Part shown: piece by piece, positions 1 to 64,000 of the stretch
Layout of the letters: each line of letters begins with the position of its first letter
Numbering within the stretch: the first letter of the stretch is position 1
Assembly (NCBI GenBank): GCA_963699545.1
Contig: CAVOUE010000004.1
Coordinates: 32,001-96,000, forward strand
DNA: 64,000 bases
Source: Nitrospirota bacterium
Lineage (GTDB): Bacteria > Nitrospirota > Thermodesulfovibrionia > Thermodesulfovibrionales > UBA9159
Direction of reading: 5' to 3'
Translations under genes and position numbers: made by a program
Notes under the pieces: model-generated
Database searches by the model: none
Seen by the model: only the letters and a program-made list of their open reading frames with translations
What the model was told of the DNA's origin: nothing

Positions 1-70
1 GAACCACCGCGACAAGCGTAAAATTGAAGATGATGATATAAGGCAGATAGTGTTGCATAATCTCAGACAC
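1..70 (-). CDS. N-terminus of a membrane protein running off the window (possibly ATP synthase subunit a)
   Basis: GTG at 70 after a GGGGGA RBS; reads MSEIMQHYLPYIIIFNFTLVAVV; follows an AtpZ/AtpI-like gene. Confidence 0.35.
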   Translation of the reverse strand, partial: MSEIMQHYLPYIIIFNFTLVAVV

Positions 71-85
71 GGGGTCCCCCCACGG

Positions 86-292
86 CTATCGATGCCATTC
101 CTGCTTAAGCCGCAGCATGTCACGAACAGCCAGGCAAAAGCCGACCAACAGGCCGATACCGGTAATGTATGGAAATGTTTTCAGCCATCTGTCCAGACCA
201 TACCCGATTGCACCGCCGGCCAACAGGTAACTGGGTATCAACGACCATACGGCGATGACTTTCAGAAGTTTTGCTGAGAGCAGATCCTTCAT
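86..292 (-). CDS. AtpZ/AtpI family (ATPase gene 1) small membrane protein
   Basis: 68 aa, two TM segments, G-Y-G-L-D-R-W-L-x-T-x-P signature. Confidence 0.7.
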   Translation of the reverse strand: MKDLLSAKLLKVIAVWSLIPSYLLAGGAIGYGLDRWLKTFPYITGIGLLVGFCLAVRDMLRLKQEWHR

Positions 293-317
293 GGCTTTTG
301 CACTCCTTCCCTCTTTG

Positions 318-783
318 TCACATGCTGGAACTCTCTTTGTCCAGTGTTTCTTTCTGGTTCATGACCGGCATTTTCTGCCAGATCCTCACTATGATCAGGC
401 CACCGACGACCGCAGCCAGCGCATGCACCACAAACGGCGTCAGGGCTTCGCTCGAAGCCTCAAGAGCCTGAACACTGCTCGCGGCCATGAGGGTTAGGAA
501 GATGGCGAAGCCAGGGAGCGTGAGCACACCCAACAGAAGCGTGATCAACGCTCTGCTTTGGGGCGAGGACAGAAGTCCTGGAGCGATGGAGAATCCGGTC
601 AGCAGACCCGAGCAGACAGGAGAGATATAACCGCCCCCAGCCGAGAACGATCGTCAGGGGCACAAGAACACCGAGGAGCGCGACAATCGTCAAGGAGGTC
701 CAGAATGCCCTCAGGAAGATAGCCGAAAGATACCGTGATCTGGCCTCTTCGCTTGCCTCATTTTCGAAAAAATGTTCTTTCAA
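318..783 (-). CDS. Hypothetical multi-TM membrane protein, split by a frameshift near 560-600
   Basis: Overlapping hydrophobic ORFs 460..783 and 318..548 in different frames. Confidence 0.45.
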
Positions 784-1120
784 TTGTCTTCCCCCCTCAT
801 CCCTTCCTGAGTGAAAAATATTGATTCTTAATTAAATTGTCCCAGAAGAATCACTGTGTGTCAACTAAACGACATATTGATGATTTGGGAGTATTGTATT
901 CAATGATTTCCAGAGGATGTTTTCTGGGGCGATTAGGATAGCTGTTAGGATTCACTTAATCTACTCTTGAGAAACACTTGGTATGAGCATAAGGATCTGT
1001 CCCTTGCTGGCAATATCTCACCAAACACTTATGGATATAATGTTCAACACCTTTTTATGTATGTCATGCTGGGAATGAGAGACTTGTGGAAAACAATAGA
1101 CTTATAGTAATTTAAGAGCA

Positions 1121-1672
1121 ATGCATATGTTGACAAACGGGCACACAGAAGAGGCTACCCTGGTGGTACACCCCAAGAGCAAGAGATCCGGGGTATATAT
1201 CATTAAGACCTATATATGGTATGTGGAGAGGCTTGTGTGGGTCATAGCCGGAATGTTCATGCTCATGGGTTCCCTTCTTTCCGCATTGCATAACCATAAC
1301 TGGGCATTTCTTATTCTCGTCGTTGGTATGAGTTCGGTTTTCGTATCACTCACTGGCTTTTGTGTCGTCGGTAATATTCTTTACAGGCTTGGGGTGAAAC
1401 CTCTCCTAGAGAAATCTCTCAAATCAGGGGGAAAGAGTGCATTCTATTTGATGCAGACCGACAGGTGGTATCTCGAAAGATATATATATCTTATTGTTGG
1501 GATTAACCTCTCGTGGACAGCCCTTTTCGCCCGATTCCACAGTCCTTACTGGCTGTGGTTTCCGGTCTTTGTGGGTGCTGCTACGATCGTCTTTGCCTTC
1601 ACGGGATTTTGCATACTCGCCAATCTGCTGTACAGGCTCGGCGCTGAACCACGGCTTTGCAGAAATTTATGA
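1121..1672 (+). CDS. Tandem DUF2892 (YgaP-like) membrane protein
   Basis: Two internal repeats WY(V/L)ER...TGFC(V/I)xxN(I/L)LYRLG. Confidence 0.75.
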   Translation: MHMLTNGHTEEATLVVHPKSKRSGVYIIKTYIWYVERLVWVIAGMFMLMGSLLSALHNHNWAFLILVVGMSSVFVSLTGFCVVGNILYRLGVKPLLEKSLKSGGKSAFYLMQTDRWYLERYIYLIVGINLSWTALFARFHSPYWLWFPVFVGAATIVFAFTGFCILANLLYRLGAEPRLCRNL

Positions 1673-1779
1673 GAGACGGCTTGATCGTTTTCTGAAACCA
1701 CGGCTGTACAGTTGAGCTAACCGAGATCATATTCTCTCACGTTACATCCTGACCTTCCCCCGAAAAAGTGGACACCCAG

Positions 1780-2637
1780 TTAAGTTTCATCAAGGAGCCG
1801 TTCATATTGCTCCGGACTCCTATACCCTAATGCCGAGTGTCTCCTCTGACGATTATAGAACACTTCCACGTACTCAAATATGCTGAGCCTTGCCTCCAGC
1901 CTTGAACGGTACTTCTCACCGTGGACCAATTCCGTTTTGAGGGTACCGAAGAACGACTCGGCATAGGCATTATCATAGCAATTGCCACTTCTGCTCATGC
2001 TCGGGGTAATGTCGTATTCTCTGAGAAGCTCCTGATATGCATAGCTCGCGTACTGTCTGCCTCGATCAGAATGGTGGATGAGCCCCTCGGAAGGGGTTTG
2101 CCTGCTTGCTGCCGCCTTCAGCGCATCAGAGGCGAGTTCCTGAGAGAGCTTGGCGCTCATGGACAGCCCGATAATCCTCCTGCTTCTGACATTCATCACT
2201 GCCGCCACATACAGCCAGCCCTCGGAAGTGGGAACAAATGTTATATCTGATGCCCATACCCCCTCTGTCTGTCTCTTTTCAATCAGCAGGTTTGCCGCCA
2301 GGGCATAATCATGCCGTGAATCGGTAGTCCGCCTGAATCTCCTCTTTTTCACTTCCCCACATATTGCATGGTCCTTCATGATCCTGGCTACCCGGTTCTT
2401 CCCGCATTTGACACCCTGTTCATTGAGCTCAACGGTGATCCGGGGACTACCGTACAGCTTTCTGCTTTGAGTGTGGACCTCCCGTATGTGCCCCAGCAGC
2501 TCACGATTGTCTTTTACCCTCGTGCTGACCGGACGACTGCGCCACGCATAATACCCGCTCCTGGATACCTTCAACACCTCACACATGCTTCTCACCTTGT
2601 ACTTCTCCCGGTGCTCTTCCATAAACCCATACTTCAT
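1780..2637 (-). CDS. IS3 transposase OrfB (DDE integrase core)
   Basis: WASDITF, HHSDRGRQY, DNAYAESFF, YNRQRRHSALGY motifs. Confidence 0.95.
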   Translation of the reverse strand: MKYGFMEEHREKYKVRSMCEVLKVSRSGYYAWRSRPVSTRVKDNRELLGHIREVHTQSRKLYGSPRITVELNEQGVKCGKNRVARIMKDHAICGEVKKRRFRRTTDSRHDYALAANLLIEKRQTEGVWASDITFVPTSEGWLYVAAVMNVRSRRIIGLSMSAKLSQELASDALKAAASRQTPSEGLIHHSDRGRQYASYAYQELLREYDITPSMSRSGNCYDNAYAESFFGTLKTELVHGEKYRSRLEARLSIFEYVEVFYNRQRRHSALGYRSPEQYERLLDET

Positions 2638-2942
2638 CTGCTTTGTTTGGAGAATACGGCCAAGGCTTTTTTTAAAATATCCCTCTCTTCCTTCACCTTT
2701 TCTAATTCCTTACGGAGCTGCTTTATCTCCGCTCCCTCAGGACTTGAATGCCCTTTGCCCACAAAGGCCTTCTCACCATCTTTCAGCAATCTCCTTCTCC
2801 ACAGATGAAGCAAATTTGGATGAATATCAAGCTCCCGCGCTACCCTACCTACTGGCATCCCCTTTTCCGTGACCAGTTGCACTGCATTCCTCTTGAACTC
2901 ACCGGTGAAATGCCGCCGTTTATCCTCTTTCCCCATACACAC
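2634..2942 (-). CDS. IS3 transposase OrfA (HTH), with -1 frameshift site
   Basis: HTH_Tnp_1-like sequence; A7G slippery run on minus strand at 2666-2673. Confidence 0.93.
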   Translation of the reverse strand: MCMGKEDKRRHFTGEFKRNAVQLVTEKGMPVGRVARELDIHPNLLHLWRRRLLKDGEKAFVGKGHSSPEGAEIKQLRKELEKVKEERDILKKALAVFSKQSR

Positions 2943-3298
2943 ACCTCCTCTTCCATCTTACAAATCTTTAGGTGTGTCCATCAATTCGGGGAAAGGTCAT
3001 CCCCTAATCTTTAAGGGTTCACAAGATTGAAACAGCGGACTCGTAGGTGTACACAGCAACCCGAAGGCGAAGGGTTGCGCGTTTGTTTCAGAGGAAGGAG
3101 CTGACACTGCGGAGTTCCGCGGGGATAGGGTCTACGCCGTTGCGGCGATGTCCGAAGTAAAACAGAACACCTGCTCAAACTGGTCGGAATATCCAGGCAT
3201 TCTGAGCGAGAGAAATTACTGCGGCTGGATCTTCGTCTTGAGAAAGGTCCCCAACGCTTTATCAATTCTACGTATATGACTGAGCAACCACTCCATGA

Positions 3299-3826
3299 TC
3301 AGTGGATCATACTGTCCGCGATCTTCAGGAGATCGAAGGGAGGGGCCTTCATGGTCAGGGTCATCCGGTATTTCCCCTCATCCCAGGAGATCCTGCTGCA
3401 GGGCAGATCGTCCTTGCATGTTCCCACCTCCAGGAGCGCAGTCCTTCCCTTGAGAGGGGAGGTTGCCCTTTCTTTGATCTGCGTCAGCACCAGCTTCTCT
3501 TCCGGGATGGGGCCACCGCCCCCAACCTGGGATATAACAAGACCCGTGTCGGAGGTCTCGCCGATGCTGAATTCCATGAGCACAGCAAAGTACGGCCTGG
3601 ACTGGGCCAGTATCCTCGAAGGCGGCCATTTGACATTCTGGGGGATGTAGGAGGGGAGATAGATATCTCTCACATTCAATTTTGATCTCACTTCATCAAC
3701 GCTGCTGTACTTCTTCATCATCCCTTCCTGGAACACCGTCGGCAGCCAGTTGGTGACTTTCAGGATCACAAGGAGGATCGTGACGGTGGCTGCAAAATAG
3801 AAAAAACCGAGAACCTTCTTACGCAC
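3299..3826 (-). CDS. Hypothetical membrane-anchored periplasmic protein
   Basis: 175 aa, N-terminal TM segment, GGAGG RBS, directly downstream of peptidase. Confidence 0.7.
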   Translation of the reverse strand: MRKKVLGFFYFAATVTILLVILKVTNWLPTVFQEGMMKKYSSVDEVRSKLNVRDIYLPSYIPQNVKWPPSRILAQSRPYFAVLMEFSIGETSDTGLVISQVGGGGPIPEEKLVLTQIKERATSPLKGRTALLEVGTCKDDLPCSRISWDEGKYRMTLTMKAPPFDLLKIADSMIH

Positions 3827-3843
3827 TGTTCACCTCCATTCCG

Positions 3844-4835
3844 TCATACGACATAATAATTGATGATACCGACCGCCGCGAGGGTGAGGAGAAATTTCAG
3901 CCATGCACCCCCGGGCTGGTGCTCCAGCCCTTCTTCAAGTCTCCTGATCCTGCCCTCAAGGTGGACGTTATGGCTGTAATCCTCAAGGGCAACGCTGAGG
4001 GTCGAGAGCTTTTTCATTTTCCCAAGGGTGAGGTCTTCTCCCCTGTAATTGAATTTCCGGAGGATCTTCGCCACGCACCGGGCCTCTGCGTCAGTGCAAC
4101 GGCCACATCGTCACATATCTTCTCTTCTTCCTGTACCATCCTTCTGAACTCCACAAGGATCACCGGATTAAAGAACATAAGCATCCGTATCAGGTATACC
4201 ACCACAAGGAGCGGACGTCTGTTCCTCTCGATATGGGCGACCTCATGGGCAATGGCCGCCTGCAGTTGCTCCCCGTCCATTCCCGCAACAAGCCCTGAGG
4301 ATAAATAGACCGTAGGCTCATTCCGGGTGGTGGAGAACAATAAGAGCTCATCGTCGTCGATCACCGAAATGCGGGGCCTCTCCCCGGGAAAATTCTCCAG
4401 TGCGTCATTGATAGCAGGGTGATCAATGGCCTCTTCCTCTTCGGATGAAGACCGTCTCGATTCAATGGTATGCATCAGGATCGGGACCATCTCCTGGACA
4501 AGAAAGACCAGAGTAGTGACAGAAAGCATGGCAATGAACAGCAGGTTTACAGGGATGATCCCCCATAGTTCCAGGTTCAGCCACCGGTTGATATCAAAAA
4601 GGGTCTCCAGTCTGAAGGAAACCGACCCCCTCCCCGGGTTTATGTACTGGTAGACGGGAAAGGAGACTATGGGGAAGAGCATGACGATCAGGCTGAAGCG
4701 CTGGCGTATCAGCGGATTGGTGATGTCCCATGCCTGGATGGCCCTGTCCACGATCAGGGCAGCGATGAGGGAATGGCAGAACGCCTGGGCAATGTACATG
4801 CCGACATACGAACTAAAAAAAGTTGCGATATTCAT
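3844..4835 (-). CDS. M56/M48 (BlaR1-like) membrane zinc metallopeptidase, frameshifted near 4075
   Basis: HEVAH motif, FFNP...EEKICDD; C-terminus continues in ORF 3844..4074. Confidence 0.8.
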
Positions 4836-5057
4836 TCCCTATATACCTGTATACCAAAAAAAGCTTCTTTATGATAGCAAATTTATGCTGCCGGTCAAGA
4901 AATCTCCCGAAATAGATTAGCGGAAACCTTTTTGACCTCACAGTACTTTCGCATAGTTCTTCCCGGCATGATTGGATAAGACATTATAGAATGGACAGCT
5001 CTTGATTGCAGGAATTACAAAAAGACCTGCAAGTGTGCCTCGGAGGCCTGCAGGAGG

Positions 5058-5537
5058 TTACGCCTTTTCGGCCGCAAGAAGCATGATTTCCGCGCCGATC
5101 TGCATGTCATCAACGATTCCGAAATAGTGCTTTCGGATAAAACCTTTCTTATCGATGAGGATCAAGGTGGGTGTTCCCCGGCACCGATAATCCCTCATCG
5201 TTAACGGGACAGCTGAACCGGAGGGATCGGGAGCATCAACACCGACAGGAAAGGTATACTTGAACTCGTACAGGAATGACTTTAACGCCGAAGGCGTCAT
5301 CGCTTCATGATGTTCAAATACGGTATGCACACCGATGACGATAACGCCGGCCTTCGAAAATAAATCGAAGATCCTCTGGGTCTGCGGCAACCCGTGAAGA
5401 ACGCAGGCCGGGCAGAGCATCTGGAACGTATGCACAACGATCACCTTGCCCCGGCAGTCCTCGATCTTTATTTCCCTCTCCGTATTTAACCAGAGAGTGG
5501 TTTTCAGTTCCGGGGCGGGGTCATTGTCCTTGTGCAT
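5058..5537 (-). CDS. Redoxin / TlpA-AhpC-like thioredoxin-fold protein
   Basis: FQMLCPAC, HTVFEHH, GTPTLILIDKKG motifs. Confidence 0.85.
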   Translation of the reverse strand: MHKDNDPAPELKTTLWLNTEREIKIEDCRGKVIVVHTFQMLCPACVLHGLPQTQRIFDLFSKAGVIVIGVHTVFEHHEAMTPSALKSFLYEFKYTFPVGVDAPDPSGSAVPLTMRDYRCRGTPTLILIDKKGFIRKHYFGIVDDMQIGAEIMLLAAEKA

Positions 5538-5715
5538 ATCTACCGCCATTTGGGGAGCAACCGGCACGCACCTTCGATGTCGCCATCACTATATCGTTGA
5601 ACACATGACCACGGGGAATTCCCGCCAGAATGAGAAGATCCGCTTCCGTAATGATCCCGATGACGTGGCCCTCACCGTCCACAGCCGGCATTCCGCTTAT
5701 CTTGTACCGTATCAA
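5521..5715 (-). pseudogene. Single CBS-domain fragment
   Basis: ISGMPAVDGEGHVIGIITEADLL matches one CBS repeat; truncated. Confidence 0.55.
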
Positions 5716-5745
5716 TGATCTTCCGCCTTGTGAATGTCCCTCTCT

Positions 5746-6246
5746 TTATTTGCGATAAGAGCTGAAAACATAATCCGTCTTTTTCTGCGGTTCGTGGCAG
5801 TTGAAGCACGCGCCCTTTGGGTCAGTCACCGCTCTTTCCCTGGTGTCAGCCTTGAATCCTTCGAACCCCCATCCGCCCGTCTGCGCAAATCTTTTGGAAT
5901 CTTTCTCCATCACGCCGATGATTTTCCTGGGGCCTTCAACAACGGCGCTATTCTCGCTCTTTCCTTCCAGCAGGTCAAAAACCAGGACCGCTCCATCGGG
6001 ATAGGGTTTCCCTCTTTTCATAGCTTCCAGGGCCTTTTTGTTGGCATAGATGTGGTGAATTCCCCCGAAAGACTCAAAGAGAGGATGACCCTGTTGAATC
6101 ACCATTGACTTCACATGGGTCCACTGCCGATACCCTTCGGGATACTTAACGGATTGTTTGCTCCCCCCTCCGGAAAATACCGGTACAGCAAGGAAGAGAC
6201 CGAGGATGAAAACGATGGTGGCCGTAATGATGGGTTGGTTCTTCAT
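5746..6246 (-). CDS. Cytochrome P460 family protein, c'-beta type
   Basis: Signal peptide, YPEGYRQW, HHIYAN, PDGAVLVFD, GGWGF, C-terminal CFNCH. Confidence 0.88.
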   Translation of the reverse strand: MKNQPIITATIVFILGLFLAVPVFSGGGSKQSVKYPEGYRQWTHVKSMVIQQGHPLFESFGGIHHIYANKKALEAMKRGKPYPDGAVLVFDLLEGKSENSAVVEGPRKIIGVMEKDSKRFAQTGGWGFEGFKADTRERAVTDPKGACFNCHEPQKKTDYVFSSYRK

Positions 6247-6369
6247 AACGCCTTTACCTCCTTTTGTGGAGTTCCGGCCCATGCCGCTCTCCTTTTCATT
6301 GTTGAATGGCTCTCACTCTGCCCAGGGACTAACATTCTACGGGTTTCGGCAATCGTCCTTTCCGCACCT

Positions 6370-7425
6370 TTACCAACCAAACCTGAGATCCGATCTCGCG
6401 AATTCATTCCCGTAGATGTAACCGTCCACATCCTTCAGATTGACGATAATGCCGGCCTTTCTGAAGAACCTGTCCCAGCCGATCCTGTTTATCCATTCTT
6501 TTATTCTTTCGTCAGGTTCGGCACTCCTTTTCCACGCATCCATTATCTGGATAACCGCCTTTACGGCTTCCTCCCACTTTGGAGGGTTATTGGGCAAGTA
6601 GGGGATGACGATCCTTCCGAGGTCAGGACCGCTGCCGGTATTGGATGCCTTGCCTCCAACCGACACGGCAAAGCCATCGAGTTTCGGATCGCCCGTCAGG
6701 ATCGCTTCGCATGCCATGGTGCAAGCCCCGCAGTGTATGCATTTTTCAGCGCTTATCTGGATACCGATTTCACCTTTCGGCTTTATCGCACCTGTAGGGC
6801 AACAGGCGACAACCGTGGGACGTTCGCACAACCTGAACTGATCCTCAAGCACTATAGGCAAATCCCTGTGGACTCCTATTATTCCTATGTCCGCCATCAA
6901 CGCCTCTTCGATATTCGCACAGCCGCCTATGTTTATCTTCAACCATGAAGGCAGTCTCTGGTTTCTGAATTCATCGATCAGGGCATCGCCAAGGGCCTTT
7001 GCGATCCCCGGTGAGTCAGTTGCAGGAAGATTACAGTGGATCCAGCTCGGACACGCCATGATATTGTGCACGGAGTTCTTTGTCCCTCCCACCGGAAACC
7101 CTTCGGCCTCGACCTTTTCGATGAGTTCCTCTATCTTTTGAGGGTTCGCATCCACAAACTCAAAGGAGTTCCTCAAAGTGATCCTGAAGTATCCTCCTGA
7201 GTATTCATCGGCGAGGTCGCAGAGGTCCAGCATCGAGGCGACACTGATCCTCGACGGCGGCATTGCGGTCCTGACCGTATAGCAGACATCCCCTGACTCG
7301 GCGATATGCTTTATAACACCGGGTCTCGGTATCTCATGCCGGTCCCACTTCCCGTAGTTCTTTACTATTACAGGCGGGACATTCTCCTCTATCCTGGGTA
7401 CCCCGATTCCACCGATCTTACTCAT
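6370..7425 (-). CDS. dsrB: Divergent dissimilatory sulfite reductase beta subunit-like protein
   Basis: NYGKWDRHE..PGVIKH, YTVR, CPSWIHC..PATD, ferredoxin CIHCGAC, PNNPPKW, ERI.EWINRIGW.RFF. Confidence 0.88.
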   Translation of the reverse strand: MSKIGGIGVPRIEENVPPVIVKNYGKWDRHEIPRPGVIKHIAESGDVCYTVRTAMPPSRISVASMLDLCDLADEYSGGYFRITLRNSFEFVDANPQKIEELIEKVEAEGFPVGGTKNSVHNIMACPSWIHCNLPATDSPGIAKALGDALIDEFRNQRLPSWLKINIGGCANIEEALMADIGIIGVHRDLPIVLEDQFRLCERPTVVACCPTGAIKPKGEIGIQISAEKCIHCGACTMACEAILTGDPKLDGFAVSVGGKASNTGSGPDLGRIVIPYLPNNPPKWEEAVKAVIQIMDAWKRSAEPDERIKEWINRIGWDRFFRKAGIIVNLKDVDGYIYGNEFARSDLRFGW

Positions 7426-8647
7426 TGTGACCTCCTACTTCACCCTCGTCCCAGTGATAGAAGGTGTTTCTCCTCGGTGTTGAAAAATGCATCGTCGAGA
7501 TCTCGACCTCGCACCACTGAAGGAATTTGTCAAAACCAACCCTCTGGGCCATATCCCCTATCCGTTCCTTTTTTCTTCCGTGTTCGTCATAGACATCGCA
7601 TATCTTGTTGAATGCCTTGACCAGATCCGCGTAATCGGGCGGTGTCGCCTTAATGAAGGGAAAGATGACCTTTCCTTTCATAGGTCCGAATTTCCCTTTC
7701 ATCTTGCCGCCGGCAGTTATCGCAACGCCCCTGTCATCCCCGGGTTTTATGGCAGGCACGCGGTTGATACAGTACATGCACCGTATGCATCTGTCACCGT
7801 CAATTTCGAGCTTGTCCCCGTCCCAGGGCATTGCATCGGTCGGGCAGTGATCACAGACCCAACGAATATTGCCGCCTTCTTTGACCCACTCCCTCAGCCT
7901 GTCGTTATTCACCTTCGGCAGGTCCTTGAATACGCCTACGATGCCGATGTCTCCATGGAGGAGCGCCTTGCCGCATTCGTTGGGGCAGCCCGACATCTTT
8001 GTCTTTATCTTGAAGGGAAACCTCGGGTACTGTATGTCGTCGATGTAATGGGTCGTCATGAAATGCTTGATTCCCGGGGTGTCCATTACCGCATGTTCAC
8101 AGAGTGCCGGACCCATACAGTCGGGGATGTTCCTGATCGCATCACCTGCGGAGCCTACGTCGTTGCCGACCGCATTGAGTTCGCGCGTCACGGCAGCCAT
8201 AGCATTGTCGTTCATTATCCCGCAGATCTCGATATTGTAATTCGTCGTCAGCATATGGAGGGATCCGTCACCGTGCCTGTCTGCTGTCTCGCATATCTTT
8301 CTGAAGGTTGACGTCTTGAAGAAATTTCCGGGATTGCCGAGAACCCGTATGAGGTGGGAATGACTGATGATATCAGGCCTCCTCGATTTCCTGGCGATGG
8401 CCCCGGAGCCCAGTCCGGGTACAGAGGACATTCCTCCATGTCCCCATTGGGTCAGCCTTAACCTCATGGCCTCTTCATACATCATAACAGGGTAGCGCGT
8501 TTTCTTGAGTTCCTTTGCATGGCTCGGCCACGGTCCTTTTGAGAGCTCATCCATGAGGGGTGTTTCTGTTGTTTTACCGCCCGGTTCTTCTGCGATCTTC
8601 TCCTTCGGTGCTGCATGAATGGGAGATTCCGGCATATATGCCTCCAT
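7418..8647 (-). CDS. dsrA: Divergent dissimilatory sulfite reductase alpha subunit-like protein
   Basis: TPLMDELSKGPWPS, CMGPALC (CX5C), FPFKIKTKMSGCPNEC (CX3C), CIRCMYCIN, ERIGD...R.G. Confidence 0.9.
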   Translation of the reverse strand: MEAYMPESPIHAAPKEKIAEEPGGKTTETPLMDELSKGPWPSHAKELKKTRYPVMMYEEAMRLRLTQWGHGGMSSVPGLGSGAIARKSRRPDIISHSHLIRVLGNPGNFFKTSTFRKICETADRHGDGSLHMLTTNYNIEICGIMNDNAMAAVTRELNAVGNDVGSAGDAIRNIPDCMGPALCEHAVMDTPGIKHFMTTHYIDDIQYPRFPFKIKTKMSGCPNECGKALLHGDIGIVGVFKDLPKVNNDRLREWVKEGGNIRWVCDHCPTDAMPWDGDKLEIDGDRCIRCMYCINRVPAIKPGDDRGVAITAGGKMKGKFGPMKGKVIFPFIKATPPDYADLVKAFNKICDVYDEHGRKKERIGDMAQRVGFDKFLQWCEVEISTMHFSTPRRNTFYHWDEGEVGGHNE

Positions 8648-8719
8648 TCTTCCTATTAAAGAATCAGTTCTCCTTTTCTACCCTATAACTTATCTTTAGC
8701 GTATCCATAAACAAGATGC

Positions 8720-8735
8720 TATGATTTAAATCATA
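8720..8735. promoter_or_regulatory. Crp/Fnr-type palindrome upstream of dsrA-like gene
   Basis: TATGA-TTTAAA-TCATA, perfect 16-bp palindrome. Confidence 0.7.
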
Positions 8736-8930
8736 AGGGAACGGTAGGGGGCTCGCCGTTTTCCCCGACCTTTTTCATGCGCTTATCAGGCACCACGCGT
8801 TTTACAGCCGGCAGACCGGACACATAAAACGGGATTTGAAACCGCGATCCAGTCCCATGTATCTGAATTCCATGTGATACCTGCATATCGTGCTTCTGCA
8901 CCCAGGACCGATAAAATCTGCGGTATCCCT

Positions 8931-8968
8931 GCGAGGGAACCCGTTGCTATTCCAAGTGGTTCCCTCGC
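8931..8968 (-). terminator. Hairpin downstream of the methyltransferase gene
   Basis: GCGAGGGAACC...GGTTCCCTCGC inverted repeat. Confidence 0.5.
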
Positions 8969-9004
8969 GTCTTCTTTTTACTCGCTCACACGAGGCTTTG
9001 TCCG

Positions 9005-10087
9005 CTATGAGTAGACACCGTATTTCTTTGCGGCCTCTACCATCCTCTTCGCATTGCGGAGGGGTGCGTTCGGCCCGAATTCGCAGCCGGTGGCGAGGAC
9101 GTACCCTCCGCCCTTCGCAAAGATTTCTATCTCGGCCTTGCATTCTTCCTCGATCTCCTCGGGGGTCCCGAGCATCGCTACCGGTCCCGGGGGCACCCAG
9201 CCGATGGTGACGATCTTGTTTCCCCACTTCGCCTTATGATCTTCCCAGCTGTCCACGTCGTCGGCGACATACGCGTGAGAGACCGCATGGGGTTTGCCCC
9301 ATTTGTCGATCATGTCGAAGTAGATCCCGTTTCCGCAGTTGTGATGGCTCACCAGCGCTCCGGCGTTCCTGATCGTATCGCATACCAGCTTGAGAGATTC
9401 TCCTTCGAACTGCTCCCACAGTTCCTTGCTCAGGATGGACTGGGAAGCGTAGAGGTTGTCATAGCAGACAGAATGGGCACCTGCCTCGACCTGGGCAAGA
9501 GCATACTCGTTAAGCACTTCGTCCATGATCTTCAGAGCGCCCATCACTTCATCGGGGTATTCGATGAGGTCCTGGAAGAAGTTCTCCGGACCGCGCATCA
9601 TGCTCAATGTTCCGAGGGAACCATAGACAAAGCCCACGATCGCATGGGTCTTGCCGATCTCTTTCGCCAGGCCGGCGGTCAGGTCTATCACGGCCTTCAT
9701 CCTCTGCGTCTTCCTTGGGTTGATCTTCTGGATCTTCTTGTAGTCCTCCTTCGGATTCTTAATAAAATTGTTGTCATAATTAGGATGCGCCGTGTCAAAC
9801 TCAGGGAAGATAACCTCGCAGCCAAAAGCCTGGGCTTCTACCGAAAGGTCGAGCAGCATTACGACGCCGTCATGTCCGATCATGTCCAGGGCGTCTACAT
9901 GTCCTTTGACCATTGCGTCGATGTTCGTCCCCTGAGACCATTCCCCGTAGGTTATGCCGGCAAGCCTGTGGCTTGCGCCGCATACAAGGGGAGCGGCAGG
10001 TACCCTGTCAGGCTCCTTGAACTGAAAGGTCGTCCCTACTCTCTCAAGACCTGTCATCTGCTCTGTCTTGGTACTTATCTGTGCCAT
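9005..10087 (-). CDS. MtaA/MtbA-like methylcobamide:thiol methyltransferase (URO-D superfamily)
   Basis: PDRVP, DLSVEAQAFG, Zn-binding HNCG and LATGCE motifs. Confidence 0.82.
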   Translation of the reverse strand: MAQISTKTEQMTGLERVGTTFQFKEPDRVPAAPLVCGASHRLAGITYGEWSQGTNIDAMVKGHVDALDMIGHDGVVMLLDLSVEAQAFGCEVIFPEFDTAHPNYDNNFIKNPKEDYKKIQKINPRKTQRMKAVIDLTAGLAKEIGKTHAIVGFVYGSLGTLSMMRGPENFFQDLIEYPDEVMGALKIMDEVLNEYALAQVEAGAHSVCYDNLYASQSILSKELWEQFEGESLKLVCDTIRNAGALVSHHNCGNGIYFDMIDKWGKPHAVSHAYVADDVDSWEDHKAKWGNKIVTIGWVPPGPVAMLGTPEEIEEECKAEIEIFAKGGGYVLATGCEFGPNAPLRNAKRMVEAAKKYGVYS

Positions 10088-10439
10088 TGCGTTACCTCCT
10101 CACGATAGTTTTACAATTGATGAAATCTGCCTTCAGTGACCTAAAAGGCCAATGTTCCTCCCTCTGATAGATCTCTAAGCAGTACCACCACCTCCTTTTC
10201 TTTCGTCCACACTGAAAATCCGGCCGAACTACGGCTGCAGATTTCTCTGCATAAGGCTGGATTTTTCATCTTGTTTTCATTTTAGAGGTGAACTAAGAAA
10301 AGAAATATGACTCTTGACACGTTTGAAACTTTTTTCCCCTGCAGTCTTTTACCGGCGCCTTCCGGCGTAAGTCCGGTCGGGATGGGTAAATGCTCCCGAG
10401 ACCGATCCGAAACGTCAGGAGTGAATTAAAGGGGGAGGG

Positions 10440-10823
10440 TTATCTGCGGCCGACCGCCTGAGCGAGTATGTCACGATTCTCGTAGATGTTTCCTATGACC
10501 TCGCAATCGCTCTCTTTCCAGAGATTGCAGGCAAAACCGAAGTCTTCTCCGAATCCGAAGACGGAAGAGATAATGTAGTATTTCCTGTTCCGGACTCCGA
10601 AGGATGAGACATCAACGATATCTCCGACATAGATCTCGGTGTCCCATTTATCCCTCATTCCGGTATACTGTTGACTCTTTCTTTCGACGACATCGGCGTA
10701 GTCCCCGCAGTCACAGGGAGGAGGGACGAACTGGTCATCAAAAAAACCCCAGAAATGAAATTTGCCCTGGTGCCACACTCTGAATCTGATCTTCTTCCTT
10801 ATTTCACGGGTGAGCATCTTCAT
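10440..10823 (-). CDS. YopX family protein
   Basis: I.FRVW, QYTGMRDK...EIYVGDIV, EVIGNIYEN. Confidence 0.85.
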   Translation of the reverse strand: MKMLTREIRKKIRFRVWHQGKFHFWGFFDDQFVPPPCDCGDYADVVERKSQQYTGMRDKWDTEIYVGDIVDVSSFGVRNRKYYIISSVFGFGEDFGFACNLWKESDCEVIGNIYENRDILAQAVGRR

Positions 10824-10906
10824 CCTCCTATTGGTTCGAAGGGTTTTCTTTTACACAAGCGTCCTTTGACACCGTTAACAGAATACTATAAAGGGCGTCA
10901 AGATTT

Positions 10907-10922
10907 TATGATACAGATCATA
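10907..10922. promoter_or_regulatory. Crp/Fnr-type palindrome between divergent yopX-like and small Cys-rich genes
   Basis: TATGA-TACAGA-TCATA. Confidence 0.65.
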
Positions 10923-10979
10923 ACCATTGTCCCGACAGAAGGCTAGACTAAAAGCATCCAGCCGATGAGGAGGTAATGT

Positions 10980-11189
10980 ATGTTTTGCTGCTTCGTCTGC
11001 ATCGAATGCGGCCATTACGGAGACCCTGACATGTCGCGGTGGAAGAAGACAGACGGCCGGGACAGAAGGTGCCATCAGTGCATTGTAGAGAGTGGTGATG
11101 CTACAGAAGAAGAGATAAGGCTCTGGAAAGATACTCTCCGTTTTCAGAAAGCGCCCGATGACCTTCCGAAGGGTGAGCTTGTTATGTGA
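10980..11189 (+). CDS. Small Cys-rich putative metal-binding protein
   Basis: GGAGG RBS; CCxxCxxC...CxxC pattern in 69 aa. Confidence 0.65.
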   Translation: MFCCFVCIECGHYGDPDMSRWKKTDGRDRRCHQCIVESGDATEEEIRLWKDTLRFQKAPDDLPKGELVM

Positions 11190-11233
11190 TATGTGTCCCG
11201 TCATGTTCATGTCATCACGTCTTCCAAAAGCAG

Positions 11234-11249
11234 TGTGACATTTATCACA
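11234..11249. promoter_or_regulatory. CRP-consensus box immediately upstream of the Crp/Fnr gene (likely autoregulation)
   Basis: TGTGA-CATTTA-TCACA. Confidence 0.8.
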
Positions 11250-11256
11250 TCTAAAA

Positions 11257-12042
11257 TTGGCAGCGATGTACTATTTTGAAAAAAAGAAGGATTGCGAGAC
11301 CCTTTCATCCATCCCTTTTTTCAGGGAGATGGGTGAAGAGATAACCTGTTTCATCCTCGAATACGCTTCACATAAATACCTTCCCAAGGGGCAATATCTC
11401 TTTATGGCCGACGAAGTCTGCACGAACCTTTACATAGTCGAGGAGGGGCTTGTAGAAATCTCTCAGTTGAGCGAAGAAGGGAAAAAGATTGTTTTGCACC
11501 ATGCTACGAGGGGCGCTTTTTTGGGAGACACGATTCTTTTTAATGTGGGCAGATATGGAGCATATGCGCATTCCCTCGAAGATTCGGAGTTGTTATCCAT
11601 AGACAAGAAGAGTTTTGAAGGGATCATTCATGCTTATCCCGAGATCGGGATAAAGATGCTCGCTGATTTTGGAGAAAGAATCGAGAGGCTGAAATCACTG
11701 GTGGCGGAAGTAGCGCTCAACGATGTCAGGAAGAGGATCGTCAGGCTGCTCGTTGAACTCATCGAAGGCGAAAAGGAGAACTGTGTCTCGCGGGCAGGAG
11801 TCGATTACAGAAACAGCGTAATTCTCAGGAATGTCCCGACCCAGGACCAGATGGCTCACAGGATAGGGACCGTGAGAGAGGTCTTATGCAAGGGGCTGCA
11901 CAAGCTCGAAAGAGACCGCGTTATCAGGGTGAAAAGAGGGCAGATTGAGATAAACGACGTGCGGCGGTTGCGGGAGATGGTCTTTGAAAACAAGGGGGAC
12001 AGGCTCTTCCCCATCATGCTTCCGGCGAAAAGGAAAGCGTAG
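11257..12042 (+). CDS. Crp/Fnr family transcriptional regulator
   Basis: cNMP-binding fold plus C-terminal HTH TQDQMAHRIGTVREVLCK. Confidence 0.93.
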   Translation: MAAMYYFEKKKDCETLSSIPFFREMGEEITCFILEYASHKYLPKGQYLFMADEVCTNLYIVEEGLVEISQLSEEGKKIVLHHATRGAFLGDTILFNVGRYGAYAHSLEDSELLSIDKKSFEGIIHAYPEIGIKMLADFGERIERLKSLVAEVALNDVRKRIVRLLVELIEGEKENCVSRAGVDYRNSVILRNVPTQDQMAHRIGTVREVLCKGLHKLERDRVIRVKRGQIEINDVRRLREMVFENKGDRLFPIMLPAKRKA

Positions 12043-12410
12043 GACAAGAGAGAGCTCATTATCACCTTCCAGGATGCAACTCGGCATCATCTTTACAACT
12101 TCCAGCCGACTCGCTAAAATTACTCGTATGGTTGCTCGTAAAGCTCCGATATTTGTCATTGCGGCTTATACCCCTTCAACTTCAGGCGGATCCGCCGGGA
12201 CTGACGATCCCTTTTAAGGGAAAGATTCCCGGGGAGCGGGAATGACATATCACTTGACGCGTACGATGGATTCGTGAAGCGTGCGGGTTTTGGAGGTACC
12301 GTTTCTTCCATTGACACGAAGGGTTTCAAAGATTTATCGTACTTCAATTCCGACTCAGGAGGGACAGAACGAAGAACCACGGAGACCTGACACTGCTGGT
12401 CGAGGAGGCG

Positions 12411-12977
12411 GTGAGGGATCATAGAAAGCTCAGGAACATCATATCTCTCCTTTACGATGAGGATATGGGTCAACGCCTCATCGCGGCAAAGGCGCTCGGG
12501 GAAATAGCACGACGAGAGCCTGAGCTTATGAAACAGAGGTGGGAACGTCTCTTCAGGGCCTTTGATGACACCATGAGCTGCTGGGGCGTTGCAGAGGCAC
12601 TGGGAGAGATAGCAAGAAACTTGCCGGAGCACAGAAGGAAGATCGTTTTGTTCCTGAAAGTGTTCAGGAAGGACGAGTGTAGCTGCCAGGGGTATCTATG
12701 GGGGATGTGCAGGATCTGCCAGGTTGACAGGGACATGATCAAAGACTTCATTCCTGAACTGACGGGTTTTTTGAATTCACCCAACGTCTGTATGACCGGG
12801 CAGGCCATATGGGTCGTCGGTGAATTGGGCATAAAGGAAGCAACGGTAGAGATAAAGGGTTTTCTGGATGATGCAAGGGAGACCTGGATTTTTGAGAATG
12901 ATTCGGTCTGTATAAAAAGCATCCGCTGGATTGCAAAGGAAGCTCTCAGCAAACTGGAATGTCGAGAGAGTCTCTAA
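12411..12977 (+). CDS. HEAT-repeat protein (DVU0298-like)
   Basis: AAKALGEI and WGVAEALGEI repeats. Confidence 0.65.
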   Translation: MRDHRKLRNIISLLYDEDMGQRLIAAKALGEIARREPELMKQRWERLFRAFDDTMSCWGVAEALGEIARNLPEHRRKIVLFLKVFRKDECSCQGYLWGMCRICQVDRDMIKDFIPELTGFLNSPNVCMTGQAIWVVGELGIKEATVEIKGFLDDARETWIFENDSVCIKSIRWIAKEALSKLECRESL

Positions 12978-13011
12978 TAGTAAAAAAGTTCTTCTCTCCG
13001 TAAAGTGTTGT

Positions 13012-13737
13012 TCAGGGGATGTCTGCTTTCAAAGGTTTCAGGGTTCTTAATCTCGCGATCTCCTCATGATATCCGTAGATGTGGGCCCCGGCGCTGTATA
13101 CGTACATCGGTCCGTTGGTCAGCTTTGTCTCGCTTGCCACCAGCTTCTTCAGGAGTTCTATCCCGCCAAGGTTGGTGGGAAATCCCGCCCAGAGGTCCCA
13201 CGAGCGAAAATAGCAGCTCACGGTGAGCACCAGATCATCACCTGAGGGGATCGCCTTAAAGTCGAGAAGCCTCAGACACGGCGGGTCCAGTTTTCCGTCG
13301 TTGCCGAAGCAGATGTCGTGATCCTCGGGAGTGCCGACCTCAACGACCGCCTGGTTTGTGAGGGGCGTTTTTTTGAGCAGCTCCATCACCCGCTCGAGCT
13401 GCGTTCCCCCCTTTGGCATGGGATGATGTATCCTGCTTGCGTACTTGTACGTCTCGTTCTCAGCCAGGGTGGGGTCCATGAGGTAGTGCACAAAATAGTC
13501 TTCGATATAGTCCATGGTGGTCGGGGCAGGGATCCCCGAAGCAGGGGGCATCACCGGGATCATATCTTCACCGGGATATTCGATGAAGACCGCTATACCG
13601 GGATACTGCAGACGGTATTGCTCATTCTCAAATGAGCCGTGCTGTATGTTTTGGGTATAGGCATGATCGAACAGGTTGTAAATCAGCTGGAACCACGCAT
13701 CGGAAATAGTCTTTGCCTTCACAAAAAATGGAACCAT
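13012..13737 (-). CDS. thyA: Thymidylate synthase family protein (short, archaeal-like ThyA)
   Basis: DPPCL catalytic Cys, FRSWD, GFPTN, AHIY motifs. Confidence 0.8.
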   Translation of the reverse strand: MVPFFVKAKTISDAWFQLIYNLFDHAYTQNIQHGSFENEQYRLQYPGIAVFIEYPGEDMIPVMPPASGIPAPTTMDYIEDYFVHYLMDPTLAENETYKYASRIHHPMPKGGTQLERVMELLKKTPLTNQAVVEVGTPEDHDICFGNDGKLDPPCLRLLDFKAIPSGDDLVLTVSCYFRSWDLWAGFPTNLGGIELLKKLVASETKLTNGPMYVYSAGAHIYGYHEEIARLRTLKPLKADIP

Positions 13738-13914
13738 CGGTATTCCCCTTTCTCCGTCAGTGAGCTCCGGCAACAAATTATCATATCACAATCAGGGGGG
13801 GAAATTGCGGGCGAACATTGCGGAAACAACACGAGACCTGCAACGAGATGGGGTTATGCGTTGCTTCCGTGAGAACGTCTTTTCGACGGTGCTCCAATGA
13901 AGCGAGCACGCTGC

Positions 13915-13954
13915 GGCTGACCAATGGCAGGGAAGCCAGAGCCATTAGTCAGCC
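13915..13954 (-). terminator. Hairpin downstream of dsrC-like gene
   Basis: GGCTGACCAATGGC...GCCATTAGTCAGCC. Confidence 0.5.
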
Positions 13955-13970
13955 CTTATTTACGGGATGG

Positions 13971-14288
13971 TCAGCATTCAACGGGTTTCGGCAATCCGGC
14001 CAGCTTGTATGCAGTCCTGTACCCTAAGGAGGGAAAGAGTCTGTACATGTCGGCCTTCGTAAAGCCTGCTTCAATGAGAATGTCGCGGCACACGGGGGAT
14101 ACTCTGTTCCTCTCATAATGGAGCCTGATCGCTGTAATGAGCTTCCAGTGTTCACCGGTGAGCGCTCCGACGCCTTCCATCCCCGCGAGTTGCTCTGCAA
14201 CGCGCACATCCCAGGTATCAATGTCCCTGAGATACCCGTCTTCATCCAGTTCCAGTCTTTTTTCGCTGCTTTCTACGGCTGTTGTCAT
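13971..14288 (-). CDS. TusE/DsrC/DsvC family sulfur-relay protein with only the terminal Cys
   Basis: LDEDGYL...W...A, LTGEHW, LFP, AYKLAGLPKPVEC C-terminus. Confidence 0.9.
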   Translation of the reverse strand: MTTAVESSEKRLELDEDGYLRDIDTWDVRVAEQLAGMEGVGALTGEHWKLITAIRLHYERNRVSPVCRDILIEAGFTKADMYRLFPSLGYRTAYKLAGLPKPVEC

Positions 14289-14374
14289 GAGTGCACCTCC
14301 TTGGTTTGTAAGAACATCCCTATCCCTCGTCTCTTACGTCCACTTTAATGGTATATCCTTTCTGTCAATAAACC

Positions 14375-14390
14375 TATGATATATGTCATA
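14375..14390. promoter_or_regulatory. Crp/Fnr-type palindrome upstream of dsrC-like gene
   Basis: TATGA-TATATG-TCATA. Confidence 0.7.
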
Positions 14391-14443
14391 TCCCGTGCTC
14401 AAAGGCCCTTGACACAAAACACCAAAACTTTTATTCTTAGGCC

Positions 14444-15827
14444 ATGAAGAAACTCTGGGGAGGAAGCTTCAGGGAGAGGACATCCGGGGTCGTGGAGTCT
14501 TTCACGGAATCTATCTCCTTTGACAGGCGCCTCTGGAGATACGACATCGAGGGAAGCGTGGCCCATGCGGAGATGCTCGGCAGGCAGGGGATAATCACGA
14601 ACAGCGATTCAGACAGGATAATTCACGGACTGAAAACGCTGGCCGGCGAGATCGAGTCCGGAAAGTTCCGGTTCAGGGAAGACCTTGAAGACATCCATAT
14701 GAACATTGAGGCCGCCCTCATCAAAAAGATCGGTCCTGCCGGGAAGAAGCTTCACACGGCAAGATCCAGAAATGATCAGGTCGCCCTTGACCTCAGGCTT
14801 TACCTGAGGGACGAGACAGGGCTGATCATCTCGGCGCTCAGAGGACTTCAGGAAGCGCTCGTGGAGAGTGCAGAAAAAAATGTGGCCTGCATTATGCCCG
14901 GATACACGCATCTCCAGAGGGCACAGCCGGTGCTTCTCGCTCATCATCTCCTCGCCTATGCCGAAATGCTTGAGAGGGATAAGGGAAGGTTTCGCGATGC
15001 CCTGAAAAGGATCAATGTCCTCCCCCTGGGCGCATGCGCCCTTGCCGGTACATCATTGCCGATTGACAGGGAATATGTGGCGAAGGTCCTCGGCTTTGAC
15101 TCTGTCTCGGACAACAGTATGGATGCGGTATCGGACAGGGATTTTGCCCTTGAGTTCCTGTCTGATGCGGCGATCCTTGCGGTGCATCTGTCCAGGATGG
15201 CAGAGGAGTTGGTCCTCTGGTCCACCGAGGAGTTCTCCTTTGTGGAGCTGCCCGACTCCTTCACCACAGGATCGAGCATCATGCCCCAGAAGAAGAATCC
15301 CGACGTTGCTGAGCTTGTGCGGGGGAAGACCGGAAGGGTCTTCGGGTCGCTCATCGCCCTGTTGACGACCATGAAAGGCCTGCCTCTTGCCTATAACAGG
15401 GACATGCAGGAAGACAAGATGCCTGTCTTTGACGGAGTGGATACGGCAAAGGCGTCCCTTTCCGTCATGAGCGCCATGATCCGACATATCACATTCAACA
15501 AGGAGAGGATGGCGGAGACCCTCGTCAGGGGCCTATTCCACAGCCACTGATATAGCGGAGTATCTCGTCCGGAGGGGCATGCCTTTCCGTGAGGCCCACG
15601 AAGTGACGGGTCGCATCGTCATCCACTGCGTGAGAAAGAAAAAGAGCCTCAGCGATCTGAAGATCGGTGAATTGAAGAAATTTTCCGGATTGATAGGCCA
15701 GGATATTTATCCCCTTCTCACGGCCGAAGGGTCCGTGGCTGCGAAAAGGTCCAGGGGAGGCACTTCACCGGGTGAGGTGAAGAGGCAGATAGCAAGGCTC
15801 AAGAAGGCGATTGCAGACAAAAAGTGA
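14444..15827 (+). CDS. argH: Argininosuccinate lyase, frameshifted near 15520-15535
   Basis: [21 protein letters not shown]; continues as [18 protein letters not shown] in another frame. Confidence 0.95.
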
Positions 15828-16860
15828 TACGTCCATACATGAAGCATTCCCGATACTCTTTCGTATGATGCGCTACGCTGCCGTTCGCCCGCTGCGATTT
15901 TCTGGTAAGCGTTTTCTTGCTGATATAAAGACCGTTGCCCGCTTGTTGCTTCTTGCCTCTTTTGCTGTGTCTTCAGTGCTTGCGATCTCCTGCGGCAAGA
16001 AAGGTCCGCCAACAATAAAAGCGTACGAGAAACCTCAGGCGCCGTCAGGCCTGACCGCATATCACAGGGAAGACAGGATGGTTCTCTCCTGGTCGTTTCC
16101 CGACAACCTCAGGTCATCGTTGACAGGGTTCCAGATCCTGAGGTCGGATAAGGACGGATTCGAAAGAATAGGGGCGGTGACCGGCAGCAAAAGCTCTTTC
16201 GCGGACGAGACATTCAAGGTGGATGTGCCCTGTTCCTATAAGGTGGTGGCGGAGAATCTGAAAGGGGTCGTAAGCAGCGACTCAAACGTAATCACTGTGA
16301 CCCCGAAACCCGTCCCTGCGGCTCCGGCGGATATCCGCTTCTCTGTCAAGCCGGACAGCGTTGTCATTTCCTGGACAAGTTCAGGGGAAGGCGCCTGCTA
16401 TAACATCTATAAGACCGGCGAAAAAGGGAAATATGGGAACAGCGCGCTGAATAAGGCGCGTGTGTGCGCAACGTCCTTCACGGATGCAGCGGTGAGCCCT
16501 GAGAAGTCCGCCTATTACGAGGTCAGGGCATTATGGATGACCGATATCGGGGACGAGGGATCTGCATCCGAAGAACGGGAAGTGAACCCTACCCATTTTG
16601 TCCCCTCAGCTCCTTCCGACCTCAGGGTGGTAAAGGATGACAAAACATATCTTATGTGGAAGGAGAGTCCTGAACCCTGGGTGAGGGGCTACCGCGTGTA
16701 CCGCAGGATTGACGGAGAGCAGGAATTCACTCTTCTCAACGAGGTGAAGCTGCCGACGTTTACCGACACGGAAAAGATCGATAAGAAGGTCTGGTACATG
16801 ATAAAGGCCGTGGGACCTGCAATGGAGAGCGAACCACTGGTCGGCGAGGTGGCAAACTAA
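15811..16860 (+). CDS. Fibronectin type III repeat lipoprotein (true start probably later)
   Basis: Lipobox LAISCGKKGPP; three FN3-like W..Y.(I/V)Y(R/K) repeats. Confidence 0.75.
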   Translation: MQTKSDTSIHEAFPILFRMMRYAAVRPLRFSGKRFLADIKTVARLLLLASFAVSSVLAISCGKKGPPTIKAYEKPQAPSGLTAYHREDRMVLSWSFPDNLRSSLTGFQILRSDKDGFERIGAVTGSKSSFADETFKVDVPCSYKVVAENLKGVVSSDSNVITVTPKPVPAAPADIRFSVKPDSVVISWTSSGEGACYNIYKTGEKGKYGNSALNKARVCATSFTDAAVSPEKSAYYEVRALWMTDIGDEGSASEEREVNPTHFVPSAPSDLRVVKDDKTYLMWKESPEPWVRGYRVYRRIDGEQEFTLLNEVKLPTFTDTEKIDKKVWYMIKAVGPAMESEPLVGEVAN

Positions 16861-16990
16861 AGGGTCGGAGGACCCTCTCAATCAAGGTCTGGTGCGGTTT
16901 TCCGTCTATTGACAATGAAAGAGCTCATGTATTACTCTAATCAAAACCCTGTTCACTCTGAAAGCGGGGAGAACCTTGTTCGAATAGAGA

Positions 16991-17584
16991 ATGGCCTGGA
17001 TGAAAGACAAGATAATCAAAGCCTTCGAAGAAAGCATAACCGTCAAAGACAAGTTCGTTAAGGAAAACGTTGACATGATCGTGGGGGCTTCGAAGCTCAT
17101 CGCCGATGCCTTCAATGACGGCAAGAAACTCTTCCTCTTCGGCAACGGCGGAAGCGCGACGGATGCCTCGCACATTGCCGCGGAATTCGTGAACCGGTTC
17201 AAACGCGACCGGCCGGGGCTTCCCGCCATTGCCCTCAACACCGATGTGGCGGTGCTCACCTCCATCGCCAATGATTATGACTTTTCCGAGATCTTTGCGC
17301 GACAGCTCAAATCTCTGTCTGAAGAAGGGGATGTGGTCCTCGCCATTAGCACCAGCGGCAATTCAGGCAACGTGCTTAAGGCCATGGATGTGGCAAAGAG
17401 GAAAAAGCTCAGGACCATAATCTTTACAGGAGCAAAGGGGGAGAAGTTCGCTGCCAAGGCGGAGTTCGGCTTTGTCGTTCCGTCCGAGAACACCCCGAGG
17501 GTGCAGGAGACCCACATTACGTTGGGACATGTCCTCTGCCAGATGGTGGAGGAGATACTCTTTGAGACACCGAGAAAGAGGTAG
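16991..17584 (+). CDS. gmhA: Phosphoheptose isomerase
   Basis: GNGGSA, NDY, STSGNS, QETH motifs. Confidence 0.95.
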   Translation: MAWMKDKIIKAFEESITVKDKFVKENVDMIVGASKLIADAFNDGKKLFLFGNGGSATDASHIAAEFVNRFKRDRPGLPAIALNTDVAVLTSIANDYDFSEIFARQLKSLSEEGDVVLAISTSGNSGNVLKAMDVAKRKKLRTIIFTGAKGEKFAAKAEFGFVVPSENTPRVQETHITLGHVLCQMVEEILFETPRKR

Positions 17585-17620
17585 CGGGATCGTACGCGTT
17601 GACCCGGACACGGGTCGTGG

Positions 17621-18115
17621 ATGGGGAGCATGATCATCCTTGGTTTGGACCCCGGCCTGGCAAGCACCGGTTTTGGTGCCATCAGTTGTACAAGAGACTC
17701 CTCTTCCCTGCTGAAGTGCGGGTATATAAAGACCTCTCCTAAGGAACATATCTCCGACAGACTTTTCCATATCCATTCGGACATCAATCACCTGATCCGC
17801 GCCCTCCATCCTGACCTGATCGCCATAGAGAATGTATTCTCTCTCGTAAGATACCCCAAGGCCGGTATATTATTGGGAGGGGTTTTGGGTATCATATATC
17901 TGTCTGTTTTCCAGAATAATGTGTCGATGGTGGAAATTACGGCGAAAGAGGTGAAGAATGCCCTGGTGGGATATGGCGGGGCGGACAAGCGTCAGGTGAA
18001 CGAGACGATAAAGGATCTGCTGAACCTTTCTGAACTCAGGTCGTTTCACGCCTCTGATGCACTGGCGGTGGCCCTGACCGCGTTTTACCGGAACTCCGGC
18101 GGGAGGAAACGGTGA
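17621..18115 (+). CDS. ruvC: Holliday junction resolvase
   Basis: ILGLDPG, IAIE, GYGGADK, DALAVA. Confidence 0.95.
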   Translation: MGSMIILGLDPGLASTGFGAISCTRDSSSLLKCGYIKTSPKEHISDRLFHIHSDINHLIRALHPDLIAIENVFSLVRYPKAGILLGGVLGIIYLSVFQNNVSMVEITAKEVKNALVGYGGADKRQVNETIKDLLNLSELRSFHASDALAVALTAFYRNSGGRKR

Positions 18116-18732
18116 TCTCTTATCTCAAAGGGGAGCTCCGGATGAACCGCGCCCATGACGACAGGGTCACCCTCGTCGTGAACGGGATAGGCTATGATGT
18201 CCTGATCCCCGCGTTTGTGATGAAGAGGGTCAGGGCGGACAAGAAAGAGGGAGACGAGTTGGAACTCTATGTCTCATACAACCAGACAGAGCGGCAGCCG
18301 AAACCGGTCCTCGTGGGGTTTGAATCTCCCCTGGACAAAGAGTTCTTTGAGCTCTTCATCTCTGTGGAAGATATAGGGCCTTCAGCGGCGGTAAAGGCCC
18401 TGGTAAAGCCGGTAAGGGAGATCGCCCGTTCCATTGAGGGGAAGGATACCAGGGCGTTGAAGGAGTTGAAGGGCATTGGCGAGAGAAAGGCCGAAAAGAT
18501 CATCGCCACTCTCAAGGGGAAGGTGGCGAAGTATGCGCTGATGCCTGAGATCGCAGCGCCGGTCGAGATCGTGGAGGACTTCAGAAAGGAAGTGGAAGAC
18601 GTCCTGATAAGTCAGCTGGGGCATAAGCTCCTGGAGGCCCGGCAGTTGATCGAGGCTGCCATGAAGCGGAATCCCCGCATCGGGTCATCGGAAGAGTTGT
18701 TCGAGGAAGTCTATCGGGGGGAGAGGCAGTGA
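18112..18732 (+). CDS. ruvA: Holliday junction branch migration protein
   Basis: MISYLKG, VNGIGY, HhH motifs; between ruvC and ruvB. Confidence 0.93.
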
Positions 18733-19799
18733 TCTACGAAGAAGAGAACAATATCCCTGATGTCCTCCCCGACATCTTGAAGGATAAGAGCCCTCTCGAT
18801 GAAGAGAACAACCTGAACCTGAGGCCGAAAAGGCTTTTCGAGTATATCGGTCAGGAAAAGATCGTGGAAACGCTGAAGATTGCCATTGAAGCGGCCTTGC
18901 AGAGGAAGGAGCCGTTGGACCATGTTCTGTTCAACGGGCCGCCGGGGCTGGGGAAAACAACCCTGGCTCACATCATCGCCAGCGAGATGGGTACCAAGAT
19001 CATCACGTCGTCAGGCCCCGCGCTCGAAAAGGGCGGCGACCTGATGGGCATCCTGACCCATATTGAAAAAGGGGATGTCTTTTTCATCGATGAGATACAC
19101 AGGATACCGAAGGTGGTGGAGGAATTCCTCTATCCCGCGATGGAAGACTTTGCCGTGGATTTCATATTCGACAAGGGCGTCCATGCGCGGACGCATCGTT
19201 ACCGGCTTGAGCCCTTTACTCTTATCGGCGCCACCACAAGGGCGGGTCTCCTTTCTTCTCCTTTGAGGGAACGGTTCGGTATCACGCGGGATCTGGACTT
19301 CTACAATGAAAATGATCTGGTCCGGATCGTGAGACGCTCATCCGAGATCCTGGAAGTAACCACTGAAGAGGAGGGCGCATACGAGATAGCGAGGAGGGCG
19401 CGGGGGACACCGAGGGTCGCAAACAGGCTGTTGAAGCGCGTCAGGGATTATGCCCAGGTGAGGGCAGAGGGAAAGATTACGAAGGAAGTGGCGATGGAGG
19501 CCTTGACGCTGGAAGGGATCGATGAACACGGCCTGGGGGAGACGGACCGGAAACTGCTCAAGACAGTCATTCTGAATTACAAAGGGGGACCCGTCGGCAT
19601 CGAAGCGATTGCCTCGACCCTCCAGGTCGAGTCGGACGTCCTGCTGGATGTGGTCGAGCCGTATCTGCTGAAGTCAGGCTTTATCATCAGGACATCGCAG
19701 GGGAGAAAGGCCTCTGAAAAGGCCTACGCCCACCTGAATCTCTCTCATAAGGGTGAGCCGGGACTCTTTGACGATACCAAACGCAAGAGAAGTTCATAG
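18729..19799 (+). CDS. ruvB: Holliday junction DNA helicase
   Basis: [23 protein letters not shown]. Confidence 0.97.
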
Positions 19800-19807
19800 G
19801 GCCTTGT

Positions 19808-20647
19808 ATGGACGTTCGGGAGTATTTTAAACCCCTCTCAGTCCTGACTGCCGAGGAGGTCCGCCGGTTCCTCAAAGAAAAACACCATGATGAATACTGT
19901 CTCCTTGACGTGCGCAGGCCGGCCGAGTATCAGGCCGCCCACCTGCCGGGAGCGCGCCTGATCCCCATTGATGAACTTCCCGACCGCCTGGGAGAACTCG
20001 ACCCCGCACAACCTGTTATAACCTACTGTGCCTCCGGTATGCGCAGCAGGGCTGCCGCGGCATTCCTTCTCAACGCGGATTTTAAAGTGGTCCATACTCT
20101 TGACGGCGGAATAGAGGCATGGCACGGTCTTGTGGCGCAGGGTGCCCCTGAGGCCGGCATGGCCTATTTTTCTCCAGCGAGCGGGACTGAGGAACTCATC
20201 GCCCTGGCATGGCTTCTGGAGGAAGGCTCCCGGAAGTTCTACAGCGCTCTCTCTGCCGCGATGAGGGATGAAGAGGCAGCCTCCATGTTCAGCGCATTGG
20301 CCGTCGCAGAGGAACACCACAAGTCCCCGCTGTTTCAGCTGTACAGGAAGTATTCGGGGAAAGAATCGGATCCCGGATTCCCTGATGCGGTCCTCCGGCG
20401 CCGGCCCGCCGGAGATGTCATGGAGGGCGGGATTCTCGTGAGTGAGGCGTTGCAGTGGGCAGGAGGCAGGGATGTCAGGGATGTACTGGAGCTCTCCATC
20501 TCTCTGGAGACGAATTCTTTTGACCTCTATCTGAAGATGGAGCGGGCCATGAAAGACGCTCGCTCGGCAGAGGTTTTCAGGACCCTCGCGGACGAAGAAA
20601 AGGTCCATCTCGACCGTCTCACCGGGCTCTTTGAAAGAAGACTGTAA
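19808..20647 (+). CDS. Rhodanese + rubrerythrin/ferritin-like fusion protein
   Basis: LDVR..EY, YCASGMRS active loop; C-terminal E..ExxH diiron motifs. Confidence 0.85.
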   Translation: MDVREYFKPLSVLTAEEVRRFLKEKHHDEYCLLDVRRPAEYQAAHLPGARLIPIDELPDRLGELDPAQPVITYCASGMRSRAAAAFLLNADFKVVHTLDGGIEAWHGLVAQGAPEAGMAYFSPASGTEELIALAWLLEEGSRKFYSALSAAMRDEEAASMFSALAVAEEHHKSPLFQLYRKYSGKESDPGFPDAVLRRRPAGDVMEGGILVSEALQWAGGRDVRDVLELSISLETNSFDLYLKMERAMKDARSAEVFRTLADEEKVHLDRLTGLFERRL

Positions 20648-20650
20648 GGG

Positions 20651-21001
20651 TCAAATCTTGAACCTGAGGCTACCGAAGCCGTTCAGGATCAGAAGAGCGA
20701 TAACGACCTGCAGGAGAAGTCCGACGATCAGTGAGAAAATAAAGTGCGTTTTTGGAGCGAGGAAGATCACGGAGAGGATAAAGACCATCCAGGGGACGAT
20801 CATGATGATCAGGCCCTTTGCATAGGCCAGCACCGCAGCCTGGCCCGCATTAAAATATATCAGGAGAAAGGTACTGATGGTAATGACCGGCAGCGTCCCG
20901 ATAAAGGCTGCAAATAGCCCCCGGGAAGTGTTCGCAAAATACGTCACCGCGCTGGTAATGACCCCGCCGAAGAGAAAATACAGAAAGTATTTAAATCCCA
21001 T
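20651..21001 (-). CDS. Small 4-TM membrane protein (DUF3147/GlpM-like)
   Basis: F.FGG, AAFIGTLP, hydrophobic pattern. Confidence 0.65.
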   Translation of the reverse strand: MGFKYFLYFLFGGVITSAVTYFANTSRGLFAAFIGTLPVITISTFLLIYFNAGQAAVLAYAKGLIIMIVPWMVFILSVIFLAPKTHFIFSLIVGLLLQVVIALLILNGFGSLRFKI

Positions 21002-21084
21002 GACATGCTCCTCATTTTTTATTATAGCGCATCTGGCGAAAACTCGTCCTTATTCGTTTACTATTTGTCCCTGCTGGTTTTATA

Positions 21085-21883
21085 ATGCAGGGGGCAATCA
21101 TGGATTCTGAGACGATCAAGGCGATGGTCCTGGGTGTCGTGCAGGGGATCACCGAGTTCTTCCCTGTGAGCAGCACGGCGCACCTTATTCTCTTCCCGTG
21201 GTTCTTTCACTGGGGCGGGGAACTCAATACCCTTGTGTTTGATGTTGCCCTCCACGCGGGAACCCTCGCTGCCCTGATGCTCTGCTTTTACCGTGACTGG
21301 CTCGATATGCTCGCCAGGGACAGGAAGACGCTCTTCTTCATCATCGCTGCGACAATTCCCGCAGGCGCTGCAGGTGTGCTGTTCCATCACGCTGTCGAGA
21401 ATGCATTAAGGAGCCCGCTGCTCATCGCTCTTTTCGACGGTGCTCTTCGGCATCCTTATGCTTGTCGCAGAACGCTACGGCAGGAAGAGCGGCGAGAGGG
21501 CATCTCTGCGGGACGCACTTATCATCGGAGCCGCCCAGGCCGTTGCCCTGATACCCGGAGTCTCGCGGTCGGGGGTGACGATGACCGCGGGCCTGTTCCG
21601 GAACCTGACAAGGGAATCAGCCGCAAGGTTCTCTTTTCTTCTTTCGACGCCGGTGATCGGCGGCGCAACCCTCCTTGAGGGGAGAAAGCTCCTGAAGAGC
21701 CCCGAGCGCTATCATCTTGATATCTTTGCCGTTGGTTTCTTTGCCGCCTTCATTTCCGGGTTCTTCGCGATACAGTTCCTCCTCCGGTTTCTCAGGAAGT
21801 ATCCCCTGGATGTCTTTGCCTACTACCGCTTCCTCCTGGCTGCAGTGATTCTCTTCACGTGGGCAAGGGCGGGTGGTGTGTGA
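21085..21883 (+). CDS. uppP: Undecaprenyl-diphosphatase, frameshifted near 21435
   Basis: QGITEFFPVSSTAH, ALIPGVSRSG, AARFSFLLS. Confidence 0.93.
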
Positions 21884-21887
21884 GAGT

Positions 21888-23354
21888 CTAATCCCAGTCA
21901 AGGAGCCTCTGTTCGCCTTCAAGCTTTCTGATATCGGTGACGTCCTGGGTCATTTCAAGGGTTCCCCTGTATTTCCCTTGCAGATCCCTTACCGCAAAAT
22001 ACCTGATATGAATGAACCTGCCCTTCATCTGTATCCAGAAATCGGCCACATCCCTCTTGCCGGCCCTGAACTCATCAAGGATCTTCTGGACCATATAGAA
22101 GCTCTTGGGCGGGTGGCATTTCTGTACCTTCCTGCCGATGACGCCGGGACTTCTCGGGAAGAGCCTTTCCTTTGTTGCAGAATAGTAGGCCACCTCGTCA
22201 TTTTCATCCACAAAGGAGATGTCCACCGGCAGATGCGTGAGGAGCAGGTTTATCTGTTCAAGGTTCAAACGGCCCGTTTTCATGCTCAGGGCCCCGGCTT
22301 CTGCGGGTATTGCCTCGGCGGGAAGGGCCTTCGCTCCCGGCACCCATCCCTCTTCCGGCTCGACCCATGCGTACCCTATCTCTTCTTCCCCCCTCTTCAC
22401 CTTTCCCCAGTCGGCATCGGTGAGCATCTCCAAAGACATGGGGAAGAGTATATGCTCTTCCTTGTAGATCATATCGAGGACGCTCTGGAGGAGGTACTTG
22501 AGTGTGCCGTACACAAGGGGGACCTGTAATTCCGAGACTTGGGACCGGGCATACTTGAGCGTCTGTCGTATATCGTCATGAATGGCCCACATCACTTCGG
22601 AGGGACCGGAAATCCCGTGGAGTTCAAGGACGGGGAAGAGCTGGTTCTCTTTCCTGAGATAGTGCAGGTTGACCGCGGATAACCGCTCGATGAGCGCCAG
22701 GAGGTCCCTTTTGTGCTGTCTGAAAAGTTCCTTGTCAGGAGTATCGCAGAGCGTCTCGAGGATGCCCTTGATCTCCCCGACGATCTCTTCCGCAGCCCTG
22801 TTCTCCTTCATGAAGGTGTGGAGGGGATGTCCCGGAGGGGCCGTCGGCGTCTCCTGTTCGCCCAGCGCTTCCTTAAATACCTCAACATGCACATCGCAGA
22901 GGCGCTTTATCTCGCTCTCGGGCATCCCTTCTTCCATGAGCTTCTGCTCCATCTTGGCTATCTCTGTGGCGTCGATGTCCTTAATTAGGTCGTAGAACCG
23001 CTGCTTCAGGATTGCCATGTCCACTCCCTTGTGGAGGTCTCTGATGATATCCTTCAGGATCTCCTGACGTGCTTCGGAGTCCTCCACGGGTCCGGACGGT
23101 CCTGTCTCCTTTGATATGTCCACTTCCTCTCCCGTTTTTACCTTTATTTCCACTGCGATTTCGAAAAGGAGCAGATCAAGGTCGATGCCTCCGATGTGGG
23201 CCACGTGCGACAAAGGCGCCACCTTTCCGACAGTTTTTCTCATAACAGTGCTCTGGAGCATTTTGAACTTGGGAGAGCGGTTCACAAAAAAGTCCATCAG
23301 AAAAGGATATGTCTTCAGCAGCTCATCAATCTTTGTCTTCCCACTCAGATCCAT
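21888..23354 (-). CDS. DUF1858/DUF438/hemerythrin/PAS domain protein
   Basis: LCDVH, GHPLHTF..EN, HYLRKENQLFP, KEEHILFP, CHPPKS PAS_10. Confidence 0.88.
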   Translation of the reverse strand: MDLSGKTKIDELLKTYPFLMDFFVNRSPKFKMLQSTVMRKTVGKVAPLSHVAHIGGIDLDLLLFEIAVEIKVKTGEEVDISKETGPSGPVEDSEARQEILKDIIRDLHKGVDMAILKQRFYDLIKDIDATEIAKMEQKLMEEGMPESEIKRLCDVHVEVFKEALGEQETPTAPPGHPLHTFMKENRAAEEIVGEIKGILETLCDTPDKELFRQHKRDLLALIERLSAVNLHYLRKENQLFPVLELHGISGPSEVMWAIHDDIRQTLKYARSQVSELQVPLVYGTLKYLLQSVLDMIYKEEHILFPMSLEMLTDADWGKVKRGEEEIGYAWVEPEEGWVPGAKALPAEAIPAEAGALSMKTGRLNLEQINLLLTHLPVDISFVDENDEVAYYSATKERLFPRSPGVIGRKVQKCHPPKSFYMVQKILDEFRAGKRDVADFWIQMKGRFIHIRYFAVRDLQGKYRGTLEMTQDVTDIRKLEGEQRLLDWD

Positions 23355-23423
23355 TGTGTTCCTCCTGAAAATAATTATGAAAAAGTCCTTAGTCTCATTG
23401 TATCAGGAAAGCCGTGCCGCTGC

Positions 23424-23439
23424 ATTGACATATATCATA
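23424..23439. promoter_or_regulatory. Crp/Fnr-type box upstream of the DUF438 hemerythrin gene
   Basis: ATTGA-CATATA-TCATA. Confidence 0.55.
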
Positions 23440-23472
23440 GAGGAGGAGTCCGGGGAATGGACGCAGGGAGCG

Positions 23473-24144
23473 TCAGGGGGAGAGAGGAGAGCTGTCTGCG
23501 AAGATATTCCCCTCTTTCATCACCAGCAGGAAATCGGCAAGTCGTTCAGCCTGTGCACGGTCGTGGGTGGTAATGACCACAATCGCTTTAGCATTCTGTT
23601 TCATTTCCGAAATGATGTGTTCAATAATCCCGGTATTCCTCAGGTCGACAGATGCCGTGGGTTCGTCCAGGAAAATGATCTCGGGCTCAATGACCAGAGC
23701 CCGGGCAATACCGAGCCTCTGGGTCTCCCCGCTCGAAAGGGTAAGCGCATTCTGCCCCTTCTTGTGGCTTAGCCCGACAAACTCAAGCGCCCCGTTCACT
23801 TTCTTTTCCGACTCGTCACGATTCATCCCTCTTATGCTCAACCCGTACGCGACATTCTTAAAGACCGTGGTGTTAAAGACTCCGACCCTGGGGAGCACCA
23901 AGGTTATCCTGCGTTTCAGCTCAAGGTCTTTCTCCAGACCGTGCCCATCAGAGAAATAAGCGATTTCACCGCTGTCAGGGGGTTCGATGAGGGCACAGAT
24001 CCTGAGGAACGTGGATTTACCGCAGCCGTTCGGTCCTGTCAAAACATATACGCCGGGCTCATTGAATGCGAAGGAGCAGTCTCGTAGCACCTGATCGCCG
24101 TTATATACCTTCTCTATATTTGAGGCTATAAGTCTCAGGGTCAT
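23473..24144 (-). CDS. tupC: Tungstate ABC transporter ATPase
   Basis: GPNGCGKST, LSSGE, LDEPT; follows tupB. Confidence 0.8.
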   Translation of the reverse strand: MTLRLIASNIEKVYNGDQVLRDCSFAFNEPGVYVLTGPNGCGKSTFLRICALIEPPDSGEIAYFSDGHGLEKDLELKRRITLVLPRVGVFNTTVFKNVAYGLSIRGMNRDESEKKVNGALEFVGLSHKKGQNALTLSSGETQRLGIARALVIEPEIIFLDEPTASVDLRNTGIIEHIISEMKQNAKAIVVITTHDRAQAERLADFLLVMKEGNIFADSSPLSP

Positions 24145-24848
24145 TTCTTTGCTCCAATCACACCTTTTTTCTGAATAATATGGAGGGCTGAATTTATCAC
24201 TAGTGAAATGGTTAAAAGGATAATCCCAAGCGCAAGAGCAAGTTCGAAGTTCCCCTTATCCGTTTCCAAGGCTATAGTAGTTGTCATCACTCTTGTAAAC
24301 CCGGCGATATTCCCCCCAACAATGAGTATTGCACCCACTTCCGCCATCACCCTGCCAAAGGCTGCGATGATCCCTGCCATTATTCCATAACGGGCTTCTC
24401 TTATTATTGTCAGTGAGCTCTGGAAAGGTGTCGCCCCAAGCGTCATGGAAGCCTGTTTTATGATGGGGTCTACGCTCACGATTGCTGAATGGCAGAGAGA
24501 CGACACTATCGGAAATGCAAGGATGCTTTGGGCGATGATCATCGCTATGGGTGTGTAGAGTAATGCTATGAAGCCGAGGGGACCGCTTCTTGACAGCAGA
24601 AGATACACAAAGAGCCCGACGACTACCGGCGGAAGACCCATGAAGGTATTGAGGATGCTGATGATGAGCCCTTTCAGGGGAAACTTTCTGAATCCAAGAA
24701 ACGCACTGAAGGGAAGACCGATAAGGGTGGCAACAAGAAGTGCAGTTCCTGAGACCCTGAGGGAGAGGATGATGATCCCCAGCAACTCTGCATTGAGGTG
24801 CAGAATGAGAGAAAAGGCCTTACCGAACCCTTCCAGTATTGAATTCAT
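24141..24848 (-). CDS. tupB: Tungstate ABC transporter permease
   Basis: MGLPPVVVGL, SRSGPLG, EVGA...VGGNI.G.TR. Confidence 0.9.
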   Translation of the reverse strand: MNSILEGFGKAFSLILHLNAELLGIIILSLRVSGTALLVATLIGLPFSAFLGFRKFPLKGLIISILNTFMGLPPVVVGLFVYLLLSRSGPLGFIALLYTPIAMIIAQSILAFPIVSSLCHSAIVSVDPIIKQASMTLGATPFQSSLTIIREARYGIMAGIIAAFGRVMAEVGAILIVGGNIAGFTRVMTTTIALETDKGNFELALALGIILLTISLVINSALHIIQKKGVIGAKK

Positions 24849-25567
24849 AAGGGTAAGGCCTCTCTACTGACGAGAAGCTCCACATCGGGACTTGAAGGAT
24901 TATTAAATACTTCCTTCGGTGAGCCTCTTTGTGCCACTCTCCCTTTGGAATATACAATCAATGTATCAGCCATTGTGAACGCTTCAGTGACATCATGCGT
25001 AACAAGAACGATCGGGATGTTGAACTTATTCCTTATGTCTTTCAAAAATTGCCTCATCTCAAGACGAAGGGGATTATCCAGCGCCGAGAACGGTTCATCC
25101 AGCAAAAGCACCTGTGGCTGTCGGATCAGTGCCCTGGCAAGTGCCACCCTCTGTTTCTGACCACCTGATATCTCATGGGGGTATCTGCCCTCAAGCCCCG
25201 GGAGTTTGAATTCACGGATCATCTCCCGCGCACGGTCCATTTTCTCAGGCTTCGGCACTGCCGGTGCGCCATAAAAAATATTGCCGGTGACGGTCATATG
25301 TGGAAAGAGTGCCAGGTCCTGAAAGACATAGCCGAAGGGTCGGTCCTGCGGCGGGATGTCAGTCCTCGTCGAACTGTCATAGTATACCGCGTCATCGAGA
25401 CTCACCCGTCCTTTGTCGGGCTTCATGAGGCCGGCGATCAACTGGAGGGTCATGGACTTGCCCGCGCCAGAGAAGCCAAAGAGAACAGTCAGCTCATTGC
25501 CGATCTCCCATCCGATATCAAGCCCGAAGCCGTTGAGCGTTTTCTTAAGGCTCACCTGTAGTCCCAT
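24845..25567 (-). CDS. modC: Molybdate ABC transporter ATPase (no TOBE domain)
   Basis: GFSGAGKS, ISGGQKQR, LDEPFSALD. Confidence 0.88.
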   Translation of the reverse strand: MGLQVSLKKTLNGFGLDIGWEIGNELTVLFGFSGAGKSMTLQLIAGLMKPDKGRVSLDDAVYYDSSTRTDIPPQDRPFGYVFQDLALFPHMTVTGNIFYGAPAVPKPEKMDRAREMIREFKLPGLEGRYPHEISGGQKQRVALARALIRQPQVLLLDEPFSALDNPLRLEMRQFLKDIRNKFNIPIVLVTHDVTEAFTMADTLIVYSKGRVAQRGSPKEVFNNPSSPDVELLVSREALPL

Positions 25568-26232
25568 CAGATGATCCTTTTCGAGTACCTGTTTGCGATA
25601 TACAGTAAGATGCCTGACAGCATGGTCAAAAGGAGAACCATGACATGGGCCTGCGACCATTCGCCACTCCCCGCATGGCTGTAAATTGCTAGGGGCATTG
25701 TGTTTGTTTTCCCCGGAAGATTTCCCGCGAGCATGAGCGTTGCCCCAAATTCTCCCATAGCACGGGCAAAGGACAACACCGTTCCGGCGACAATACCCCT
25801 TTTGGCGAGTGGCAGGATGACTTTCAGCGCCGTGTCGAGTTCAGAATGGCCAAGCGTGTATGAGGCATTGATGAGACTCTTGTTCACAGATTCTATGGCT
25901 GCACGCGCGATCTTTATCAAGAGGGGCAGGGCCACTACATAAGAAGCAAGGACAGCCGCATACCATGTAAACATAATGCTCCATCCGGTCAATACATAGA
26001 CGTATTTTCCGATGAAGCCATTTCTTCCAAAGAGGATAATCAGATAATACCCAGTGACTGTTGGAGGAAGCACCAGCGGGATTGTGCAGATCACATCCAG
26101 CAGTTCCCTGCCCCTGAAGTCCTTTCGCGCAAGAAAATACGCGACGGGTAGTCCGGTCAGGACAATAAGCGCCGTCGACACAGCGGCCACCTGCAGAGAG
26201 AGGCGTATTGAAAAAAGAACTGCTTCGTCCAT
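25567..26232 (-). CDS. modB: Molybdate ABC transporter permease
   Basis: PLVLPPTVTGY, FARAMGEFGAT. Confidence 0.93.
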   Translation of the reverse strand: MDEAVLFSIRLSLQVAAVSTALIVLTGLPVAYFLARKDFRGRELLDVICTIPLVLPPTVTGYYLIILFGRNGFIGKYVYVLTGWSIMFTWYAAVLASYVVALPLLIKIARAAIESVNKSLINASYTLGHSELDTALKVILPLAKRGIVAGTVLSFARAMGEFGATLMLAGNLPGKTNTMPLAIYSHAGSGEWSQAHVMVLLLTMLSGILLYIANRYSKRII

Positions 26233-26239
26233 TTACGGC

Positions 26240-27010
26240 CTATTTTACCGTATTAAAGCCGTATTTCTGAAGTATCTTCCGGCCTTCGGGAGACAGAACC
26301 AGTGAGATGAAGGCTTTGGCCAAAGTCTCGCTCGTCGCCCCCTTGACCACAGCAATAGGATAAATTGCCGGTTTATGGCTTGTCTCAGGTGCGACCGCAA
26401 CTATTTTCGTTTCCTTTGTCCTTGCAGCGGCATCGGTTGCATATACGACGCCGGCATCAACTTCGCCGCGCGCAACGTAATCGAGCACCTGCCTCACGTT
26501 TTCAGTGAAAACGCATCTGTCCTTAATTGCGGGCAGAAGTTTGTAGTAATTGAAGACCTCTTCAGCATACCGGCCAGCAGGAACGGTCTTCGGATTGCCG
26601 ATCGCTATTTTCTTCATATCCGCTGCGACCAGCCCTTCAAAGGATTTAGGCGATGTCTTTGCCCCCGCAGGAACGATCAGTACGATACTGTTTGCGGCAA
26701 TATCGGCGCGCGTAGCAGAAACAAGAAGACCCTGCTTGTCCGCATCATCCATATCCTTTTGTGCTGCCGATGCAAAGACATCCACGGGCGCTCCACCAGC
26801 GATCTGCTTCATAAGGTCACCCGATGCGCCGAAATTGAAGGTCACTTTCGCGCCTTGCTTTGCCTCGAACAGCCTGCCTATTTCCTCAAATGCGTTCTTG
26901 AGACTTATGGCAGCTGATACAGTGATAGCCGACGTTTCAGCGTGAGAAAGACCTGTTGAGATCCAGAGACATACCGCTGTAACTACCGTAATAATAAATT
27001 TTCTTAACAT
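26240..27010 (-). CDS. modA: Molybdate-binding periplasmic protein
   Basis: Signal peptide, AAISL, FGASG, VPAGRYA, NVRQ, VYATDA. Confidence 0.93.
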   Translation of the reverse strand: MLRKFIITVVTAVCLWISTGLSHAETSAITVSAAISLKNAFEEIGRLFEAKQGAKVTFNFGASGDLMKQIAGGAPVDVFASAAQKDMDDADKQGLLVSATRADIAANSIVLIVPAGAKTSPKSFEGLVAADMKKIAIGNPKTVPAGRYAEEVFNYYKLLPAIKDRCVFTENVRQVLDYVARGEVDAGVVYATDAAARTKETKIVAVAPETSHKPAIYPIAVVKGATSETLAKAFISLVLSPEGRKILQKYGFNTVK

Positions 27011-27065
27011 TGTTTCATCCCTTGGTTTTATGCCCCCAAATCTTCGCCAACTGATTTCATCCCTA

Positions 27066-27350
27066 TCAATTCACCATGCCCATTATTCTGAAATGTGCAA
27101 GAATTTCATCGATCTCGGTCTGTCCATACCATTGAAGCAATGATTGGAGGCTCCTCATCAGTCTGCGGGCCCTCGTGTCGTCAGCGAGGAGGAAATCGAC
27201 CATTTCCCAATCCTTTACCAGTTCAAACCACTGGAGCGCGTCCCATGAAGTCAGGCAGGGGGCGCGGTACGAGTCCGTCGGATCCTCTTCGTAATATGCC
27301 TGGGCACTCTTCACCGCGTAATCCCTGATGGCATCGATCAGTTTGCTCAT
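27066..27350 (-). CDS. Hypothetical protein inside the mod/tup operon
   Basis: MSKLIDAIRD... co-oriented ORF with GGGG RBS-like sequence. Confidence 0.5.
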   Translation of the reverse strand: MSKLIDAIRDYAVKSAQAYYEEDPTDSYRAPCLTSWDALQWFELVKDWEMVDFLLADDTRARRLMRSLQSLLQWYGQTEIDEILAHFRIMGMVN

Positions 27351-27378
27351 ATTCCCTACCCCTGGCAATGGTATATGG

Positions 27379-28191
27379 CTATTTTGCATTGGGAATGAAA
27401 AGGGCATTACCGAGACTGTCCTTGAAAGAGGCGATCGCCTGCTGGCCTTCCTTTGAAATCACCCAGTTCACAAACTCCATCGCTTCCTTGTATTTCACAT
27501 GCTTGTGTTTTTCAGGGTTCACCGCCATGACACCGTACTGGTTGAATAGTATGGGATCACCCTCAAGCACGATCACCATTTCAAGTTTGTCCTTATCCTT
27601 CGTTGCCAGCCACGTTCCCCTGTCAGTCAGGGTGTACGCCCGCTTTTCATTGGCGATCCTCTGGGTCTTTTCCATGCCCTGGCCTACCTCGAGATACCAC
27701 TTCTGGCCCCTCGGTTCTATCCCTGTTTTTTTCCAGATGGAGAGTTCCTTGGTATTGGTGCCCGAATTGTCGCCGCGCGATACAAAGGTGGCAGAGCCCG
27801 ATATCTTCTTGAGCGCGTCCGCAGCCGATTTCATCCCCATTATCTTCGATGGATCATCGGGGGGGCCTATGATCACAAAATCGTTGTACATGACATCATG
27901 CCGGTTCACAAAGAAACCTTCTTCGACAGCCTTCATTTCCTGCTCTTTCGCATGGACAAAGGCCACATCGGCATCCCCTCGCTTGCCCATTTCAATTGCA
28001 GCGCCCGTGCCACGCGCGACAACCTTTACTTTTATTCCCGTCTTCTTCTCGAACATGGGCAGGATATACGCAAACAATCCCGAGTTCTCTGTGCTTGTGG
28101 TGGATGAGCAGATGATCTCACTCTGTGCGAACGCACCGCCTGCAACAGACACAATCAAAAGGGAAGTCAGCAGCAATACAATCTTTTTCAT
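27379..28191 (-). CDS. tupA: Tungstate-binding protein, copy 1
   Basis: Signal peptide, STTSTENSGL, GTG.A, VHA, MYNDF, SRGDNSGT. Confidence 0.92.
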   Translation of the reverse strand: MKKIVLLLTSLLIVSVAGGAFAQSEIICSSTTSTENSGLFAYILPMFEKKTGIKVKVVARGTGAAIEMGKRGDADVAFVHAKEQEMKAVEEGFFVNRHDVMYNDFVIIGPPDDPSKIMGMKSAADALKKISGSATFVSRGDNSGTNTKELSIWKKTGIEPRGQKWYLEVGQGMEKTQRIANEKRAYTLTDRGTWLATKDKDKLEMVIVLEGDPILFNQYGVMAVNPEKHKHVKYKEAMEFVNWVISKEGQQAIASFKDSLGNALFIPNAK

Positions 28192-28216
28192 TTTGCAACC
28201 TCCGATCTCATGATGT

Positions 28217-29086
28217 TTATAGTTTCTTTCCTTCCGGTGAGTTAGCGAAAAAAAGCGGCTCACCGTATTTATCCTTGCCGAAATCCCTGATAATGATCTG
28301 GGCCTCTTTCCCCTGCAGCCATTCAATGAACTGAAGAGCACCTTCATGGTTCACCTGAGGGAACTTTGCAGGATTGACCGGTATCAGCGTCATATGGTTC
28401 AGAAGCACTTCATCCCGTTCAACAAGGATCTGAAGCGTTATCTTCGGCTTCATGGTGATATAGGTCGCCCTGTCCATAATGGTATAGGCCTGCTTCTCAT
28501 TCGCATGAGCCAGGGTGGGAGCATTCCCTTTCGCGCCTCCTTCAAAAACGCTGTACCATGCCCCCCGAGGCTCTATCCCCGCTTTCTTCCAGACTTCCAG
28601 TTCCTTGACATGTGTGCCTGACTTGTCCCCTCTCGTCACGAAAGCGGACTGGGCTTGAGCGATCTTACGGAGCGCACTCGCCGCATTGCTTTCGCCCCGA
28701 ATGCCCGCCGGATCATTTGCTGGCCCTAAAATCACAAAATCGTTGTACATAAGGTCGTAGCGTTCCGTTCCATAACCGTCGGCCACAAATTTCTCTTCCA
28801 GTGCTCGTGCGTGAACCAGCACGAGGTCGTACTTCCCTGTTTCTGCCATTTTCAAAGCCTGGCCGGTCCCTGCCCCCGTATGTTCCACTGTGATCCCGGT
28901 CCTTTTCTTGAACGCATCCTCCAAGGCCCCGACAATACCGGCATCAATGGGACCGATCGTGCTGGCGAGCATGATCTTCCGCGGTTGTTCTGCAGGGTCG
29001 GCGCCGAAGGCCGGCATGCTGCAGATACACATTGCTGTAAAGAGAGAGGACAGGAGAAGCGTGGTGGCGGTTTTTGTTATGAGCAT
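28217..29086 (-). CDS. TupA-like binding protein, copy 2 (divergent N-terminal motif STIGPIDAG)
   Basis: GTGQAL, VHA, MYNDF, TRGDKSGTH; signal peptide. Confidence 0.85.
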   Translation of the reverse strand: MLITKTATTLLLSSLFTAMCICSMPAFGADPAEQPRKIMLASTIGPIDAGIVGALEDAFKKRTGITVEHTGAGTGQALKMAETGKYDLVLVHARALEEKFVADGYGTERYDLMYNDFVILGPANDPAGIRGESNAASALRKIAQAQSAFVTRGDKSGTHVKELEVWKKAGIEPRGAWYSVFEGGAKGNAPTLAHANEKQAYTIMDRATYITMKPKITLQILVERDEVLLNHMTLIPVNPAKFPQVNHEGALQFIEWLQGKEAQIIIRDFGKDKYGEPLFFANSPEGKKL

Positions 29087-29087
29087 A

Positions 29088-29878
29088 CTATCTTCCTTTC
29101 TTTTTTCCCTCCGACACTGGAATTGCATCCGGATAAAAGAGATTAGCGCCATGCTTGACGTATGATGCAATAATTTTCTGCCCCTCATGCGACGTAACGA
29201 AGGCGATGAAATCCATTGCTTCGCGATAGCTGACAGAGGGGAATTTTGCCGGACTCACCGCCATGACACTATACTGGTTCTTCAGGAGGGGATCGCTCTC
29301 AACCATAATTTTCAGTCGAATCCTTGACTCATAATTCAGGAATGTGCCTCGGTCCGAGAGCACATAGGCCTTTTTCCGGTCTGCGAGGAGGATAGTGTCT
29401 CCCATCTTGGCGCCGGCCTCAATGTACCACTTCTGGCCTTTCGGTAGTACACCGGCGTCGTCCCAGATATCCAGTTCTTTCACATTCGTGCCGGAATCAT
29501 CGCCCCGCGAAACAAAGGCTGCCTCTTTTTCCGCAATCAACTCAAAAGCGTCAATTGCACTCTTCAATCCCCTTGATGTGCGCCGGATCGCTTTTTGGCC
29601 CCAGAATCACGAAATCGTTATGCATCACCAATCTTCGGTTCACTCCGTATCCCTCGGCCAGGAACTTCTCTTCCCTGAAGGGATCATGGACAAAAAGCAC
29701 ATCTGCCTCCCCCTTCTTTGCAATTCGCAATGCCTTGCCGGTTCCCACCGCAATGACTTCGACCGACAACGTTATACCGTGTGGATTTCTCATAGGCCGG
29801 GATCAAAATGTCAAAGAGTCCGGAATTCTGCGTACTCGTTGTTGACGCAATAATCAGCTTTGATTTCTCTTGTTTCAT
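29088..29878 (-). CDS. TupA-like protein, copy 3, no signal peptide, two frameshifts
   Basis: Fragments 29684..29878, 29551..29793 and 29088..29567 join into STTSTQNSGL..GTGKAL..MHNDF..SRGDDSGT. Confidence 0.8.
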
Positions 29879-29937
29879 GTTAAGCCTCCTTTCTCATTGC
29901 CGAAGTGTTATTTTTCATTCGATGACGGCCAACTGGC

Positions 29938-30355
29938 TTATGATTCATCTTTATTGGTCTTATGTTTCGACCGATCGAAAAACCTAACTTTCGCTTCTTC
30001 TTTCTCCAGGAAGTCCTGAAAGTCCTTATAGAACTTCCAGAAAAGGCTGATGGCTTGCTCTCCCGCTTCAGTCAGCTCTGTGCACCGCCTCCATTCTTGC
30101 CTCCCGTAGCTGTCTCAACAAGAGGTTCCGGGGCCTGTCTGTTCATCGAGTCCACGAGTTCCCAGGCGTGCCGGTACGACATCATCCATTGACTTTGGCC
30201 GCCTTTGTTATAGAGCCATGTTCCCGTATTCGTTCGAGGAGGACTATCCGGCCATACCCCAGGAAGGTCCCCTCTTTGCCATCGATCCAGATACGTCCCC
30301 TGCAGTGGTAAGACGGTTTGTTGACTCTGGATTTGCGAATAGGTTCCCCTGTCAT
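29938..30355 (-). CDS. modE: ModE-family wHTH-only regulator, frameshifted near 30190
   Basis: GYGRIVLLERI.EHGSITKAAK then MSYRHAWELV...GGKNGGGA.LT in the next frame. Confidence 0.85.
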
Positions 30356-30358
30356 AAG

Positions 30359-30382
30359 CGTAATATACAACAGGGAATAACG
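30359..30382. promoter_or_regulatory. Putative ModE box just upstream of modE
   Basis: CGTAAT-N12-ATAACG resembles the CGTTAT..ATAACG ModE palindrome. Confidence 0.5.
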
Positions 30383-30504
30383 AAAAGACAAGACGGTGAC
30401 AGGTGTTCAGATGAGATGGTCGTGTACGAATGGACGGCAGTACCCACCATGGCCGACCGGCAGGAATGCCTGGGACTATGAATTCATATCAATACGATGG
30501 AACG

Positions 30505-31866
30505 TCAAAGGACGGCAACCCTGTCCCTTCCCTGCTCCTTGGCCAGATAGAGTGCATCATCAGCGCGGGAAAAAAGAACGTCGATATTCGGGTCATCGGA
30601 TTTCAGCATGGTCACCCCGGCGCTTATGGTGATGCTGACACTGGTGTTCTCGTCCCCAATGGGTTGCCCTTTTATCACATCACGCACCCTTTCAGCAATC
30701 GCGACCGTTTCTTCCCTGGCGGAGCCAGGAGAGACGATAAGGAATTCCTCTCCGCCTATTCTCCCCAGGAGGTCATACTCCCTCATGCCTGATTTCATCC
30801 TCAAAGCCACTGTCGCAAGGACGATGTCGCCAAAGCTGTGGCCATACGTATCGTTCAGGTGCTTGAAAAAGTCCAGGTCAAGCACAACCAGGCCCAGGGG
30901 ATGCCCCGCACGCCTGGCTCTCAGGAATTCTTCTCTCAATCGTTCCATGATATAGCGCCTGTTCCTCAGGTCGGTCAGTTCGTCGGTAATCGACATATGT
31001 GCAAGCTGCCGCTGGGACTCGCGAAGTCTCGAGACGAGCTTCCTCACCATGATGTAAACAACGAAAATAAGAAGGGCGATGATCAGGAGCGAGAGGACAA
31101 TGATCATCGCCCTGTTGGTTGTCATAGCATGCTCCAGCCCGGCAAGGGGAATGCTCACGCTGATTCCGCCCCTGACCTCTCCTTCCCTGTACCCTTCCTG
31201 TTGATGGCAGGGGATGCAGGCGCGCTCCACGAGGAGAGGCGCCATATAACGGTAGACAGGCAATGCAGCGTCCCTGTCGAAACGCCAGACCTCTTTAACC
31301 CCTTTTTCAAACTGCTGAAGGGCCTTCTGTTCAAAGGGGTCCGGCGCGTTCTCGGGGTTTAGGGGTTTGAGGCTGGTGATATGAAACTTCACGCCGCTTT
31401 TTTTCCCTGTGATCAGAGATATCTCCCTTGTCATCAGGGCAGGGTTTCTCATGGTGAACCTCCTGTTGCCCTCGCATGTCACATCAGGTTCGATCCCGAT
31501 CTGCCTCAGGTAAGGGTTCGACTCTACCCCTGTTCTTTTTTCCACATAGACGCTGCCGTATTGAGCATTCCATAGCCGTGTCTCGACGATCAGTGCAAAA
31601 TATGACCTCGCCTGTTCCCTGACCGTATCAAGCAAAAGCCCATTGCTTCTCAGGTAAATGCCGAGGAAGATAGCGGAAATAAAGAGCGATATGATCACGC
31701 TGAGACTGACCAGGAATACCGTGACCTCTTCAAAGCCCTTGAACGGTTTCGGCCATATGCGTAATGAGATGACGCACCCCCTTCGTCCTTTCGGGAGAGT
31801 AGACTCTTCCATTATACAACAGATGATGTTTAAGAGCGGGGAATCCGTCGTGCTGCCGCTTTTCAT
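30505..31866 (-). CDS. Diguanylate cyclase with periplasmic DUF3365 (Tll0287-like) c-heme sensor
   Basis: 2 TM, SLKPLNPENAPD, CIPCH, GGEEF; start probably downstream of 31866. Confidence 0.9.
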   Translation of the reverse strand: MKSGSTTDSPLLNIICCIMEESTLPKGRRGCVISLRIWPKPFKGFEEVTVFLVSLSVIISLFISAIFLGIYLRSNGLLLDTVREQARSYFALIVETRLWNAQYGSVYVEKRTGVESNPYLRQIGIEPDVTCEGNRRFTMRNPALMTREISLITGKKSGVKFHITSLKPLNPENAPDPFEQKALQQFEKGVKEVWRFDRDAALPVYRYMAPLLVERACIPCHQQEGYREGEVRGGISVSIPLAGLEHAMTTNRAMIIVLSLLIIALLIFVVYIMVRKLVSRLRESQRQLAHMSITDELTDLRNRRYIMERLREEFLRARRAGHPLGLVVLDLDFFKHLNDTYGHSFGDIVLATVALRMKSGMREYDLLGRIGGEEFLIVSPGSAREETVAIAERVRDVIKGQPIGDENTSVSITISAGVTMLKSDDPNIDVLFSRADDALYLAKEQGRDRVAVL

Positions 31867-31905
31867 CGCCTTTACAAATAGGGGCTCTTCCTTTATTATT
31901 TATGC

Positions 31906-33636
31906 ATGAAGACACTGAGGCTCGCCCTTGCCCAGATTGACCTCACGGTGGGGGATTTGGAGGGCAATACCGAAAAAATCATCGCCTCTATCAGGAATGC
32001 TGAAGAACATTCTGCCGATGTGGTCGCCTTTCCTGAGCTGTCGGTCACCGGATACCCCCCCGAAGACCTTCTTTTGAAACCGCAGTTCATTAAAGACAAC
32101 CTCGAGGCCCTCAGGAGGATCAAGGAAGAGGTCTGGGACATCACCGCTATCGTCGGTTTCGTGGACAGGAAGAATGATATCTATAACGCCGCGGCGGTTC
32201 TTTACAACAAGAATATCGTCGATATCTATCACAAGATGTACCTCCCCAACTACGGCGTCTTTGATGAATACCGCTATTTTCAGGTCGGAACGAGGTTTCC
32301 CCTTTACAGCATCGGCGACGTCACCATCGGTGTGAACATCTGTGAGGATATCTGGTACCCGGAAGGACCGGCTCACGTCCAGTCACTGTTCGGGGCCGAG
32401 CTGATCATCAACATCAATGCGTCTCCCTACCATGTGGGCAAAGCAGCCTTCAGGGAAACCATGCTCTCAACAAGGTCATCCGACAACGCTGTGGTGATCG
32501 CCTATCTGAATACCGTGGGCGGACAGGATGAGCTGGTATTTGACGGGCACAGCATTGTGGTGAATGAGAGGGGAGAGATCATCTGCCGGGGGAAACAGTT
32601 CGAGGAAGATCTCATCATTGTCGACCTGAACCTGGACGCGGTCTTCATGCAGAGGCTCCACGACCCGAGGAGAAGGCAGGAAGCTGCAACTGCGGAGAGA
32701 TCGAAGGTCGAGAGGATCCTGGTATCCAGAGAAAGACCCGGCAAGGCAAGGGGGCCCCTCCCGAAGAGAGCGCACGGGGTGCTGCATCAGACAGAGGAGA
32801 TCTATCGCGCCCTTGTTCTCGGGACATCTGACTATGTCGCCAAGAACGGGTTCGAGGAAACGGTGATCGGGTTGAGCGGAGGCGTGGACTCCAGCCTCGT
32901 TGCGGTCATAGCGGCTGATGCACTGGGGAAAGAGAGGGTGAAAGGGCTCTTCATGCCGTCTCCCTATACATCACGGGAAAGCAGGGAAGACGCCTTTGAG
33001 CTTGCCCGTAACCTCGGCATCGAGCTTTTCGAGGAGCCGATTGCGGAAATATACGAAACCTATCTCAAGACGCTGAAAGAACGGTTCAAGGGACTTAAGG
33101 CGGATACGACCGAGGAGAATCTCCAGGCAAGGATAAGGGGCAATCTCCTCATGGCGTTCTCCAACAAGTTTAACTGGCTTGTGCTTACCACGGGCAACAA
33201 GTCGGAGATGAGTGTCGGGTATGCGACCCTGTACGGTGATATGGCGGGCGGATTTGCGGTGATCAAGGACGTGCCGAAGACCATGGTGTACGAGCTATGC
33301 AAATGGAGGAATGGGAAGGAAGGGAGGCCGCCCATCCCCGAGAGGATATTGTGGAAGGAGCCTTCAGCAGAACTCAAGCCTGGTCAGAAAGACACCGACA
33401 CGCTGCCGCCATATCAGGTCCTTGACCCTGTCCTGAAGTCCTATGTGGAAAATGACAGGAGCTTCGAGGAAATAGTTTCCCCGGAATGCGGCGCTGAATG
33501 CGTCAGCAAAGTGATCAGTATGATAGACCGGAGCGAGTACAAGAGAAGACAGTCCCCTCCGGGCATTAAGATAACGAGGAGGGCATTTGGAAGGGACAGA
33601 AGGTTTCCGATAACAAACAGATACAAGAGTACGTGA
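31906..33636 (+). CDS. nadE: Glutamine-dependent NAD+ synthetase
   Basis: Nitrilase domain FPEL/ICEDIW, GLSGGVDS, ENLQAR, NKSE. Confidence 0.97.
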   Translation: MKTLRLALAQIDLTVGDLEGNTEKIIASIRNAEEHSADVVAFPELSVTGYPPEDLLLKPQFIKDNLEALRRIKEEVWDITAIVGFVDRKNDIYNAAAVLYNKNIVDIYHKMYLPNYGVFDEYRYFQVGTRFPLYSIGDVTIGVNICEDIWYPEGPAHVQSLFGAELIININASPYHVGKAAFRETMLSTRSSDNAVVIAYLNTVGGQDELVFDGHSIVVNERGEIICRGKQFEEDLIIVDLNLDAVFMQRLHDPRRRQEAATAERSKVERILVSRERPGKARGPLPKRAHGVLHQTEEIYRALVLGTSDYVAKNGFEETVIGLSGGVDSSLVAVIAADALGKERVKGLFMPSPYTSRESREDAFELARNLGIELFEEPIAEIYETYLKTLKERFKGLKADTTEENLQARIRGNLLMAFSNKFNWLVLTTGNKSEMSVGYATLYGDMAGGFAVIKDVPKTMVYELCKWRNGKEGRPPIPERILWKEPSAELKPGQKDTDTLPPYQVLDPVLKSYVENDRSFEEIVSPECGAECVSKVISMIDRSEYKRRQSPPGIKITRRAFGRDRRFPITNRYKST

Positions 33637-33675
33637 TCGCTGTCAATTGCGAGAATCTTATCCTGGAGGAGAGAA

Positions 33676-33927
33676 ATGGTTTTTTTGGGGAGAGGAGCGA
33701 TTTTTTTCCTGACACTGTTCATTGCCGGGGGTGTGGCTTTTGCAGAAACAACCGACTTTCAGTTCAAGAAACAGCCTGAAATACAGCAGGTGAGACCGCA
33801 AAGACCGGTAAAGATAAAGCTGCACAGGAACGCAAAGGGTGAATATTCATGGGACCTCAATGGTGATAACGTTGACGAGATCGTGAATACGGACAGGAAA
33901 CTGAGGAAACTGCTCAAAATACAGTGA
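33676..33927 (+). CDS. Small exported hypothetical protein
   Basis: GGAGG RBS, signal peptide, 83 aa. Confidence 0.65.
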   Translation: MVFLGRGAIFFLTLFIAGGVAFAETTDFQFKKQPEIQQVRPQRPVKIKLHRNAKGEYSWDLNGDNVDEIVNTDRKLRKLLKIQ

Positions 33928-34011
33928 GCCCTGTTTCATCGCCGGACTGCTCATGGAGTGTATAACCGGACGGGTCTGCGGCTAATGAGGCATTCATAAA
34001 GGAGGAGCATT

Positions 34012-34482
34012 ATGGAAAGATTTTCGATCAGGGAGGCTGTTGAACAGGCGGTGCAGACCGAGAAGCTGGGATATCAGTTTTATACGACCATAGCGGAGAG
34101 GTTCGTCAAGGATGCAGGGCTGAACAACCTCTTTACAACACTGGCGAAAAAAGAGTTGAGACACGAAAAGACGTTCAAGGAGCTTCTTGAGATCATCAAG
34201 GATGAAGAACCTGTGGACTGGGAAGAGGGGGAACAGTATCTGAGGGCGATCGTCGAGTCGGAGTTTTTTCTTGGCAAGAACAAGTCCCTTCCCTCGATGG
34301 AGAATGTGAAGACAGTGGAGGACGCCGTGAATTTCGCCCTGGGATTTGAGAAGGAGACCCTCCTCTATTTCTACGGACTCAGGGGCGCGGTGAAGGAAAC
34401 GGAAGTGGTGGAAGAGATCATCAACGAGGAGCGGAGCCACATCATGTGGCTGAACAAGTTCAGGAGCAGCTTTAAGAAATAA
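34012..34482 (+). CDS. Rubrerythrin/ferritin-like protein
   Basis: E..G..FY, ExxH, FEK...Y, EExxH. Confidence 0.88.
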   Translation: MERFSIREAVEQAVQTEKLGYQFYTTIAERFVKDAGLNNLFTTLAKKELRHEKTFKELLEIIKDEEPVDWEEGEQYLRAIVESEFFLGKNKSLPSMENVKTVEDAVNFALGFEKETLLYFYGLRGAVKETEVVEEIINEERSHIMWLNKFRSSFKK

Positions 34483-34512
34483 CAAAGAAATCCGATGCAT
34501 CGTGTTGTGATA

Positions 34513-34684
34513 ATAAATAGCGCTGTTTTTCGCTCCCTGCGATATTTTTCGACTGTTCTAAACTCTTTCTGCTACAGCTTCGAAACTCGCCTTTCGGGCT
34601 CAAACAGTCGAAGCTGTTGACGCTCCAATTCGTTAAGAACTGTTGCCGAAAAATATCAATGCCGCTCAAAACAGCACTATTTAT
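34513..34684. repeat. About 170-bp nested palindrome (MITE/REP-like or structured RNA)
   Basis: ATAAATAGCGCTGTTTT/AAAACAGCACTATTTAT, GATATTTTTCG/CGAAAAATATC and ACAGCTTCGA/TCGAAGCTGT nested arms. Confidence 0.7.
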
Positions 34685-34693
34685 CGATAGATT

Positions 34694-35509
34694 ATGAAAG
34701 GCACTCTCTACATTGTCTCGACGCCCATCGGCAATCTTGAGGATATCACCCTCAGGGCCTTGCGGATTCTGAAAGAAGTCGATGTCATCGCTGCCGAGGA
34801 TACGAGGCATTCGTCAAAGCTCCTGAACCATTACGGGATCTCGAAGCCCCTCCTGAGCTACTGGGGTGAAAAGGAGAAGGTCAAGGCGGAAGAAGTCCTT
34901 GCGAAGCTCCGCGAGGGGCAGGCGGTGGCATTGATCTCTGACGCGGGCACGCCCGGCATTTCTGACCCGGGAGGCGTTCTTGTCGAGAGGGCGGTGGCGG
35001 AGGGCATTCCGGTGGTGTCTGTGCCAGGTCCCTCTGCCCTTGTGGCTGCCATCTCCCTTTCAGGGCTTCCCATCAAGGAATTCACTTTTGTCGGTTTTCT
35101 TCCTCCCAGGAAAAGCCAGAGGCGAAAAATGCTGGACGAACTTGGTATGGAGAGGCGGACCTTTGTCTTTTATGAGGCGCCCCACAGGATCATCGAGACG
35201 CTGGAGGATATGAGGGAAGTGTGGGGAGACAGGAAAGCCGCTGTCGTGCGGGAGATCACAAAGATCCATGAGGAAACACTGAGAGGGAGCGTCGCTGATA
35301 TTCTCCGGGAGATTCAGGACAGGACGATCGCTGGAGAGTATGTCATCATCGTTGAAGGAAGGAGGAGCACGGAAGTGTCCTATGACGATGCGCTGACCGA
35401 GGTCAGGGCGCTGATGAAAAAAGGGAAAGGGAGAAAGGAAGCGGTCAAGATGGTATCGGGGCAGTATGGGTTGAGCAAGAATGAGCTCTACGACAGGAGC
35501 CTTGAATGA
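34694..35509 (+). CDS. rsmI: 16S rRNA C1402 2'-O-methyltransferase
   Basis: TPIGNLEDIT.RA, SDAGTP.ISDPG, YEAPHR, REITK. Confidence 0.96.
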   Translation: MKGTLYIVSTPIGNLEDITLRALRILKEVDVIAAEDTRHSSKLLNHYGISKPLLSYWGEKEKVKAEEVLAKLREGQAVALISDAGTPGISDPGGVLVERAVAEGIPVVSVPGPSALVAAISLSGLPIKEFTFVGFLPPRKSQRRKMLDELGMERRTFVFYEAPHRIIETLEDMREVWGDRKAAVVREITKIHEETLRGSVADILREIQDRTIAGEYVIIVEGRRSTEVSYDDALTEVRALMKKGKGRKEAVKMVSGQYGLSKNELYDRSLE

Positions 35510-35564
35510 GACCCGACGGTTCGATCTGTAATAGGGCACTGCAAGCATAGAGCGGGCGTCCCCC

Positions 35565-36146
35565 ATGAAAAAGATACTCCCAGGCATAATCCTTGTTCTT
35601 CTCCTTTCTTCCTGGTTTGTATTTCTGTCCTTATGGTTCTATGACGGCAGTGCCTTTGCTGTCGGAGATGAGAACCGTCAGTCCGTAGAAAAGAGAGTCA
35701 TCGCACTCGTGAATAGTGCAAGACTCAGGGGCGCCCGGTGTGGCAACGCATACTATGCGGCAACGAGGCCCCTGGACTGGAATGAGACCCTCTCGCAGGC
35801 AGCAAGGAAGCATTCCCTTGACATGGCGTCGGAAGAGAGCGTGGGTCATACGGGTTCTGACGGCAGCGGACCCGGAGAAAGGATCGCACGGTTGGAATAC
35901 AAGTGGATGACCTACGGGGAGAACGTGGCCTCCGGGTATCTAACCCCGGAAGAGGTAGTGAACGAATGGCTAAGGAACGAGGGGCATTGCAAGAACATCA
36001 TGAATCCGAGATTCAGGGAGGCCGGCGCCGCCTACGCAAAGGGTACAAAAAAGACATACTGGACTTTAGTACTGGCAGCTCCCGCATCTTCAGGCTACAG
36101 CAGGCCGCGACTACAGGCTGAGATTAGGATGAGTAATAATCGATGA
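35565..36146 (+). CDS. CAP/SCP domain exported protein
   Basis: VN.AR, HS.DM, HTGSDGS, GENVA, GHCKNIM. Confidence 0.88.
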   Translation: MKKILPGIILVLLLSSWFVFLSLWFYDGSAFAVGDENRQSVEKRVIALVNSARLRGARCGNAYYAATRPLDWNETLSQAARKHSLDMASEESVGHTGSDGSGPGERIARLEYKWMTYGENVASGYLTPEEVVNEWLRNEGHCKNIMNPRFREAGAAYAKGTKKTYWTLVLAAPASSGYSRPRLQAEIRMSNNR

Positions 36147-36760
36147 GTCTTCTCCTGATCGCCTTTTCATCATTTGTTATCGCTCTCTCCGGCGCGCTTG
36201 TTCCGGGACCGCTCTTCAGCATCACCGTGGCCGAATCCGCCAAAAGAGGAGCTATAGCGGGGCCGCTCATCATTATTGGTCACGGGATACTCGAGCTTTC
36301 CCTGATCATCCTTATTATTCTCGGAGTTGCGCCTTTCCTCACCGCCCCATCCGCCAAATCGGCAATAAGTATTACAGGGGGACTGATGCTCATCTATATG
36401 GGTTACCGGCTGATCAGGGACGGCAGGGGCGCAAGACTCCTGGTATCGGGAGAGGGAGCGCAAAAAGGGATGCATCCTGTTTTTTCAGGGATCATCGGTA
36501 GCATCTCAAATCCCTATTGGAGCATCTGGTGGATCACCATAGGAATGAGCTATCTTGTGAGTTCCATGAAGTTCGGCTGGCTCGGGGTAGGGGTATTTTT
36601 CATCGGTCATATCGTGGCTGACCTCGGCTGGTACAGCTTCATCTCCCTTGCCGTAGCCAAAGGGAGAAGCGTGATAGGAGACCGGGGGTACCGGTTTCTC
36701 CTCTATTGCTGCGGGACTTTTCTCGTATTCTTCGGCTTGTGGTTTCTGAAAGGGATTTAG
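36143..36760 (+). CDS. LysE family translocator
   Basis: SGAL.PGP, GH..LE, NPYW..WW. Confidence 0.88.
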   Translation: MSLLLIAFSSFVIALSGALVPGPLFSITVAESAKRGAIAGPLIIIGHGILELSLIILIILGVAPFLTAPSAKSAISITGGLMLIYMGYRLIRDGRGARLLVSGEGAQKGMHPVFSGIIGSISNPYWSIWWITIGMSYLVSSMKFGWLGVGVFFIGHIVADLGWYSFISLAVAKGRSVIGDRGYRFLLYCCGTFLVFFGLWFLKGI

Positions 36761-36778
36761 GGAAATAAGGAGGACACT

Positions 36779-37918
36779 ATGTCAAAGGTCTTTTTTTCTT
36801 CCGCAAGGGCGCTGAAATGGAAATATGATGACAGTATGCCGGGAAAGCTTGAAAGGCTCCTCAGGGAGATAGGACTGGCCAACTACTTCAGCCCAAAGGA
36901 ATGGGTGGCGGTGAAGACGCATTTCGGCTCGGAAGGCGCCCACAGGATAGTGAGGCCGGTATTCCTGAGGAAGGTCGTTGAGGGGTTGAAGGGCGTCGGT
37001 GCGAAACCATGCGTGGTAGATACCGTGAGGATAAAGGGGCTTGACTATCTTGATGTAGCCAATCAGAACGGTATCAACCATCTCTCGGTAGGTGCGCCTG
37101 TTATTCTCGCCGACGGTCTCTATGGCAAGGACAACATCATGGTGAAAGCCGGTGAGATACTCGGTGAAGTGGCGGTCGCTTCCCTGATATACGACATTCC
37201 CGCAATGGTGGTATGCAGCCACGTAAAGGGGCATATCAATGCAGGGTATGCCGGCGCGATCAAGAATGTGGCGATGGGAGGGGTAAGCTCGTCCCACCGG
37301 CATTGCGGCTGGAAGTGCGGAAGGGGAGCCATGCACACCATCGGCGAGGGTGATCTCGTATGGGACAGCGAAAAATGCGAACTCTGCTACCAGTGCGCAG
37401 AGGTATGTCCCCTGGACGCCATCGTGTTTGAAGAGGGAGATGAACTGGTCTGGGACGGAAATACCTGCTGGAGGTGCGGCAGATGTGTCAGGGTCTGCCA
37501 GTCCGGGGCCATTGTCATGCCGTCGGACGATGAAAGGTTCCTGCGCTCTCTTGCTGAGGCAGCCAAAGCGGTCCTGAGCACCTTTGAGACCGGTAAGGTG
37601 CTCTACATTAACTTCCTTACCGAAATACAGCCCGAATGTGACTGCATGCCCATAGCAGACGTCCCGGTCATCCAGGATAAGGGGATATTGGTATCAGATG
37701 ATATCGTTGCCATTGAGCAGGCAAGTATTGATCTGTTGAAGAAATCAGTCCCCCTCCCTGAATCCGCCATTACGGGGGAAAATGTCCCTCCGGGCGGGGA
37801 TATACTCCTGTCCCTTCACAAGAAAGACTATATAATCCAAGTAGTTGAGGCTGAAAGGTTAGGGCTCGGTGCAGCAATATACGACTTGGTAGAGGTAGAG
37901 GCCCCAAAAGAAAAGTAG
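36779..37918 (+). CDS. DUF362 domain Fe-S protein
   Basis: VAVKTHFG, HVKGH, two CxxCxxCxxxC motifs, CDC. Confidence 0.88.
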   Translation: MSKVFFSSARALKWKYDDSMPGKLERLLREIGLANYFSPKEWVAVKTHFGSEGAHRIVRPVFLRKVVEGLKGVGAKPCVVDTVRIKGLDYLDVANQNGINHLSVGAPVILADGLYGKDNIMVKAGEILGEVAVASLIYDIPAMVVCSHVKGHINAGYAGAIKNVAMGGVSSSHRHCGWKCGRGAMHTIGEGDLVWDSEKCELCYQCAEVCPLDAIVFEEGDELVWDGNTCWRCGRCVRVCQSGAIVMPSDDERFLRSLAEAAKAVLSTFETGKVLYINFLTEIQPECDCMPIADVPVIQDKGILVSDDIVAIEQASIDLLKKSVPLPESAITGENVPPGGDILLSLHKKDYIIQVVEAERLGLGAAIYDLVEVEAPKEK

Positions 37919-37946
37919 CTGCTGTTCGTTTCCACGAACAGCAGCT
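37917..37946 (+). terminator. Hairpin terminator
   Basis: AGCTGCTGTTCG...CGAACAGCAGCT. Confidence 0.6.
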
Positions 37947-38140
37947 TAGGGGAGGTAACGAGGCGCTTAAAATACGATTATATAATTACAGAAAAAAATC
38001 AGTTTGTCAAGTAAAATTTATAGGTTGGCTATAAATTATAATTTTAGGGCTATAAAATTTTTCTCACCCCTTCTTTCCCTGACAATGGCTTCCACAACAG
38101 AAGGACTTCGATGATCTCTTCCGGCTTATGGCGTATTCAG

Positions 38141-39343
38141 TTATGTCCGGTATTCCGCGTTTATCCGCACATATGCCTCGGTGAGGTCACAGGTGAGGAC
38201 CTTTGAAGAGGCTTTGCCGGTGTGGAGGTCAACGGTTATTCTTAGTTCCTTCTTCTTCAATACAGCCGTCGCTTCCTTATCCTTTCCAGTGGCGATGCCG
38301 TTCTTCACGAGTTTCACTTTGCCGAAAGAGATGTCGGTTTTATCCTCCTTGAGGGCGATCCCTGAATATCCAAGGGCCGCCATGATCCGGCCCCAGTTGG
38401 CATCGTTGCCATAAAGAGCGGTCTTCACCAGGAGCGAGTTGGCTACGGCAGACGCCGCCTTCTCCGCATCCACCTTGTTCCTGGCGTTCTTTATCTCTAT
38501 CTCCACCATTTTTGTGGCGCCTTCCCCATCCATTACTATCAGCCTGCTCAATGTGCAGGTAATATCTGAGAGTGCGGACACAAAGGGCCTGAATGCTCCG
38601 GAACCTCTGCTGATCACGTCGTTCCCTGCCATGCCGTTTGCCATGATCAGCACAGTATCATTGGTGGACATGTCCCCGTCAATAGTTATCCTGTTAAAGG
38701 AATGCTCCACAGCCTCTCTCAATGCGTCGTTAAGGGCTGTCCTTGCGACATTAAGATCGGTCATGATAAAGCACAGCATGGTGGCCATGTGAGGTCGGAT
38801 CATCCCTGCGCCCTTGCATATGCCGGTAATGGTACCGGTGCTCTTCCCCACTTTTACCTTTTTGCTCACCACCTTGGGAAAGGTGTCCGTTGTCATGATC
38901 GCGGCGGCAACATCATGGAGAGTTCCTACCCTGAGACCCGTGATCAGTTCAGGGAGCTTCCTCCGTATCCGGTCCATGGGCATAGGAGTCCCGATCACGC
39001 CAGTGGAACAGACGTATACCTGGCTCCGGCCCAGTTTCAATCCCCTCGCAACCAACGTCGTCATTTCCACGGCATCCTTCATACCCTGTCTTCCCGAACA
39101 GGCATTGGCATTTCCGCTGTTTACAATGATCGCCCGCCCTTTTCCGGCCCTGATCCTCTTCATATCGAGTTTTACCGGTGCCGCCTTGACCGCATTGGTC
39201 GTGAACATGCCGGACATTATCGCCTCTTTTTCAGAACAGATGAGAGCGAGATCCCTTCTCCCTGGTTTCTTGACGGCCGCTTCCACAGCGGCAAAGAGGA
39301 ATCCCCCCGGCGTTACTGCCTTTGTCCTGTCGTTCTTCTTCAT
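38141..39343 (-). CDS. argJ: Ornithine acetyltransferase
   Basis: NSGNANA, STGVIG, IMTTDT, KGAGMI.P.MATML, DGEGATK. Confidence 0.96.
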   Translation of the reverse strand: MKKNDRTKAVTPGGFLFAAVEAAVKKPGRRDLALICSEKEAIMSGMFTTNAVKAAPVKLDMKRIRAGKGRAIIVNSGNANACSGRQGMKDAVEMTTLVARGLKLGRSQVYVCSTGVIGTPMPMDRIRRKLPELITGLRVGTLHDVAAAIMTTDTFPKVVSKKVKVGKSTGTITGICKGAGMIRPHMATMLCFIMTDLNVARTALNDALREAVEHSFNRITIDGDMSTNDTVLIMANGMAGNDVISRGSGAFRPFVSALSDITCTLSRLIVMDGEGATKMVEIEIKNARNKVDAEKAASAVANSLLVKTALYGNDANWGRIMAALGYSGIALKEDKTDISFGKVKLVKNGIATGKDKEATAVLKKKELRITVDLHTGKASSKVLTCDLTEAYVRINAEYRT

Positions 39344-39502
39344 ACGTAATACGTTACCGTGGTTTTTCCTTTTTTTCAAGCAAAACAATCCTTTTTTTGA
39401 GCAGCATCATGTGGTGATTCTTGCTTTTCCCTGTCTCAAGGAAGGATCAGCCTTGACGGGAAGCATAATAGCGAGTATCTTTTTAGGTAAGGGGAACAGA
39501 CA

Positions 39503-39838
39503 TTGGAGATCATACACAATATTCTGCAGGTAGTTATTCTGACTATTAGCGGATTAGGGGCTGCAGTTGTAGTCTGGGGCGTTCTTGAGGCGATGGTTGC
39601 ATTTGTCGGTCTAAAGTTCTCCTCTGCGAAGGAAGATGCAGTTTCCAAGAGTGAAACTGTTCGCCAACGTCTCGGCGCCCATCTTCTTCTCGGACTGGAA
39701 ATCTTCATTGCGGCTGATATCATCAGTTCCGCTGTCAGTCCGAGTTGGGAAAAGGTGGGCATCCTGGTAACCATTGTAGGCGTACGGACAGTTCTAAGCT
39801 ACTTCCTGAGGATGGAGTTAAGGCAGGGCGTGCGTTAA
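39503..39838 (+). CDS. DUF1622 membrane protein
   Basis: R..LG..LLLGLE..IAADII...RT.LSYFL. Confidence 0.85.
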   Translation: MEIIHNILQVVILTISGLGAAVVVWGVLEAMVAFVGLKFSSAKEDAVSKSETVRQRLGAHLLLGLEIFIAADIISSAVSPSWEKVGILVTIVGVRTVLSYFLRMELRQGVR

Positions 39839-39909
39839 ACACTTCCTGAGGTCAAACGCCTTAAATATGTTTTGTAGCTCAAGGAAGTTGCTAAATCTAA
39901 AGAAATAAC

Positions 39910-39938
39910 TTGACAATTGATTTTCGTTATGTTAAAAA
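39910..39938 (+). promoter_or_regulatory. Sigma70-type promoter for the riboswitch leader
   Basis: TTGACA-17 bp-TAAAAA. Confidence 0.55.
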
Positions 39939-39951
39939 TGACGTTGAAGAC

Positions 39952-40033
39952 ATCCCGACAAAGCCTAACCCTTCGTGAGAGGGGAGCGGAAAGCAACGGG
40001 TCTGCCGAAAAGACAGCCGGGCTACCGAAGGAT
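39952..40033 (+). ncRNA. Cyclic di-GMP-I (GEMM-I) riboswitch
   Basis: CGACAAAGCCTAACC-CTTC-GTGA-GAGG-GG-AGCGGAAAGC..GGGTCT..AGACAGCCGGGCTACCGAA matches GEMM-I architecture. Confidence 0.9.
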
Positions 40034-40058
40034 AAGCTTTTGGTATCCCGGTTTTTTT
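40017..40058 (+). terminator. Riboswitch expression-platform intrinsic terminator
   Basis: CCGGGCTACCGAAG...TTTTGGTATCCCGG followed by T7; overlaps the aptamer 3' strand. Confidence 0.75.
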
Positions 40059-40111
40059 ACAAGCATAGTCATAACTATCTTGATAGAATCTCAGAAAAAG
40101 GGAGGATGGTA

Positions 40112-41437
40112 ATGAAGAAGAAAGAAATGAGCGTAGTAATGATGTGCGTCGTTGCCCTGATTATCTCAGTTTCTTTGCCATGCGTCGCACATGCCGCCAT
40201 GGTAGCTACGGATAATCCGTTATATGCGCCGGGAGAGAGCATCAATATTATCGGTGTTGGTTGGCAACCGTTCGAGTTTGTCTCGTTGGTATTATACGAT
40301 AGCAGCGATCTTGTTAATCCATACTCCATATTAAGTAATGCTCAAGCAGACGATAACGGCACCTTTTTTGTCGTTCCCGCGTATGTTGCACAAGCGGGAG
40401 ATGAAGGCAGGGCGTTTACCCTGAAGGCAACAGGACAGTCTTCCGGTTTCTTGGCCCAGGCGACGTTTGATGACGCCCCGCATCTGCATTTTTTTGAGGA
40501 CGCCTCACAGAACATACCCCGTGACGCGTTTGCCTGGGGCAGAACGGTGTATGCTCGGGCCGATGACTTATTCACGAGCCCGATGAGGCCGTGCTGGCAG
40601 GTCGTGTGGAGAGACCCTTATAATAACGTAGTTGAAACACACAACCTCGATGCCTCGTTATCAAACAACCGGAACGATTCTTTTGTTATCCCTGCCTGGG
40701 GTCCGAGCGGGGTCTGGAAGGCTGAACTATACAGGCCGTCAAATGCAAATGCTTGCGGAAGCGTCCCATCGTTTAGCCTGCGGAGCACTTTAACTTTTGA
40801 CGTGGCCCGGATCGTCATCATCGGCGCACACGATTCGTACATTACCAGTCATTCTCCTGATTTTAATTCAAACTCCAGCCTTCTTTCCAGGTACCTCCTG
40901 GATGTCAATAACGATTCTAACGATACCGAGAAGACGTTTTTGCGTTTCAATCTTGCGCCCCTGGGGAACGTCTTCTCTGCAAAGGTTCGCATGCGTCTCC
41001 TTATACCGCCCGTCCTTTTTGGCTCGCCACGCACGTATAATATCAATCGTGTGACCGGTCCGTGGGATGTCAATACCATCACCTGGAACAACCAGCCGGG
41101 CGTTGCTAATCCTTTTACGGATCAGCAGTCGATACCAACTGGTCTTTCCGCTTTCAACAGTTATGTACGCTGGGATGTAACATCTGACGTGGTGGGGACT
41201 ACCCAGGAGTTCGTCCATCATGGCTGGCGGGTCGTCGACTCACAGGGGCAAGATCCCGAAGGCATTTTCTATTCAACCGAGTCGAATACGTTATTGGGCG
41301 GCAAGATCTACGGGCCGGTGCTGTTGTTGGACGCAGTATTAGACGTTCCGACTATGACAGAATGGGGCATGATTATTTTTGTGATCCTTGCGGGCCTCGG
41401 GTCTGTTCTTTACCTGAGGAGGCAGAGGAGAGTTTAG
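40112..41437 (+). CDS. Secreted DNRLRE/CBM96-like protein with IPTL-CTERM sorting signal
   Basis: Signal peptide; DSYI..., FLRFNL, ITWNNQP, WDVT; C-terminus VPTMTEWGMIIF...LRRQRR. Confidence 0.85.
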   Translation: MKKKEMSVVMMCVVALIISVSLPCVAHAAMVATDNPLYAPGESINIIGVGWQPFEFVSLVLYDSSDLVNPYSILSNAQADDNGTFFVVPAYVAQAGDEGRAFTLKATGQSSGFLAQATFDDAPHLHFFEDASQNIPRDAFAWGRTVYARADDLFTSPMRPCWQVVWRDPYNNVVETHNLDASLSNNRNDSFVIPAWGPSGVWKAELYRPSNANACGSVPSFSLRSTLTFDVARIVIIGAHDSYITSHSPDFNSNSSLLSRYLLDVNNDSNDTEKTFLRFNLAPLGNVFSAKVRMRLLIPPVLFGSPRTYNINRVTGPWDVNTITWNNQPGVANPFTDQQSIPTGLSAFNSYVRWDVTSDVVGTTQEFVHHGWRVVDSQGQDPEGIFYSTESNTLLGGKIYGPVLLLDAVLDVPTMTEWGMIIFVILAGLGSVLYLRRQRRV

Positions 41438-41454
41438 GTTTCGCGGCATAGGCG

Positions 41455-41492
41455 AACAAAACGGGCAGGGTGCATCCCCTGCCCGTTTTGTT
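41455..41492 (+). terminator. Intrinsic terminator
   Basis: AACAAAACGGGCAGGG...CCCTGCCCGTTTTGTT. Confidence 0.8.
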
Positions 41493-41551
41493 TGTGAGGG
41501 AGAAGGTCGGGACGTGACAGAAACAATAACCGTGGTTTATGATAAAGGGAG

Positions 41552-42118
41552 ATGGCATCTGAGAGAGACAAAAAGATAAAGGGGGATCAAAGCAGGAAAG
41601 AGAAGAGCTCGGGGGGCATCAGCATCCGTCGTTTTGTCATCACGTACTTCGTACTGATGAGTGTCTTTTTCCTTCTCACCTGGTTTAAACCTCTCTATGC
41701 GATCATAGATCTAAACGGGTTGTACACCCAATCCGTCGTTATAGTGACCTCAAAGGTAGTGGGTCTCCTGGGGATACCCTGCGCGTACCATGGCTCTGTC
41801 ATATTGCTTCCGGATCTGTCTCTCGACGTGAAGTTTGGGTGCAACGGGCTCGAGGCAGTAATGATGTATGCCACTGCAGTACTGGCGTATCCCGCACAGT
41901 GGAAGAAGAAGATCATCGGGATAACAGCCGGGTTTATAGTCCTCCAAACAACAAACATCATGAGAATTGTACTGCTCGTCTATGCGGGTATCCATATGAG
42001 GGGTCTTTTTGAGTATATGCATATTTATGTCGCACAGGGCATAATGATCGTACTGGCTCTCGGCGTCTTCTTCATCTATCTAAACTATGCGAAAGCTATT
42101 AAAGAAATTCATTCCTGA
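41552..42118 (+). CDS. xrtH: Exosortase H-like (IPTL-CTERM-specific) transpeptidase
   Basis: GCNGLEA (Cys), NIMRI (Arg), H in YMHIY; adjacent IPTL-CTERM target. Confidence 0.8.
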   Translation: MASERDKKIKGDQSRKEKSSGGISIRRFVITYFVLMSVFFLLTWFKPLYAIIDLNGLYTQSVVIVTSKVVGLLGIPCAYHGSVILLPDLSLDVKFGCNGLEAVMMYATAVLAYPAQWKKKIIGITAGFIVLQTTNIMRIVLLVYAGIHMRGLFEYMHIYVAQGIMIVLALGVFFIYLNYAKAIKEIHS

Positions 42119-42665
42119 GTCTCTAGTCCTCAGAGCGATCCTCATCTTTTTTTTGGCCTATGTGCCGCTCGTCATCCTCTGGATACAGGTGAAAGGCCCC
42201 TATGAGTACCTTATCACCTTTGTAGCATCGAAAGGTGTTGCAGGGGTAAAAGACGCGAAATTAGAAAATATCATGTCGGAAGGGAACGGTGTCAGGACGT
42301 GGTTCAAATACCGCGGGGAGGGAAAGAGAGGGAGGGCCATCGTTGCGCAAAGCAAGGTATCGATCAACACTTCCAACGTCCCTTTGACCCTGTCCCTTCT
42401 TGCCTCGCTTTCTCTTTTTCTGACGAGAAGGGCGAGGGCCTGTGCAGAGGCCCTTCTCATGCTCCTCTTCCTTCATCTCCTCTATGTCTTTTCCTTTGAG
42501 ATGCTGCAATTGACCACTGTGTTCATGACCGCGGGAATCGAAGAGGTAGGTCAGATCCGAATATCCCTCTATCAGTTCTTGTCGGGCTTAACAGACTACG
42601 CTTCCATGAGTTTCGCTCCTTTCCTGATTCTGATCTATGTGTTTATGAGATTCAGGAGACCGTGA
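42087..42665 (+). CDS. Exosortase H-associated membrane protein
   Basis: Overlaps the exosortase gene; multi-TM; NVPL..SL.LA. Confidence 0.6.
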   Translation: MRKLLKKFIPESLVLRAILIFFLAYVPLVILWIQVKGPYEYLITFVASKGVAGVKDAKLENIMSEGNGVRTWFKYRGEGKRGRAIVAQSKVSINTSNVPLTLSLLASLSLFLTRRARACAEALLMLLFLHLLYVFSFEMLQLTTVFMTAGIEEVGQIRISLYQFLSGLTDYASMSFAPFLILIYVFMRFRRP

Positions 42666-42756
42666 ATTGATTATTTTCAGACATCGAAAGCCCCATCCCG
42701 TAAGGAATAATGAGGAGAACAAAGTCACCCGCCGGGTCAGAAGAGGGTTTCAGGGT

Positions 42757-43449
42757 TTATGAAAATACCTTGAAGAGGATAAAGGTGAGGAGAGCACCCA
42801 TCATGCCCCCCATGATGACCTCCCACGGGGTATGGATCCTCGATGTGACCCTGCTTGCCGCGATGAATGCCGCCAGGATAAAACAGAGGGCCGATGCGAA
42901 AAGACTGCCGGTGGTGTAAACAACGACGACCCAGATGGAGAAGGCGAGGGCTGAGTGGCCGCTGGGTATCCCTCCCCGCAGCGGGGTTCCTTTTCCGAAG
43001 TAGGCCTTGGCCACTACAACAAGGATCAGCACGAGGGTGACCGCTATAACGGAGATCTCTTCCGGCGAGTGCCTTGCGATATGGAATCCCCTTTGGATCC
43101 CATCGCGGATATAGGGGAAAAGGATGATGTATCCTATGACGGCTGCGCCGAAGGCTGTGGTAAGAACCGCACCCGCAGCGACATCCTTTATTATCTTCGC
43201 CTTCTCGCTGTGCCCGGGAGAAACCATATCCACCATGGCTTCTATGGCCGTGTTCATGAGCTCGGCAAGCAAGACCACAATAACGGTAAGGGCTATGATG
43301 AGAAAGTCATTTCGGGACACGCCGAGCGCGTAACTCAGGATCAGGACAAACGCTGCTGAGTAGAGGTGATACCTTATGTGCCGCTGGGTCTTGGTCCCGT
43401 GGAGAATTCCTTCGATGGCAAAATTGGTGCTCTTAATCCATCGTCTCAA
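42757..43449 (-). CDS. dgkA: Diacylglycerol/undecaprenol kinase fused to PAP2 domain
   Basis: ELMNTAIE..VD, KDVAAGAV, PSGHS, SR...IH. Confidence 0.88.
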   Translation of the reverse strand: MRRWIKSTNFAIEGILHGTKTQRHIRYHLYSAAFVLILSYALGVSRNDFLIIALTVIVVLLAELMNTAIEAMVDMVSPGHSEKAKIIKDVAAGAVLTTAFGAAVIGYIILFPYIRDGIQRGFHIARHSPEEISVIAVTLVLILVVVAKAYFGKGTPLRGGIPSGHSALAFSIWVVVVYTTGSLFASALCFILAAFIAASRVTSRIHTPWEVIMGGMMGALLTFILFKVFS

Positions 43450-43885
43450 GGGTATCCCTCAGCGTTTTTTCCATCTGTCTCATCCTCTTTGCCTGGTAAC
43501 GGGTTCTCTCGTGGTCGTAGCCAAGGAGATGGAGGAACCCGTGGATGAGGAGCCTTCTCATCTCTTCACTGAGGCTGACGCCGTATCCGACCGCCTGTCT
43601 CTGTGCAGCATGAGGATTGATCACGAGATCCCCCAGTAGGAACTCAGAGTCGGCAGGCATCTCCTTCTTGCTGTGATACAGAGGAAAAGAGAGAACATCA
43701 GTGGTCCTGTCTGCGTTCCGGTGGATGCGGTTAAGGTCTTTCATCCGCCTGTCGTTGACGACGAGAATCCCGAGTTCTGCCTTGTCAAGGTTGAACGATG
43801 CGAGGAGTTTGAGGGAGTCCTTTTTTATTTTCCTGGGATTTATCCTTATGAGGCTTTGATGGTTCTTTATGATGACCTTCATCAA
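43433..43885 (-). CDS. ybeY: rRNA maturation endoribonuclease
   Basis: TDVLSFP, HGFLHLLGYDH. Confidence 0.95.
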   Translation of the reverse strand: MMKVIIKNHQSLIRINPRKIKKDSLKLLASFNLDKAELGILVVNDRRMKDLNRIHRNADRTTDVLSFPLYHSKKEMPADSEFLLGDLVINPHAAQRQAVGYGVSLSEEMRRLLIHGFLHLLGYDHERTRYQAKRMRQMEKTLRDTLETMD

Positions 43886-45376
43886 CGTTCAGGGCATGCT
43901 GCAGTTCCGCCGCAATCCCCCTTTCACCGTCCTTTGATCCTTTCTTTGTTCCCTCGCCGAAATCAAAACCCGGATAATCTACCCTCTTGTGAAGATGCCG
44001 GTGAGTATATACGAAAAATGGGTTTTTATCTCGGATATGTCCTTGAGGGTCAGTTCGCACTCGTCGAGCTGGCCTTCAAGGAATATGTGGTTGATTATCT
44101 TGTCCACAAGGGCAGCGATCCGCGCCGGAGTAGGGTCGTTGAGGACCCTTGAGGAGGCCTCTACAGCATCCGCCATCATAACAAGCGCTGCCACCCGGGT
44201 CTGCGGTTTCGGACCGGGATATTTGTATTCATCCATCTGACGGATGATTTCCCGCGTCCAGGTCCTTTGCCTTCTGGTAGAAATAGGTGATCAGCGCATC
44301 GTCCGTGGTGCTGCTGATGATGTCGATGATCGACTGCGGCAGCTTGTATGTGCTGACCAGTTCAACCCCTTCCTTTACATGGGTTATGATGATCATGCTG
44401 CTCATGTGCGGTGTCAGTTTGTCGTGCTTGCTCGGCCATTGCCCGGGTTCTCCACGAAATATTCCGGCATCTTTATCTTGCCGATGTCATGGTAGTAGGA
44501 GCTGACCCTTGCAAGCAGGGGGTTTACACCGACCGCCTCTGCAGCCGACTCCACCAGATTGCCGACAATGACGCTGTGATGGTAGGTGCCGGGCGCTGTT
44601 ATCATCAGGGTCTTCATGAGCGGCTGGTTGAGGTCCAGAAGTTCAAGAAGGCTTATGTCTGTGGTGATCTTGAAGGCATATTCAAGGAGCGGCAGCAGCA
44701 TCGAGACGATCGCAGAGACGCTGATGCTCCGGAGATCGCAAAGACGAGTGTGGACGCAGCCTTTCCGGTGAAGAGATCTCCCTGAAAAAGCAGGAGAATC
44801 AGCACGAGGTATTATGTTGGCTCCGATGACATAGAGTCCGCCCTCAGAGCAGGGCAGACCGCTTCTTGCACCGGATAACGCTGAATGCCGCGGTGAGGCT
44901 GCCTGCGAAGGTATAGACCGGATAGAGCGGATCGTTCAGCCATAGACCGGAAAGGAAACTTATGGTAAAGGAGAAGATGATGGCTGTATGGAAGTCAAAC
45001 AGCAGGGTCACGAACATCGCTCCTGCCGCTATGGGAATTCCGTAAACTGCATCTTCAACACAGGAGAACGAACCCTTTCGAGAGGTTGAGAAGCACATAA
45101 TCGGAGATCCTGCCGTTATGATTGTCCTGATGATCATGAGGCCGAGGAGTACGAGCATGTTGTAGTTGTTCATATACAGGGGCTTGTAGCGCATGATGTC
45201 CCTGTAGAGGATGACAAGGAGCAAAGGAGATCAGGACCCCGCCCACGAGGGATTCACCGTTTACCCTGTTCTGTATTGCGCAGAGGTCAGCAGCGAGAGG
45301 ACGATGAGGAGACCGTACTTTCTTGCCGCTGTAATCTCACTCTGCGGTTTTTGGATTATCTGTACTCGTTTTTCAT
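43785..45376 (-). CDS. 7TM-HDIG phosphohydrolase (PgpH-like), multiple frameshifts; ends approximate
   Basis: [28 protein letters not shown] across several frames. Confidence 0.85.
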
Positions 45377-46315
45377 ATTTTTCATATGCCTTGACAATCT
45401 CCTGTACCAGTTTGTGCCTTACCACATCCTTCTCGGAGAAAAAGATAAACTTGATCCCCTCAATTCCCTCGAGGATCCCTTTATTTCCACAAGACCCGAT
45501 GTCCTTCCCGGGGGCAGGTCGATCTGGGTCGTATCGCCGGTTATCACGGTCTTTGAGTTGAATCCCAGCCTTGTGAGGTACATCTTCATCTGCTCCAAGG
45601 TGGTGTTCTGGGCCTCATCGAGAATGATGAAGGAATCGTTGAGGGTCCTTCCCCTCATGAAGGCAAGGGGCGCTATTTCTATGACCCCGCGTTCTATGAG
45701 CTTTGCTCACCTTTTCAGGCTCCATCATGTCAAAAAGCGCGTCATAGAGGGGCCTGAGATAAGGGTTTATTTTTTCGTAGATATCTCCGGGCAGAAAGCC
45801 CAGTTTTTCTCCCGCCTCCATGGCAGGACGCGCAAGGACGATCCTGCTGATTTCTTTTTTCAGAAAGGCGTTGATCGCCATGGCCATGGCAAGATAGGTC
45901 TTTCCTGTTCCTGCAGGGCCAATACCGATCACGATATCGTGGATCTTTATGCCTCGATATACTGTTTCTGGATCTCTGTTTTCGGAATAATGAACCGTTT
46001 TTTTGAGGATACGGGTATGTGGTTCGTGAGAAGGTCTCTCAGGGACCCTTCGCCCCCCTTGGAGATGGCCCTTACCGCAAAACGGATGTCTTCCGGATTG
46101 AGCAGGTAGCCCTCTTCACTCAATGAGCGCAACTCGTTAATGAGATTCTCCGCCTTATGGGCTGCGGGTTCATCGCCCTGGATGAAGATCCTGCTGCCCC
46201 TGGCGCTTATCGTAACACCGAGGGACTCTTCGATAAGTTTGAGATTCCTGGTGAGACTGCCGTGAAGGAGGGGAAGTTCCTTCTCGGCGTCAAGATCTAT
46301 CTGTGTGGTAACCGT
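45356..46315 (-). CDS. phoH: PhoH-like ATPase, multiple frameshifts; ends approximate
   Basis: [44 protein letters not shown]. Confidence 0.9.
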
Positions 46316-46327
46316 AGTCGCTCCTTC

Positions 46328-47107
46328 TTATTTCTTGACCAAGGAAAAGGCATTCAGGCCATCTGTGTTCTTCAGTTCGAGCGCGAACGCCGCTGCCTCT
46401 TTCTTATTTTCGAATTCACCGGTTCTCACTTTAAAAAAAACCACACCTCCGGCATTCGCCTCTTTCGTTACTGATGTCTTATACTTCTTTGCTTCAAGTT
46501 TCCGTTTCAGTGTCTCCGCATCTTCCCGATTCTTGAAGGCCCCGGCCTGCACCGTATACACGACGTTATCGGCGGATGAACCTCCAGACCCCGACATAGC
46601 CGTGGAGCCCTCGGCTGGGGACGATCTCGCCGCTGCCTGGTCTTCCGGTCCGGCAGTCCGGGAAACAGCTGTCCGGGCCGGGAGTCTCTTCTCACCGGCA
46701 GATGCTTTCACGTCAGACACTGATGGTGTCTGTCTCGCGGATATTCCCGCTCTCCTCTTGTCAGGCGTTTCCGCCCTGGAGGGAGATTTCTGAAGGGGTG
46801 AGGGTGTGATGTCAGGCTGCTTATTTTCCGGCAACGGGCTCTGTACGACGGAAAGGGGTGCTGATAATCCCTCACCCGCGGGATTTGCTCCCGGAACGGG
46901 CGCTGGAGGAGTACCTTCTCCCTCATTCAGCTGCTGTTTCACTGAAGAGGTCGTGGAAGGGGACGATACGCTCTTGCCTACAAAATATCCCAGGGTGAAG
47001 CCCCCGGTTGTAGCGGTTACCACCAGAATACTGAGGAACACCTTTCCGGAGAGAGCGTGACTCAACCGCGATGCCCTTTCATCATAAAATAAGCATAGCA
47101 TCTCCAT
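46328..47107 (-). CDS. SPOR domain protein
   Basis: TM anchor, low-complexity linker, YTVQAGAF...FKVRTG.F. Confidence 0.85.
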   Translation of the reverse strand: MEMLCLFYDERASRLSHALSGKVFLSILVVTATTGGFTLGYFVGKSVSSPSTTSSVKQQLNEGEGTPPAPVPGANPAGEGLSAPLSVVQSPLPENKQPDITPSPLQKSPSRAETPDKRRAGISARQTPSVSDVKASAGEKRLPARTAVSRTAGPEDQAAARSSPAEGSTAMSGSGGSSADNVVYTVQAGAFKNREDAETLKRKLEAKKYKTSVTKEANAGGVVFFKVRTGEFENKKEAAAFALELKNTDGLNAFSLVKK

Positions 47108-48194
47108 AGGAGAAAAATCTATATTCCATGCTCACGGCTGACCGGTAGGCATTGAGGAGATTTCCCGCTCCTGAAAAGGCTGAAGTGAGCATGAGGGGGG
47201 TCGATCCGGGGAGATGGAAATTCGTTATGAGGGAATCGATCACCTTGAAGGGAAAACCGGGATAGATAAAGACGTCCGTCTTCCCCCTGAAGGAACCATT
47301 CTGAGAGTTCGGGGTTCGGAGTTCAGTGGCCTCGGGCGACTCGCCGGGGCGAGAGTTCGGAGTCGGGTGCATTTGTTTGCTCTCTGAAGTTGATTTATCA
47401 CAGCCTTCATATCTTCCGCTGACAAATCCTTCGATGGCCCTGGTCGTTGTCGTCCCGACCGAGACCACCCTTCTGCCCGATGCCTTAACTTCCCTGATCG
47501 TTTCCGGAAGGTCATGGTCAATTTCGAAGGATTCCGCGTCCATGTGGTGTTCGTTGGGATTTTCGACGCGAATGGGCCTGAATGTGCCGGTCCCTATGTG
47601 GAGGGTGAGAGACCTGACGAGTACCCCTTTTTCCTCAAGCGTCGACAACAGTTCACGTGAAAAGTGAAGACCGGCAGTGGGGGCGGCAATGGAGCCTTCC
47701 CTGGAAGCGTAAACCGTTTGATACCATTCCCTGTCCCTTTCCTCCGGGTCTCTCCTGATGTAGGGGGGAAGAGGCATTGATCCCAGGTTCCACAGGACTT
47801 CTCTGAAATTGCTTGCGTGCCCTGCAGGGGAGTGAAGTCTCAGGGACTTCCCCTCGAACATCTCTCCGGAAAACCCCCCGGCCACCTGTATTTCTCCCGT
47901 GTATCTCTCCCTGGTGAGCACTTCCCAGACGTCGGGTCCGGCCTCCCTGACAAGGAGCAGCTCCATTTTTCCCCCCGTCTTTTTTTCCCCCGTCAATCGT
48001 GCGGGGAACACCTTTGTGTCATTCAGGAGCAAAAGGTCCCCTTTGTGAAGGTAGTAAGGGAGGTGGAAGAATCTTCTGTGCTCTATGGAGCCATCCCGCT
48101 GGAGCACAAGAAGTCTGCAGCTGTCCCGGGGCGTTGCCGGTCTTTTTGCTATGAGCGACTCGGGGAGATGGAAGTCGAAATCAGTTGCCTTCAT
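47082..48194 (-). CDS. queA: S-adenosylmethionine:tRNA ribosyltransferase-isomerase
   Basis: PLPPYI, YQTVYA, AAPTAGLHF, TNFHLP, FFSYGDAM. Confidence 0.96.
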   Translation of the reverse strand: MKATDFDFHLPESLIAKRPATPRDSCRLLVLQRDGSIEHRRFFHLPYYLHKGDLLLLNDTKVFPARLTGEKKTGGKMELLLVREAGPDVWEVLTRERYTGEIQVAGGFSGEMFEGKSLRLHSPAGHASNFREVLWNLGSMPLPPYIRRDPEERDREWYQTVYASREGSIAAPTAGLHFSRELLSTLEEKGVLVRSLTLHIGTGTFRPIRVENPNEHHMDAESFEIDHDLPETIREVKASGRRVVSVGTTTTRAIEGFVSGRYEGCDKSTSESKQMHPTPNSRPGESPEATELRTPNSQNGSFRGKTDVFIYPGFPFKVIDSLITNFHLPGSTPLMLTSAFSGAGNLLNAYRSAVSMEYRFFSYGDAMLIL

Positions 48195-49170
48195 AGAGCT
48201 GAATCTCTGTCCCGGGATAGAAAAAAGAGAGGATCTCCCTGTAGTTCTTTCCCTCTCTTGCCATCTGAAGGGCGCTCCACTGGCAGAGTCCGACCCCGTG
48301 TCCGTATCCTTTGCCTTCGAAGGTGACCGAGGTTCCGTTCACCTTCACGCTGAAGTTGGTGCTTGGCAACCTTGACCAGCCGAGAAGCTTTCTGAACTCA
48401 GTAGCCTTAAGCACAGTCTGCTCGGACTCCATCTCAACGAGGATCTCCTTTGCCCTCCCCGTGGACGTGTAAGAATGGATGGTCACGCCTTTTATGCCTT
48501 TTATGTTGAGGGCTTTTTCGATCTCCTCTTTCGGAATCTTTCGTTCCCACACCCAGTAAGGGGACAGTTCGCAGTTAGACTCCACGGACGTAAGATACGG
48601 GTAGCTCTTTCCGAACACCTCTTCAGCGTTTTCTGTCCTGCCGCCGCTCGTCGAATGGTACAGGGCCTCTATCGGCTTCCCTTCATACATGAGGATCTCT
48701 CCGGCCGTCTCTCTCGCCGCATACGAGATCTGTATCGGTGGGCTGCTGCCTTTATATACCTGGTGCAGGACAGAGGACGTGAGGTCGTACCGGGGATTTC
48801 CGCTGGTGAGTTTCTTGTAGACCGCGTAGGTGCGCGAAATGACCGCCTGGGCCTTGAGGGCTTCAATATCCCAGTTTGCACCGATCTCCGAGGCGACCAC
48901 ATTCTCCACGTATTCCTCCAGAGAGAGTTCATTGATGAGGTAAAGCCCTTTCTCTCCCCTCCAGACCTCGATGGTGCCGCTGTAATGTGTGCCGTTCACG
49001 AGGAGGTCACCCGCCGAACGTCCCATCATCACCAGTTTTTCTTCCTTGTCGGGGACGGTGTAGTTATCTTCGAGAATGAGGACTTTTATTTTCGAGCCAG
49101 GCGCCGAATAGGCCGCTGAAGGTATAACGATCATAAGAAGAGCGAGGTAAGCAAAACGCTTCCACATCAT
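48181..49170 (-). CDS. SpoIID/LytB domain protein
   Basis: EALKAQAV..RTY, QVY.G, G.GHGVGLCQ. Confidence 0.92.
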   Translation of the reverse strand: MMWKRFAYLALLMIVIPSAAYSAPGSKIKVLILEDNYTVPDKEEKLVMMGRSAGDLLVNGTHYSGTIEVWRGEKGLYLINELSLEEYVENVVASEIGANWDIEALKAQAVISRTYAVYKKLTSGNPRYDLTSSVLHQVYKGSSPPIQISYAARETAGEILMYEGKPIEALYHSTSGGRTENAEEVFGKSYPYLTSVESNCELSPYWVWERKIPKEEIEKALNIKGIKGVTIHSYTSTGRAKEILVEMESEQTVLKATEFRKLLGWSRLPSTNFSVKVNGTSVTFEGKGYGHGVGLCQWSALQMAREGKNYREILSFFYPGTEIQLYEGN

Positions 49171-49173
49171 TCT

Positions 49174-49404
49174 TTATTTCCTCCCTAAGAGCCAAAGGAC
49201 GAAGGTAATGACAAGGCTGAGGAGTATGCTCGTAGCCAGAGGAAAATAGAAGGTGAAGTTTTTCCTCTGAATCACAATGTCCCCGGGAAGTCTTCCGATC
49301 CACGGGACCCTCCCCGAAAGAAGCACAAGCCCGCCCACCACGGCGATGATGATCCCTGTGATGATAAGGAATCTCCCGATCTGCTGGAGAGCGTCACCCA
49401 TCAT
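49174..49404 (-). CDS. DUF2905 membrane protein
   Basis: GRLPGDI...FYFPLATSILLS. Confidence 0.9.
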   Translation of the reverse strand: MMGDALQQIGRFLIITGIIIAVVGGLVLLSGRVPWIGRLPGDIVIQRKNFTFYFPLATSILLSLVITFVLWLLGRK

Positions 49405-49956
49405 TTACGTCCGCGGTGCAGAAGGACAGGAGTTCTCTGTTCCTTCGCCTTCTGAAAATATGCACCCGCAGTATCTCTGTCTGTAAAGGCCGAGTTCTCT
49501 CGATACCCCGATATTTCCTCTGTAGCCCACCCTGAAGTCTTCCTCGTAAAAGGGAATGGAGTGCCGTTTTCCCATTTCCCTCCCGACAGCGAGGATACCT
49601 TCGAAGTTCTGGTAGGGGCTGACGAGAAGGGATGTCGTGAACCCGTCGAGGTTCATCTTTCGTGCGGTCCTGGCCGTTTCCTCCAGGCGCAGGGCATAGC
49701 ACCGCAGGCAGCGGCCCTCATCCGGATTTCCCACCTTCCTCATGAAATCATCTATTCCGTAGTGATCCGTGTACTCCACATCCAGGTTCCAGATCTCCTG
49801 GAGCTTCCGGAGGGAGTCGAGACGGAGCTGATATTCAGGATAGGGGTGTATGTTCGGGTTAAACCAGAGACCCTTTGCTTCTATCCCTTTTGTGAGAAAG
49901 TTCTTCAGCGGATAGAGACTGCAGTTGGAACAGCAGATGTGCATCAGGAGTTTCAC
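49405..49956 (-). CDS. queH: Epoxyqueuosine reductase
   Basis: HICC..C, NPNIHP, RC..CY..RL, YRQ.YCGC.FS. Confidence 0.92.
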   Translation of the reverse strand: MKLLMHICCSNCSLYPLKNFLTKGIEAKGLWFNPNIHPYPEYQLRLDSLRKLQEIWNLDVEYTDHYGIDDFMRKVGNPDEGRCLRCYALRLEETARTARKMNLDGFTTSLLVSPYQNFEGILAVGREMGKRHSIPFYEEDFRVGYRGNIGVSRELGLYRQRYCGCIFSEGEGTENSCPSAPRT

Positions 49957-49963
49957 GGTCTGC

Positions 49964-50731
49964 CTACGGAATCTTCAGGGTGTCAAGAATCCCGGAGAGG
50001 CTGTTCAGGGCCGGGGAATCCTGAGGGAGGGTGTATACCGGTCTGCCGTTAAGGTCATACTCGAATATAATGTCGTCCTGGGGAACGAGACCTCCCACGG
50101 TAAGGCCGTAGTCCTCGGCCAGTTTCTTCAGTTTTACGCCGTCCGACCCGGAAACCCTGTTGATGATGAGAATCCTTTTCTCTATCTCCAGTTGCAGCTC
50201 ATCCACAAGCTCGTTGATCCTCCTGGCGGTCTGCAGGCCCTTCACCGTGGGGTCGCTCACCATGAGCAGAATATCGACCTTGTGAGTGGTCCGTCTTGAC
50301 AGGTGTTCCATGCCTGCTTCATTGTCGATGATGATATAGGGATATGTTTCCGCAAGCTTGTCGGTATATTTCCTGATTATGTTGTTGGCAGCACAGTAGC
50401 ACCCCGGGCCTTCGGGCCTGCCCATCACCAGGAGGTCCACTCCTCTTGTCTCTATGACGGACTGCTGGACCTGATAATCAAAGAGCTGTTCCATGCTCAT
50501 GCCGCCCGGACGTTCTCCTCCGCTCCTCACTGCCTGGAGAGATTCCTCTCTCAGCCGGCCGATGGTAGTGTGGACCGCAATGCCCAGGGCTTCATTGAGG
50601 CACGAGTTGCTGTCAGCGTCCACCGCAAGCACGGGTCCCTTCCGCTTTTCGATGAGGTACCTCACGGTGAGGGCGGCGATGCTTGTCTTCCCGGTTCCGC
50701 CTTTTCCTGCAAGGGCAATTAAATAGGCCAT
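49964..50731 (-). CDS. cooC: CooC/AcsF-type Ni-insertion ATPase
   Basis: GKGGTGKT, GRPEGPGCYC, DNEAGMEHLSR. Confidence 0.85.
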   Translation of the reverse strand: MAYLIALAGKGGTGKTSIAALTVRYLIEKRKGPVLAVDADSNSCLNEALGIAVHTTIGRLREESLQAVRSGGERPGGMSMEQLFDYQVQQSVIETRGVDLLVMGRPEGPGCYCAANNIIRKYTDKLAETYPYIIIDNEAGMEHLSRRTTHKVDILLMVSDPTVKGLQTARRINELVDELQLEIEKRILIINRVSGSDGVKLKKLAEDYGLTVGGLVPQDDIIFEYDLNGRPVYTLPQDSPALNSLSGILDTLKIP

Positions 50732-50842
50732 TTTTAAATTATACAACAAAAGGGCATGACGTTTGTGAACAATACGAGGTGAGAAAGCGATGAAAATCTC
50801 TCTCTTGAGCCGATTAGGGAGACTTCATCCGGCGATTGTGTA

Positions 50843-51109
50843 TCACTCGAACAACCGCGTCAGCGCCACGGTCTTTTCCTCGATGCTCCTTGCGACGTCT
50901 TCCTGTTCGTTCTTCAGCTTGTGCAGCTCGTCTGCGATGTTAACGGCTGCCAGGATCGTGGCCTTCAGGGGAGTGATCGTCGGCGCGGCGTCGGAGACCT
51001 CTTTGATCTTGCCGGTCACGTAGTCTGCCAGTTGCCGGATGTATTCTTCCGACGCGTCACCTTTGATGGTATATTTCTGCCCAAGGATATACACTTCTAT
51101 CGAGCCCAT
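50843..51109 (-). CDS. zapA: Cell division protein ZapA
   Basis: V.ILGQ.Y, A.YV, ILAAVNIADE. Confidence 0.92.
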   Translation of the reverse strand: MGSIEVYILGQKYTIKGDASEEYIRQLADYVTGKIKEVSDAAPTITPLKATILAAVNIADELHKLKNEQEDVARSIEEKTVALTRLFE

Positions 51110-51112
51110 CTC

Positions 51113-51394
51113 TTATCCCACGTCCAGCGTTTCAAGTTCATTGAGGAGTTCTTCGAGCTGACCCTTCATTGCTGTCTTTTCAGACGAAAGTCTTTCCACT
51201 TCCTGATCTCTCTCGCCAAGGCGGGCCTCCAGCTCCTTGATCCTCCGCTCCAGCTGCACCTTTTCGTCCTTCAGTGCCTTTACCTTGTTTACTGCGCCCG
51301 CGATCTTTTCATCCAGGTTCTTCAGTCTGTTCAATGGCTTGTCCTCCTTCGTGATATTTGCAAAGGTTTCGTCATCAAAAAGCGTTTTCTTCAT
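51113..51394 (-). CDS. ZapB-like coiled-coil protein
   Basis: Coiled coil immediately upstream of zapA. Confidence 0.65.
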   Translation of the reverse strand: MKKTLFDDETFANITKEDKPLNRLKNLDEKIAGAVNKVKALKDEKVQLERRIKELEARLGERDQEVERLSSEKTAMKGQLEELLNELETLDVG

Positions 51395-51400
51395 AACGGT

Positions 51401-53599
51401 TCAGTTCCCTCTCTCCTGCCTGTCCCCGAGGCTCAGATAGGTGAAATACGTCAGCAATACGCGCTTCACATACGTCTTCGTCTCATCATAGGGTATATCC
51501 TCAATGAATTCATCGTGTGACCTGTACTTTCCTTCCTTTACCCATTCTCTCACCCTGTCGTGTCCGGCGTTGTAAGCGGCAAGGGCTAGGGGCAACGAGC
51601 CGAATTCCTTCAGGAGGGAGTTGAGGTAATACGCACCCACGGTGATATTTGTTCTGACATTGTAGATATCTGAAGCATCGTCGATATCCATTTTAAGATG
51701 TTTGTTGAGACTGTCAGCGGTGTGCGGCATTATCTGCATGAGGCCAAGGGCCCCGGCGATCGAACGGGCGTTGGGGTCGAAGCGGCTTTCTTCCCTCATC
51801 ACGGCAAGAAGGATAAAGGGATCAAGGGTATAGAGGTCGGATATTTCGCTCACTGTCTGCCAGTATGCGAGAGGGTAGAGGATGTCCGCGGTGTCTGTGC
51901 CGTTACTCCATTTCAATCCTCTTTCGTCAGAGAACCGTGATACCATGGTCATGGACCGTTTGTACGCTCCTGCTGCCTGCATCATACGGCACAGGAATAT
52001 GAGGACGTCAGGCTTTGTGACCCTGTTCGACATGCGAACCAGCTCGCCAACGGCATCATCTTTCATCCCCAGCTCCATCAGGATGGTGAAGCGCTCATAG
52101 AGGGGAAGGACGTCCGGGGAAAGCTGCTGCGGCTCTAAGCCCCGCCGGCCGTCATCAGGAGATAGACGGGCGGAACGTGTCCATGATGCCCTGCTCGCAG
52201 GGCGACCGCTGAAATTGTCCATATCCCTGACATATGCCAGCATCCGGTAAAAATCCTTACTGAGACCCTTGCCGTCCGGAAGCGTGGCGGCCTTGTCACC
52301 CTGGGGGCGCGGGCGTGTATCTTCCCCGCGATCTTCCGGACTGCCAGAAAGGCTTTCCTGATCACCGGACCGCTGCTTCCAGTAGGAATACCGGGAATTG
52401 GGATATTGGTCGACCAGCGTTGCCAGTATCCCGGCCGCTTTCCTGTAGTCACCGGTCCGATACGAGGACCAGGCAATGCCCCAGAGAACATCTTCAGTGA
52501 GCGAGGGGTATCTCTTTTTCACATCCTGGTAAATATCCAAGGCTTCTTCTGTCTTGCCGTCCCTCCGCTTCTTTGCCGCGTAGGCGATGAGAAGGGATCC
52601 GGCGCGCTTATCTTCCATCGACACAAGCCGTGAGACCGTTTCTCTGAATGCGCCGAGATCTCCTGCCCTGTAAAGAGAGCGAGATCCGTTGTAGAGGTCC
52701 CCGGCCTTTAAGAAAGCCTCAGCGGCCTCCTTGTATTTCTTCTGCCTGAAAAGGGCCTGAGCCAGATTCTTCAGTACCTCTTCCCTGAAAGGCTCCCCGG
52801 CTGCCGGGAGGATCTTTCTCAAAACCGCTTCCGCCCTCTTATGTTCGAAGGCCTTCATCAGATTTGATGCCTTAGCAAGCATGTCCCCCGGCGTTACGTC
52901 AGAGGGCTCCAACTCCTGATAGGCCAACTCTGAAAATGCTGAGTTGCCGGTATATATCTTAACGAACAATTTCCTTGCCCTGTCCGTCTGTCCCAGTTTC
53001 TTCAGCAACCGTGCATAGGAGAAGGTCATCTCGGCGTCATCGGCATAATCCCCGACATATGCCTCCAGGTACTTAAGCGTCTCCTCACTTTTCTGAGGCG
53101 GGAGAGGGGTCAGGGATCCGTTTCCAGGGGACTTCTGATTCTGCCGGGCTGCGTCCCTGGTGAGAAGGATAGTATCGATCTGTAATGCCCTCGCTCTTCT
53201 CTTAAGCGGTGAATCCGGATACGTTTTCAAAAGCTCTGCGATGCAACGGGAGGATTCGTCAAAGCGCTCCATTCTGTTGTATGCCTGTGCCATAAAGAAG
53301 AGGGTATAGTCACCGATGACCGGGAGTCGGGCATAGGCGGTCCGGAGGCTCTCAACCGCCTCATCATACGTTCCTTTTTCCAGTAATTCCTTTCCCTTCC
53401 TGAGGGCCGAGACGGAATCAGTCGAACTTGTGCTCCGAACGCCCGCCGGGGCGGGGGAGGGGGAAAAAAGGACGCAGATAAAAAGCGCGAAGAAAAAACA
53501 CAAAAAGGGAAGCAGGAAAGATGCCTTTTTGAACGGGTATTCTCTTGTGCGACGGTGGTATCTATATCTTTTCATGTGCATCCGCTGAAAAAAAATCAT
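51401..53599 (-). CDS. TPR-containing soluble lytic transglycosylase
   Basis: MREESRF, GALGLMQIM, AAYNAG, ET..YV. Confidence 0.92.
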   Translation of the reverse strand: MIFFQRMHMKRYRYHRRTREYPFKKASFLLPFLCFFFALFICVLFSPSPAPAGVRSTSSTDSVSALRKGKELLEKGTYDEAVESLRTAYARLPVIGDYTLFFMAQAYNRMERFDESSRCIAELLKTYPDSPLKRRARALQIDTILLTRDAARQNQKSPGNGSLTPLPPQKSEETLKYLEAYVGDYADDAEMTFSYARLLKKLGQTDRARKLFVKIYTGNSAFSELAYQELEPSDVTPGDMLAKASNLMKAFEHKRAEAVLRKILPAAGEPFREEVLKNLAQALFRQKKYKEAAEAFLKAGDLYNGSRSLYRAGDLGAFRETVSRLVSMEDKRAGSLLIAYAAKKRRDGKTEEALDIYQDVKKRYPSLTEDVLWGIAWSSYRTGDYRKAAGILATLVDQYPNSRYSYWKQRSGDQESLSGSPEDRGEDTRPRPQGDKAATLPDGKGLSKDFYRMLAYVRDMDNFSGRPASRASWTRSARLSPDDGRRGLEPQQLSPDVLPLYERFTILMELGMKDDAVGELVRMSNRVTKPDVLIFLCRMMQAAGAYKRSMTMVSRFSDERGLKWSNGTDTADILYPLAYWQTVSEISDLYTLDPFILLAVMREESRFDPNARSIAGALGLMQIMPHTADSLNKHLKMDIDDASDIYNVRTNITVGAYYLNSLLKEFGSLPLALAAYNAGHDRVREWVKEGKYRSHDEFIEDIPYDETKTYVKRVLLTYFTYLSLGDRQERGN

Positions 53600-53721
53600 T
53601 CAGAAGTCGTTTCCATTATATCAGTTACCCGTGCCGGATTCAACAGAAATAGGCACTTTGCTTATCAAGATCGTCAAGGAGGAGATTTGACGGTTCCCCT
53701 CCATACAATTTATAATCCACC

Positions 53722-54480
53722 ATGGACCGCGCCGTAAGGAGAAGGATCCGCAAGCATATTGACGCTTCTTTCGAGGACATGGAGGATCTTGTCGCCATCG
53801 AGAAAAAAGTGAGGATATCCGTGAATGGCAGAGAGATCGTCGGTCTTTTTTGCACGCCGCACATGGTAAAGGAACTCGTGGTTGGTCTTTTAATGACCGA
53901 GGGGATCATCAGGGGAAACTGGTGTGCCGACAGGATGAGCATTCTGTTCGGCGAGGAGGTCCTCGTGGACGTCCCTGCGGAAGGAGAGGTTATTACCGAA
54001 GGGAAGACCATTACCTCGGGGTGTGCGGGCGGCGTCACCTTCGAGAAGAAGATCGATGCGGGAACGATAACGGACCCTTTCACCATCGACAGGAACAGTT
54101 TGAGGTACATTTTTAGCGATTTCCAGGCGCGGTCGGAACTCTATAAGCTGACGGGTTGCGTCCACAGTGCGGCGCTTTCTGACGGGAAGGTTATCCTCTG
54201 TTTCGCCGAGGACATTGGAAGGCACAATGCAGTGGATAAGGTCATCGGTTACGCGCTCCTCGAAAATATTCCTTTTTCGGGAAAGATCCTGCTGGCCAGC
54301 GGGAGGATATCCTCAGAGATATCCTCCAAGTGTTCCCGGTGGGGCATCCCCATCCTCGCGACGCGCACGGCACCCACCAATCTCGCCGTGGAGATCGCGG
54401 AGAAGAGAGGCGTCACCGTCGTCGGGTTCGTGAGGGGCAACCGGTTCAATGTATATACACACCCGGAAAGGATAACGTAG
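53722..54480 (+). CDS. fdhD: Formate dehydrogenase accessory sulfurtransferase
   Basis: TSGC, TGCVH.AAL, EDIGRHNAVDK, SGRIS, GFVRG. Confidence 0.95.
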   Translation: MDRAVRRRIRKHIDASFEDMEDLVAIEKKVRISVNGREIVGLFCTPHMVKELVVGLLMTEGIIRGNWCADRMSILFGEEVLVDVPAEGEVITEGKTITSGCAGGVTFEKKIDAGTITDPFTIDRNSLRYIFSDFQARSELYKLTGCVHSAALSDGKVILCFAEDIGRHNAVDKVIGYALLENIPFSGKILLASGRISSEISSKCSRWGIPILATRTAPTNLAVEIAEKRGVTVVGFVRGNRFNVYTHPERIT

Positions 54481-54641
54481 AGAAGATCACCAGTCTGTCC
54501 TCCTATTTCGACAACTCGATCCCTTCTTATCTTAGCTTATTCCGTTCTTCAAAGAACCTCTGCAAATTTCGGGCAGATGAGTTATAATGATCATAGCGAC
54601 CATTATGATTGATATGGTAGAGACTTTAAGGAGGTTTCAGT

Positions 54642-54929
54642 ATGTTGAAAAAGATATCCGCGATAAAAGTCAGACAGAACCTCGGGCAGGTGATGAACGA
54701 GGTTGCTCTCAAGGAGGACGAGTATATTGTTGAAAGGGCCGGCAAACCCTTAGTGGCGATAATACCGATTGACCAGTATCAGCGCCTGAGGGGCGAGAGG
54801 GAAGATTTTTTTAGAATGGTGGGTGAAATACAGCAGGAGGCTGTTCGGTCAGACAGAAAGATTGTTGACTCGGAGATCGAAGAGGCGGTTAAGGCCTATC
54901 GGAAGTCCAAGAGCAAGACGAGGAAATGA
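54642..54929 (+). CDS. Phd/YefM family antitoxin
   Basis: RQNLGQVMNEV...YIVERAGKPLVAII. Confidence 0.88.
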   Translation: MLKKISAIKVRQNLGQVMNEVALKEDEYIVERAGKPLVAIIPIDQYQRLRGEREDFFRMVGEIQQEAVRSDRKIVDSEIEEAVKAYRKSKSKTRK

Positions 54930-55354
54930 CAAGAGTCGTCATCGACGCCAACCAGTTCGTAAGCGCCCTGCTCAAACCTGAATCCAACCCCGCCGATGTT
55001 CTTGCACTTGCGCGCCAGGGTAAGATTCAGCTGGTCATATCGCCTGAAATTGTTGATGAGATGAGGGCGGTGCTCCTCTACCCCAAAATCATGAAGCGCC
55101 ATCGCAGGACTTCAGCGCAGATCGAACTCTTTCTGAAGAGATTGCTGAAGACCGCGGCTGTCACTCATAGCGGGCCGAGGCTCGATGTTGTCAAGGACGA
55201 CCCTTCAGACAACAAATATCTGGAATGTGCTGTGGTGGGCAGGGCGGATTTCATTGTCTCAGGGGACAGTCACCTCACTGACCTGGGGACCTTCCGTGGC
55301 ATAAAGATAGTGACCCCGGCGCGTTTCCTGAGAACCATTAAAGAAATAAAGTAG
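54926..55354 (+). CDS. PIN-domain (PIN_3/VapC-like) toxin
   Basis: VVIDAN..VSAL, DPSDNKYLECA, IVSGD.HL. Confidence 0.92.
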   Translation: MTRVVIDANQFVSALLKPESNPADVLALARQGKIQLVISPEIVDEMRAVLLYPKIMKRHRRTSAQIELFLKRLLKTAAVTHSGPRLDVVKDDPSDNKYLECAVVGRADFIVSGDSHLTDLGTFRGIKIVTPARFLRTIKEIK

Positions 55355-55372
55355 CCTGTCCCCTTTTCAGTT

Positions 55373-55556
55373 CTTCCTGGCCACGTGCACGGCGCCCACC
55401 AATCTCGCCGTGGAGATCGCGGAGAAGAGAGGCGTCACCGTCGTCGGGTTCGTGAGGGGCAATCGGTTCAATGTGTATACACGTCCGGAGAGGATCGTTT
55501 AGGAGTCAAGGGCAGGACTTTTTAAGCCGCAGAGGAATCTACCTGATAACTCGCAC
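55373..55556 (+). repeat. fdhD 3'-end repeat copy 1 (about 130 bp of CDS plus about 50 bp tail)
   Basis: 55383-55502 aligns without gaps to 54361-54480, then GAGTCAAGGGCAGGAC...CCTGA tail. Confidence 0.95.
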
Positions 55557-55670
55557 GGCAGCTATCTCTCTAAATGTTTCTATGTCCGATAGTAATGCTG
55601 AGAGTCCGCAAAGGTATTCAGTCGAATCAAGGGCATTGCTTCTTTCCACCACACAAAGCATAATAAGAGC

Positions 55671-56033
55671 ATGAAAGTGGTGGAAAAAGATAAGGTCATA
55701 AGTGGGATGCTTCGCGATGAACTCAAGCGTTGTCAGGAGATGTTTGACAGACTTGAGAAGTCCGTATCTAAACTTCCGAAAGGTGTGATAAGCGAGAGGA
55801 AAAAGCGCTACAAGGATAAGGTGTATTCTTACTATTACCTGAAGTATCGTGAAGGGGAGAAAGTTATCGGCAAGCATATACCTAATAAGGAGATGCAGGA
55901 GATTTTAGAAAAGCTTGCCATGAGGAAAAAATATGAGAAGGAAATGCAGTCCTACGAAAAGAAAATTGCCTATCTGAATAAGATACTGCAAGCAGGCAGA
56001 AGAAGGGGACATGGAAGTATCGCTCACGAATAA
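55671..56033 (+). CDS. Hypothetical basic protein, partner of nucleotidyltransferase
   Basis: LPKG.I, YYYLKYREG.KV; overlaps the downstream gene. Confidence 0.75.
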   Translation: MKVVEKDKVISGMLRDELKRCQEMFDRLEKSVSKLPKGVISERKKRYKDKVYSYYYLKYREGEKVIGKHIPNKEMQEILEKLAMRKKYEKEMQSYEKKIAYLNKILQAGRRRGHGSIAHE

Positions 56034-56694
56034 GAACATTTTCCCGTCAGAAGTCCGAGAACTTTTGAGCGCATTTTCTTTGGTAGGATTCTTCAATGAA
56101 TCCCTTCTGATTGGAAGCTGGGTGATGCCCCTGTATCAGGAAGCTTTTGGCATCCCTTATGTCTTACGCACGCTGGACATAGATTTTGCGGTCAAATTTG
56201 CCCCCTTAGGCGGAGCAAAGAAAGTTGACCTCGAAAAGGTCATCACTGATCTCGGCTATATTCCTGTTGTCATGCAGTCAGGCATCCGTCGGTTTACTCA
56301 CGAAAATTTCACTGTTGAGTTCGTTGCACATCGTAAAGGTGGGCGGGATGAGCAGGTTGTACCAGTAAGAAAATGGAACATCACGGCATCACCCCTTCCT
56401 TTTGTTGATCTTCTCCTCAGCTTCCCGTTCACAGCAGATTTTGGAAACTTCAAGGTAAGGGCGCCACTACCTGAAGCCTTCTTCGTCCATAAATTGATTA
56501 CGGCCCAGAGAAGGCTGGGCGAGAGCAAGAAAGATAAGGACCTTGAGCAATGTGCCGCCATTGCCCGGCAGCTCGATACCGATCGGTTGGATTCGGTTAT
56601 AAGGTCACTGACGCTCAGTACGAAGACACGGAAAGCGCTGAGATCTTCATGCGAGGTAATCGATTTTCCTCCACAAAGGTTGGGGTTTAAGTAA
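56011..56694 (+). CDS. GSU2403-like nucleotidyltransferase-fold protein
   Basis: LIGSW, RT.DIDF, P.AF..HKL, K..KDL. Confidence 0.8.
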   Translation: MEVSLTNKNIFPSEVRELLSAFSLVGFFNESLLIGSWVMPLYQEAFGIPYVLRTLDIDFAVKFAPLGGAKKVDLEKVITDLGYIPVVMQSGIRRFTHENFTVEFVAHRKGGRDEQVVPVRKWNITASPLPFVDLLLSFPFTADFGNFKVRAPLPEAFFVHKLITAQRRLGESKKDKDLEQCAAIARQLDTDRLDSVIRSLTLSTKTRKALRSSCEVIDFPPQRLGFK

Positions 56695-56813
56695 ATATGT
56701 GGTGGAAATGATGACAGCAAAATTGTTCTCTGCGCGCGAAAAGAAGGATATAACAAAGAGCTGTCAATCCTTGGGATGTGTTTAATAACGGGATGTGTCC
56801 TAATATTTTCACG

Positions 56814-56903
56814 ACCGGTTCAATGTGTATACACACCCGGAGAGGATCGTTTAGGAGTCAAGGGCAGGACTCTTCAAGCCGCAGAGGACCCCACCTGATA
56901 ACT
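56814..56903 (+). repeat. fdhD 3'-end repeat copy 2
   Basis: ACCGGTTCAATGTGTATACACACCCGGAGAGGATCGTTTAG plus tail. Confidence 0.95.
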
Positions 56904-57065
56904 GAGACCCCGGTTATTTCAGCCAGACCGTTGATTTCTGAGAATAACTGTTATGGGAGAGGAGTCGCTTTGCTTCCCAATACCTTTCTGAAAATCGTAC
57001 GGGAGGCGACCATGCCAGCCTCGAACGATCTTGCCCTGCATCGTCCGTTGTTCTTTTTTGCTGCC

Positions 57066-57094
57066 TTGACTAATGGTAACACTTATGTTACTAT
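57066..57094 (+). promoter_or_regulatory. Sigma70 promoter with overlapping operator palindrome for the TA operon
   Basis: TTGACT-17 bp-TACTAT; GTAAC-ACTTAT-GTTAC palindrome. Confidence 0.7.
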
Positions 57095-57100
57095 TCTGAA

Positions 57101-57427
57101 ATGGAGAAAATAAAAGTAGTCGAGTATTTAGAAGATGGAGTGTCTGTTTTTGGAAAGTGGTTCTCCGGTCTTGATGCGCAGTCGGCCGCTAAGGCGGCCA
57201 CAGCTTTGTACCGACTTGAGCAAGGCAATCTCTCTAACGTGAAATCGGTAGGGCAGGGAGTTTCGGAATACAAGATTGATTTTGGGCCGGGATTCAGGAT
57301 TTATTTTGGTCGTGAGGGCAATACATTGGTTGTCCTGCTTGGAGGAGGCTCTAAGAAGACACAGAGCAGGGACATAAGAAACGCCCAAACAATGTGGGCG
57401 CGATACAAGAAGGAAAAGAGAAAGTAA
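57101..57427 (+). CDS. RelE/ParE (HigB-like addiction module killer) toxin
   Basis: K.VG.GVSE..IDFGPGFRIYF, LLGGG.K..Q..DI. Confidence 0.9.
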   Translation: MEKIKVVEYLEDGVSVFGKWFSGLDAQSAAKAATALYRLEQGNLSNVKSVGQGVSEYKIDFGPGFRIYFGREGNTLVVLLGGGSKKTQSRDIRNAQTMWARYKKEKRK

Positions 57428-57436
57428 GGAGGTACT

Positions 57437-57760
57437 ATGCCGATTACGAAACAGTTTCGCAAAACAGTTTTGAAGCGTGCCGAAAATGATGCGGAATTCC
57501 GCAGACATTTGCTGACAGAGGCGGTTAGTGAACTGATCACGGGAGATCTTAATGCTGGCAAATCAATTCTCCGTGATTATATTAATGCGACGATCACATT
57601 TGAGGGGTTAGCCAAGAAACTCAACAAATCGAGCAAGAGCGTTCATCGTATGCTTGGATCTGCGGGTAACCCGAGAGCTGAGAATATTCTGGATATCATC
57701 AAGATGCTTCAAGCGCATGAGCATGTCACACTTCAGGTAAGGGCAAAACGGGCCGCCTGA
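57437..57760 (+). CDS. HTH antitoxin of the addiction module
   Basis: LRDYINAT, RML...GNP. Confidence 0.85.
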   Translation: MPITKQFRKTVLKRAENDAEFRRHLLTEAVSELITGDLNAGKSILRDYINATITFEGLAKKLNKSSKSVHRMLGSAGNPRAENILDIIKMLQAHEHVTLQVRAKRAA

Positions 57761-57823
57761 GAGATGACTATTGAATTAATGGTAATGTTGATACTTGGTA
57801 AGAGTCCTTCCTCCTCGTCAAGT

Positions 57824-57926
57824 AGGGGCAACCGTTTCAATGTGTATACACACCCGGAGAGGATCGTTTAGGAGTCAAGGGCACGACTTTTCAAGCCGCA
57901 GAGGACTCTACCTGAAAGTCCGCACG
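57824..57926 (+). repeat. fdhD 3'-end repeat copy 3
   Basis: AGGGGCAACCGTTTCAATGTGTATACACACCCGGAGAGGATCGTTTAG plus tail. Confidence 0.95.
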
Positions 57927-58085
57927 TTTTATTGATCTCGGCGATGAGGAATGCCGGGTGAAACCTGGTGGTCCAAAGAAAGAATGAAGGTCTGCGCCCA
58001 AATGACATCAGATGACATCTTCCGTACTGAGAACTGCCTTAAACATGTCCTTGACAGCATGTGTATATTGTGATAATATACAGCA

Positions 58086-58388
58086 ATGATAGATCGGCAG
58101 CGCATCGAAGGCTTTGAATGGGATCAGGGCAATGCACGAAAGAATGAGAAGCACGGTGTTACGCAGGCAGAAGCGGAGCAGATATTTGTCAATCAACCGT
58201 TGCTGTTATTGCCCGACGAGGAACATAGCCATAGGGAGCTGCGATTTCATGCCTTGGGCAAGACAAATGAGGGACGCCTTATACACATCTCTTTCACTTT
58301 AAGGGACAATGGGACACGAATAAGAATAATTTCAGCGCGAGCTATGCATTGAAAAGAAAGGAGTATTTATGGGCAGGAGACATCTTAA
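58086..58388 (+). pseudogene. brnT: BrnT toxin with premature TGA at 58350-58352
   Basis: FEWD.GN..KN.KHGV, E.R...LG, RIISAR; read-through gives the family tail KERSIY. Confidence 0.8.
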
Positions 58389-58641
58389 ATCAATACCGAA
58401 ATTCAAGTCTGAAGCTGAAGAGCGGAAGTTTTGGGAAACTCATGACTCAACAGATTACCTGGACTGGTCGAAGGCAGAGCATGTGGGATTTCCGAATCTG
58501 AAGTTGTCCACTCAAGCAATATCTATCAGATTGCCAATTTCGCTGCTGGAACAGATAAAAATAGAGGCCAATAAACGCGATGTTCCCTATCAGTCTCTTA
58601 TCAAGGTCTGGTTGACGGAGAAGGCGCATCACAAAGCATAG
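58369..58641 (+). CDS. brnA: BrnA/CopG antitoxin
   Basis: IPKF.SE.EE..FW.THD, ISIRLP, PYQSLIK. Confidence 0.88.
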   Translation: MGRRHLKSIPKFKSEAEERKFWETHDSTDYLDWSKAEHVGFPNLKLSTQAISIRLPISLLEQIKIEANKRDVPYQSLIKVWLTEKAHHKA

Positions 58642-58891
58642 GATTCCTGTTTGCGGCTTGCTTGAGACAAAGAAGAGGACAGGCGGCTGTCCCTTTTGTC
58701 CCTTTTCTCTGCCGGGGATCGGAGAAGTCGTTTCACTTGAGAACAAATACTATAGACGCATTGAAATTATTGGGGAATACTGGTAGAACTATAGTTGTCG
58801 AAGACGGGAATTAGGTATCAGATCGTCAGGAAAGGTTGGAGCGGAAAGAGGCTCAGATGGAAAAACGGGATGTGTCCCCAATATTTTATCA

Positions 58892-59113
58892 GGATTCGGT
58901 TATAAAGTCACTGACGCTCAGTACGAAGACACGGAAAGCGCTGAGATCTTCATGCGAGGTAATCGATTTTCCTCCACAAAGATTAGGGTTGAAGTAACTA
59001 TGTGGTGGAAATGATGAAAGCAAAATTGTTCTCTGCGCGCGAAAAGAAGGATCTAACAAAGAGCTGTCAATCCTTGGGATGTGTTTAATAACGGGATGTG
59101 TCCCTAATATTTT
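58892..59113 (+). repeat. About 220-bp diverged duplicate of 56589-56809 (3' end of nucleotidyltransferase gene plus downstream DNA)
   Basis: Near-identical sequence with scattered substitutions. Confidence 0.95.
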
Positions 59114-59191
59114 ATGTGTACACACACCCGGAGAGGATCGTTTAGGAGTCAAGGGCAGGACTTTTCAAGCCGCAGAGGACTCCACCTGATA
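59114..59191 (+). repeat. fdhD 3'-end repeat copy 4
   Basis: ATGTGTACACACACCCGGAGAGGATCGTTTAG plus tail. Confidence 0.95.
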
Positions 59192-59430
59192 CTCGACACC
59201 ACAGACAATCTCGCCAAGAGTGTTGAGTTCCAAAAAAAACTGTTACATTCAAGGTCCTCTATTCCCCCCACGCTAAGATTAAAGACCTGACCCTCTCTCC
59301 TCTCTCTCAATAGACGGGCGTCCTACCTGTCGGTAGAGTAGAGAAGTGGAAATGTTGACAGAATGAGGGCCGTTGCCGTTCCCTTTCCGAACAACACTTG
59401 GCTTGTCATTGCAGAAATTAAAGGACTCTT

Positions 59431-60342
59431 TCAGGGGTTGACCTCCAGCAATAGTTTCAGTTGCTCAAGTATTCCCGCTGCGATAAGACTGCCTGCGGTA
59501 CCCTCTAGAATGCTCCTGATGGTATGTAGGCTCTCCATGATAATCTTCGTCTTAGGTTTCGGAGAGTTCGCCTGCGTTTCAGCCGTGGCAATCTCAGCAG
59601 AGAGTTCGTTTCTTATCTCAGGGGCCAGGTTCAGGCCGGCGACCGTCCTTTTTATCTCCTTCAAAACCGACAAGACCTTCGCCACGTCGAGCTCGTTGAC
59701 GGTCATCGTCTGCGAGGAATTCCGAGTGCCTTGCTGAAGCTGAGAATGCATCATGCTCCCTATGTAGGTCTGTATATGGTAAACATTTGACGCCGCAACA
59801 CGTTGTTCTTCCTTCGTGAAGGTCAAGTCTTCTCCAAGGATGCCATCTTGTTCCAACTTCAATGCCCATTTCAGAACCGCATTTCGTACGGCATCAATTA
59901 TCTTGGCAAGATCTGTAACGCTGATTTGAAGCACTGGCTGTACAGAAGCCCCACCCATTGCAGACCTCAGCGACTCCTCCATCTTCTTCTCAAATTCAGT
60001 CCAGATGACGGTCTCTGCATTTGCTTCTTTTTGTAGGCTGGCTATCTCCGAGATCGGCTGGTTAAAATTCATCGTGGATATTTTCTCAGCTTTTCCCGGG
60101 TCAGGAATCCTCACGGGTACGAGACCCTGAACTCGGTCCAGACACTTCAGAGAGCCTATGACCTTGCGATAGTGAGGTATTTTGTTGTCTTTTTTGTATC
60201 CGTTCAACTCAAGTTCGATCCATTCTTGAAACTCCTGTACCCCGATCTTCGTCGCAACGGCGAGCGCCTTTCGGAGAAGATCTGTAACCGGCACCGTCGA
60301 ATCTATCGCTTCTTTCTGTAGCTCCAGAACCAATGAAGACAT
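59431..60342 (-). CDS. AbiTii-domain protein, copy 1
   Basis: SLVLELQ..A.D....TDLLRKAL.VA.K, W...ELNGY, IP.YR, W.LKLE.DGI.GE. Confidence 0.8.
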   Translation of the reverse strand: MSSLVLELQKEAIDSTVPVTDLLRKALAVATKIGVQEFQEWIELELNGYKKDNKIPHYRKVIGSLKCLDRVQGLVPVRIPDPGKAEKISTMNFNQPISEIASLQKEANAETVIWTEFEKKMEESLRSAMGGASVQPVLQISVTDLAKIIDAVRNAVLKWALKLEQDGILGEDLTFTKEEQRVAASNVYHIQTYIGSMMHSQLQQGTRNSSQTMTVNELDVAKVLSVLKEIKRTVAGLNLAPEIRNELSAEIATAETQANSPKPKTKIIMESLHTIRSILEGTAGSLIAAGILEQLKLLLEVNP

Positions 60343-60838
60343 TCCTATGCCTGCCCCTTCATTTTCTCGATGATCTTCATGGTCTCCACTCTGACGGTGC
60401 AGACCCGTCGGGGGTGACGGATTTTCCGTTTGTCCCAAGCAGGGAGATTTCGGTCACGAGTTCGAGTCTTTCTTATGGGCGTATTTGTTCAAGAGATTGT
60501 AGGATGCATTTCTGACCGTGGTCTCGTTCCTTGATCCTCCGAATTGGTGGATTCGGTCGAGCTTGGCATAATACTGATTGATGAGCTGAATAGACAACGA
60601 CTATCTTTTCTCCCTTTTCATATGCAACAACGTAGTCACTCAAAATTGTACTACAAAGGGAATAGGACATTCCATATTTTTCAGGACATTCAAGCATGGG
60701 GACCTTGGGTGTGGTTCTCGATATTAAAGGTGAGCTTTTTAGGGCTGATTAAGTTCTTCTTGAGTGAAGTCTGAAGACCTGACCATCAGGCGTCTCCTTA
60801 AGGGGATCGGCGGAAGACGACGGCTGCCCGTTCTATCG

Positions 60839-61732
60839 TCACAAGAGACAGTTCAATTTCGCCAGCAGCCCTGAGGCTATCAGACTGCCCGCGGTGCCTT
60901 CCAGAATGTTCCTGACTGTGTGGAGGCTTTCCCTGATGATCCTATACTTGGGCTTCGGGGACTTCGCCTGCGTTTCCGCCGTGGCGATCTCGGCGTCAAG
61001 CTCGTCCTTCGTCTCGCGGGGCAGGTTAATATCCGCCACGGCTTTCTTGATCTCGTCCAGGACCGACAGGACTTTCGAAACGTCCAGTTCATTGACGGTC
61101 ATCGACTGGCTGCTGTCGCGGGTGTCCTGCTGGAGCTGAGACTGCGTCATGCTGCCGATATAGGTTCCGATGTGATAGGTTCCGGATGATGCTGCGTGCT
61201 TCTCTTTCAGCGTAAAGGTCATGTTCTCCCCGGTGATGCCATCCTCTTCGAGCTTTAGCGTCCAGTTGAGGATGACGTTTCTGACTGAGTCAATTATTCC
61301 TCGCAAAACCGAAGGATCGATAATGAGGGCGGGCTTGAGGGCGGCAGCACCCTGGAGTTCGATCAGCATTTGCTCCTGGTCAGGCGGATAACTCATGACA
61401 ATGATGCTCGACTTGTCGTTTGTCAGAAGCGATTCCAGTTCTCCCACTGCTTGGCCCTGAGGATAGCATGAGACCACTTCGGCAAGCTTTGCTGGGAGAC
61501 GAAATTCAATCCAGCCGTTAAAAGGGTTCCAGCACCTTACCTGTCCCCTGACATTTCGATACTCGGGGATGGCAAGTCCCTTGCTGTATCCGCCAAGTTC
61601 CGACTCCGCCCAGAGCTGAAACTCCTTTATCCCCAACTTTCTGGCAACGACGAGCGCCTTGCGGAGAAGATCGGTGATCTGCACTTTCGAGTCGAGCGAT
61701 TCTCTTTGAAGTTCCAGTACCAGTGATCCCAT
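60839..61732 (-). CDS. AbiTii-domain protein, copy 2
   Basis: Same motifs; WNPFNGW; paralogue of 59431..60342. Confidence 0.8.
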   Translation of the reverse strand: MGSLVLELQRESLDSKVQITDLLRKALVVARKLGIKEFQLWAESELGGYSKGLAIPEYRNVRGQVRCWNPFNGWIEFRLPAKLAEVVSCYPQGQAVGELESLLTNDKSSIIVMSYPPDQEQMLIELQGAAALKPALIIDPSVLRGIIDSVRNVILNWTLKLEEDGITGENMTFTLKEKHAASSGTYHIGTYIGSMTQSQLQQDTRDSSQSMTVNELDVSKVLSVLDEIKKAVADINLPRETKDELDAEIATAETQAKSPKPKYRIIRESLHTVRNILEGTAGSLIASGLLAKLNCLL

Positions 61733-62230
61733 GTTCAATCTTACTACAAACGGGTCTTTTTCCTCTATCTCCCATTGAGTGCGCTGCAATCTTTCCGGTA
61801 TAGATGTCACCTGAAAGTCCTCACCTTAGACCAATCGCCAAGGACGTTGATTACCAGAAATAATTGTCACACTGGAGGATCCATTATGCAGCTTCTTAAT
61901 GCCTTCATAGAATCCTACTGGAATCACTCTGGAATCCCCATTGACCTTATTGTCAAGAAGGTGTAGATTTGAAATAACCATCACATCATAGGGTCATCCC
62001 ACTTATCTAAATTCTTGGAAGAACACTTTTGCTGTGCGCTGGAAGACAGATGGATTGACCAAGGAACGGAAGCGGTAGTAGAATTTGATAGATCAAAGGG
62101 GCTCTCTCACGCTCTGATCAGCATTGATGTGTAAACTTAGGGATCTGGAATAGTGTCATGAATGGGTCTTAAGGTACACGGAATCGTGGGAAGTACTAGC
62201 GACTTGATACCCTCATGGTAGGAGGACTAT

Positions 62231-64000
62231 TTGGCTGTTGACCCAATTTCTTGGGCAGTTAATTTTGGTCTAACGACACTAGCAAGAGGCACCTTTGAGG
62301 TGGCCTTTAAGAGCCTCTCTGCTAAACTTGAGGGTGCCGTAAGAGACTGGAGCAACGAACTACCTGCCGATGTCCAGTTTAATACCGAAGCGTTATTCGA
62401 TGGTCTAAGACGGGACTACGAGAAGTCAGACTTCCCTGCGCGTACAGCCCCCGGTAAGGAATTTGAAGCGTCTCGCATTCCGACGATGGACATGTGGCTT
62501 CAGGCGCTTCTTGAAAGATGGCAATTTGTGCGCAGAGGTAACAACGTACAAGAGTTCTTCAAGCAGCCAATAGATGTGGCCGAAGCTCAGCTGCGGACTC
62601 TATCTAAACGTCTTGAAACAGTTTGCGCACAGAACGAAGAGCTATTTCGGGTTACCACTTACGAACTGATATCAGCTTTGGCTGCTAAATTTGTTCAGCC
62701 AGAGCATCCGCATTTCCCAACGGCCCTTGTCGATCAGAAAATTGAGGATGAGATCAATGTATGCCGGAAGTGTCGCTTCTTCGAAGAGTTTGACACGGCT
62801 GGGTCTTCTCTGAGACTCGCAAGAAGTCTTCTGGACGGAGAACTGTCCGGCGGTACAAATGCGGCAAGGAGCCGAGCACTATCTTGGTGCGTTCGATTTT
62901 TGGCACGAATCGAAGACGTAGAAGAAGCAGAAGAGTATCTCAGAGTTGCGAAAGCATTAGGACTTTGCCCTGAAATCGAAATCGCCAATGCCTTCATCCT
63001 TTCGCAGAAGGGTAATAAGCACTCTGCTCTAAGTGCCCTGGCTGAGATCGATTTGCCAATATCTCGATCCGCGGCTTTGATGATTGTTGCGCATCACGAT
63101 GGCCCAAAGGCGGCAATTGACTGGCTTAATGCCGCAGGGATCGAAGCTGCGGACCTTGATCCTGACGGTAAATTTTTTCTCTTAGTGCGTTATCTTCAGC
63201 TTTCTCGTTGGGAGGCAGCTCTGAAATGCCTGGAGATAGTGACAGAAGATGATTTGATAGAGACACCGGTCCTCCATCGCATGATGGCAATCACACGCCT
63301 ACTACCTGCGGTCCCCGCCGAGTTTCGCGCTGTTGTGCTTAATCAGCTTCCGTTTGAAGCGGCAGACTTCCCACTTGCCTCAGACTCGGCTGCTATTGCA
63401 ACTCGCAAAGTAGCGCAACAGCACTTTGTGAATGCTGCGGAGTCAGCACGCCAGTTAAACTGTCCTGTTGCGGCAAGAATAGATGAGGAGTACGGACTTT
63501 GGCTTCAACTAAGAGATCCCGAAGAATTTGGAGAGGGAAAGAAGCATCTCGAGGCTAAGCTTCGTGATCCCGAGTCAGCTCTTCGCCTCGTTCATCTTGG
63601 CCTCCAATTTGGGATCAAGCTGGACTTGGAAGCAGTTGAAAGGGAGATTGAGCGGCAAGTTGCTCTCAATGGAGGAATGACTCGTGACGCGGCAATTGCC
63701 CGCTTTGCTTTGGCTTTTACCCAAAAGACTCCAGAGGACATTGCGAGCTATATCGCCCGGCATCGTGACGAGCTTGCCGACTACTTTGATAAGAAATCTA
63801 TGCAATTTCTTCAGATCGAGATGCTTGCTCGCGCTGAGCTGCCAGAGAGAGCGACTCAGTGTCTGGAGAGTCTTTTGCGAGATGGGCTTTCCGAAGAGGA
63901 GGAAAGTCGTCTTCGGCGAATAATTGCTGAAGCAGAAGGGACTGATCCGGTTGAGGCACGAAAAGAACAGTTTATTAATACAGACTCCTTGGGTGATCTG
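62231..64000 (+). CDS. Large helical-repeat protein, partial (at least 590 aa), not in the ORF track
   Basis: GGAGG RBS plus TTG at 62231; frame stays open to the window end (MAVDPISWAVNF...TDSLGDL). Confidence 0.8.
   Translation, partial: MAVDPISWAVNFGLTTLARGTFEVAFKSLSAKLEGAVRDWSNELPADVQFNTEALFDGLRRDYEKSDFPARTAPGKEFEASRIPTMDMWLQALLERWQFVRRGNNVQEFFKQPIDVAEAQLRTLSKRLETVCAQNEELFRVTTYELISALAAKFVQPEHPHFPTALVDQKIEDEINVCRKCRFFEEFDTAGSSLRLARSLLDGELSGGTNAARSRALSWCVRFLARIEDVEEAEEYLRVAKALGLCPEIEIANAFILSQKGNKHSALSALAEIDLPISRSAALMIVAHHDGPKAAIDWLNAAGIEAADLDPDGKFFLLVRYLQLSRWEAALKCLEIVTEDDLIETPVLHRMMAITRLLPAVPAEFRAVVLNQLPFEAADFPLASDSAAIATRKVAQQHFVNAAESARQLNCPVAARIDEEYGLWLQLRDPEEFGEGKKHLEAKLRDPESALRLVHLGLQFGIKLDLEAVEREIERQVALNGGMTRDAAIARFALAFTQKTPEDIASYIARHRDELADYFDKKSMQFLQIEMLARAELPERATQCLESLLRDGLSEEEESRLRRIIAEAEGTDPVEARKEQFINTDSLGDL

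Follow-up and report, generated by a model that had tools for sequence, protein, structure and literature searches.

A conserved DsrAB-type gene pair of Nitrospirota with glutamate at the place of the siroheme-bridging cysteine of DsrB

The window, a 64,000-nucleotide stretch of a contig from a Nitrospirota genome, contains two genes, dsrA2 and dsrB2, that resemble the two subunits of DsrAB. Both are encoded on the minus strand and their reading frames share an overlap of 8 nt. The features of the locus are collected in Table 1.

Table 1. Features of the dsrA2B2 locus, with positions in the window
Feature	Position	Strand	Remarks
AhpC/TSA-redoxin family gene	5058..5567	(-)	Downstream of the P460 gene
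CBS-pair gene remnant	5584..5730	(-)	49 codons; the intact gene normally follows dsrC2
Cytochrome P460 family gene	5746..6282	(-)	CFNCH haem motif; at the place of dsrC2 in other loci
dsrB2	6370..7425	(-)	DsrB-like subunit, 351 aa
C-A-N-I-E-E motif of DsrB2	6904..6921	(-)	Cys169; Glu173 in the position of the siroheme-bridging Cys; Glu174
CPSWIHC motif of DsrB2	7033..7053	(-)	Ancestral CX5C (Cys125, Cys131); canonical bacterial DsrB has T-x5-C
dsrA2	7418..8647	(-)	DsrA-like subunit, 409 aa
Predicted operator	8720..8735		Palindromic, CRP/FNR-type, TATGATTTAAATCATA, 16 bp; 73 nt upstream of dsrA2
URO-D family gene	9005..10087	(-)	Upstream of dsrA2; without counterpart in other loci
Predicted operator copy	10907..10922		84 nt upstream of a YopX-like ORF, 10440-10823(-)
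Predicted operator copy	11234..11249		7 nt before the regulator start codon
CRP/FNR-family regulator gene	11257..12042	(+)	cNMP-binding domain and HTH_Crp_2
dsrC2	13971..14288	(-)	DsrC/TusE family, 105 aa; C-terminus ...AYKLAGLPKPVEC; displaced here
Predicted operator copy	14375..14390		87 nt upstream of dsrC2; shared with divergent argH, 14444-15550

In related loci this gene pair is usually accompanied by genes for a divergent CRP/FNR regulator, for a DsrC-like protein that lacks CysB and for a CBS protein. The locus in the window is rearranged: the CBS gene survives as a remnant that is 73% identical to residues 79–127 of the protein at locus L005, dsrC2 is displaced, and three IS copies are present. 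The gene directly behind dsrB2 belongs to the cytochrome P460 family (PF16694, 131.5 bits) and retains the CFNCH motif; true P460 is set apart from cytochrome c'-beta by a Lys cross-link. None of the 16 other loci has a P460 gene, and its presence here is a local insertion. The P460, redoxin and URO-D genes were each considered as conserved partners of dsrA2B2 and rejected, with no occurrence in the 16 other loci. For the URO-D gene, the best models were MtaA/CmuA methyltransferases, both below their cut-offs. No dsrD, dsrN, dsrL or dsrMK adjoins dsrA2B2, as the earlier note on this DNA had observed.

Public sequencing runs were searched for the locus. No RNA run was found, and the best DNA runs contained at most 0.17 of the sampled words. 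Four runs (X1–X4) yielded only contigs of relatives, roughly 90–97% alike, none of which covers the whole stretch. The X1 and X3 contigs continue from position 6369 into unlike letters, and an X1 contig that carries the redoxin and P460 genes continues for 16 unlike nucleotides past 6354. No contig bridges 6354–6369, so that the exact P460/dsrB2 junction is seen in the source assembly alone; the CBS remnant beyond the P460 gene places the junction inside the ancestral operon.

DsrB2 scored 384.7 bits against the NCBIfam equivalog TIGR02066, above its cut-off of 341.5, and DsrA2 scored 316.7 bits against TIGR02064, below its cut-off of 392.85. NCBI names the DsrA2 proteins of the clade "hypothetical protein" and DsrB2 as a sulfite reductase. 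Both subunits match the Archaeoglobus fulgidus structure (DsrB2 to 3mm5_B, E = 9e-93; DsrA2 to 3mm5_A, E = 2e-69). Structure prediction against DsrAB crystal structures had been proposed earlier as a check, and the AlphaFold model of DsrB2 (pLDDT = 87.5) superimposes on four DsrB chains with TM scores of 0.87–0.89 (0.89 to 3mmc_B, 0.87 to 2v4j_B). It has the DsrB fold with an inserted ferredoxin domain, and Fer4 Pfam matches lie at residues 222–241. The pair is of the DsrAB type both in its fold and in its heterodimer gene architecture.

The cluster site of DsrA2 is conserved. Its motifs CMGPALC and CPNEC supply the CX5C-Xn-CX3C arrangement (C177, C183, C221 and C225), and the sulfite-binding Arg/Lys residues lie in HLIRV, AIRNIPDC and FKIKTK. 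These cysteines, together with R101, R172, K213, K215 and K217, are kept in 54/54 DsrA2 proteins of the clade, and the Cys residues of the ferredoxin insert are retained as well. As had been claimed from the letters alone, DsrA2 has retained the four Cys of its own cluster site and, judged by sequence, the basic pocket that lines the catalytic siroheme in solved enzymes.

The DsrB2 site is different. According to PMC10229431, it is DsrB that binds the catalytic cluster of DsrAB, by its CXnCCX3C motif. HMMER alignments to 3mm5_B and 2v4j_B set the CPSWIHC of DsrB2 over "htqgwihc" and its GGCANIEE over "accanmcg" and "accinmcg", respectively, in agreement with the departures from the canonical motifs that the earlier note had reported. 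DsrB2 has the first Cys, a position occupied by Thr in canonical DsrB, but Gly replaces the leading Cys of the "CC" pair and Glu173 the fourth Cys, leaving three of the four cluster cysteines (Cys125, Cys131 and Cys169). The one-residue gap is set differently by MAFFT and HMMER such that the exact equivalent of the bridging Cys may be either Ile172 or Glu173. The codon of Glu173 is GAA (6907–6909), as first read, and is followed by GAG for Glu174. The range 6907–6921 that had been assigned to GGCANIE does cover C-A-N-I-E, but its two Gly lie outside, at 6922–6927.

The loss of the bridging Cys extends across the clade. A homologue search returned C-x-N-[IV]-E-E in 33/121 sequences, and among 134 full-length DsrB proteins the fourth Cys is absent from all 38 clade members examined (57–90% identical), while Cys-Gly is present in 96/96 of the others. 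From this division, the loss is far beyond chance, and the conservation that the earlier note had wanted checked is found clade-wide. Across the same alignment, only two columns combine a residue fixed in the clade with a different one that at least 80% of the remaining DsrB share; elsewhere, DsrB2 keeps the residues conserved across DsrB. A compensating, clade-specific Cys was sought and rejected, as the one candidate, Cys48, is common to 44 non-clade sequences. A swap of roles in which the DsrA2-bound site becomes catalytic was also rejected since the corresponding DsrB2 residues (R52, H120, W161 and K163) form a less basic set than those of other DsrB; at position 161, 35/38 clade members have Trp, whereas 75/96 others have Lys.

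Could the substitution mark a decaying pseudogene or an assembly artefact? The locus is rearranged around a CBS remnant, a displaced dsrC2 and three IS copies, the source genome is a MAG with 5% contamination, and in two runs the contigs of relatives cease to match the window at 6354 and 6369. Against this, both reading frames are intact, the same substitution occurs in 38/38 sequences from many independent assemblies, and the position of the CBS remnant keeps the junction within the ancestral operon. Pairs within the clade have dN values of 0.10–0.24 with dS saturated; dN/dS is put at about 0.05 or less, with 0.04–0.06 in the 2/7 pairs where it could be computed, and the Ile and Glu codons of the motif vary synonymously between loci. 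By these sequence measures, the Cys-to-Glu change is held under purifying selection. Decay or artefact is refuted for the dsrA2 and dsrB2 genes themselves and is, as a general account, extremely improbable. It is nearly certain that the pair has the fold and architecture of DsrAB, an intact DsrA2 site, and a DsrB2 that has lost the bridging Cys and carries two invariant Glu in its place.

The gene pair is not the only one of its kind in the genome. Contig C3 carries canonical dsrA (530 bits) and dsrB (474 bits) with dsrN, dsrC and dsrMKJOP, and from this canonical operon dsrA2B2 is a paralogue, as had been suggested along with a search for such an operon elsewhere. A canonical dsrB is also present in 6/8 other host genomes. 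Among 401 sampled Nitrospirota genomes, DsrB2 was found at 710 bits or more in five, each with a second match of about 355–372 bits that was taken as canonical dsrB. The clade is rare among the sampled Nitrospirota and appears to have spread by horizontal transfer.

In a quick DsrB tree, the clade is monophyletic (support value 97) and falls outside a 27-row group of archaeal and bacterial sequences (97). An AU test rejected the union of the clade with canonical bacterial DsrB (delta lnL 157, p = 4e-48). This placement supports the proposal that the enzyme is basal. The quick tree positioned the clade in an unresolved basal polytomy with sequences of Verrucomicrobiota, Planctomycetota, Chloroflexota and Hydrothermarchaeum; its rows did not extend to named sequences of basal type I or Moorella copy 2. 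Two outcomes had been named in advance as refuting the early reading, namely clustering within ordinary reductive DsrAB, or a decaying copy with Cys-bearing close homologues. Neither holds, because the clade is basal and purifying selection has preserved the change from Cys to Glu. No paper describing the clade was found in the literature searched, and it is in this sense so far undescribed; the supplements of PMC12948486, PMC10591310 and PMC10504309 lay outside the search and might list its genes.

A gene overlooked in the earlier note, dsrC2, lies 5.3 kb from dsrA2B2 in the window. It directly follows dsrB2 in 10/14 loci with downstream sequence, and the remaining four are without an adjacent dsrC2. 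The protein scored 75.2 bits against TIGR03342 (cut-off 53.5), and this score together with the C-terminal arm ...AGLPKPVEC places it in the TusE/DsrC/DsvC family. CysA is present and the CysB position is Tyr, as it is in 8/10 DsrC2 proteins. A two-Cys DsrC and dsrMKJOP are confined to the canonical operon of contig C3, and dsrA2B2 has neither such a partner nor DsrMK. With a DsrC/TusE-type sulfur carrier as the regular partner, sulfur chemistry is arguably still involved.

The regulator matches PF00027 (68.5 bits) and PF13545 (43.4 bits), and its orthologue divergently adjoins dsrA2 at two other loci (L006 and L007). These domains and a predicted palindromic operator near promoters are those of the CRP/FNR family. 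The operator core, TGAY-N4-RTCA, occurs upstream of dsrA2 in 9/12 loci. The window has 4 matches versus 0.05 expected, and in the whole genome the strict pattern matched 12 times, compared with once for its reverse and 2.25 times on average over 20 block shuffles. The pattern was derived from the same loci, and 2–3 of these 12 sites may have arisen by chance. In four other host genomes there were 6, 6, 10 and 10 matches against 0, 0, 1 and 0. Predicted targets in the source genome are dsrA2, dsrC2, the regulator itself (possibly by autoregulation, given the site before its gene), AF_0155-like and DUF2249 genes, CBS and HPP genes, and genes for a prismane protein, a FixO/NorC-like cytochrome c and a NapH-like protein. 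Targets recurring in other genomes are dsrC2 (G384), CBS-HPP (G310) and hemerythrin (G344). The own-genome scan found no operator before hcp, the classic nitrosative-stress gene, and an assignment of the regulator as HcpR proper was not supported. The predicted regulon content suggests control by an oxidant or nitrogen oxide.

This regulon lends circumstantial support to a nitrogen-oxide substrate, which the earlier note had put forward and in which the Dsr scaffold would have been recruited for detoxification as a nitrite, hydroxylamine or NO reductase. Several regulon members and neighbours have a nitrogen-oxide or oxidant flavour, including the HPP-family membrane protein, a family to which a 2014 nitrite-transport paper by Maeda is reportedly linked. 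Others are the prismane/CODH-family protein and FixO/NorC-like cytochrome c, nearby DUF2249 and hemerythrin or RIC-like proteins (L103 and G344), an Rrf2 regulator in L010, COX1- and COX2-like genes beside operator sites, and the cytochrome P460 gene inserted directly behind dsrB2. The P460 gene is missing from 16/16 other loci, however, hcp has no operator, and the sulfur carrier that accompanies the pair in 10/14 loci would be superfluous for nitrogen chemistry. The Cys substitution would also be left unexplained, since the siroheme nitrite reductases known to us keep the bridging Cys. A nitrogen-oxide reductase is unlikely.

An ordinary second sulfite reductase isoenzyme, in which another ligand completes the cluster and the chemistry is unchanged, would account for a DsrB2 that is conserved apart from two columns and exceeds its equivalog cut-off, and for the intact substrate pocket of DsrA2. 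It accords poorly with a bridging Cys present in 96/96 other DsrB, and with a coupled-cluster motif that is universal in Dsr-like proteins according to PMC3448663. The clade offers no specific extra Cys as a substitute, its DsrC2 lacks CysB, its regulon is separate and dsrMK, dsrN and dsrD are never adjacent. Such an isoenzyme is improbable. A similarly low probability is given to a non-catalytic siroheme- or sulfur-binding scaffold, sensor or carrier with two "structural" siroheme sites. The first site is without the bridging Cys, the second, lined by DsrB2 residues, is less basic than in other DsrB, and a CBS-pair partner with a dedicated regulator could fit a sensory role; canonical DsrA provides a precedent for a siroheme site turned structural (PMC10229431). 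Strict conservation nevertheless extends to the sulfite-binding Arg/Lys of DsrA2 (54/54), to both ferredoxin inserts and to the pair of Glu, which points to a working redox site, and the reactive C-terminal Cys of the DsrC-like partner is retained.

The preferred explanation is that dsrA2B2 encodes a functional accessory siroheme protein of the DsrAB type that would work beside the canonical respiratory DsrAB. The DsrB2 cluster may be a three-Cys [4Fe-4S] cluster with its fourth iron either ligated by Glu173 or open, which would leave the siroheme bridged to it by a carboxylate or uncoupled from it, and this altered coupling would change redox tuning and chemistry. Synteny and the shared operator suggest that DsrA2B2 acts with its own DsrC-like carrier. 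Without CysB, DsrC2 would not support a DsrC-trisulfide/DsrMK cycle and could carry at most a persulfide. The dedicated CRP/FNR-type regulator is predicted to switch the module along with the CBS-HPP, DUF2249/AF_0155, prismane, cytochrome c and NapH-like genes; as a set, this regulon resembles one that answers oxidants or nitrogen oxides. Judged from sequence, DsrA2B2 probably has a mode of action unlike that of any sulfite reductase studied. The explanation as a whole, comprising the accessory protein, altered cluster, own DsrC2, dedicated regulon and a sulfur-handling model, is held with slightly better than even confidence.

What the enzyme would do is more tentative. A condition-specific, DsrMK-independent enzyme for handling sulfite or sulfane sulfur, as opposed to a second respiratory sulfite reductase, is plausible at somewhat less than even confidence. 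More speculative, and rather unlikely in its full detail, is an oxidant-, nitrite- or NO-induced, DsrMK-independent DsrA2B2-DsrC2 sulfur enzyme with a three-Cys and Glu cluster as in IspG that uses DsrC2-bound persulfide; it would make sulfite from this persulfide or reduce sulfite to it. If true, the siroheme, bridged by a carboxylate or uncoupled, would be part of a cofactor arrangement that is not known from any siroheme enzyme, and Thermodesulfovibrionia-type sulfate reducers could, for example, oxidise sulfur or dispose of sulfite while their canonical pathway is blocked by nitrogen oxides or oxygen.

DsrAB serves as the marker enzyme for the dissimilatory sulfur cycle, and dsrAB genes in metagenomes are commonly taken to mean "sulfite or sulfate reduction". 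A thiolate that bridges siroheme and cluster is generally regarded as the defining feature of siroheme sulfite and nitrite reductases as a whole. A conserved clade without it would show a second kind of active site on the Dsr scaffold, and counts of ordinary sulfite reductases should leave out genes of the dsrA2B2 type. The clade also serves as a natural experiment on the role of the bridging Cys, and with a compact regulon and a known predicted operator, its physiology is directly testable.

Compared with solved canonical DsrAB (A. fulgidus 3MM5–3MMC, D. vulgaris 2V4J, D. gigas 3OR1 and D. norvegicum 2XSJ), DsrA2B2 shares the two-gene alpha/beta organization, the fold, the ferredoxin inserts, the DsrA CX5C...CX3C motif, the Arg/Lys pocket and a DsrC-family partner. 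It differs in that DsrB2 is at most 42% identical to the solved chains and has CX5C for T-x5-C, G-C for C-C, and Ile/Val-Glu for the bridging Cys-Gly with a one-residue deletion; dsrD, dsrN and dsrMKJOP are not linked and DsrC2 lacks CysB. The nearest relatives, at about 46–53% identity, are the "basal type II" DsrAB reported from Verrucomicrobiota, Planctomycetota, Chloroflexota, Methylomirabilota and Hydrothermarchaeum profundi (PMC12948486). These are themselves uncharacterised and share the ancestral CX5C, the single Cys before the x3 spacer and the deep branching. They retain all four Cys in C-x-N-N-C-G-E, however, and many of their DsrA proteins are longer than DsrA2 at about 470–480 aa. 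Nitrospirota are unlisted among the basal types in the available text of PMC12948486 and the clade thus appears not to be included there.

The regulator resembles HcpR, Dnr and NnrR in its cNMP-binding domain and Crp HTH, in the Arg-Glu (REV) of its recognition helix and in its palindrome of the TGTGA-N6-TCACA / TTGAT-N4-ATCAA type, and its regulon resembles that of HcpR in ferredoxin-, hemerythrin- and cytochrome c-like genes (PMC1274295). It differs from HcpR in that hcp has no site in the source genome. Unlike FNR, its three conserved N-terminal Cys are off the classical FNR spacing.

The dsrC2 product, like TusE/DsrC, has an AGLPKP arm ending in a Cys (CysA), and TusE-type proteins have Tyr at the CysB position. 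It is 35% identical to the canonical two-Cys DsrC of the genome and has an extra conserved internal Cys (PLCRDIL). For the cluster, IspG (GcpE) has a domain akin in fold to sulfite/nitrite reductases, in which three Cys and one Glu ligate the cluster and leave a reactive unique iron. A Foldseek search of the DsrB2 model produced a weak match to 3noy_D (rank 45, E = 0.018, 90 columns). IspG is a different enzyme with no siroheme and another ligand spacing, and its likeness goes no further than a precedent for Glu ligation in such a fold.

The dsrA2 and dsrB2 reading frames overlap by 8 nt, and both encoded proteins contain NIR_SIR and NIR_SIR_ferr domains (Pfam). DsrB2 scores 384.7 bits against NCBIfam dsrB, above the cut-off of 341.5, and DsrA2 scores 316.7 bits against NCBIfam dsrA, under the cut-off of 392.85. 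The solved-structure matches are A. fulgidus DsrB for DsrB2 (E = 9e-93) and A. fulgidus DsrA for DsrA2 (E = 2e-69). The AlphaFold model of DsrB2 (pLDDT = 87.5, input alignment of 56 rows) superimposed on four solved DsrB chains with a TM of 0.87–0.89. A Foldseek search with this model also returned IspG, whose [4Fe-4S] ligands are three Cys and one Glu, as a weak hit at rank 45 (3noy_D, E = 0.018, 90 columns, 27% identity).

In HMMER alignments to 3mm5_B and 2v4j_B, the DsrB2 segment 'nimaCpswihCn' lies over the canonical 'nivhtqgwihCh' and 'kiniggCanieealma' over 'rislaCCanmCgavha'. Cys131 and Cys169 are retained, Cys125 stands in place of a canonical Thr, the extra canonical Cys is a Gly, and the canonical last Cys and Gly are replaced by Glu173 (GAA, 6907–6909) and Glu174, so the Cys-to-Glu change claimed in the earlier note is borne out. 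The last Cys of the motif is what we take to be the bridging ligand, from SiRHP and Dsr structures and because Fsr has a bridging Cys. The latter is described in the accessible part of PMC10229431, where DsrB is also said to bind the catalytically active siroheme-coupled cluster via CXnCCX3C and DsrA to hold the inactive, structural site; the accessible part of PMC3448663 places the coupled siroheme-cluster motif in every Dsr-like protein. The catalytic cluster of the DsrB2 clade has three of the four Cys. Its fourth iron would be Glu-ligated or open, and siroheme-to-cluster coupling in DsrA2B2 is probably altered.

A search over 5.8 billion proteins listed 120 matches, or 121 aligned sequences with the query. 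Among these listed matches, the DsrB2 group comprises 33 of the 121 (57–90% identity), all 33 with C-P-x-W-x-H-C and C-[AST]-N-[IV]-E-E. In a later set of full-length sequences plus eight added genomic loci, the bridging-position Cys is absent from 38/38 clade members, whereas Cys-Gly is present in 96/96 other DsrB; these are the only two columns where a clade-fixed residue differs from one conserved in at least 80% of the rest. Between the window dsrB2 and seven loci, dN was 0.10–0.24 with dS saturated, and the two computable pairs gave dN/dS = 0.039 and 0.055. Synonymous differences among loci occur at the Ile and Glu codons of the motif. Together, the clade-wide Cys loss, the low dN/dS and this codon variation rule out a decaying copy whose close homologues keep the Cys. 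DsrA2 is constrained as strongly as DsrB2: 54/54 clade sequences retain the four cluster Cys together with R101, R172, K213, K215 and K217. The idea of a swapped site is disfavoured because the pocket that DsrB2 itself provides has lost basic character relative to other DsrB (Trp161 in 35/38 clade members, versus Lys in 75/96 others).

In a paralogue-rooted DsrB tree (65 rows, quick IQ-TREE), the DsrB2 clade was monophyletic (97*) and lay outside a starred 27-row group joining Thermoplasmatota, Hydrothermarchaeota and bacterial DsrB, which agrees with the basal position proposed earlier. It shares a basal unresolved region with Anaerolineae, Planctomycetes and related sequences. Clustering within ordinary reductive DsrAB was not seen; a constraint joining the clade to canonical bacterial DsrB, a grouping chosen after tree inspection, cost 157 log-likelihood units and was rejected (AU p = 4e-48).

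The genome, an assembly of 3.04 Mb in 13 contigs with 87% completeness, also has a canonical dsr operon, on contig C3, which confirms the paralogy. Canonical dsrB also occurs in six of the eight other variant-carrying genomes, the remaining two being small, fragmentary MAGs. Among 401 sampled Nitrospirota genomes, 201 contain DsrB and only five, this one included, contain the variant (at least 710 bits; four families). All five have a second match at about 355–372 bits, with no scores in between. The variant also occurs in MAGs labelled Desulfobacterota-type and Hydrothermarchaeota. Because this distribution is rare and patchy, it suggests that Dsr2 is an accessory module spread by horizontal transfer. 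The dsrA2B2 pair represents a conserved, selected, paralogous DsrAB clade.

The usual order at other loci is a divergent CRP/FNR regulator, dsrA2, dsrB2, a DsrC-like gene and a CBS-pair gene. dsrC2 immediately follows dsrB2 in 10 of the 14 loci with enough downstream sequence (L011 and L104, 95% identical, counted once); where it is missing, dsrB2 adjoins hemerythrin/RIC-like and AF_0155-like genes (L103), DUF2249 (L011) or an Rrf2 regulator (L010). DsrC2 ends in ...A-Y-K-L-A-G-L-P-K-P-P-E-C and so retains CysA, the C-terminal Cys, while the CysB position is Tyr in 8/10 and Cys in 1/10, one sequence being broken. A DsrC2 with CysB replaced cannot make the CysA-S-CysB trisulfide used in the canonical cycle. 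An internal Cys (SP-L-C-RDIL), conserved in all DsrC2 (window, L005–L009, L059–L069) and missing from the genome's canonical DsrC, might substitute functionally for CysB. DsrA2B2 could directly reduce nitrite, hydroxylamine or NO, but that would leave the DsrC-like partner unexplained; we infer a chemistry that is sulfur-related yet DsrMK-independent. In one host (L008), cytochrome, NrfD-CBS and dicluster genes near dsrC2 may form a membrane electron link for the module.

The module is rearranged in the window relative to other loci. The P460, redoxin and URO-D/MtaA-like genes were found in 0/16 other Dsr2 loci. Locus L009 has SIS-ruvC-ruvA-ruvB behind its Dsr2 module; these genes mark the ancestral flank and show the window module to be inverted and broken up. 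An IS with three near-identical copies (transposases 99–100% identical at the protein level), one of them near the module, is compatible with this rearrangement. Three URO-D genes of this genome each neighbour prismane-family or Dsr-like redox genes.

Features of the Dsr2 locus and related loci (G000, the window's own genome)
Feature	Location	Strand	Remark
dsrA2, DsrA-like, 409 aa	window 7418-8647	-	ORF
dsrB2, DsrB-like, 351 aa	window 6370-7425	-	ORF
dsrC2	window 13971-14288	-	displaced
CRP/FNR regulator	window 11257-12042	+	
Cytochrome P460 gene	window 5746-6282		with redoxin gene, occupies dsrC2 place
CBS-gene remnant, 49 codons	window 5584-5730	-	CBS-pair gene normally after dsrC2
Intact CBS-pair paralogue	G000 C10:86813-88033		with HPP membrane protein; same operator
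URO-D family (MtaA/CmuA-like)	window 9005-10087	-	upstream of dsrA2
URO-D family	G000 C9		upstream of hcp (4328-6001)
URO-D family	G000 C3:827541-828128		
YopX-like ORF	window 10440-10823	-	Pfam 40.6 bits; between regulator and URO-D-like gene
Operator copy	window 10907-10922		84 nt upstream of YopX-like ORF
IS-type transposase (rve integrase core)	window 1780-2637	-	
IS transposase copy	G000 C4:23511-24365		
IS transposase copy	G000 C5:471421-472275		
SIS-ruvC-ruvA-ruvB	window 16991-19799	+	same order in L009
Second hybrid-cluster-protein gene, pieces (L109)	G000 C9:2410-3319	+	adjoining intact hcp
Small c-type cytochrome (CIGCH); NrfD-CBS fusion with 4Fe-4S dicluster protein	L008:2601-4738		cytochrome after dsrC2; fusion on opposite strand
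dsrA	contig C3		canonical operon; 530 bits
dsrB	contig C3		canonical operon; 474 bits
dsrN-type amidase	contig C3		canonical operon
dsrC	contig C3		canonical operon; both Cys present
dsrM, dsrK, dsrO, dsrP	contig C3		canonical operon
Putative dsrJ-position ORF	contig C3		canonical operon; between dsrK and dsrO

A palindrome with the core TGAY-N4-RTCA, most commonly TATGAT-N4-ATCATA or TGTGAC-N4-GTCATA, lies 40–90 nt upstream of dsrA2 in 9/12 loci. The strict 16-mer has 4 matches in the window versus 0.05 expected, 12 in the genome (reversed pattern, 1; mean over 20 block shuffles, 2.25), and 6, 6, 10 and 10 in four other host genomes versus 0, 0, 1 and 0 in the control. In its own genome it precedes dsrA2, the regulator gene itself, dsrC2, the YopX-like/MtaA-like genes, an AF_0155-like Fe-S protein with DUF2249, a 142-aa protein (its homologue L117 in host genome G384 matches COX1 in Pfam), a CBS-pair gene with an HPP membrane protein, a 586-aa prismane/CODH-family protein, a FixO/NorC-like cytochrome c and a NapH-like polyferredoxin, and it lies near msrA. 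Elsewhere, sites recur before dsrC2 (G384), CBS-HPP (G310), hemerythrin (G344) and NapH-like, COX2-like and Fer4_11 genes. The YopX-like ORF is either a regulon member or phage debris. Judged from these sequences, the Dsr2 clade appears to have its own CysB-less DsrC, regulator and operator, and dsrA2B2 expression would be tied to oxidant or nitrogen-oxide conditions.

Full-text searches, confined to partly accessible main texts, returned no description of a DsrB without the bridging Cys or of this Nitrospirota-centred DsrAB paralogue. Within the same limits, the clade is not described in PMC10504309, PMC10591310, PMC6018805, PMC11033732, PMC5812927, preprint 10.1101/2021.12.28.474277 or PMC12948486. 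The basal type II DsrAB of the last corresponds to DsrB2's neighbours at ~50% identity; in its accessible part, Nitrospirota is not among the taxa listed for the basal types and the motif check is confined to DsrA. The regulator's recognition helix carries Arg-Glu (REV), a pair tied to TGTGA-type sites in the accessible part of PMC1274295. One piece of the second hybrid-cluster-protein gene has an internal TGA and this copy is apparently broken. The regulon differs from those of HcpR in that the strict 16-mer genome scan found no site upstream of hcp, and resembles them in its ferredoxin-, hemerythrin- and cytochrome c-like genes, which HcpR regulons often include (PMC1274295, accessible part).

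Follow-up and report, generated by a model that had tools for sequence, protein, structure and literature searches.

Toxin-antitoxin cassettes stacked between copies of the fdhD 3' end in a Nitrospirota genome

The 64,000-nt stretch of DNA analysed here (the window) carries, downstream of an intact fdhD gene, a stack of compact toxin-antitoxin cassettes separated by truncated copies of the 3' end of the same gene, called fossils below. This arrangement supports the idea of an array built serially at the 3' end of fdhD, with the gene left whole at each step and the older end pushed downstream, as the first-pass annotation had proposed. The best explanation is that the array grew by serial, gene-anchored additive recombination (sequential displacement) without a dedicated integrase, to which we assign a probability of about 0.45, that is, somewhat below even odds. 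The further proposal of a novel, integron-like mechanism, in which units made of an fdhD tail and its cargo are aimed at fdhD, is not supported in that form: the same layout occurs at unrelated genes, one of the copies is a secondary duplicate, and there are known processes to consider. Both homology-anchored sequential displacement (as outlined in PMC5361080) and the tandem accretion of integrase-less elements (as outlined in PMC5704250) can give this layout.

Organization of the array and of the surrounding island

Orthologues of fdhD are present in 40 of 41 relatives. In the window's genome, the array is the fdhD-proximal part of a 15.5-kb island inserted where the convergent fdhD and sigma-54 response-regulator genes would otherwise be about 100 nt apart. 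In 16 of the 20 fdhD loci from relatives the two genes are separated by 11-312 nt, and the comparison of the regions downstream of fdhD, which had been suggested from the sequence, revealed an empty site in the congener G001 (spacer of 113 nt). The features are the following (coordinates, strand, description):

53722-54480, +, intact fdhD, 252 aa, C-terminus ...THPERIT* (Pfam FdhD-NarQ, E 5e-68)
54353-54473, +, segment of the live gene repeated in copy 1 (121 nt, 93%; = 55375-55495 by repeat search)
54481-54549, +, "tail-B", the flank 3' of live fdhD, not related to the tail that follows the copies
54642-54929, +, Phd antitoxin (PhdYeFM, PF02604, E 1.2e-8; Phd/PIN pair by TIGR01552 and TIGR00305)
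54926-55354, +, PIN toxin of the same pair (PIN_3, PF13470, E 2.4e-25)
55375-55502, +, fossil copy 1 of the fdhD 3' end, ~128 nt, ending ERIV* (repeat search and sequence reading)
55503-55540, +, common 38-nt tail 3' of copy 1
55541-56812, +, whole NTase cassette, 5' motif ACCTGATAA... (left edge confirmed against the congener G002)
55671-56033, +, 120-aa ORF in the NTase cassette, of no Pfam/NCBIfam family
56011-56694, +, NTP_transf_8 protein in the NTase cassette (PF12281, E 2.4e-26)
56814-56854, +, fossil copy 2, 41 nt including the stop
56855-56892, +, common tail 3' of copy 2
56893-57823, +, RelE-HTH cassette, starting ACCTGATAACTG
57101-57427, +, RelE/ParE-type toxin (TIGR02683, E 2.3e-29; Gp49, E 1.2e-5)
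57437-57760, +, HTH-like ORF, 107 aa (HTH match below threshold)
57824-57871, +, fossil copy 3, 48 nt
57872-57909, +, common tail 3' of copy 3
57910-58889, +, BrnTA cassette, starting ACCTGAAAGTCC and ending with the REP hairpin (58867) and AATATTTTAT
58086-58352, +, BrnT (PF04365, E 5.7e-21; BrnTA module NF047399)
58369-58641, +, BrnA (BrnA/CopG) of the same module (PF12441, E 6.4e-35)
58892-59113, +, 3' remnant of a second NTase cassette, REP hairpin included (212 nt, 97% to 56589-56800)
59114-59145, +, fossil copy 4, 32 nt (alignment with the copy-2 junction)
59146-59183, +, common tail 3' of copy 4
59431-60438 and 60839-61810, -, two tandem AbiTii/AbiTi paralogues (PF18864, E 4e-43 and 7e-41; PADLOC AbiTii)
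62231-64000, +, start of a 1395-aa TPR/double-PIN protein of the TPR-GreAB-C-PIN system (PF24407, E 1.2e-24; PF20698, E 3.9e-17; PF24388, E 6.5e-8)

The last gene extends past the window and is followed by the gene of a 645-aa permuted-GreAB-C protein. The modules read from the sequence as Phd-PIN, NTase, RelE-HTH, BrnTA and AbiTii hold by Pfam/NCBIfam, with the two exceptions marked in the list (the 120-aa partner and the HTH-like ORF).

As regards the ends of the cassettes, the 5' motif ACCTGAWA... is common to three of them, and the same REP hairpin, which in the NTase cassette is GGGATGTGTCC (56790) followed by AATATTTTC, closes two or three; the fragment of the second NTase cassette directly abuts the REP end of the BrnTA cassette. 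The AbiTii segment opens with an ACCTGA motif at 59184, and the next one lies at 61808. The homology of the Phd-PIN unit to sequences of other metagenomes begins at 54550, and the match of a contig from another metagenome to the BrnTA cassette begins exactly at 57910. The conserved 5' motif and the REP hairpin, taken together, hint at a putative site- or structure-specific mover, an element that sequential displacement does not need and that counts against it.

Fossil gene ends at fdhD and at other genes

The recurrence of the fdhD 3' end as four direct repeats was confirmed by a repeat search, which returned a four-copy family of 103 nt (at 55455, 56807, 57824 and 59098; 77-89% to the reference), and by BLAST among the copies, with E values (1e-25 to 1e-43) far past chance. 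The coding lengths, read by hand and including the stop, are about 128-133, 41, 48 and 32 nt, in agreement with the truncations first described. However, these do not correspond to four independent points: copy 4 and the 212-nt NTase fragment preceding it are a diverged duplicate of the segment formed by the NTase 3' end, copy 2, its tail and the start of the RelE cassette, the two junctions differing by one 13-nt gap (missing in copy 4), and therefore three independent truncation points are left. The presence of two diverged versions of one junction in the same array shows a probable exchange between arrays. Similarly, the tail of about 50 bp ascribed to all copies is indeed common to them, but it consists of 38 nt, to which about 17 nt (ACCTGAWA...CAC) that already belong to the following cassette, at its 5' end, had been added.

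All four copies end with ...PERIV*, whereas the intact gene ends with ...PERIT* and has a different flank, exactly as noticed at first. Over the 70-nt common block (32 nt coding and the 38-nt tail) the copies agree with one another at 63-67 positions and with the intact gene end at just 35-36, the longest identical run between the live gene and copy 1 within the block being no longer than 7 nt; the block also holds a perfect 12-nt palindrome, TGTGTATACACA. The 32 nt and the tail shared by all four fossils are compatible with a fixed crossover site inside the block, which counts against sequential displacement. Along the 121-nt repeat, the live gene and copy 1 differ at nine positions, none of which falls in a central stretch of 68 nt (P = 0.0036 if the differences were placed at random), and such an identical block between diverged flanks is the type of segment where homologous exchange can start.

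The differences between copy 1 and live fdhD fall mostly at third codon positions (1, 1 and 7 at the first, second and third position, respectively), corresponding to 6-7 synonymous versus 2 non-synonymous codons, and this is in agreement with the original idea that the copies derive from a different allele. When compared with the congeners G001 and G002 in a test for a mosaic live gene, the live fdhD end and copy 1 both showed 81-88% identity. Since the differences from the live genes are mainly synonymous, the fossils are foreign alleles that evolved as working genes.

The layout is not specific to fdhD, because it recurs at two or more unrelated genes of this genome, and it was found on three contigs. 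The 3' end of the sigma-54 regulator gene itself (266 nt coding plus a 60-nt tail, 90%) is repeated past a PIN/RHH (VapBC) pair, and three occurrences of the 3' end of a glyoxalase gene surround Fic/DOC and HicAB modules. In five further loci devoid of integrase the gene-end duplicate is on the downstream side, two of them being third-position-biased and three ambiguous. In the regulator copy the differences at the three codon positions are 7, 1 and 19 (16-17 synonymous versus 8 non-synonymous codons), and they are 0, 0 and 6 at C6:86598 and 3, 1 and 11 at C10:86813. On the other hand, the pattern is unbiased at C3:67121, at C12:111788 and in the glyoxalase copies, and this counts against sequential displacement.

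Possible routes of assembly

The route of recombination, the order of the events and the role of addiction that we infer would be the following. DNA of a related strain, carrying an fdhD 3' end, a short tail and a compact toxin-antitoxin cassette, would enter the cell, and its fdhD end would pair with the resident one. The far end would then join illegitimately upstream of the resident stop codon or, equivalently, a small circle made of gene end and cassette would integrate there via a single crossover. In this way the incoming end would keep fdhD complete, and the resident one with its tail would be displaced downstream as a 5'-truncated fossil. The repetition of these steps would produce the order Phd-PIN (the latest), NTase, RelE and BrnTA, and the NTase fragment and copy 4 might have been gained when the array recombined unequally with a diverged second version of itself. 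A double-crossover replacement of a resident addictive cassette would presumably kill the recombinant; toxin-antitoxin cassettes might therefore pile up because only the rare additive events survive.

The main rival, which we consider rather unlikely, is that a series of elements was integrated by an integrase that targets the 3' end of fdhD and whose gene lies elsewhere or on a lost element. The attP of these elements would mimic the gene end, and they would have decayed to, or always been, integrase-less mini-elements with an addictive toxin-antitoxin pair (CIME-type elements, known from fda in streptococci and from tRNA genes). A whole gene, cargo and a partial gene-end repeat, iterated, are the classical signature of this process in the account of PMC5704250. 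The single block with its palindrome in all four fossils fits it too, and the genome does possess integrase-bearing islands with gene- or tRNA-end repeats. Moreover, the genome is a metagenome-assembled bin, just 87% complete and with 5% contamination, and an integrase could act in trans from its missing part or have resided on a lost element. However, neither an integrase nor a remnant of one was found within the 15.5-kb island, none of the six Phage_integrase matches of the genome is on the window's contig, serine recombinases number zero in the genome, and a separate integrase would be needed for each of the other genes with the same layout. The gene-end repeats (52-328 nt) are 84-94% identical with differences of the synonymous type, versus 98-100% over 49-55 nt in the two integrase-bearing islands of the genome. 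The fossil homology reaches variable points (-133, -48 and -41) far upstream of the common core, which an attP does not need, and the shortness of the identical runs between the live gene and copy 1 in the common block also argues against an integrase. Lastly, extra copies of the fdhD end were found in none of the 200 other genomes of the order searched; the array thus stands alone in this set, a point that weighs against sequential displacement as well.

An improbable reading is that the cassettes themselves are mobile units, with (C/T)ACCTGAWA...CAC at the 5' end and the REP hairpin plus AATATTTT at the 3' end, moved by a host enzyme, either the REP-associated Y1 transposase (RAYT) or an Xer-type recombinase, and landing just behind gene ends. 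An aberrant excision from inside fdhD, likened to specialised transduction, would carry along a piece of the gene end, and re-insertion would build the array, giving an integron-like cassette system devoid of an integron integrase. This idea is favoured by the finding of the NTase unit at a second locus (G000:C5:354850-353578) with exactly the same ends and 97.7% identity over 1273 nt; there, the flank is common with G002 up to ...GGTGTGC and diverges right afterwards. The first 76 nt of the unit belong to a seven-member family, in four members of which (C5:233k, C5:352k, C3:796k and C12:93k) the REP hairpin follows directly, and these look like "empty" units of ~110 nt. The ACCTGA-type motif occurs 23 times versus ~8.8 expected, including the site that separates the AbiTii segment from the TPR-PIN genes (61808), where no fdhD copy is present. 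The REP hairpin also flanks a Y1_Tnp gene in inverted orientation, REP ends adjoin truncated genes at 58889, and a contig of another run has a REP-like hairpin adjoining a position within PIN. Nevertheless, the Phd-PIN unit, the VapBC unit of the regulator and the glyoxalase array lack both motif and hairpin; since these units have gene-end fossils all the same, the fossil-making step is independent of such ends. Furthermore, the 5' end has no evident hairpin, neither a circle nor an empty-site pair was seen, and we know of no case of cargo transport by RAYT.

Still less probable is an in-situ origin, in which slippage or unequal sister exchange duplicated fdhD end, tail and cassette in tandem and the cargo of each duplicate was then swapped. 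One partial case does exist, that of the NTase fragment, copy 4 and the RelE-type cassette start, but the copies differ by 4-10%, their differences are synonymous-biased where sites suffice, as in alleles of working genes, and the cargo of the units is mutually unrelated.

It is very improbable that the array was strung together by the assembler from strain variants that each had a single cassette behind fdhD. The contamination of the bin, the fact that no public run contains more than 0.11 of the words of the stretch, and congener contigs breaking at or near the fdhD end might suggest it; yet the joining of whole-gene variants cannot yield junctions between a cassette end and a 5'-truncated gene end, the copies are different enough to be distinguished, and the layout is not confined to one contig.

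Finally, a chromosomal integron or a CALIN (attC cluster without integrase) can practically be dismissed: compact, promoter-poor toxin-antitoxin cassettes in one orientation with a ~100-nt repeat between them do resemble one, but the best integron integrase score was 70.8 bits versus a cut-off of 265, no R''/R' core pair of the general consensus and no attC-like site was found on either strand of 54300-59400, as anticipated from the sequence, the repeat units show no folding beyond that of shuffled sequences (z -0.7 to +1.9), and the repeat is plainly a gene end.

Comparison with known systems

Sequential displacement via homology-facilitated illegitimate recombination has been proposed for T6SS, Rhs and CDI arrays, as described in PMC5361080. 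The T6SS effector-immunity arrays of Vibrio cholerae and the Rhs/CdiA orphan arrays share with the one analysed here a conserved upstream anchor, a live newcomer, an older 3' part displaced, foreign alleles and no recombinase (same source). In those arrays the anchor is the toxin gene itself, and a variable toxic tip with its immunity gene is displaced; here the anchor is the end of a housekeeping gene, in which the last codon only changes, the cargo consists of self-contained toxin-antitoxin operons, and several unrelated genes of one genome are concerned.

Integrative elements and integrase-less CIMEs also accumulate in tandem at the 3' ends of genes and tRNA genes (the ICESt1 family at fda; IME/ICE tandems). 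Such accretions are similar in having gene-end repeats between elements, integrase-less elements that are kept, and frequent toxin-antitoxin genes (PMC5704250). Those tandems depend on a cognate integrase and a fixed crossover core and have elements of kb to tens of kb, whereas the units described here measure 0.9-1.4 kb, with no integrase found, variable truncation and diverged repeats. Very small "islets" containing only toxin-antitoxin genes and no mobility genes lie between core genes and are thought to spread by homologous recombination of the flanking core genes, some being flanked by a duplicated short site (PMC13617665). They resemble the present cassettes in size and content; gene-end fossils and ordered arrays, present here, are not mentioned for them in the available portion of that source.

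With integron arrays and CALINs this array shares compact cassettes, set in order and mostly in one direction, that are rich in toxin-antitoxin genes and have the newest at the entry point; it differs in the absence of IntI and attC and in having a gene end as separator. Composite SCC-type arrays at the rlmH/orfX 3' end also have a gene-end repeat between cassettes, some of which lack recombinase genes, as here; they depend on Ccr serine recombinases, unlike this genome, where no serine recombinase was found. The array at fdhD, with no integrase found, is a record of the repeated gain of foreign DNA at one site.

Anatomy and content of the array behind fdhD

The array downstream of fdhD is a real structure, and an unusually legible one. 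The repeat search of the window recovered a 103-nt unit in four copies (55455, 56807, 57824 and 59098) and a 121-nt repetition of the live fdhD (54353-54473) at 55375-55495, with 93% identity. The BLAST E-values between copies, from 1e-25 to 1e-43, lie far beyond chance, confirming the four-copy direct repeat of the fdhD 3' end reported in the first-pass annotation, and family profile searches returned the module identities given there. In register, the truncated copies (hereafter, fossils) start as follows:

55375: copy 1, about 128-133 nt of coding sequence kept, before the NTase (NTP_transf_8) cassette
56814: copy 2, 41 nt kept, before the RelE-HTH cassette
57824: copy 3, 48 nt kept, before the BrnTA cassette
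59114: copy 4, 32 nt kept, before the AbiTii genes

All four copies end in PERIV-stop and continue into one common sequence, whereas the live gene ends in PERIT-stop and is followed by an unrelated flank. Along the common 70 nt, 63-67 positions are alike between copies and just 35-36 between the copies and live fdhD; within the final 32 coding nt, the identical runs shared by the live gene and the copies do not exceed 7 nt. The left ends of the fossils vary (-133, -48 and -41), and the array has a lower GC content (0.44-0.48) than the core genes (0.50-0.56).

Two points of the earlier description had to be amended. The copies do share a tail, originally taken as about 50 bp, but its length is 38 nt: the next ~17 nt (ACCTGAWA...CAC) can be assigned to the following cassette, since the second genomic copy of the NTase unit starts exactly at ACCTGA and the match of the BrnTA unit in a contig of another metagenome starts at the same motif. 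Moreover, of the four different truncations proposed, those of copies 1-3 stand, but copy 4 is no independent scar. Indeed, a 212-nt NTase fragment, copy 4, its tail and the ~75 nt after it align to the stretch running from the NTase 3' end through copy 2 and its tail into the RelE cassette, the sole difference between the two junctions being one 13-nt gap; copy 4 is thus a version of the copy-2 junction, which leaves three independent truncation points. The distal part of the array comes from a second, diverged version of it, a piece of which is joined to the BrnTA unit at that unit's REP hairpin.

As for the cargo, Phd/PIN, RelE and BrnT/BrnA pass the curated cut-offs as adjacent type II toxin-antitoxin families, the partner of the RelE-type toxin being weakly HTH-like; the partner of the NTP_transf_8 protein (120 aa) belongs to no family, and this pair is a candidate toxin-antitoxin system. 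The comparison of fdhD-downstream regions, suggested in the first-pass annotation, places the cassettes in a larger island. Of 20 fdhD loci examined in relatives, 16 are followed by a convergent sigma-54 response-regulator gene whose end lies 11-312 nt past fdhD; among the remaining four, contig ends interrupt two and different genes adjoin the other two. The congener G001, with a spacer of 113 nt, has an empty site, whereas in the source genome (G000, a 13-contig bin, 87% complete, of which the window is C4:32001-96000) the regulator orthologue sits 15.5 kb from fdhD. The island holds, in order, the four toxin-antitoxin units, two AbiTii genes, a TPR-GreAB-C-PIN system (1395 + 645 aa) and a PIN/RHH pair, and none of its genes codes for a recombinase. 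The segments beyond the cassettes include:

Window 59431-61810: two tandem AbiTii/AbiTi-fusion paralogues, the repeats D2 and D5 between them being 71-77% identical
Window 62231-64000 on to G000:C4:100346: TPR-GreAB-C-PIN system; the 1395-aa protein carries HTH_upst_double_PIN and PIN-TPR-GreABC domains, the 645-aa protein a permuted GreAB-C domain, and neither matches PADLOC

On the other side, fdhD is preceded by a divergent ORF of 732 aa (window 51401-53599), whose translation, inspected by eye, reads as TPR-like repeats followed by a lytic transglycosylase-like C-terminus; the loci of two relatives have a long minus-strand ORF at the matching place.

Other gene ends of the genome and the cassettes as units

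The layout is more general in this genome than the first-pass annotation had recognized. Beyond the PIN/RHH pair lies a second copy of the regulator 3' end (90%), comprising 266 coding nt and a 60-nt tail, and a third gene is organized likewise:

G000:C4:100425-103332 (L001 9425-12402), outside the window: regulator locus
G000:C6:15857-17984, outside the window: glyoxalase-family array, gene 3' end in three copies, separated by a Fic/DOC + 68-aa unit and a HicA/HicB unit

Genome self-comparison revealed five more integrase-less loci having a gene-end repeat downstream of 0.8-10 kb of cargo, whereas the two ordinary integrase-bearing islands outside the window, our internal contrast, are delimited by direct repeats of 55 nt (G000:C5:404341-414897, 100%) and 49 nt (C3:123592-130650, 98%). 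The fdhD tail resembles the flanks of the regulator copies no more than shuffled sequences do. The live regulator reads as two overlapping ORFs owing to one extra base, either a real frameshift or an assembly error, and a NERD-domain gene lies beyond the glyoxalase-family array on C6.

The cassettes can also be considered as units. The NTase unit (55541-56812) recurs at C5:354850-353578 with 97.7% identity; there, the congener G002 matches the flank up to ...GGTGTGC and then carries other DNA. The related features are:

Window 55541-55615; G000:C5:233258, C5:308237, C5:352280, C5:354776, C3:796722 and C12:93029: the seven members of a 76-80-nt repeat family
Window 56790, 58867 and 59093: REP hairpins
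G000:C5:350432-354871 (L067 433-4871): variable spot with the second NTase unit, spanning between conserved flanks 4.4 kb in G000, 8.7 kb in G001 and 1.1 kb in the relative G013
G000:C3:267479-268234, outside the window: REP system, a Y1_Tnp (RAYT-type) gene with the hairpin word in inverted orientation on its flanks

At the variable spot, the 4.4 kb of the source genome comprise the NTase unit plus DsrC-like and DUF3303-like genes. The first 76 nt of the NTase unit are a member of the repeat family, in which the hairpin GGGATGTGTCCC directly follows the repeat in four of the seven members (C5:233k, C5:352k, C3:796k and C12:93k); in the NTase unit, 1.1 kb of genes splits the 5' repeat from the REP hairpin. 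The hairpin word GGGATGTGTCC occurs 33 times in the genome versus about 1.5 expected, often in inverted pairs 125-176 nt apart, and, since it flanks a Y1_Tnp gene in inverted orientation, the hairpin is a REP with its REP-associated Y1 transposase (RAYT). Among the units, it was seen at the 3' end of NTase and BrnTA only, and at no 5' end. The 5' motif occurs 23 times versus about 8.8 expected, one match (61808) lying between the AbiTii segment and the TPR-PIN genes.

Origin of the fossils and their occurrence in relatives and public data

Apart from the last codon, copy 1 differs from live fdhD in 6-7 synonymous and 2 non-synonymous codons, the differences at the three codon positions being 1, 1 and 7; copies 2-4 are too short for this test. 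The regulator fossil differs from its live gene in 16-17 synonymous and 8 non-synonymous codons (7, 1 and 19 by position), and a third-position bias is present in two of the five extra loci and absent in three. Differences of this synonymous type indicate that the fossils are the ends of genes shaped by selection in another lineage, not duplicates of local origin that have decayed. This is in agreement with the different allele postulated in the first-pass annotation, to which the PERIV and PERIT endings also point. Live fdhD and copy 1 share a 68-nt perfectly identical block amid diverged flanks (P = 0.0036), and a mosaic test of live fdhD against relatives revealed no break point.

No donor genome was found among the congeners and the two public contig collections. 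Indeed, the shared tail is absent from both congeners (G001 and G002), and its exact 21-mer has no match in public genome contigs or in public metagenome contigs. At the DNA level, none of the 18 other genomes of the family has extra fdhD ends, the gene itself matching in 11 of them (a match in a twelfth genome, G007, on another contig and with an E-value of 0.009, was left out of this count). With a 45-aa query, truncated extra ends were found in the source genome only among 201 genomes of the order, mostly fragmented bins in which repeats have perhaps collapsed; G001 and G176 have two full-length matches. The same 18 genomes hold neither the BrnTA unit nor the seven-member repeat family (whose window copy has no Rfam match) nor the 5'-family + REP unit. 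The NTase gene pair is present in two of them at 77-78% identity, with neither end motifs nor flanking gene-end repeats, and a third has a 75-nt match only.

The array as a whole was found in no public run: 16 entries contain a part of it, the best share of words being 0.11. Contigs of four runs carry single cassettes, at roughly 90-99% and with other flanks, covering:

Window about 54550-55362: Phd-PIN
Window 55586-56725: NTase
Window about 57906-58870: BrnTA
RelE unit: almost nothing

In one contig of a related organism (run X3, at window 55191-55385), an internal position of the PIN gene directly adjoins a REP-like hairpin (…AGGATGTGTCC…), a junction echoing that between REP and the truncated NTase at 58889. 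Contigs of this run carry the PIN end with 193 of 195 letters identical.

Forces and mechanisms in the assembly of the array

The reading that we favour, to which we assign a probability of about 45%, is that the array grew by repeated additive recombination, with the conserved gene end as the anchor. Foreign DNA arriving with a gene end, its tail and a cassette would pair with the resident gene; an illegitimate join at the far end, or the single-crossover integration of a small circle, would then occur upstream of the resident stop codon, so that the resident gene end would be displaced downstream. The features of sequential displacement are present: a conserved anchor lies upstream and the displaced 3' parts downstream, the presumably newest one beside the live gene, and the codon-position patterns of fdhD copy 1 and of the regulator copy are those of foreign alleles. 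In PMC5361080, the effector-immunity arrays of T6SS, like the Rhs and CDI orphan arrays, are proposed to have arisen by the same route. Additive gene-end recombination also fits the view, expressed in PMC13617665, of toxin-antitoxin islets as travelling by recombination at flanking core genes. Addiction would presumably select additive over replacing events.

The main rival is accretion by an integrase acting in trans, of the CIME type (as outlined in PMC5704250), which we consider rather unlikely. The array does have the structure of a site-specific tandem accretion (ICE/IME/CIME type), the copies have in common a 32-nt block with a 12-nt palindrome, and the bin is only 87% complete. On the other hand, none of the six Phage_integrase matches of the genome lies on the contig of the array, two of them belonging to their own islands and the others being Xer-like or fragments, and no serine recombinase or resolvase was found in this 87% complete bin. 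The search beyond the window advised in the first-pass annotation yielded no integrase on the array contig, and it did yield Y1 transposases, the Y1_Tnp genes numbering two, one with the inverted hairpin flanks.

These genes bring in a bolder reading, quite improbable as a whole, according to which the genome would run an integron-like cassette economy without an integron, with the RAYT/Y1 single-strand enzyme or a Xer-type host enzyme as the mover. Discrete cassettes, bounded at the 5' end by a conserved site ((C/T)ACCTGAWA...) and at the 3' end by a REP hairpin, would be either empty (about 110 nt) or loaded with toxin-antitoxin, abortive-infection or TPR-PIN systems; they would land just behind gene ends, and the fossils would be pieces of flank from sloppy excision. 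However, fossils also accompany three arrangements that lack both motif and hairpin, namely the Phd-PIN unit, the glyoxalase array and the PIN/RHH unit at the regulator, which argues that the fossil-making step is independent of these ends.

A standard integron explains the array least of all. Each integron cassette is followed by attC, whose inverted cores R''(RYYYAAC)...R'(GTTRRRY) lie on an imperfect 50-150-nt hairpin; by this consensus, no core pairs occur on either strand of 54300-59400 (shuffle mean 0.52), and the best integron integrase match (TIGR02249, on another contig of the 87% complete bin) scores 70.8 bits against a cut-off of 265, in line with the earlier remark that neither integrase nor attC was in view. 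The four repeat units show no excess folding versus shuffles (z from -0.67 to +1.88), and there are neither Rfam matches at E ≤ 1 in 53500-62500 nor tRNA/tmRNA genes in 50000-64000.

The array is best filed with the known displacement or accretion arrays. A literature search yielded no account of toxin-antitoxin arrays in which fossils of housekeeping-gene ends separate the units, although flanking repeats may be listed in the supplements of PMC13617665.

How small toxin-antitoxin and defence loci devoid of mobility genes enter chromosomes is an open question, discussed in PMC13617665. The locus described here is a clean, readable record of such an entry, with the unoccupied site in a congener, cassettes stacked in order and, after each of them, a dated "fossil" of the end of the neighbouring core gene, a record that this one genome keeps at three of its genes. 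Should the fossils mark additive, homology-anchored recombination, any genome could be screened for such events by this simple sequence signature, and they would also suggest that addiction makes toxin-antitoxin loci accumulate instead of substituting for one another; were a trans-acting recombinase or the REP transposase responsible, this would be a new cassette-capture system.

What the first reader, a model, noticed from the sequence alone, without database searches (positions are those of the whole stretch)
55351..59300. REP-like ...GTCCC..TTTT motifs sit at the cassette/fragment junctions
Seen: ACGGGATGTGTCC(C)xAATATTTT occurs three times (56788, 58865, 59091). Related motifs are GTAGCCTGTCCCCTTTTC (55351), GGACAG-GCGG-CTGTCCCTTTT (58677) and AAAGACCTGACCC (59281). 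In four cases a 5'-truncated duplicate (fdhD tail or NTase tail) starts within 0-5 nt after the motif. Inference: a fixed end plus a variable end is what a HUH/Y1 (RAYT or IS200-like) single-strand or rolling-circle capture reaction would give, so these motifs may be the cis sites that mobilise the cassettes in trans. Copy 3 (57824) lacks a clear motif.
Basis: partly seen in the sequence, partly recalled or inferred. Interest (0 to 1): 0.75.

Follow-up and report, generated by a model that had tools for sequence, protein, structure and literature searches.

The report
Transposase end repeats bounding toxin-antitoxin cassettes
Short DNA motifs that normally frame a little-studied family of single-strand-cutting transposase genes also mark the ends of small toxin-antitoxin cassettes stacked behind a housekeeping gene, which suggests these enzymes help bacteria pick up defence genes.

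Summary
The motifs are real and correctly placed, but they are not REPs. They are terminal inverted repeats (TIRs) of TIRYT (subclass 2.1 Y1/HUH) transposases. Both Y1 genes found in this genome lie on other contigs, framed by motif A or C. Genome-wide, 6 of 52 TIR sites have a 5'-truncated duplicate starting 11-19 nt downstream (0.06 expected), including the TIRYT-carrying unit itself. Short tandem 'stutters' start at a fixed base beside the TIR (16 of 97 sites against 0.7% in a control), which looks like a nick footprint. The cassettes share a left end (ACCTGA), and related copies in other samples stop at these same ends. Against: two of the three A copies belong to one duplicated block, most TIRs have no such junction, and in other genomes motif A shows no enrichment (2 of 165 against 0.9). 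Best reading: non-autonomous cassettes cut at the TIR in trans and entering with host flank. No nicking is shown. Earlier scan notes saw TIRtron-linked duplications on other DNA.

The parts
53722..54480 (+). fdhD, the full-length host gene that heads the array (ends ERIT*)
   Evidence: Pfam FdhD-NarQ E 5e-68
54491..54508 (+). possible degenerate B-type TIR at the start of the PIN cassette
   Evidence: sequence only; inference
54642..55354 (+). cassette 1 cargo: Phd/YefM antitoxin and PIN toxin
55351..55368 (+). B-type TIR (core 55353-55361), right end of cassette 1
   Evidence: a related contig in run X2 stops matching at 55362
55375..55546 (+). fdhD tail copy 1 (5'-truncated, ERIV* allele) plus spacer ending in ACCTGA
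   Evidence: 92.6% to 54353-54473; 6 of 9 changed codons synonymous
55540..55610 (+). left end LE1 (YACCTGA-N7-CAC family), shared with five mini-elements and the C5 copy elsewhere in the genome
55671..56694 (+). cassette 2 cargo: DUF6788-like protein and NTP_transf_8 nucleotidyltransferase
   Evidence: 97.7% copy at C5:354850-353578
56784..56810 (+). A-type TIR (core 56790-56800) with AT-rich tail, right end of cassette 2
   Evidence: the C5 copy ends at the same place
56814..56898 (+). fdhD tail copy 2 plus spacer to ACCTGA
56892..56965 (+). left end LE2
   Evidence: a seed of the profile, so the match is not independent
57101..57760 (+). cassette 3 cargo: RelE/ParE-type toxin and a putative antitoxin (no family hit)
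   Evidence: TIGR02683; Gp49
57824..57915 (+). fdhD tail copy 3, with no clear TIR upstream
57909..57990 (+). left end LE3
   Evidence: contigs in runs X1 and X2 start matching at 57910 and 57906 with other flanks
58086..58641 (+). cassette 4 cargo: BrnT toxin (premature TGA about 10 codons early) and CopG antitoxin
58677..58705 (+). B-like hairpin TIR with a 9-nt stutter (58688-58705)
   Evidence: 8-9 nt missing here in contigs of 4 of 4 runs
58861..58889 (+). A-type TIR (core 58867-58877), right end of the BrnT unit
   Evidence: a run X2 contig stops matching at 58874
58892..59113 (+). 5'-truncated duplicate of the NTase tail, including a second copy of its A-type TIR (core 59093-59103)
   Evidence: 97% to 56589-56800
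59114..59189 (+). fdhD tail copy 4 plus spacer to ACCTGA
59183..59293 (+). cargo-less mini-element: left end LE4 plus C-type TIR (core 59283-59292)
   Evidence: same layout as mini-elements on C3, C5 and C12
61808..61890 (+). a further left end (LE5), in front of a TPR-GreAB-C-PIN-type system that runs out of the window

Best explanation
The motifs are the terminal inverted repeats of TIRYT enzymes (TnpA-Y1 subclass 2.1), here used singly as the right end of small non-autonomous toxin-antitoxin cassettes. SHOWN: motif A and motif C frame the two Y1 genes of this genome; cassettes run from a shared ACCTGA left end to a TIR; duplications start or end beside TIRs far more often than chance in this genome. 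INFERRED: a TIRYT made elsewhere nicks one strand at the TIR, leaving a free 3'-OH on the cassette side. That end is extended 10-20 nt and then either rejoins the displaced strand, which gives a stutter, or joins at an unspecific point in the upstream host sequence. The second outcome gives a unit of 'truncated host tail + cargo + TIR'. The unit enters a related chromosome through the tail homology, or through homology on one side and the nicked end on the other. Each round leaves one more truncated tail, building the array between fdhD and a pilR-like regulator.
For: Y1 gene C3:267512-268180 is framed by inverted motif A and Y1 gene C6:294020-294868 by inverted motif C. Five of five close homologues of the first, found by a protein-family search, also carry motif A on both sides. 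All three motif types fit the published TIR consensus GGGGWSAS (PMC3733652, passages). In this genome 6 of 52 TIR sites have a duplicate starting 11-19 nt downstream with cargo between (0.06 expected), and 6 of 52 have a duplicate ending at the TIR (0.21 expected). One of the six is the TIRYT-carrying unit itself, between 573-nt ATPase tails. Stutters occur at 16 of 97 A sites against 21 of 3000 and 12 of 2910 in controls, and 8 of 16 start exactly after GTGTCC. At C sites 7 of 23 start at TGACCCC or GACCCC, that is at or next to ACC^TGA, the same letters as the left end. E. coli TnpA-REP cuts at C^T and a nick-extend-rejoin model is proposed for it (PMC3333891, passages). Related cassettes in other samples stop at the same ends, and run X4 has an A-type TIR joined 9 nt later to a truncated PIN tail. 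Tails differ from the full genes mostly at silent sites: 49 of 77 changed codons, p 6e-5 to 0.04 against 'duplicate then decay' nulls. Eleven of 13 relatives examined have fdhD next to the regulator with no island.
Against: No biochemistry for subclass 2.1 turned up in the papers found. For C/B sites it is 3 of 87 against 0.23, one of them in a repetitive region. 46 of 52 own TIR sites lack it. The C5 copy of the NTase cassette and the mini-elements have no flanking duplication. Tail copy 3 and the 328-nt regulator-tail duplicate at the far end of the island have no clear TIR. Many other local direct repeats in the genome have no TIR. No cognate enzyme for motif B was found (the assembly is 87% complete). 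Only 6 of 24 TA-type hits have a TIR within 1 kb (0.65 expected). A and C stutters imply different cut registers. The silent-site bias is weak or absent for the NTase, RelE and glyoxalase tails. No base-level empty site was found.
Confidence: 0.6

Rival explanations
1. The TIRs are passive passengers. TIR mini-elements and TA cassettes both pile up in tolerant intergenic hot spots. The tail duplications come from ordinary one-sided homologous uptake of foreign alleles, with the AT-rich TIR flank merely a frequent illegitimate break point.
For: No enrichment of the geometry for motif A outside this genome. Tail duplications without a TIR exist in the same island and elsewhere. The silent-site bias fits allele uptake by any route. 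18 of 24 TA-type hits have no TIR nearby.
Against: A narrow 11-19 nt offset in 6 of 6 cases across three motif types, fixed-start stutters, all window TIRs pointing the same way, and cassette homology in other samples ending at the TIR core.
Confidence: 0.2
2. Each cassette is a left-end/TIR transposon that inserts at ACCTGA and copies a long, variable stretch of its target in cis (a long target-site duplication). The copies then diverged in place.
For: All four fdhD tails end at ACCTGA followed by a left end. The four tails differ by only 3-7 of the last 70 nt. The window NTase and its tail duplicate share a diverged patch that the C5 copy lacks.
Against: The C5 copy and the mini-elements have no duplication. 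The PIN unit, the C6 TIRYT unit and the G152/G090 cases have no ACCTGA at the left junction. The full fdhD ends ERIT* like both genus relatives while the tails end ERIV*, with mostly silent differences.
Confidence: 0.15
3. The array is an integron or a tyrosine-recombinase island, with the fdhD tail as attachment site.
For: A cassette array rich in TA modules; repeats that restore a gene's 3' end.
Against: None of 6 phage-integrase matches lies on contig C4. No attC-like core pair in 54471-59360. Repeat lengths vary at the 5' end.
Confidence: 0.04

Closest known systems
TIRtron / TIRYT (Di Nocera et al. 2013, PMC3733652) = TnpA-Y1 subclass 2.1 (Quentin et al. 2018, PMC6006769)
   Same: Y1 genes framed by inverted GGGGWSAS repeats; dispersed TIR families and TIR dimers in the genome; NHVH/WE/YxxxNP and NHYH/FQ/YxxxNP motifs with a C-terminal HTH.
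   Different: In the passages and sections I read, neither paper describes single-TIR cargo cassettes, a distinct ACCTGA left end, stutters, tail duplications or arrays, and neither has biochemistry.
REPtron / TnpA-REP with REP-BIME (Ton-Hoang et al. 2012, PMC3333891)
   Same: HUH chemistry; C^T sites such as GACC^T match the B, C and left-end letters; a nick-extend-rejoin amplification model and capture of flanking genes are proposed there.
   Different: No GTAG-footed hairpin here; the motifs do not fold; A-type stutters start at C^C.
IS200/IS605 peel-and-paste elements (IS608, ISDra2)
   Same: Unequal left and right ends, Y1 fold, cargo can lie between the ends, some copies without duplication.
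   Different: IS200/IS605 have no terminal inverted repeats and make no flanking direct repeats (PMC3333891, introduction passage). The enzymes here score below the IS200 cut-off.
IS91 / ISCR / Helitron rolling-circle elements
   Same: One fixed and one variable end; acquisition of neighbouring genes (mentioned in PMC3333891).
   Different: They use larger Y2 or Rep-type enzymes (recalled). No Y2_Tnp match was found here, but that search also rang in no control genome, so it is uninformative.
Sedentary integron cassette arrays
   Same: A tandem array of small TA-rich cassettes at one locus.
   Different: No integrase on the contig, no attC-like cores, cassettes keep their own promoter-like leaders, and the spacers are host gene tails.

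Membership tests
TIRtron/TIRYT TIR (subclass 2.1) | motif frames a Y1 gene as an inverted repeat | tested here: met
   A frames C3 gene, C frames C6 gene; 5 of 5 independently found homologues carry A on both sides. Not shown for motif B.
TIRtron/TIRYT TIR (subclass 2.1) | consensus GGGGWSAS on one strand | tested here: met
   reverse complements read GGGGACAC / GGGACAC (A), GGGGACAG (B), GGGGTCAG (C); consensus from PMC3733652
TIRtron/TIRYT TIR (subclass 2.1) | enzyme signature NHVH or NH[YF]H, W[EQ] or FQ, YxxxNP, C-terminal HTH | tested here: met
   translations; HTH hits on the C6 protein only; compared by eye with Table 1 of PMC6006769, no subclass profile was run
TIRtron/TIRYT TIR (subclass 2.1) | dispersed TIR family with dimers | tested here: met
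   34 A sites against 1 reversed; three outward-facing pairs 100-160 nt apart on C3
TIRtron proper (the window cassettes themselves) | two inverted TIRs around a Y1 gene | tested here: not met
   window cassettes have one TIR, all on the + strand, and no Y1 gene
REP / REPtron | stable hairpin with GT[AG]G foot | tested here: not met
   z-scores -1.5 to +0.5; only the 55351 copy begins with GTAG
IS200/IS605 | IS200-type TnpA (Y---Q), no TIRs, no flanking direct repeats | tested here: not met
   NF033573 score 24.9 against cut-off 55 for one enzyme, no hit for the other; TIRs and duplications are present
IS200/IS605 | insertion 3' of a fixed short target that is not part of the element | tested here: inconclusive
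   all left ends begin at YACCTGA but relatives are too diverged for an empty site
Integron | IntI next to the array and attC sites | tested here: not met
HUH-mobilised cassette | enzyme cuts and joins the TIR strand | not testable with these tools
   only the stutter footprint

The most novel reading that the evidence does not exclude
Subclass 2.1 Y1 enzymes, reported in about 15% of surveyed species with no known job, run an integrase-free cassette system. They nick dispersed TIRs, release cargo together with a variable piece of the neighbouring host gene, and that piece acts as a homing arm. Toxin-antitoxin and defence modules thus stack into arrays behind ordinary genes.
Probability: 0.35. 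Interest if true: 0.85.

Novelty: new variant of a known kind. Interest (0 to 1): 0.6.

Why it matters
TIRYTs are the second largest Y1 subclass (14.9% of species in PMC6006769) and were found named in only two works of the searched library. This locus gives base-level predictions that make them testable: a cut after GTGTCC for the A enzyme and at ACC^TGA for the C enzyme, a left-end partner, and natural cargo. If the model holds, it explains how TA and defence arrays grow behind housekeeping genes without an integrase.

Tried and rejected
1. A 20-mer from the fdhD spacer found 0 metagenome contigs, so no sister-strain array was available.
2. The left-end pattern gave 3 hits in genome contigs, in unrelated taxa and taken as chance without inspection. 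In 401 phylum genomes it gave single one-mismatch hits (two in one genome) in 28 others, with 14 control hits. Only L263, L324 and L325 matched the left-end profile convincingly.
3. Empty-site searches in 5 relatives matched flanking genes only.
4. Viral scans for C and B 14-15-mers look like chance coding matches. They were not used for the junction tests, only passed through.
5. Left-end hairpins did not fold better than shuffles, so I dropped my early 'hairpin left end' idea.
6. Loose B patterns were at chance level.
7. The Y2_Tnp search was uninformative.
8. My first idea that every cassette makes a target duplication failed: the C5 copy and the minis have none.
9. Assembly artefact is rejected: the repeats are 88-97% identical, not 100%, and run X4 holds the TIR B to fdhD-tail junction.
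10. No run held more than 0.11 of the sampled words, so no habitat or strain is claimed.
11. Literature searches for this geometry returned nothing that describes it. Supplements were not read; Figure 9 and additional files of PMC3733652 and the figures of PMC6006769 could bear on it.
Full report
Setting. The window is C4:32001-96000 of a 3.04-Mb, 87%-complete assembly. Earlier scan notes call the organism a Nitrospirota bacterium; I did not test that. After fdhD come four small two-gene modules: Phd/PIN, DUF6788-like/nucleotidyltransferase, RelE-type/putative antitoxin and BrnT/CopG. They are separated by 5'-truncated copies of the fdhD tail. In 11 of 13 relatives examined fdhD directly abuts a pilR-like sigma-54 regulator. 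Two have other neighbours and none has an array. Here about 15 kb lies between the two genes, and the regulator's own tail is duplicated at the far end (328 nt, 90%).

Observation. Four are followed by a truncated duplicate 11-16 nt after the core. Two of the three A copies, and their junctions, sit in one 367-nt duplicated block, so about three events are independent. Motif A has 34 strict copies genome-wide against 1 in the reversed genome, B has 14 against 3, and C has 4 against 0. They do not fold better than shuffles.

What the motifs are. The assembly has two Y1_Tnp genes. The 223-aa gene on C3 is framed by outward-pointing motif A, and the 282-aa gene on C6 by outward-pointing motif C. 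Five of five close homologues of the first, picked by a family search and not by motif, carry A on both sides. In all, 12 of 12 homologues at 50% identity or more do, the other seven having been picked by motif. Nine of 10 such homologues of the second have C upstream, but these were picked by motif. The reverse complements fit the GGGGWSAS consensus of TIRtron repeats (PMC3733652; I read passages). The protein signatures match subclass 2.1 (PMC6006769; I read the abstract, sections 11 and 12, and the first part of section 15). I found no enzyme for motif B.

The unit that moves. Every tail copy ends in ACCTGA, followed by a related left end. The same left end starts five cargo-less mini-elements, four of which end about 90 nt later in motif A, and a 97.7% copy of the whole NTase cassette on C5 that ends at the same TIR. 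Contigs from four unrelated runs were laid on the array. BrnT-cassette relatives start at 57906-57910 and one stops at 58874. A PIN-cassette relative stops at 55362. Run X4 holds the TIR B to fdhD-tail junction and also an A-type TIR joined 9 nt later to a truncated PIN tail; whether these lie in one genome is unknown. The 9-nt stutter at 58688 is missing (8-9 nt) in all four runs. The left-end family is rare outside this genome.

Junction tests. In this genome 6 of 52 strict TIR sites have a duplicate starting 11-19 nt downstream with cargo between (type I; 0.06 expected). Four are in the window. One flanks the C6 transposase unit itself (573-nt ATPase tail), and one is on C12. Another 6 of 52 have a duplicate that ends at or just before the TIR (type II; 0.21 expected); one of these is only the shared left end of two elements. 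Type II includes a second array on C6, with glyoxalase tails around Fic and HicB-type modules. Elsewhere the picture is weaker. For motif A in 124 loci (32 genome regions, 13 viral loci, and 79 of 119 metagenome hits) type I was 2 of 165 sites against 0.9 expected, so not enriched. Duplicates ending just before the TIR were 8 against 1.6. For 60 regions (56 centred on C-type places chosen for distance from the contig start out of 141 listed, and 4 on B-type places) type I was 3 of 87 against 0.23, one in a repetitive region. Type II was 7+7 against 0.6, partly because TIR copies resemble each other. The two clean cases involve Phd/RelE-type modules by their translations, and L101 is a three-copy array. 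Six of 24 TA-type hits in this genome have a TIR within 1 kb, against 0.65 expected.

Cut-site footprint. Exact tandem repeats of 7 nt or more occur at 16 of 97 A sites, against 21 of 3000 AT-matched positions and 12 of 2910 shuffled flanks. Eight of the 16 start exactly after GTGTCC. At C/B sites 23 of 86 have one; four are element-internal heptamers, and 7 start at TGACCCC or GACCCC (no separate control was run). A fixed start with a variable end is what a nick, short extension and rejoining would leave, as proposed for TnpA-REP, which cuts at C^T in sites such as GACC^T (PMC3333891; passages). ACC^TGA is also the start of the left end, which suggests that it is a joining site. This is inference.

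Where the tails come from. Full fdhD ends ERIT*, as in both genus relatives, while the tails end ERIV*. Across five tail pairs 49 of 77 changed codons are silent, more than a 'duplicate then decay' model predicts (p 6e-5 to 0.04 depending on the null). The bias comes from fdhD, the ATPase and the regulator. It is weak for NTase and RelE, and the glyoxalase tails, left out of that total, show 2 silent of 8. The window NTase is identical to the C5 copy over 876 nt, then shares a diverged patch with its tail duplicate, a sign of recombination between alleles. I therefore favour tails arriving as other strains' alleles. Later allele replacement of the full gene would give the same pattern.

Verdict. 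The motifs are TIRYT terminal repeats (about 0.95). That TIRYT nicking made these junctions is likely (about 0.65). The full homing-cassette model gets 0.6 as best explanation for this locus and 0.35 as a general system. TIRtrons are known. Cargo cassettes, stutters and tail-duplicating arrays were not found in six literature searches. I also read passages of PMC5581495 and PMC11708052; neither set of passages describes this. Earlier AI notes of this scan report similar duplications at TIRtrons in other genomes; they gave no independent support, and one judged its duplication unrelated to transposition.

Noticed in passing
window 59431-61810 (-): Two tandem AbiTii-domain genes, about 73-77% identical in parts, with a C-like motif at 60775 between them and a left end at 61808.
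   Followed up: no
window 62231-64000 and L061:987-6846: TPR-GreAB-C-PIN-type defence pair (1310+ aa PIN protein and 645 aa permuted GreAB-C protein) inside the same island.
   Followed up: partly
L061:6926-8721 (C4:100425-102220): FitA/PIN module between two 90%-identical 328-nt copies of the pilR-like regulator tail, with no TIR found; 17 of 25 changed codons are silent.
   Followed up: partly
window 58350-58352: BrnT ends at a TGA about 10 codons early, so this toxin may be inactive.
   Followed up: no
L037:15857-17656 (C6): Second array: three glyoxalase-gene tails each ending in motif B, around a Fic module and a HicB-type module.
   Followed up: yes
L062:2464-5522 (C6:292463-295521): The C-type TIRYT and a 197-aa unknown gene sit between 573-nt, 94%-identical P-type ATPase tails; an ACCTGA left-end-like site lies about 200 nt left of the left TIR.
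   Followed up: partly
L101 (G029:C8:3600-13600): Three C-type TIR-ended repeats around small gene pairs that look like HEPN/nucleotidyltransferase modules (by eye, not scanned).
   Followed up: partly
L033:1094-1101 and L174 near 9910: In G001 and G011 the fdhD stop codon itself lies in TACCTGA, the left-end letters; it may be the original target or chance.
   Followed up: no
L039:2413-6141 (C3): A C5 methylase/DUF4928 pair lies beside a left end and an A-type TIR, with IS3-like ORFs (by eye) inserted between them.
   Followed up: no
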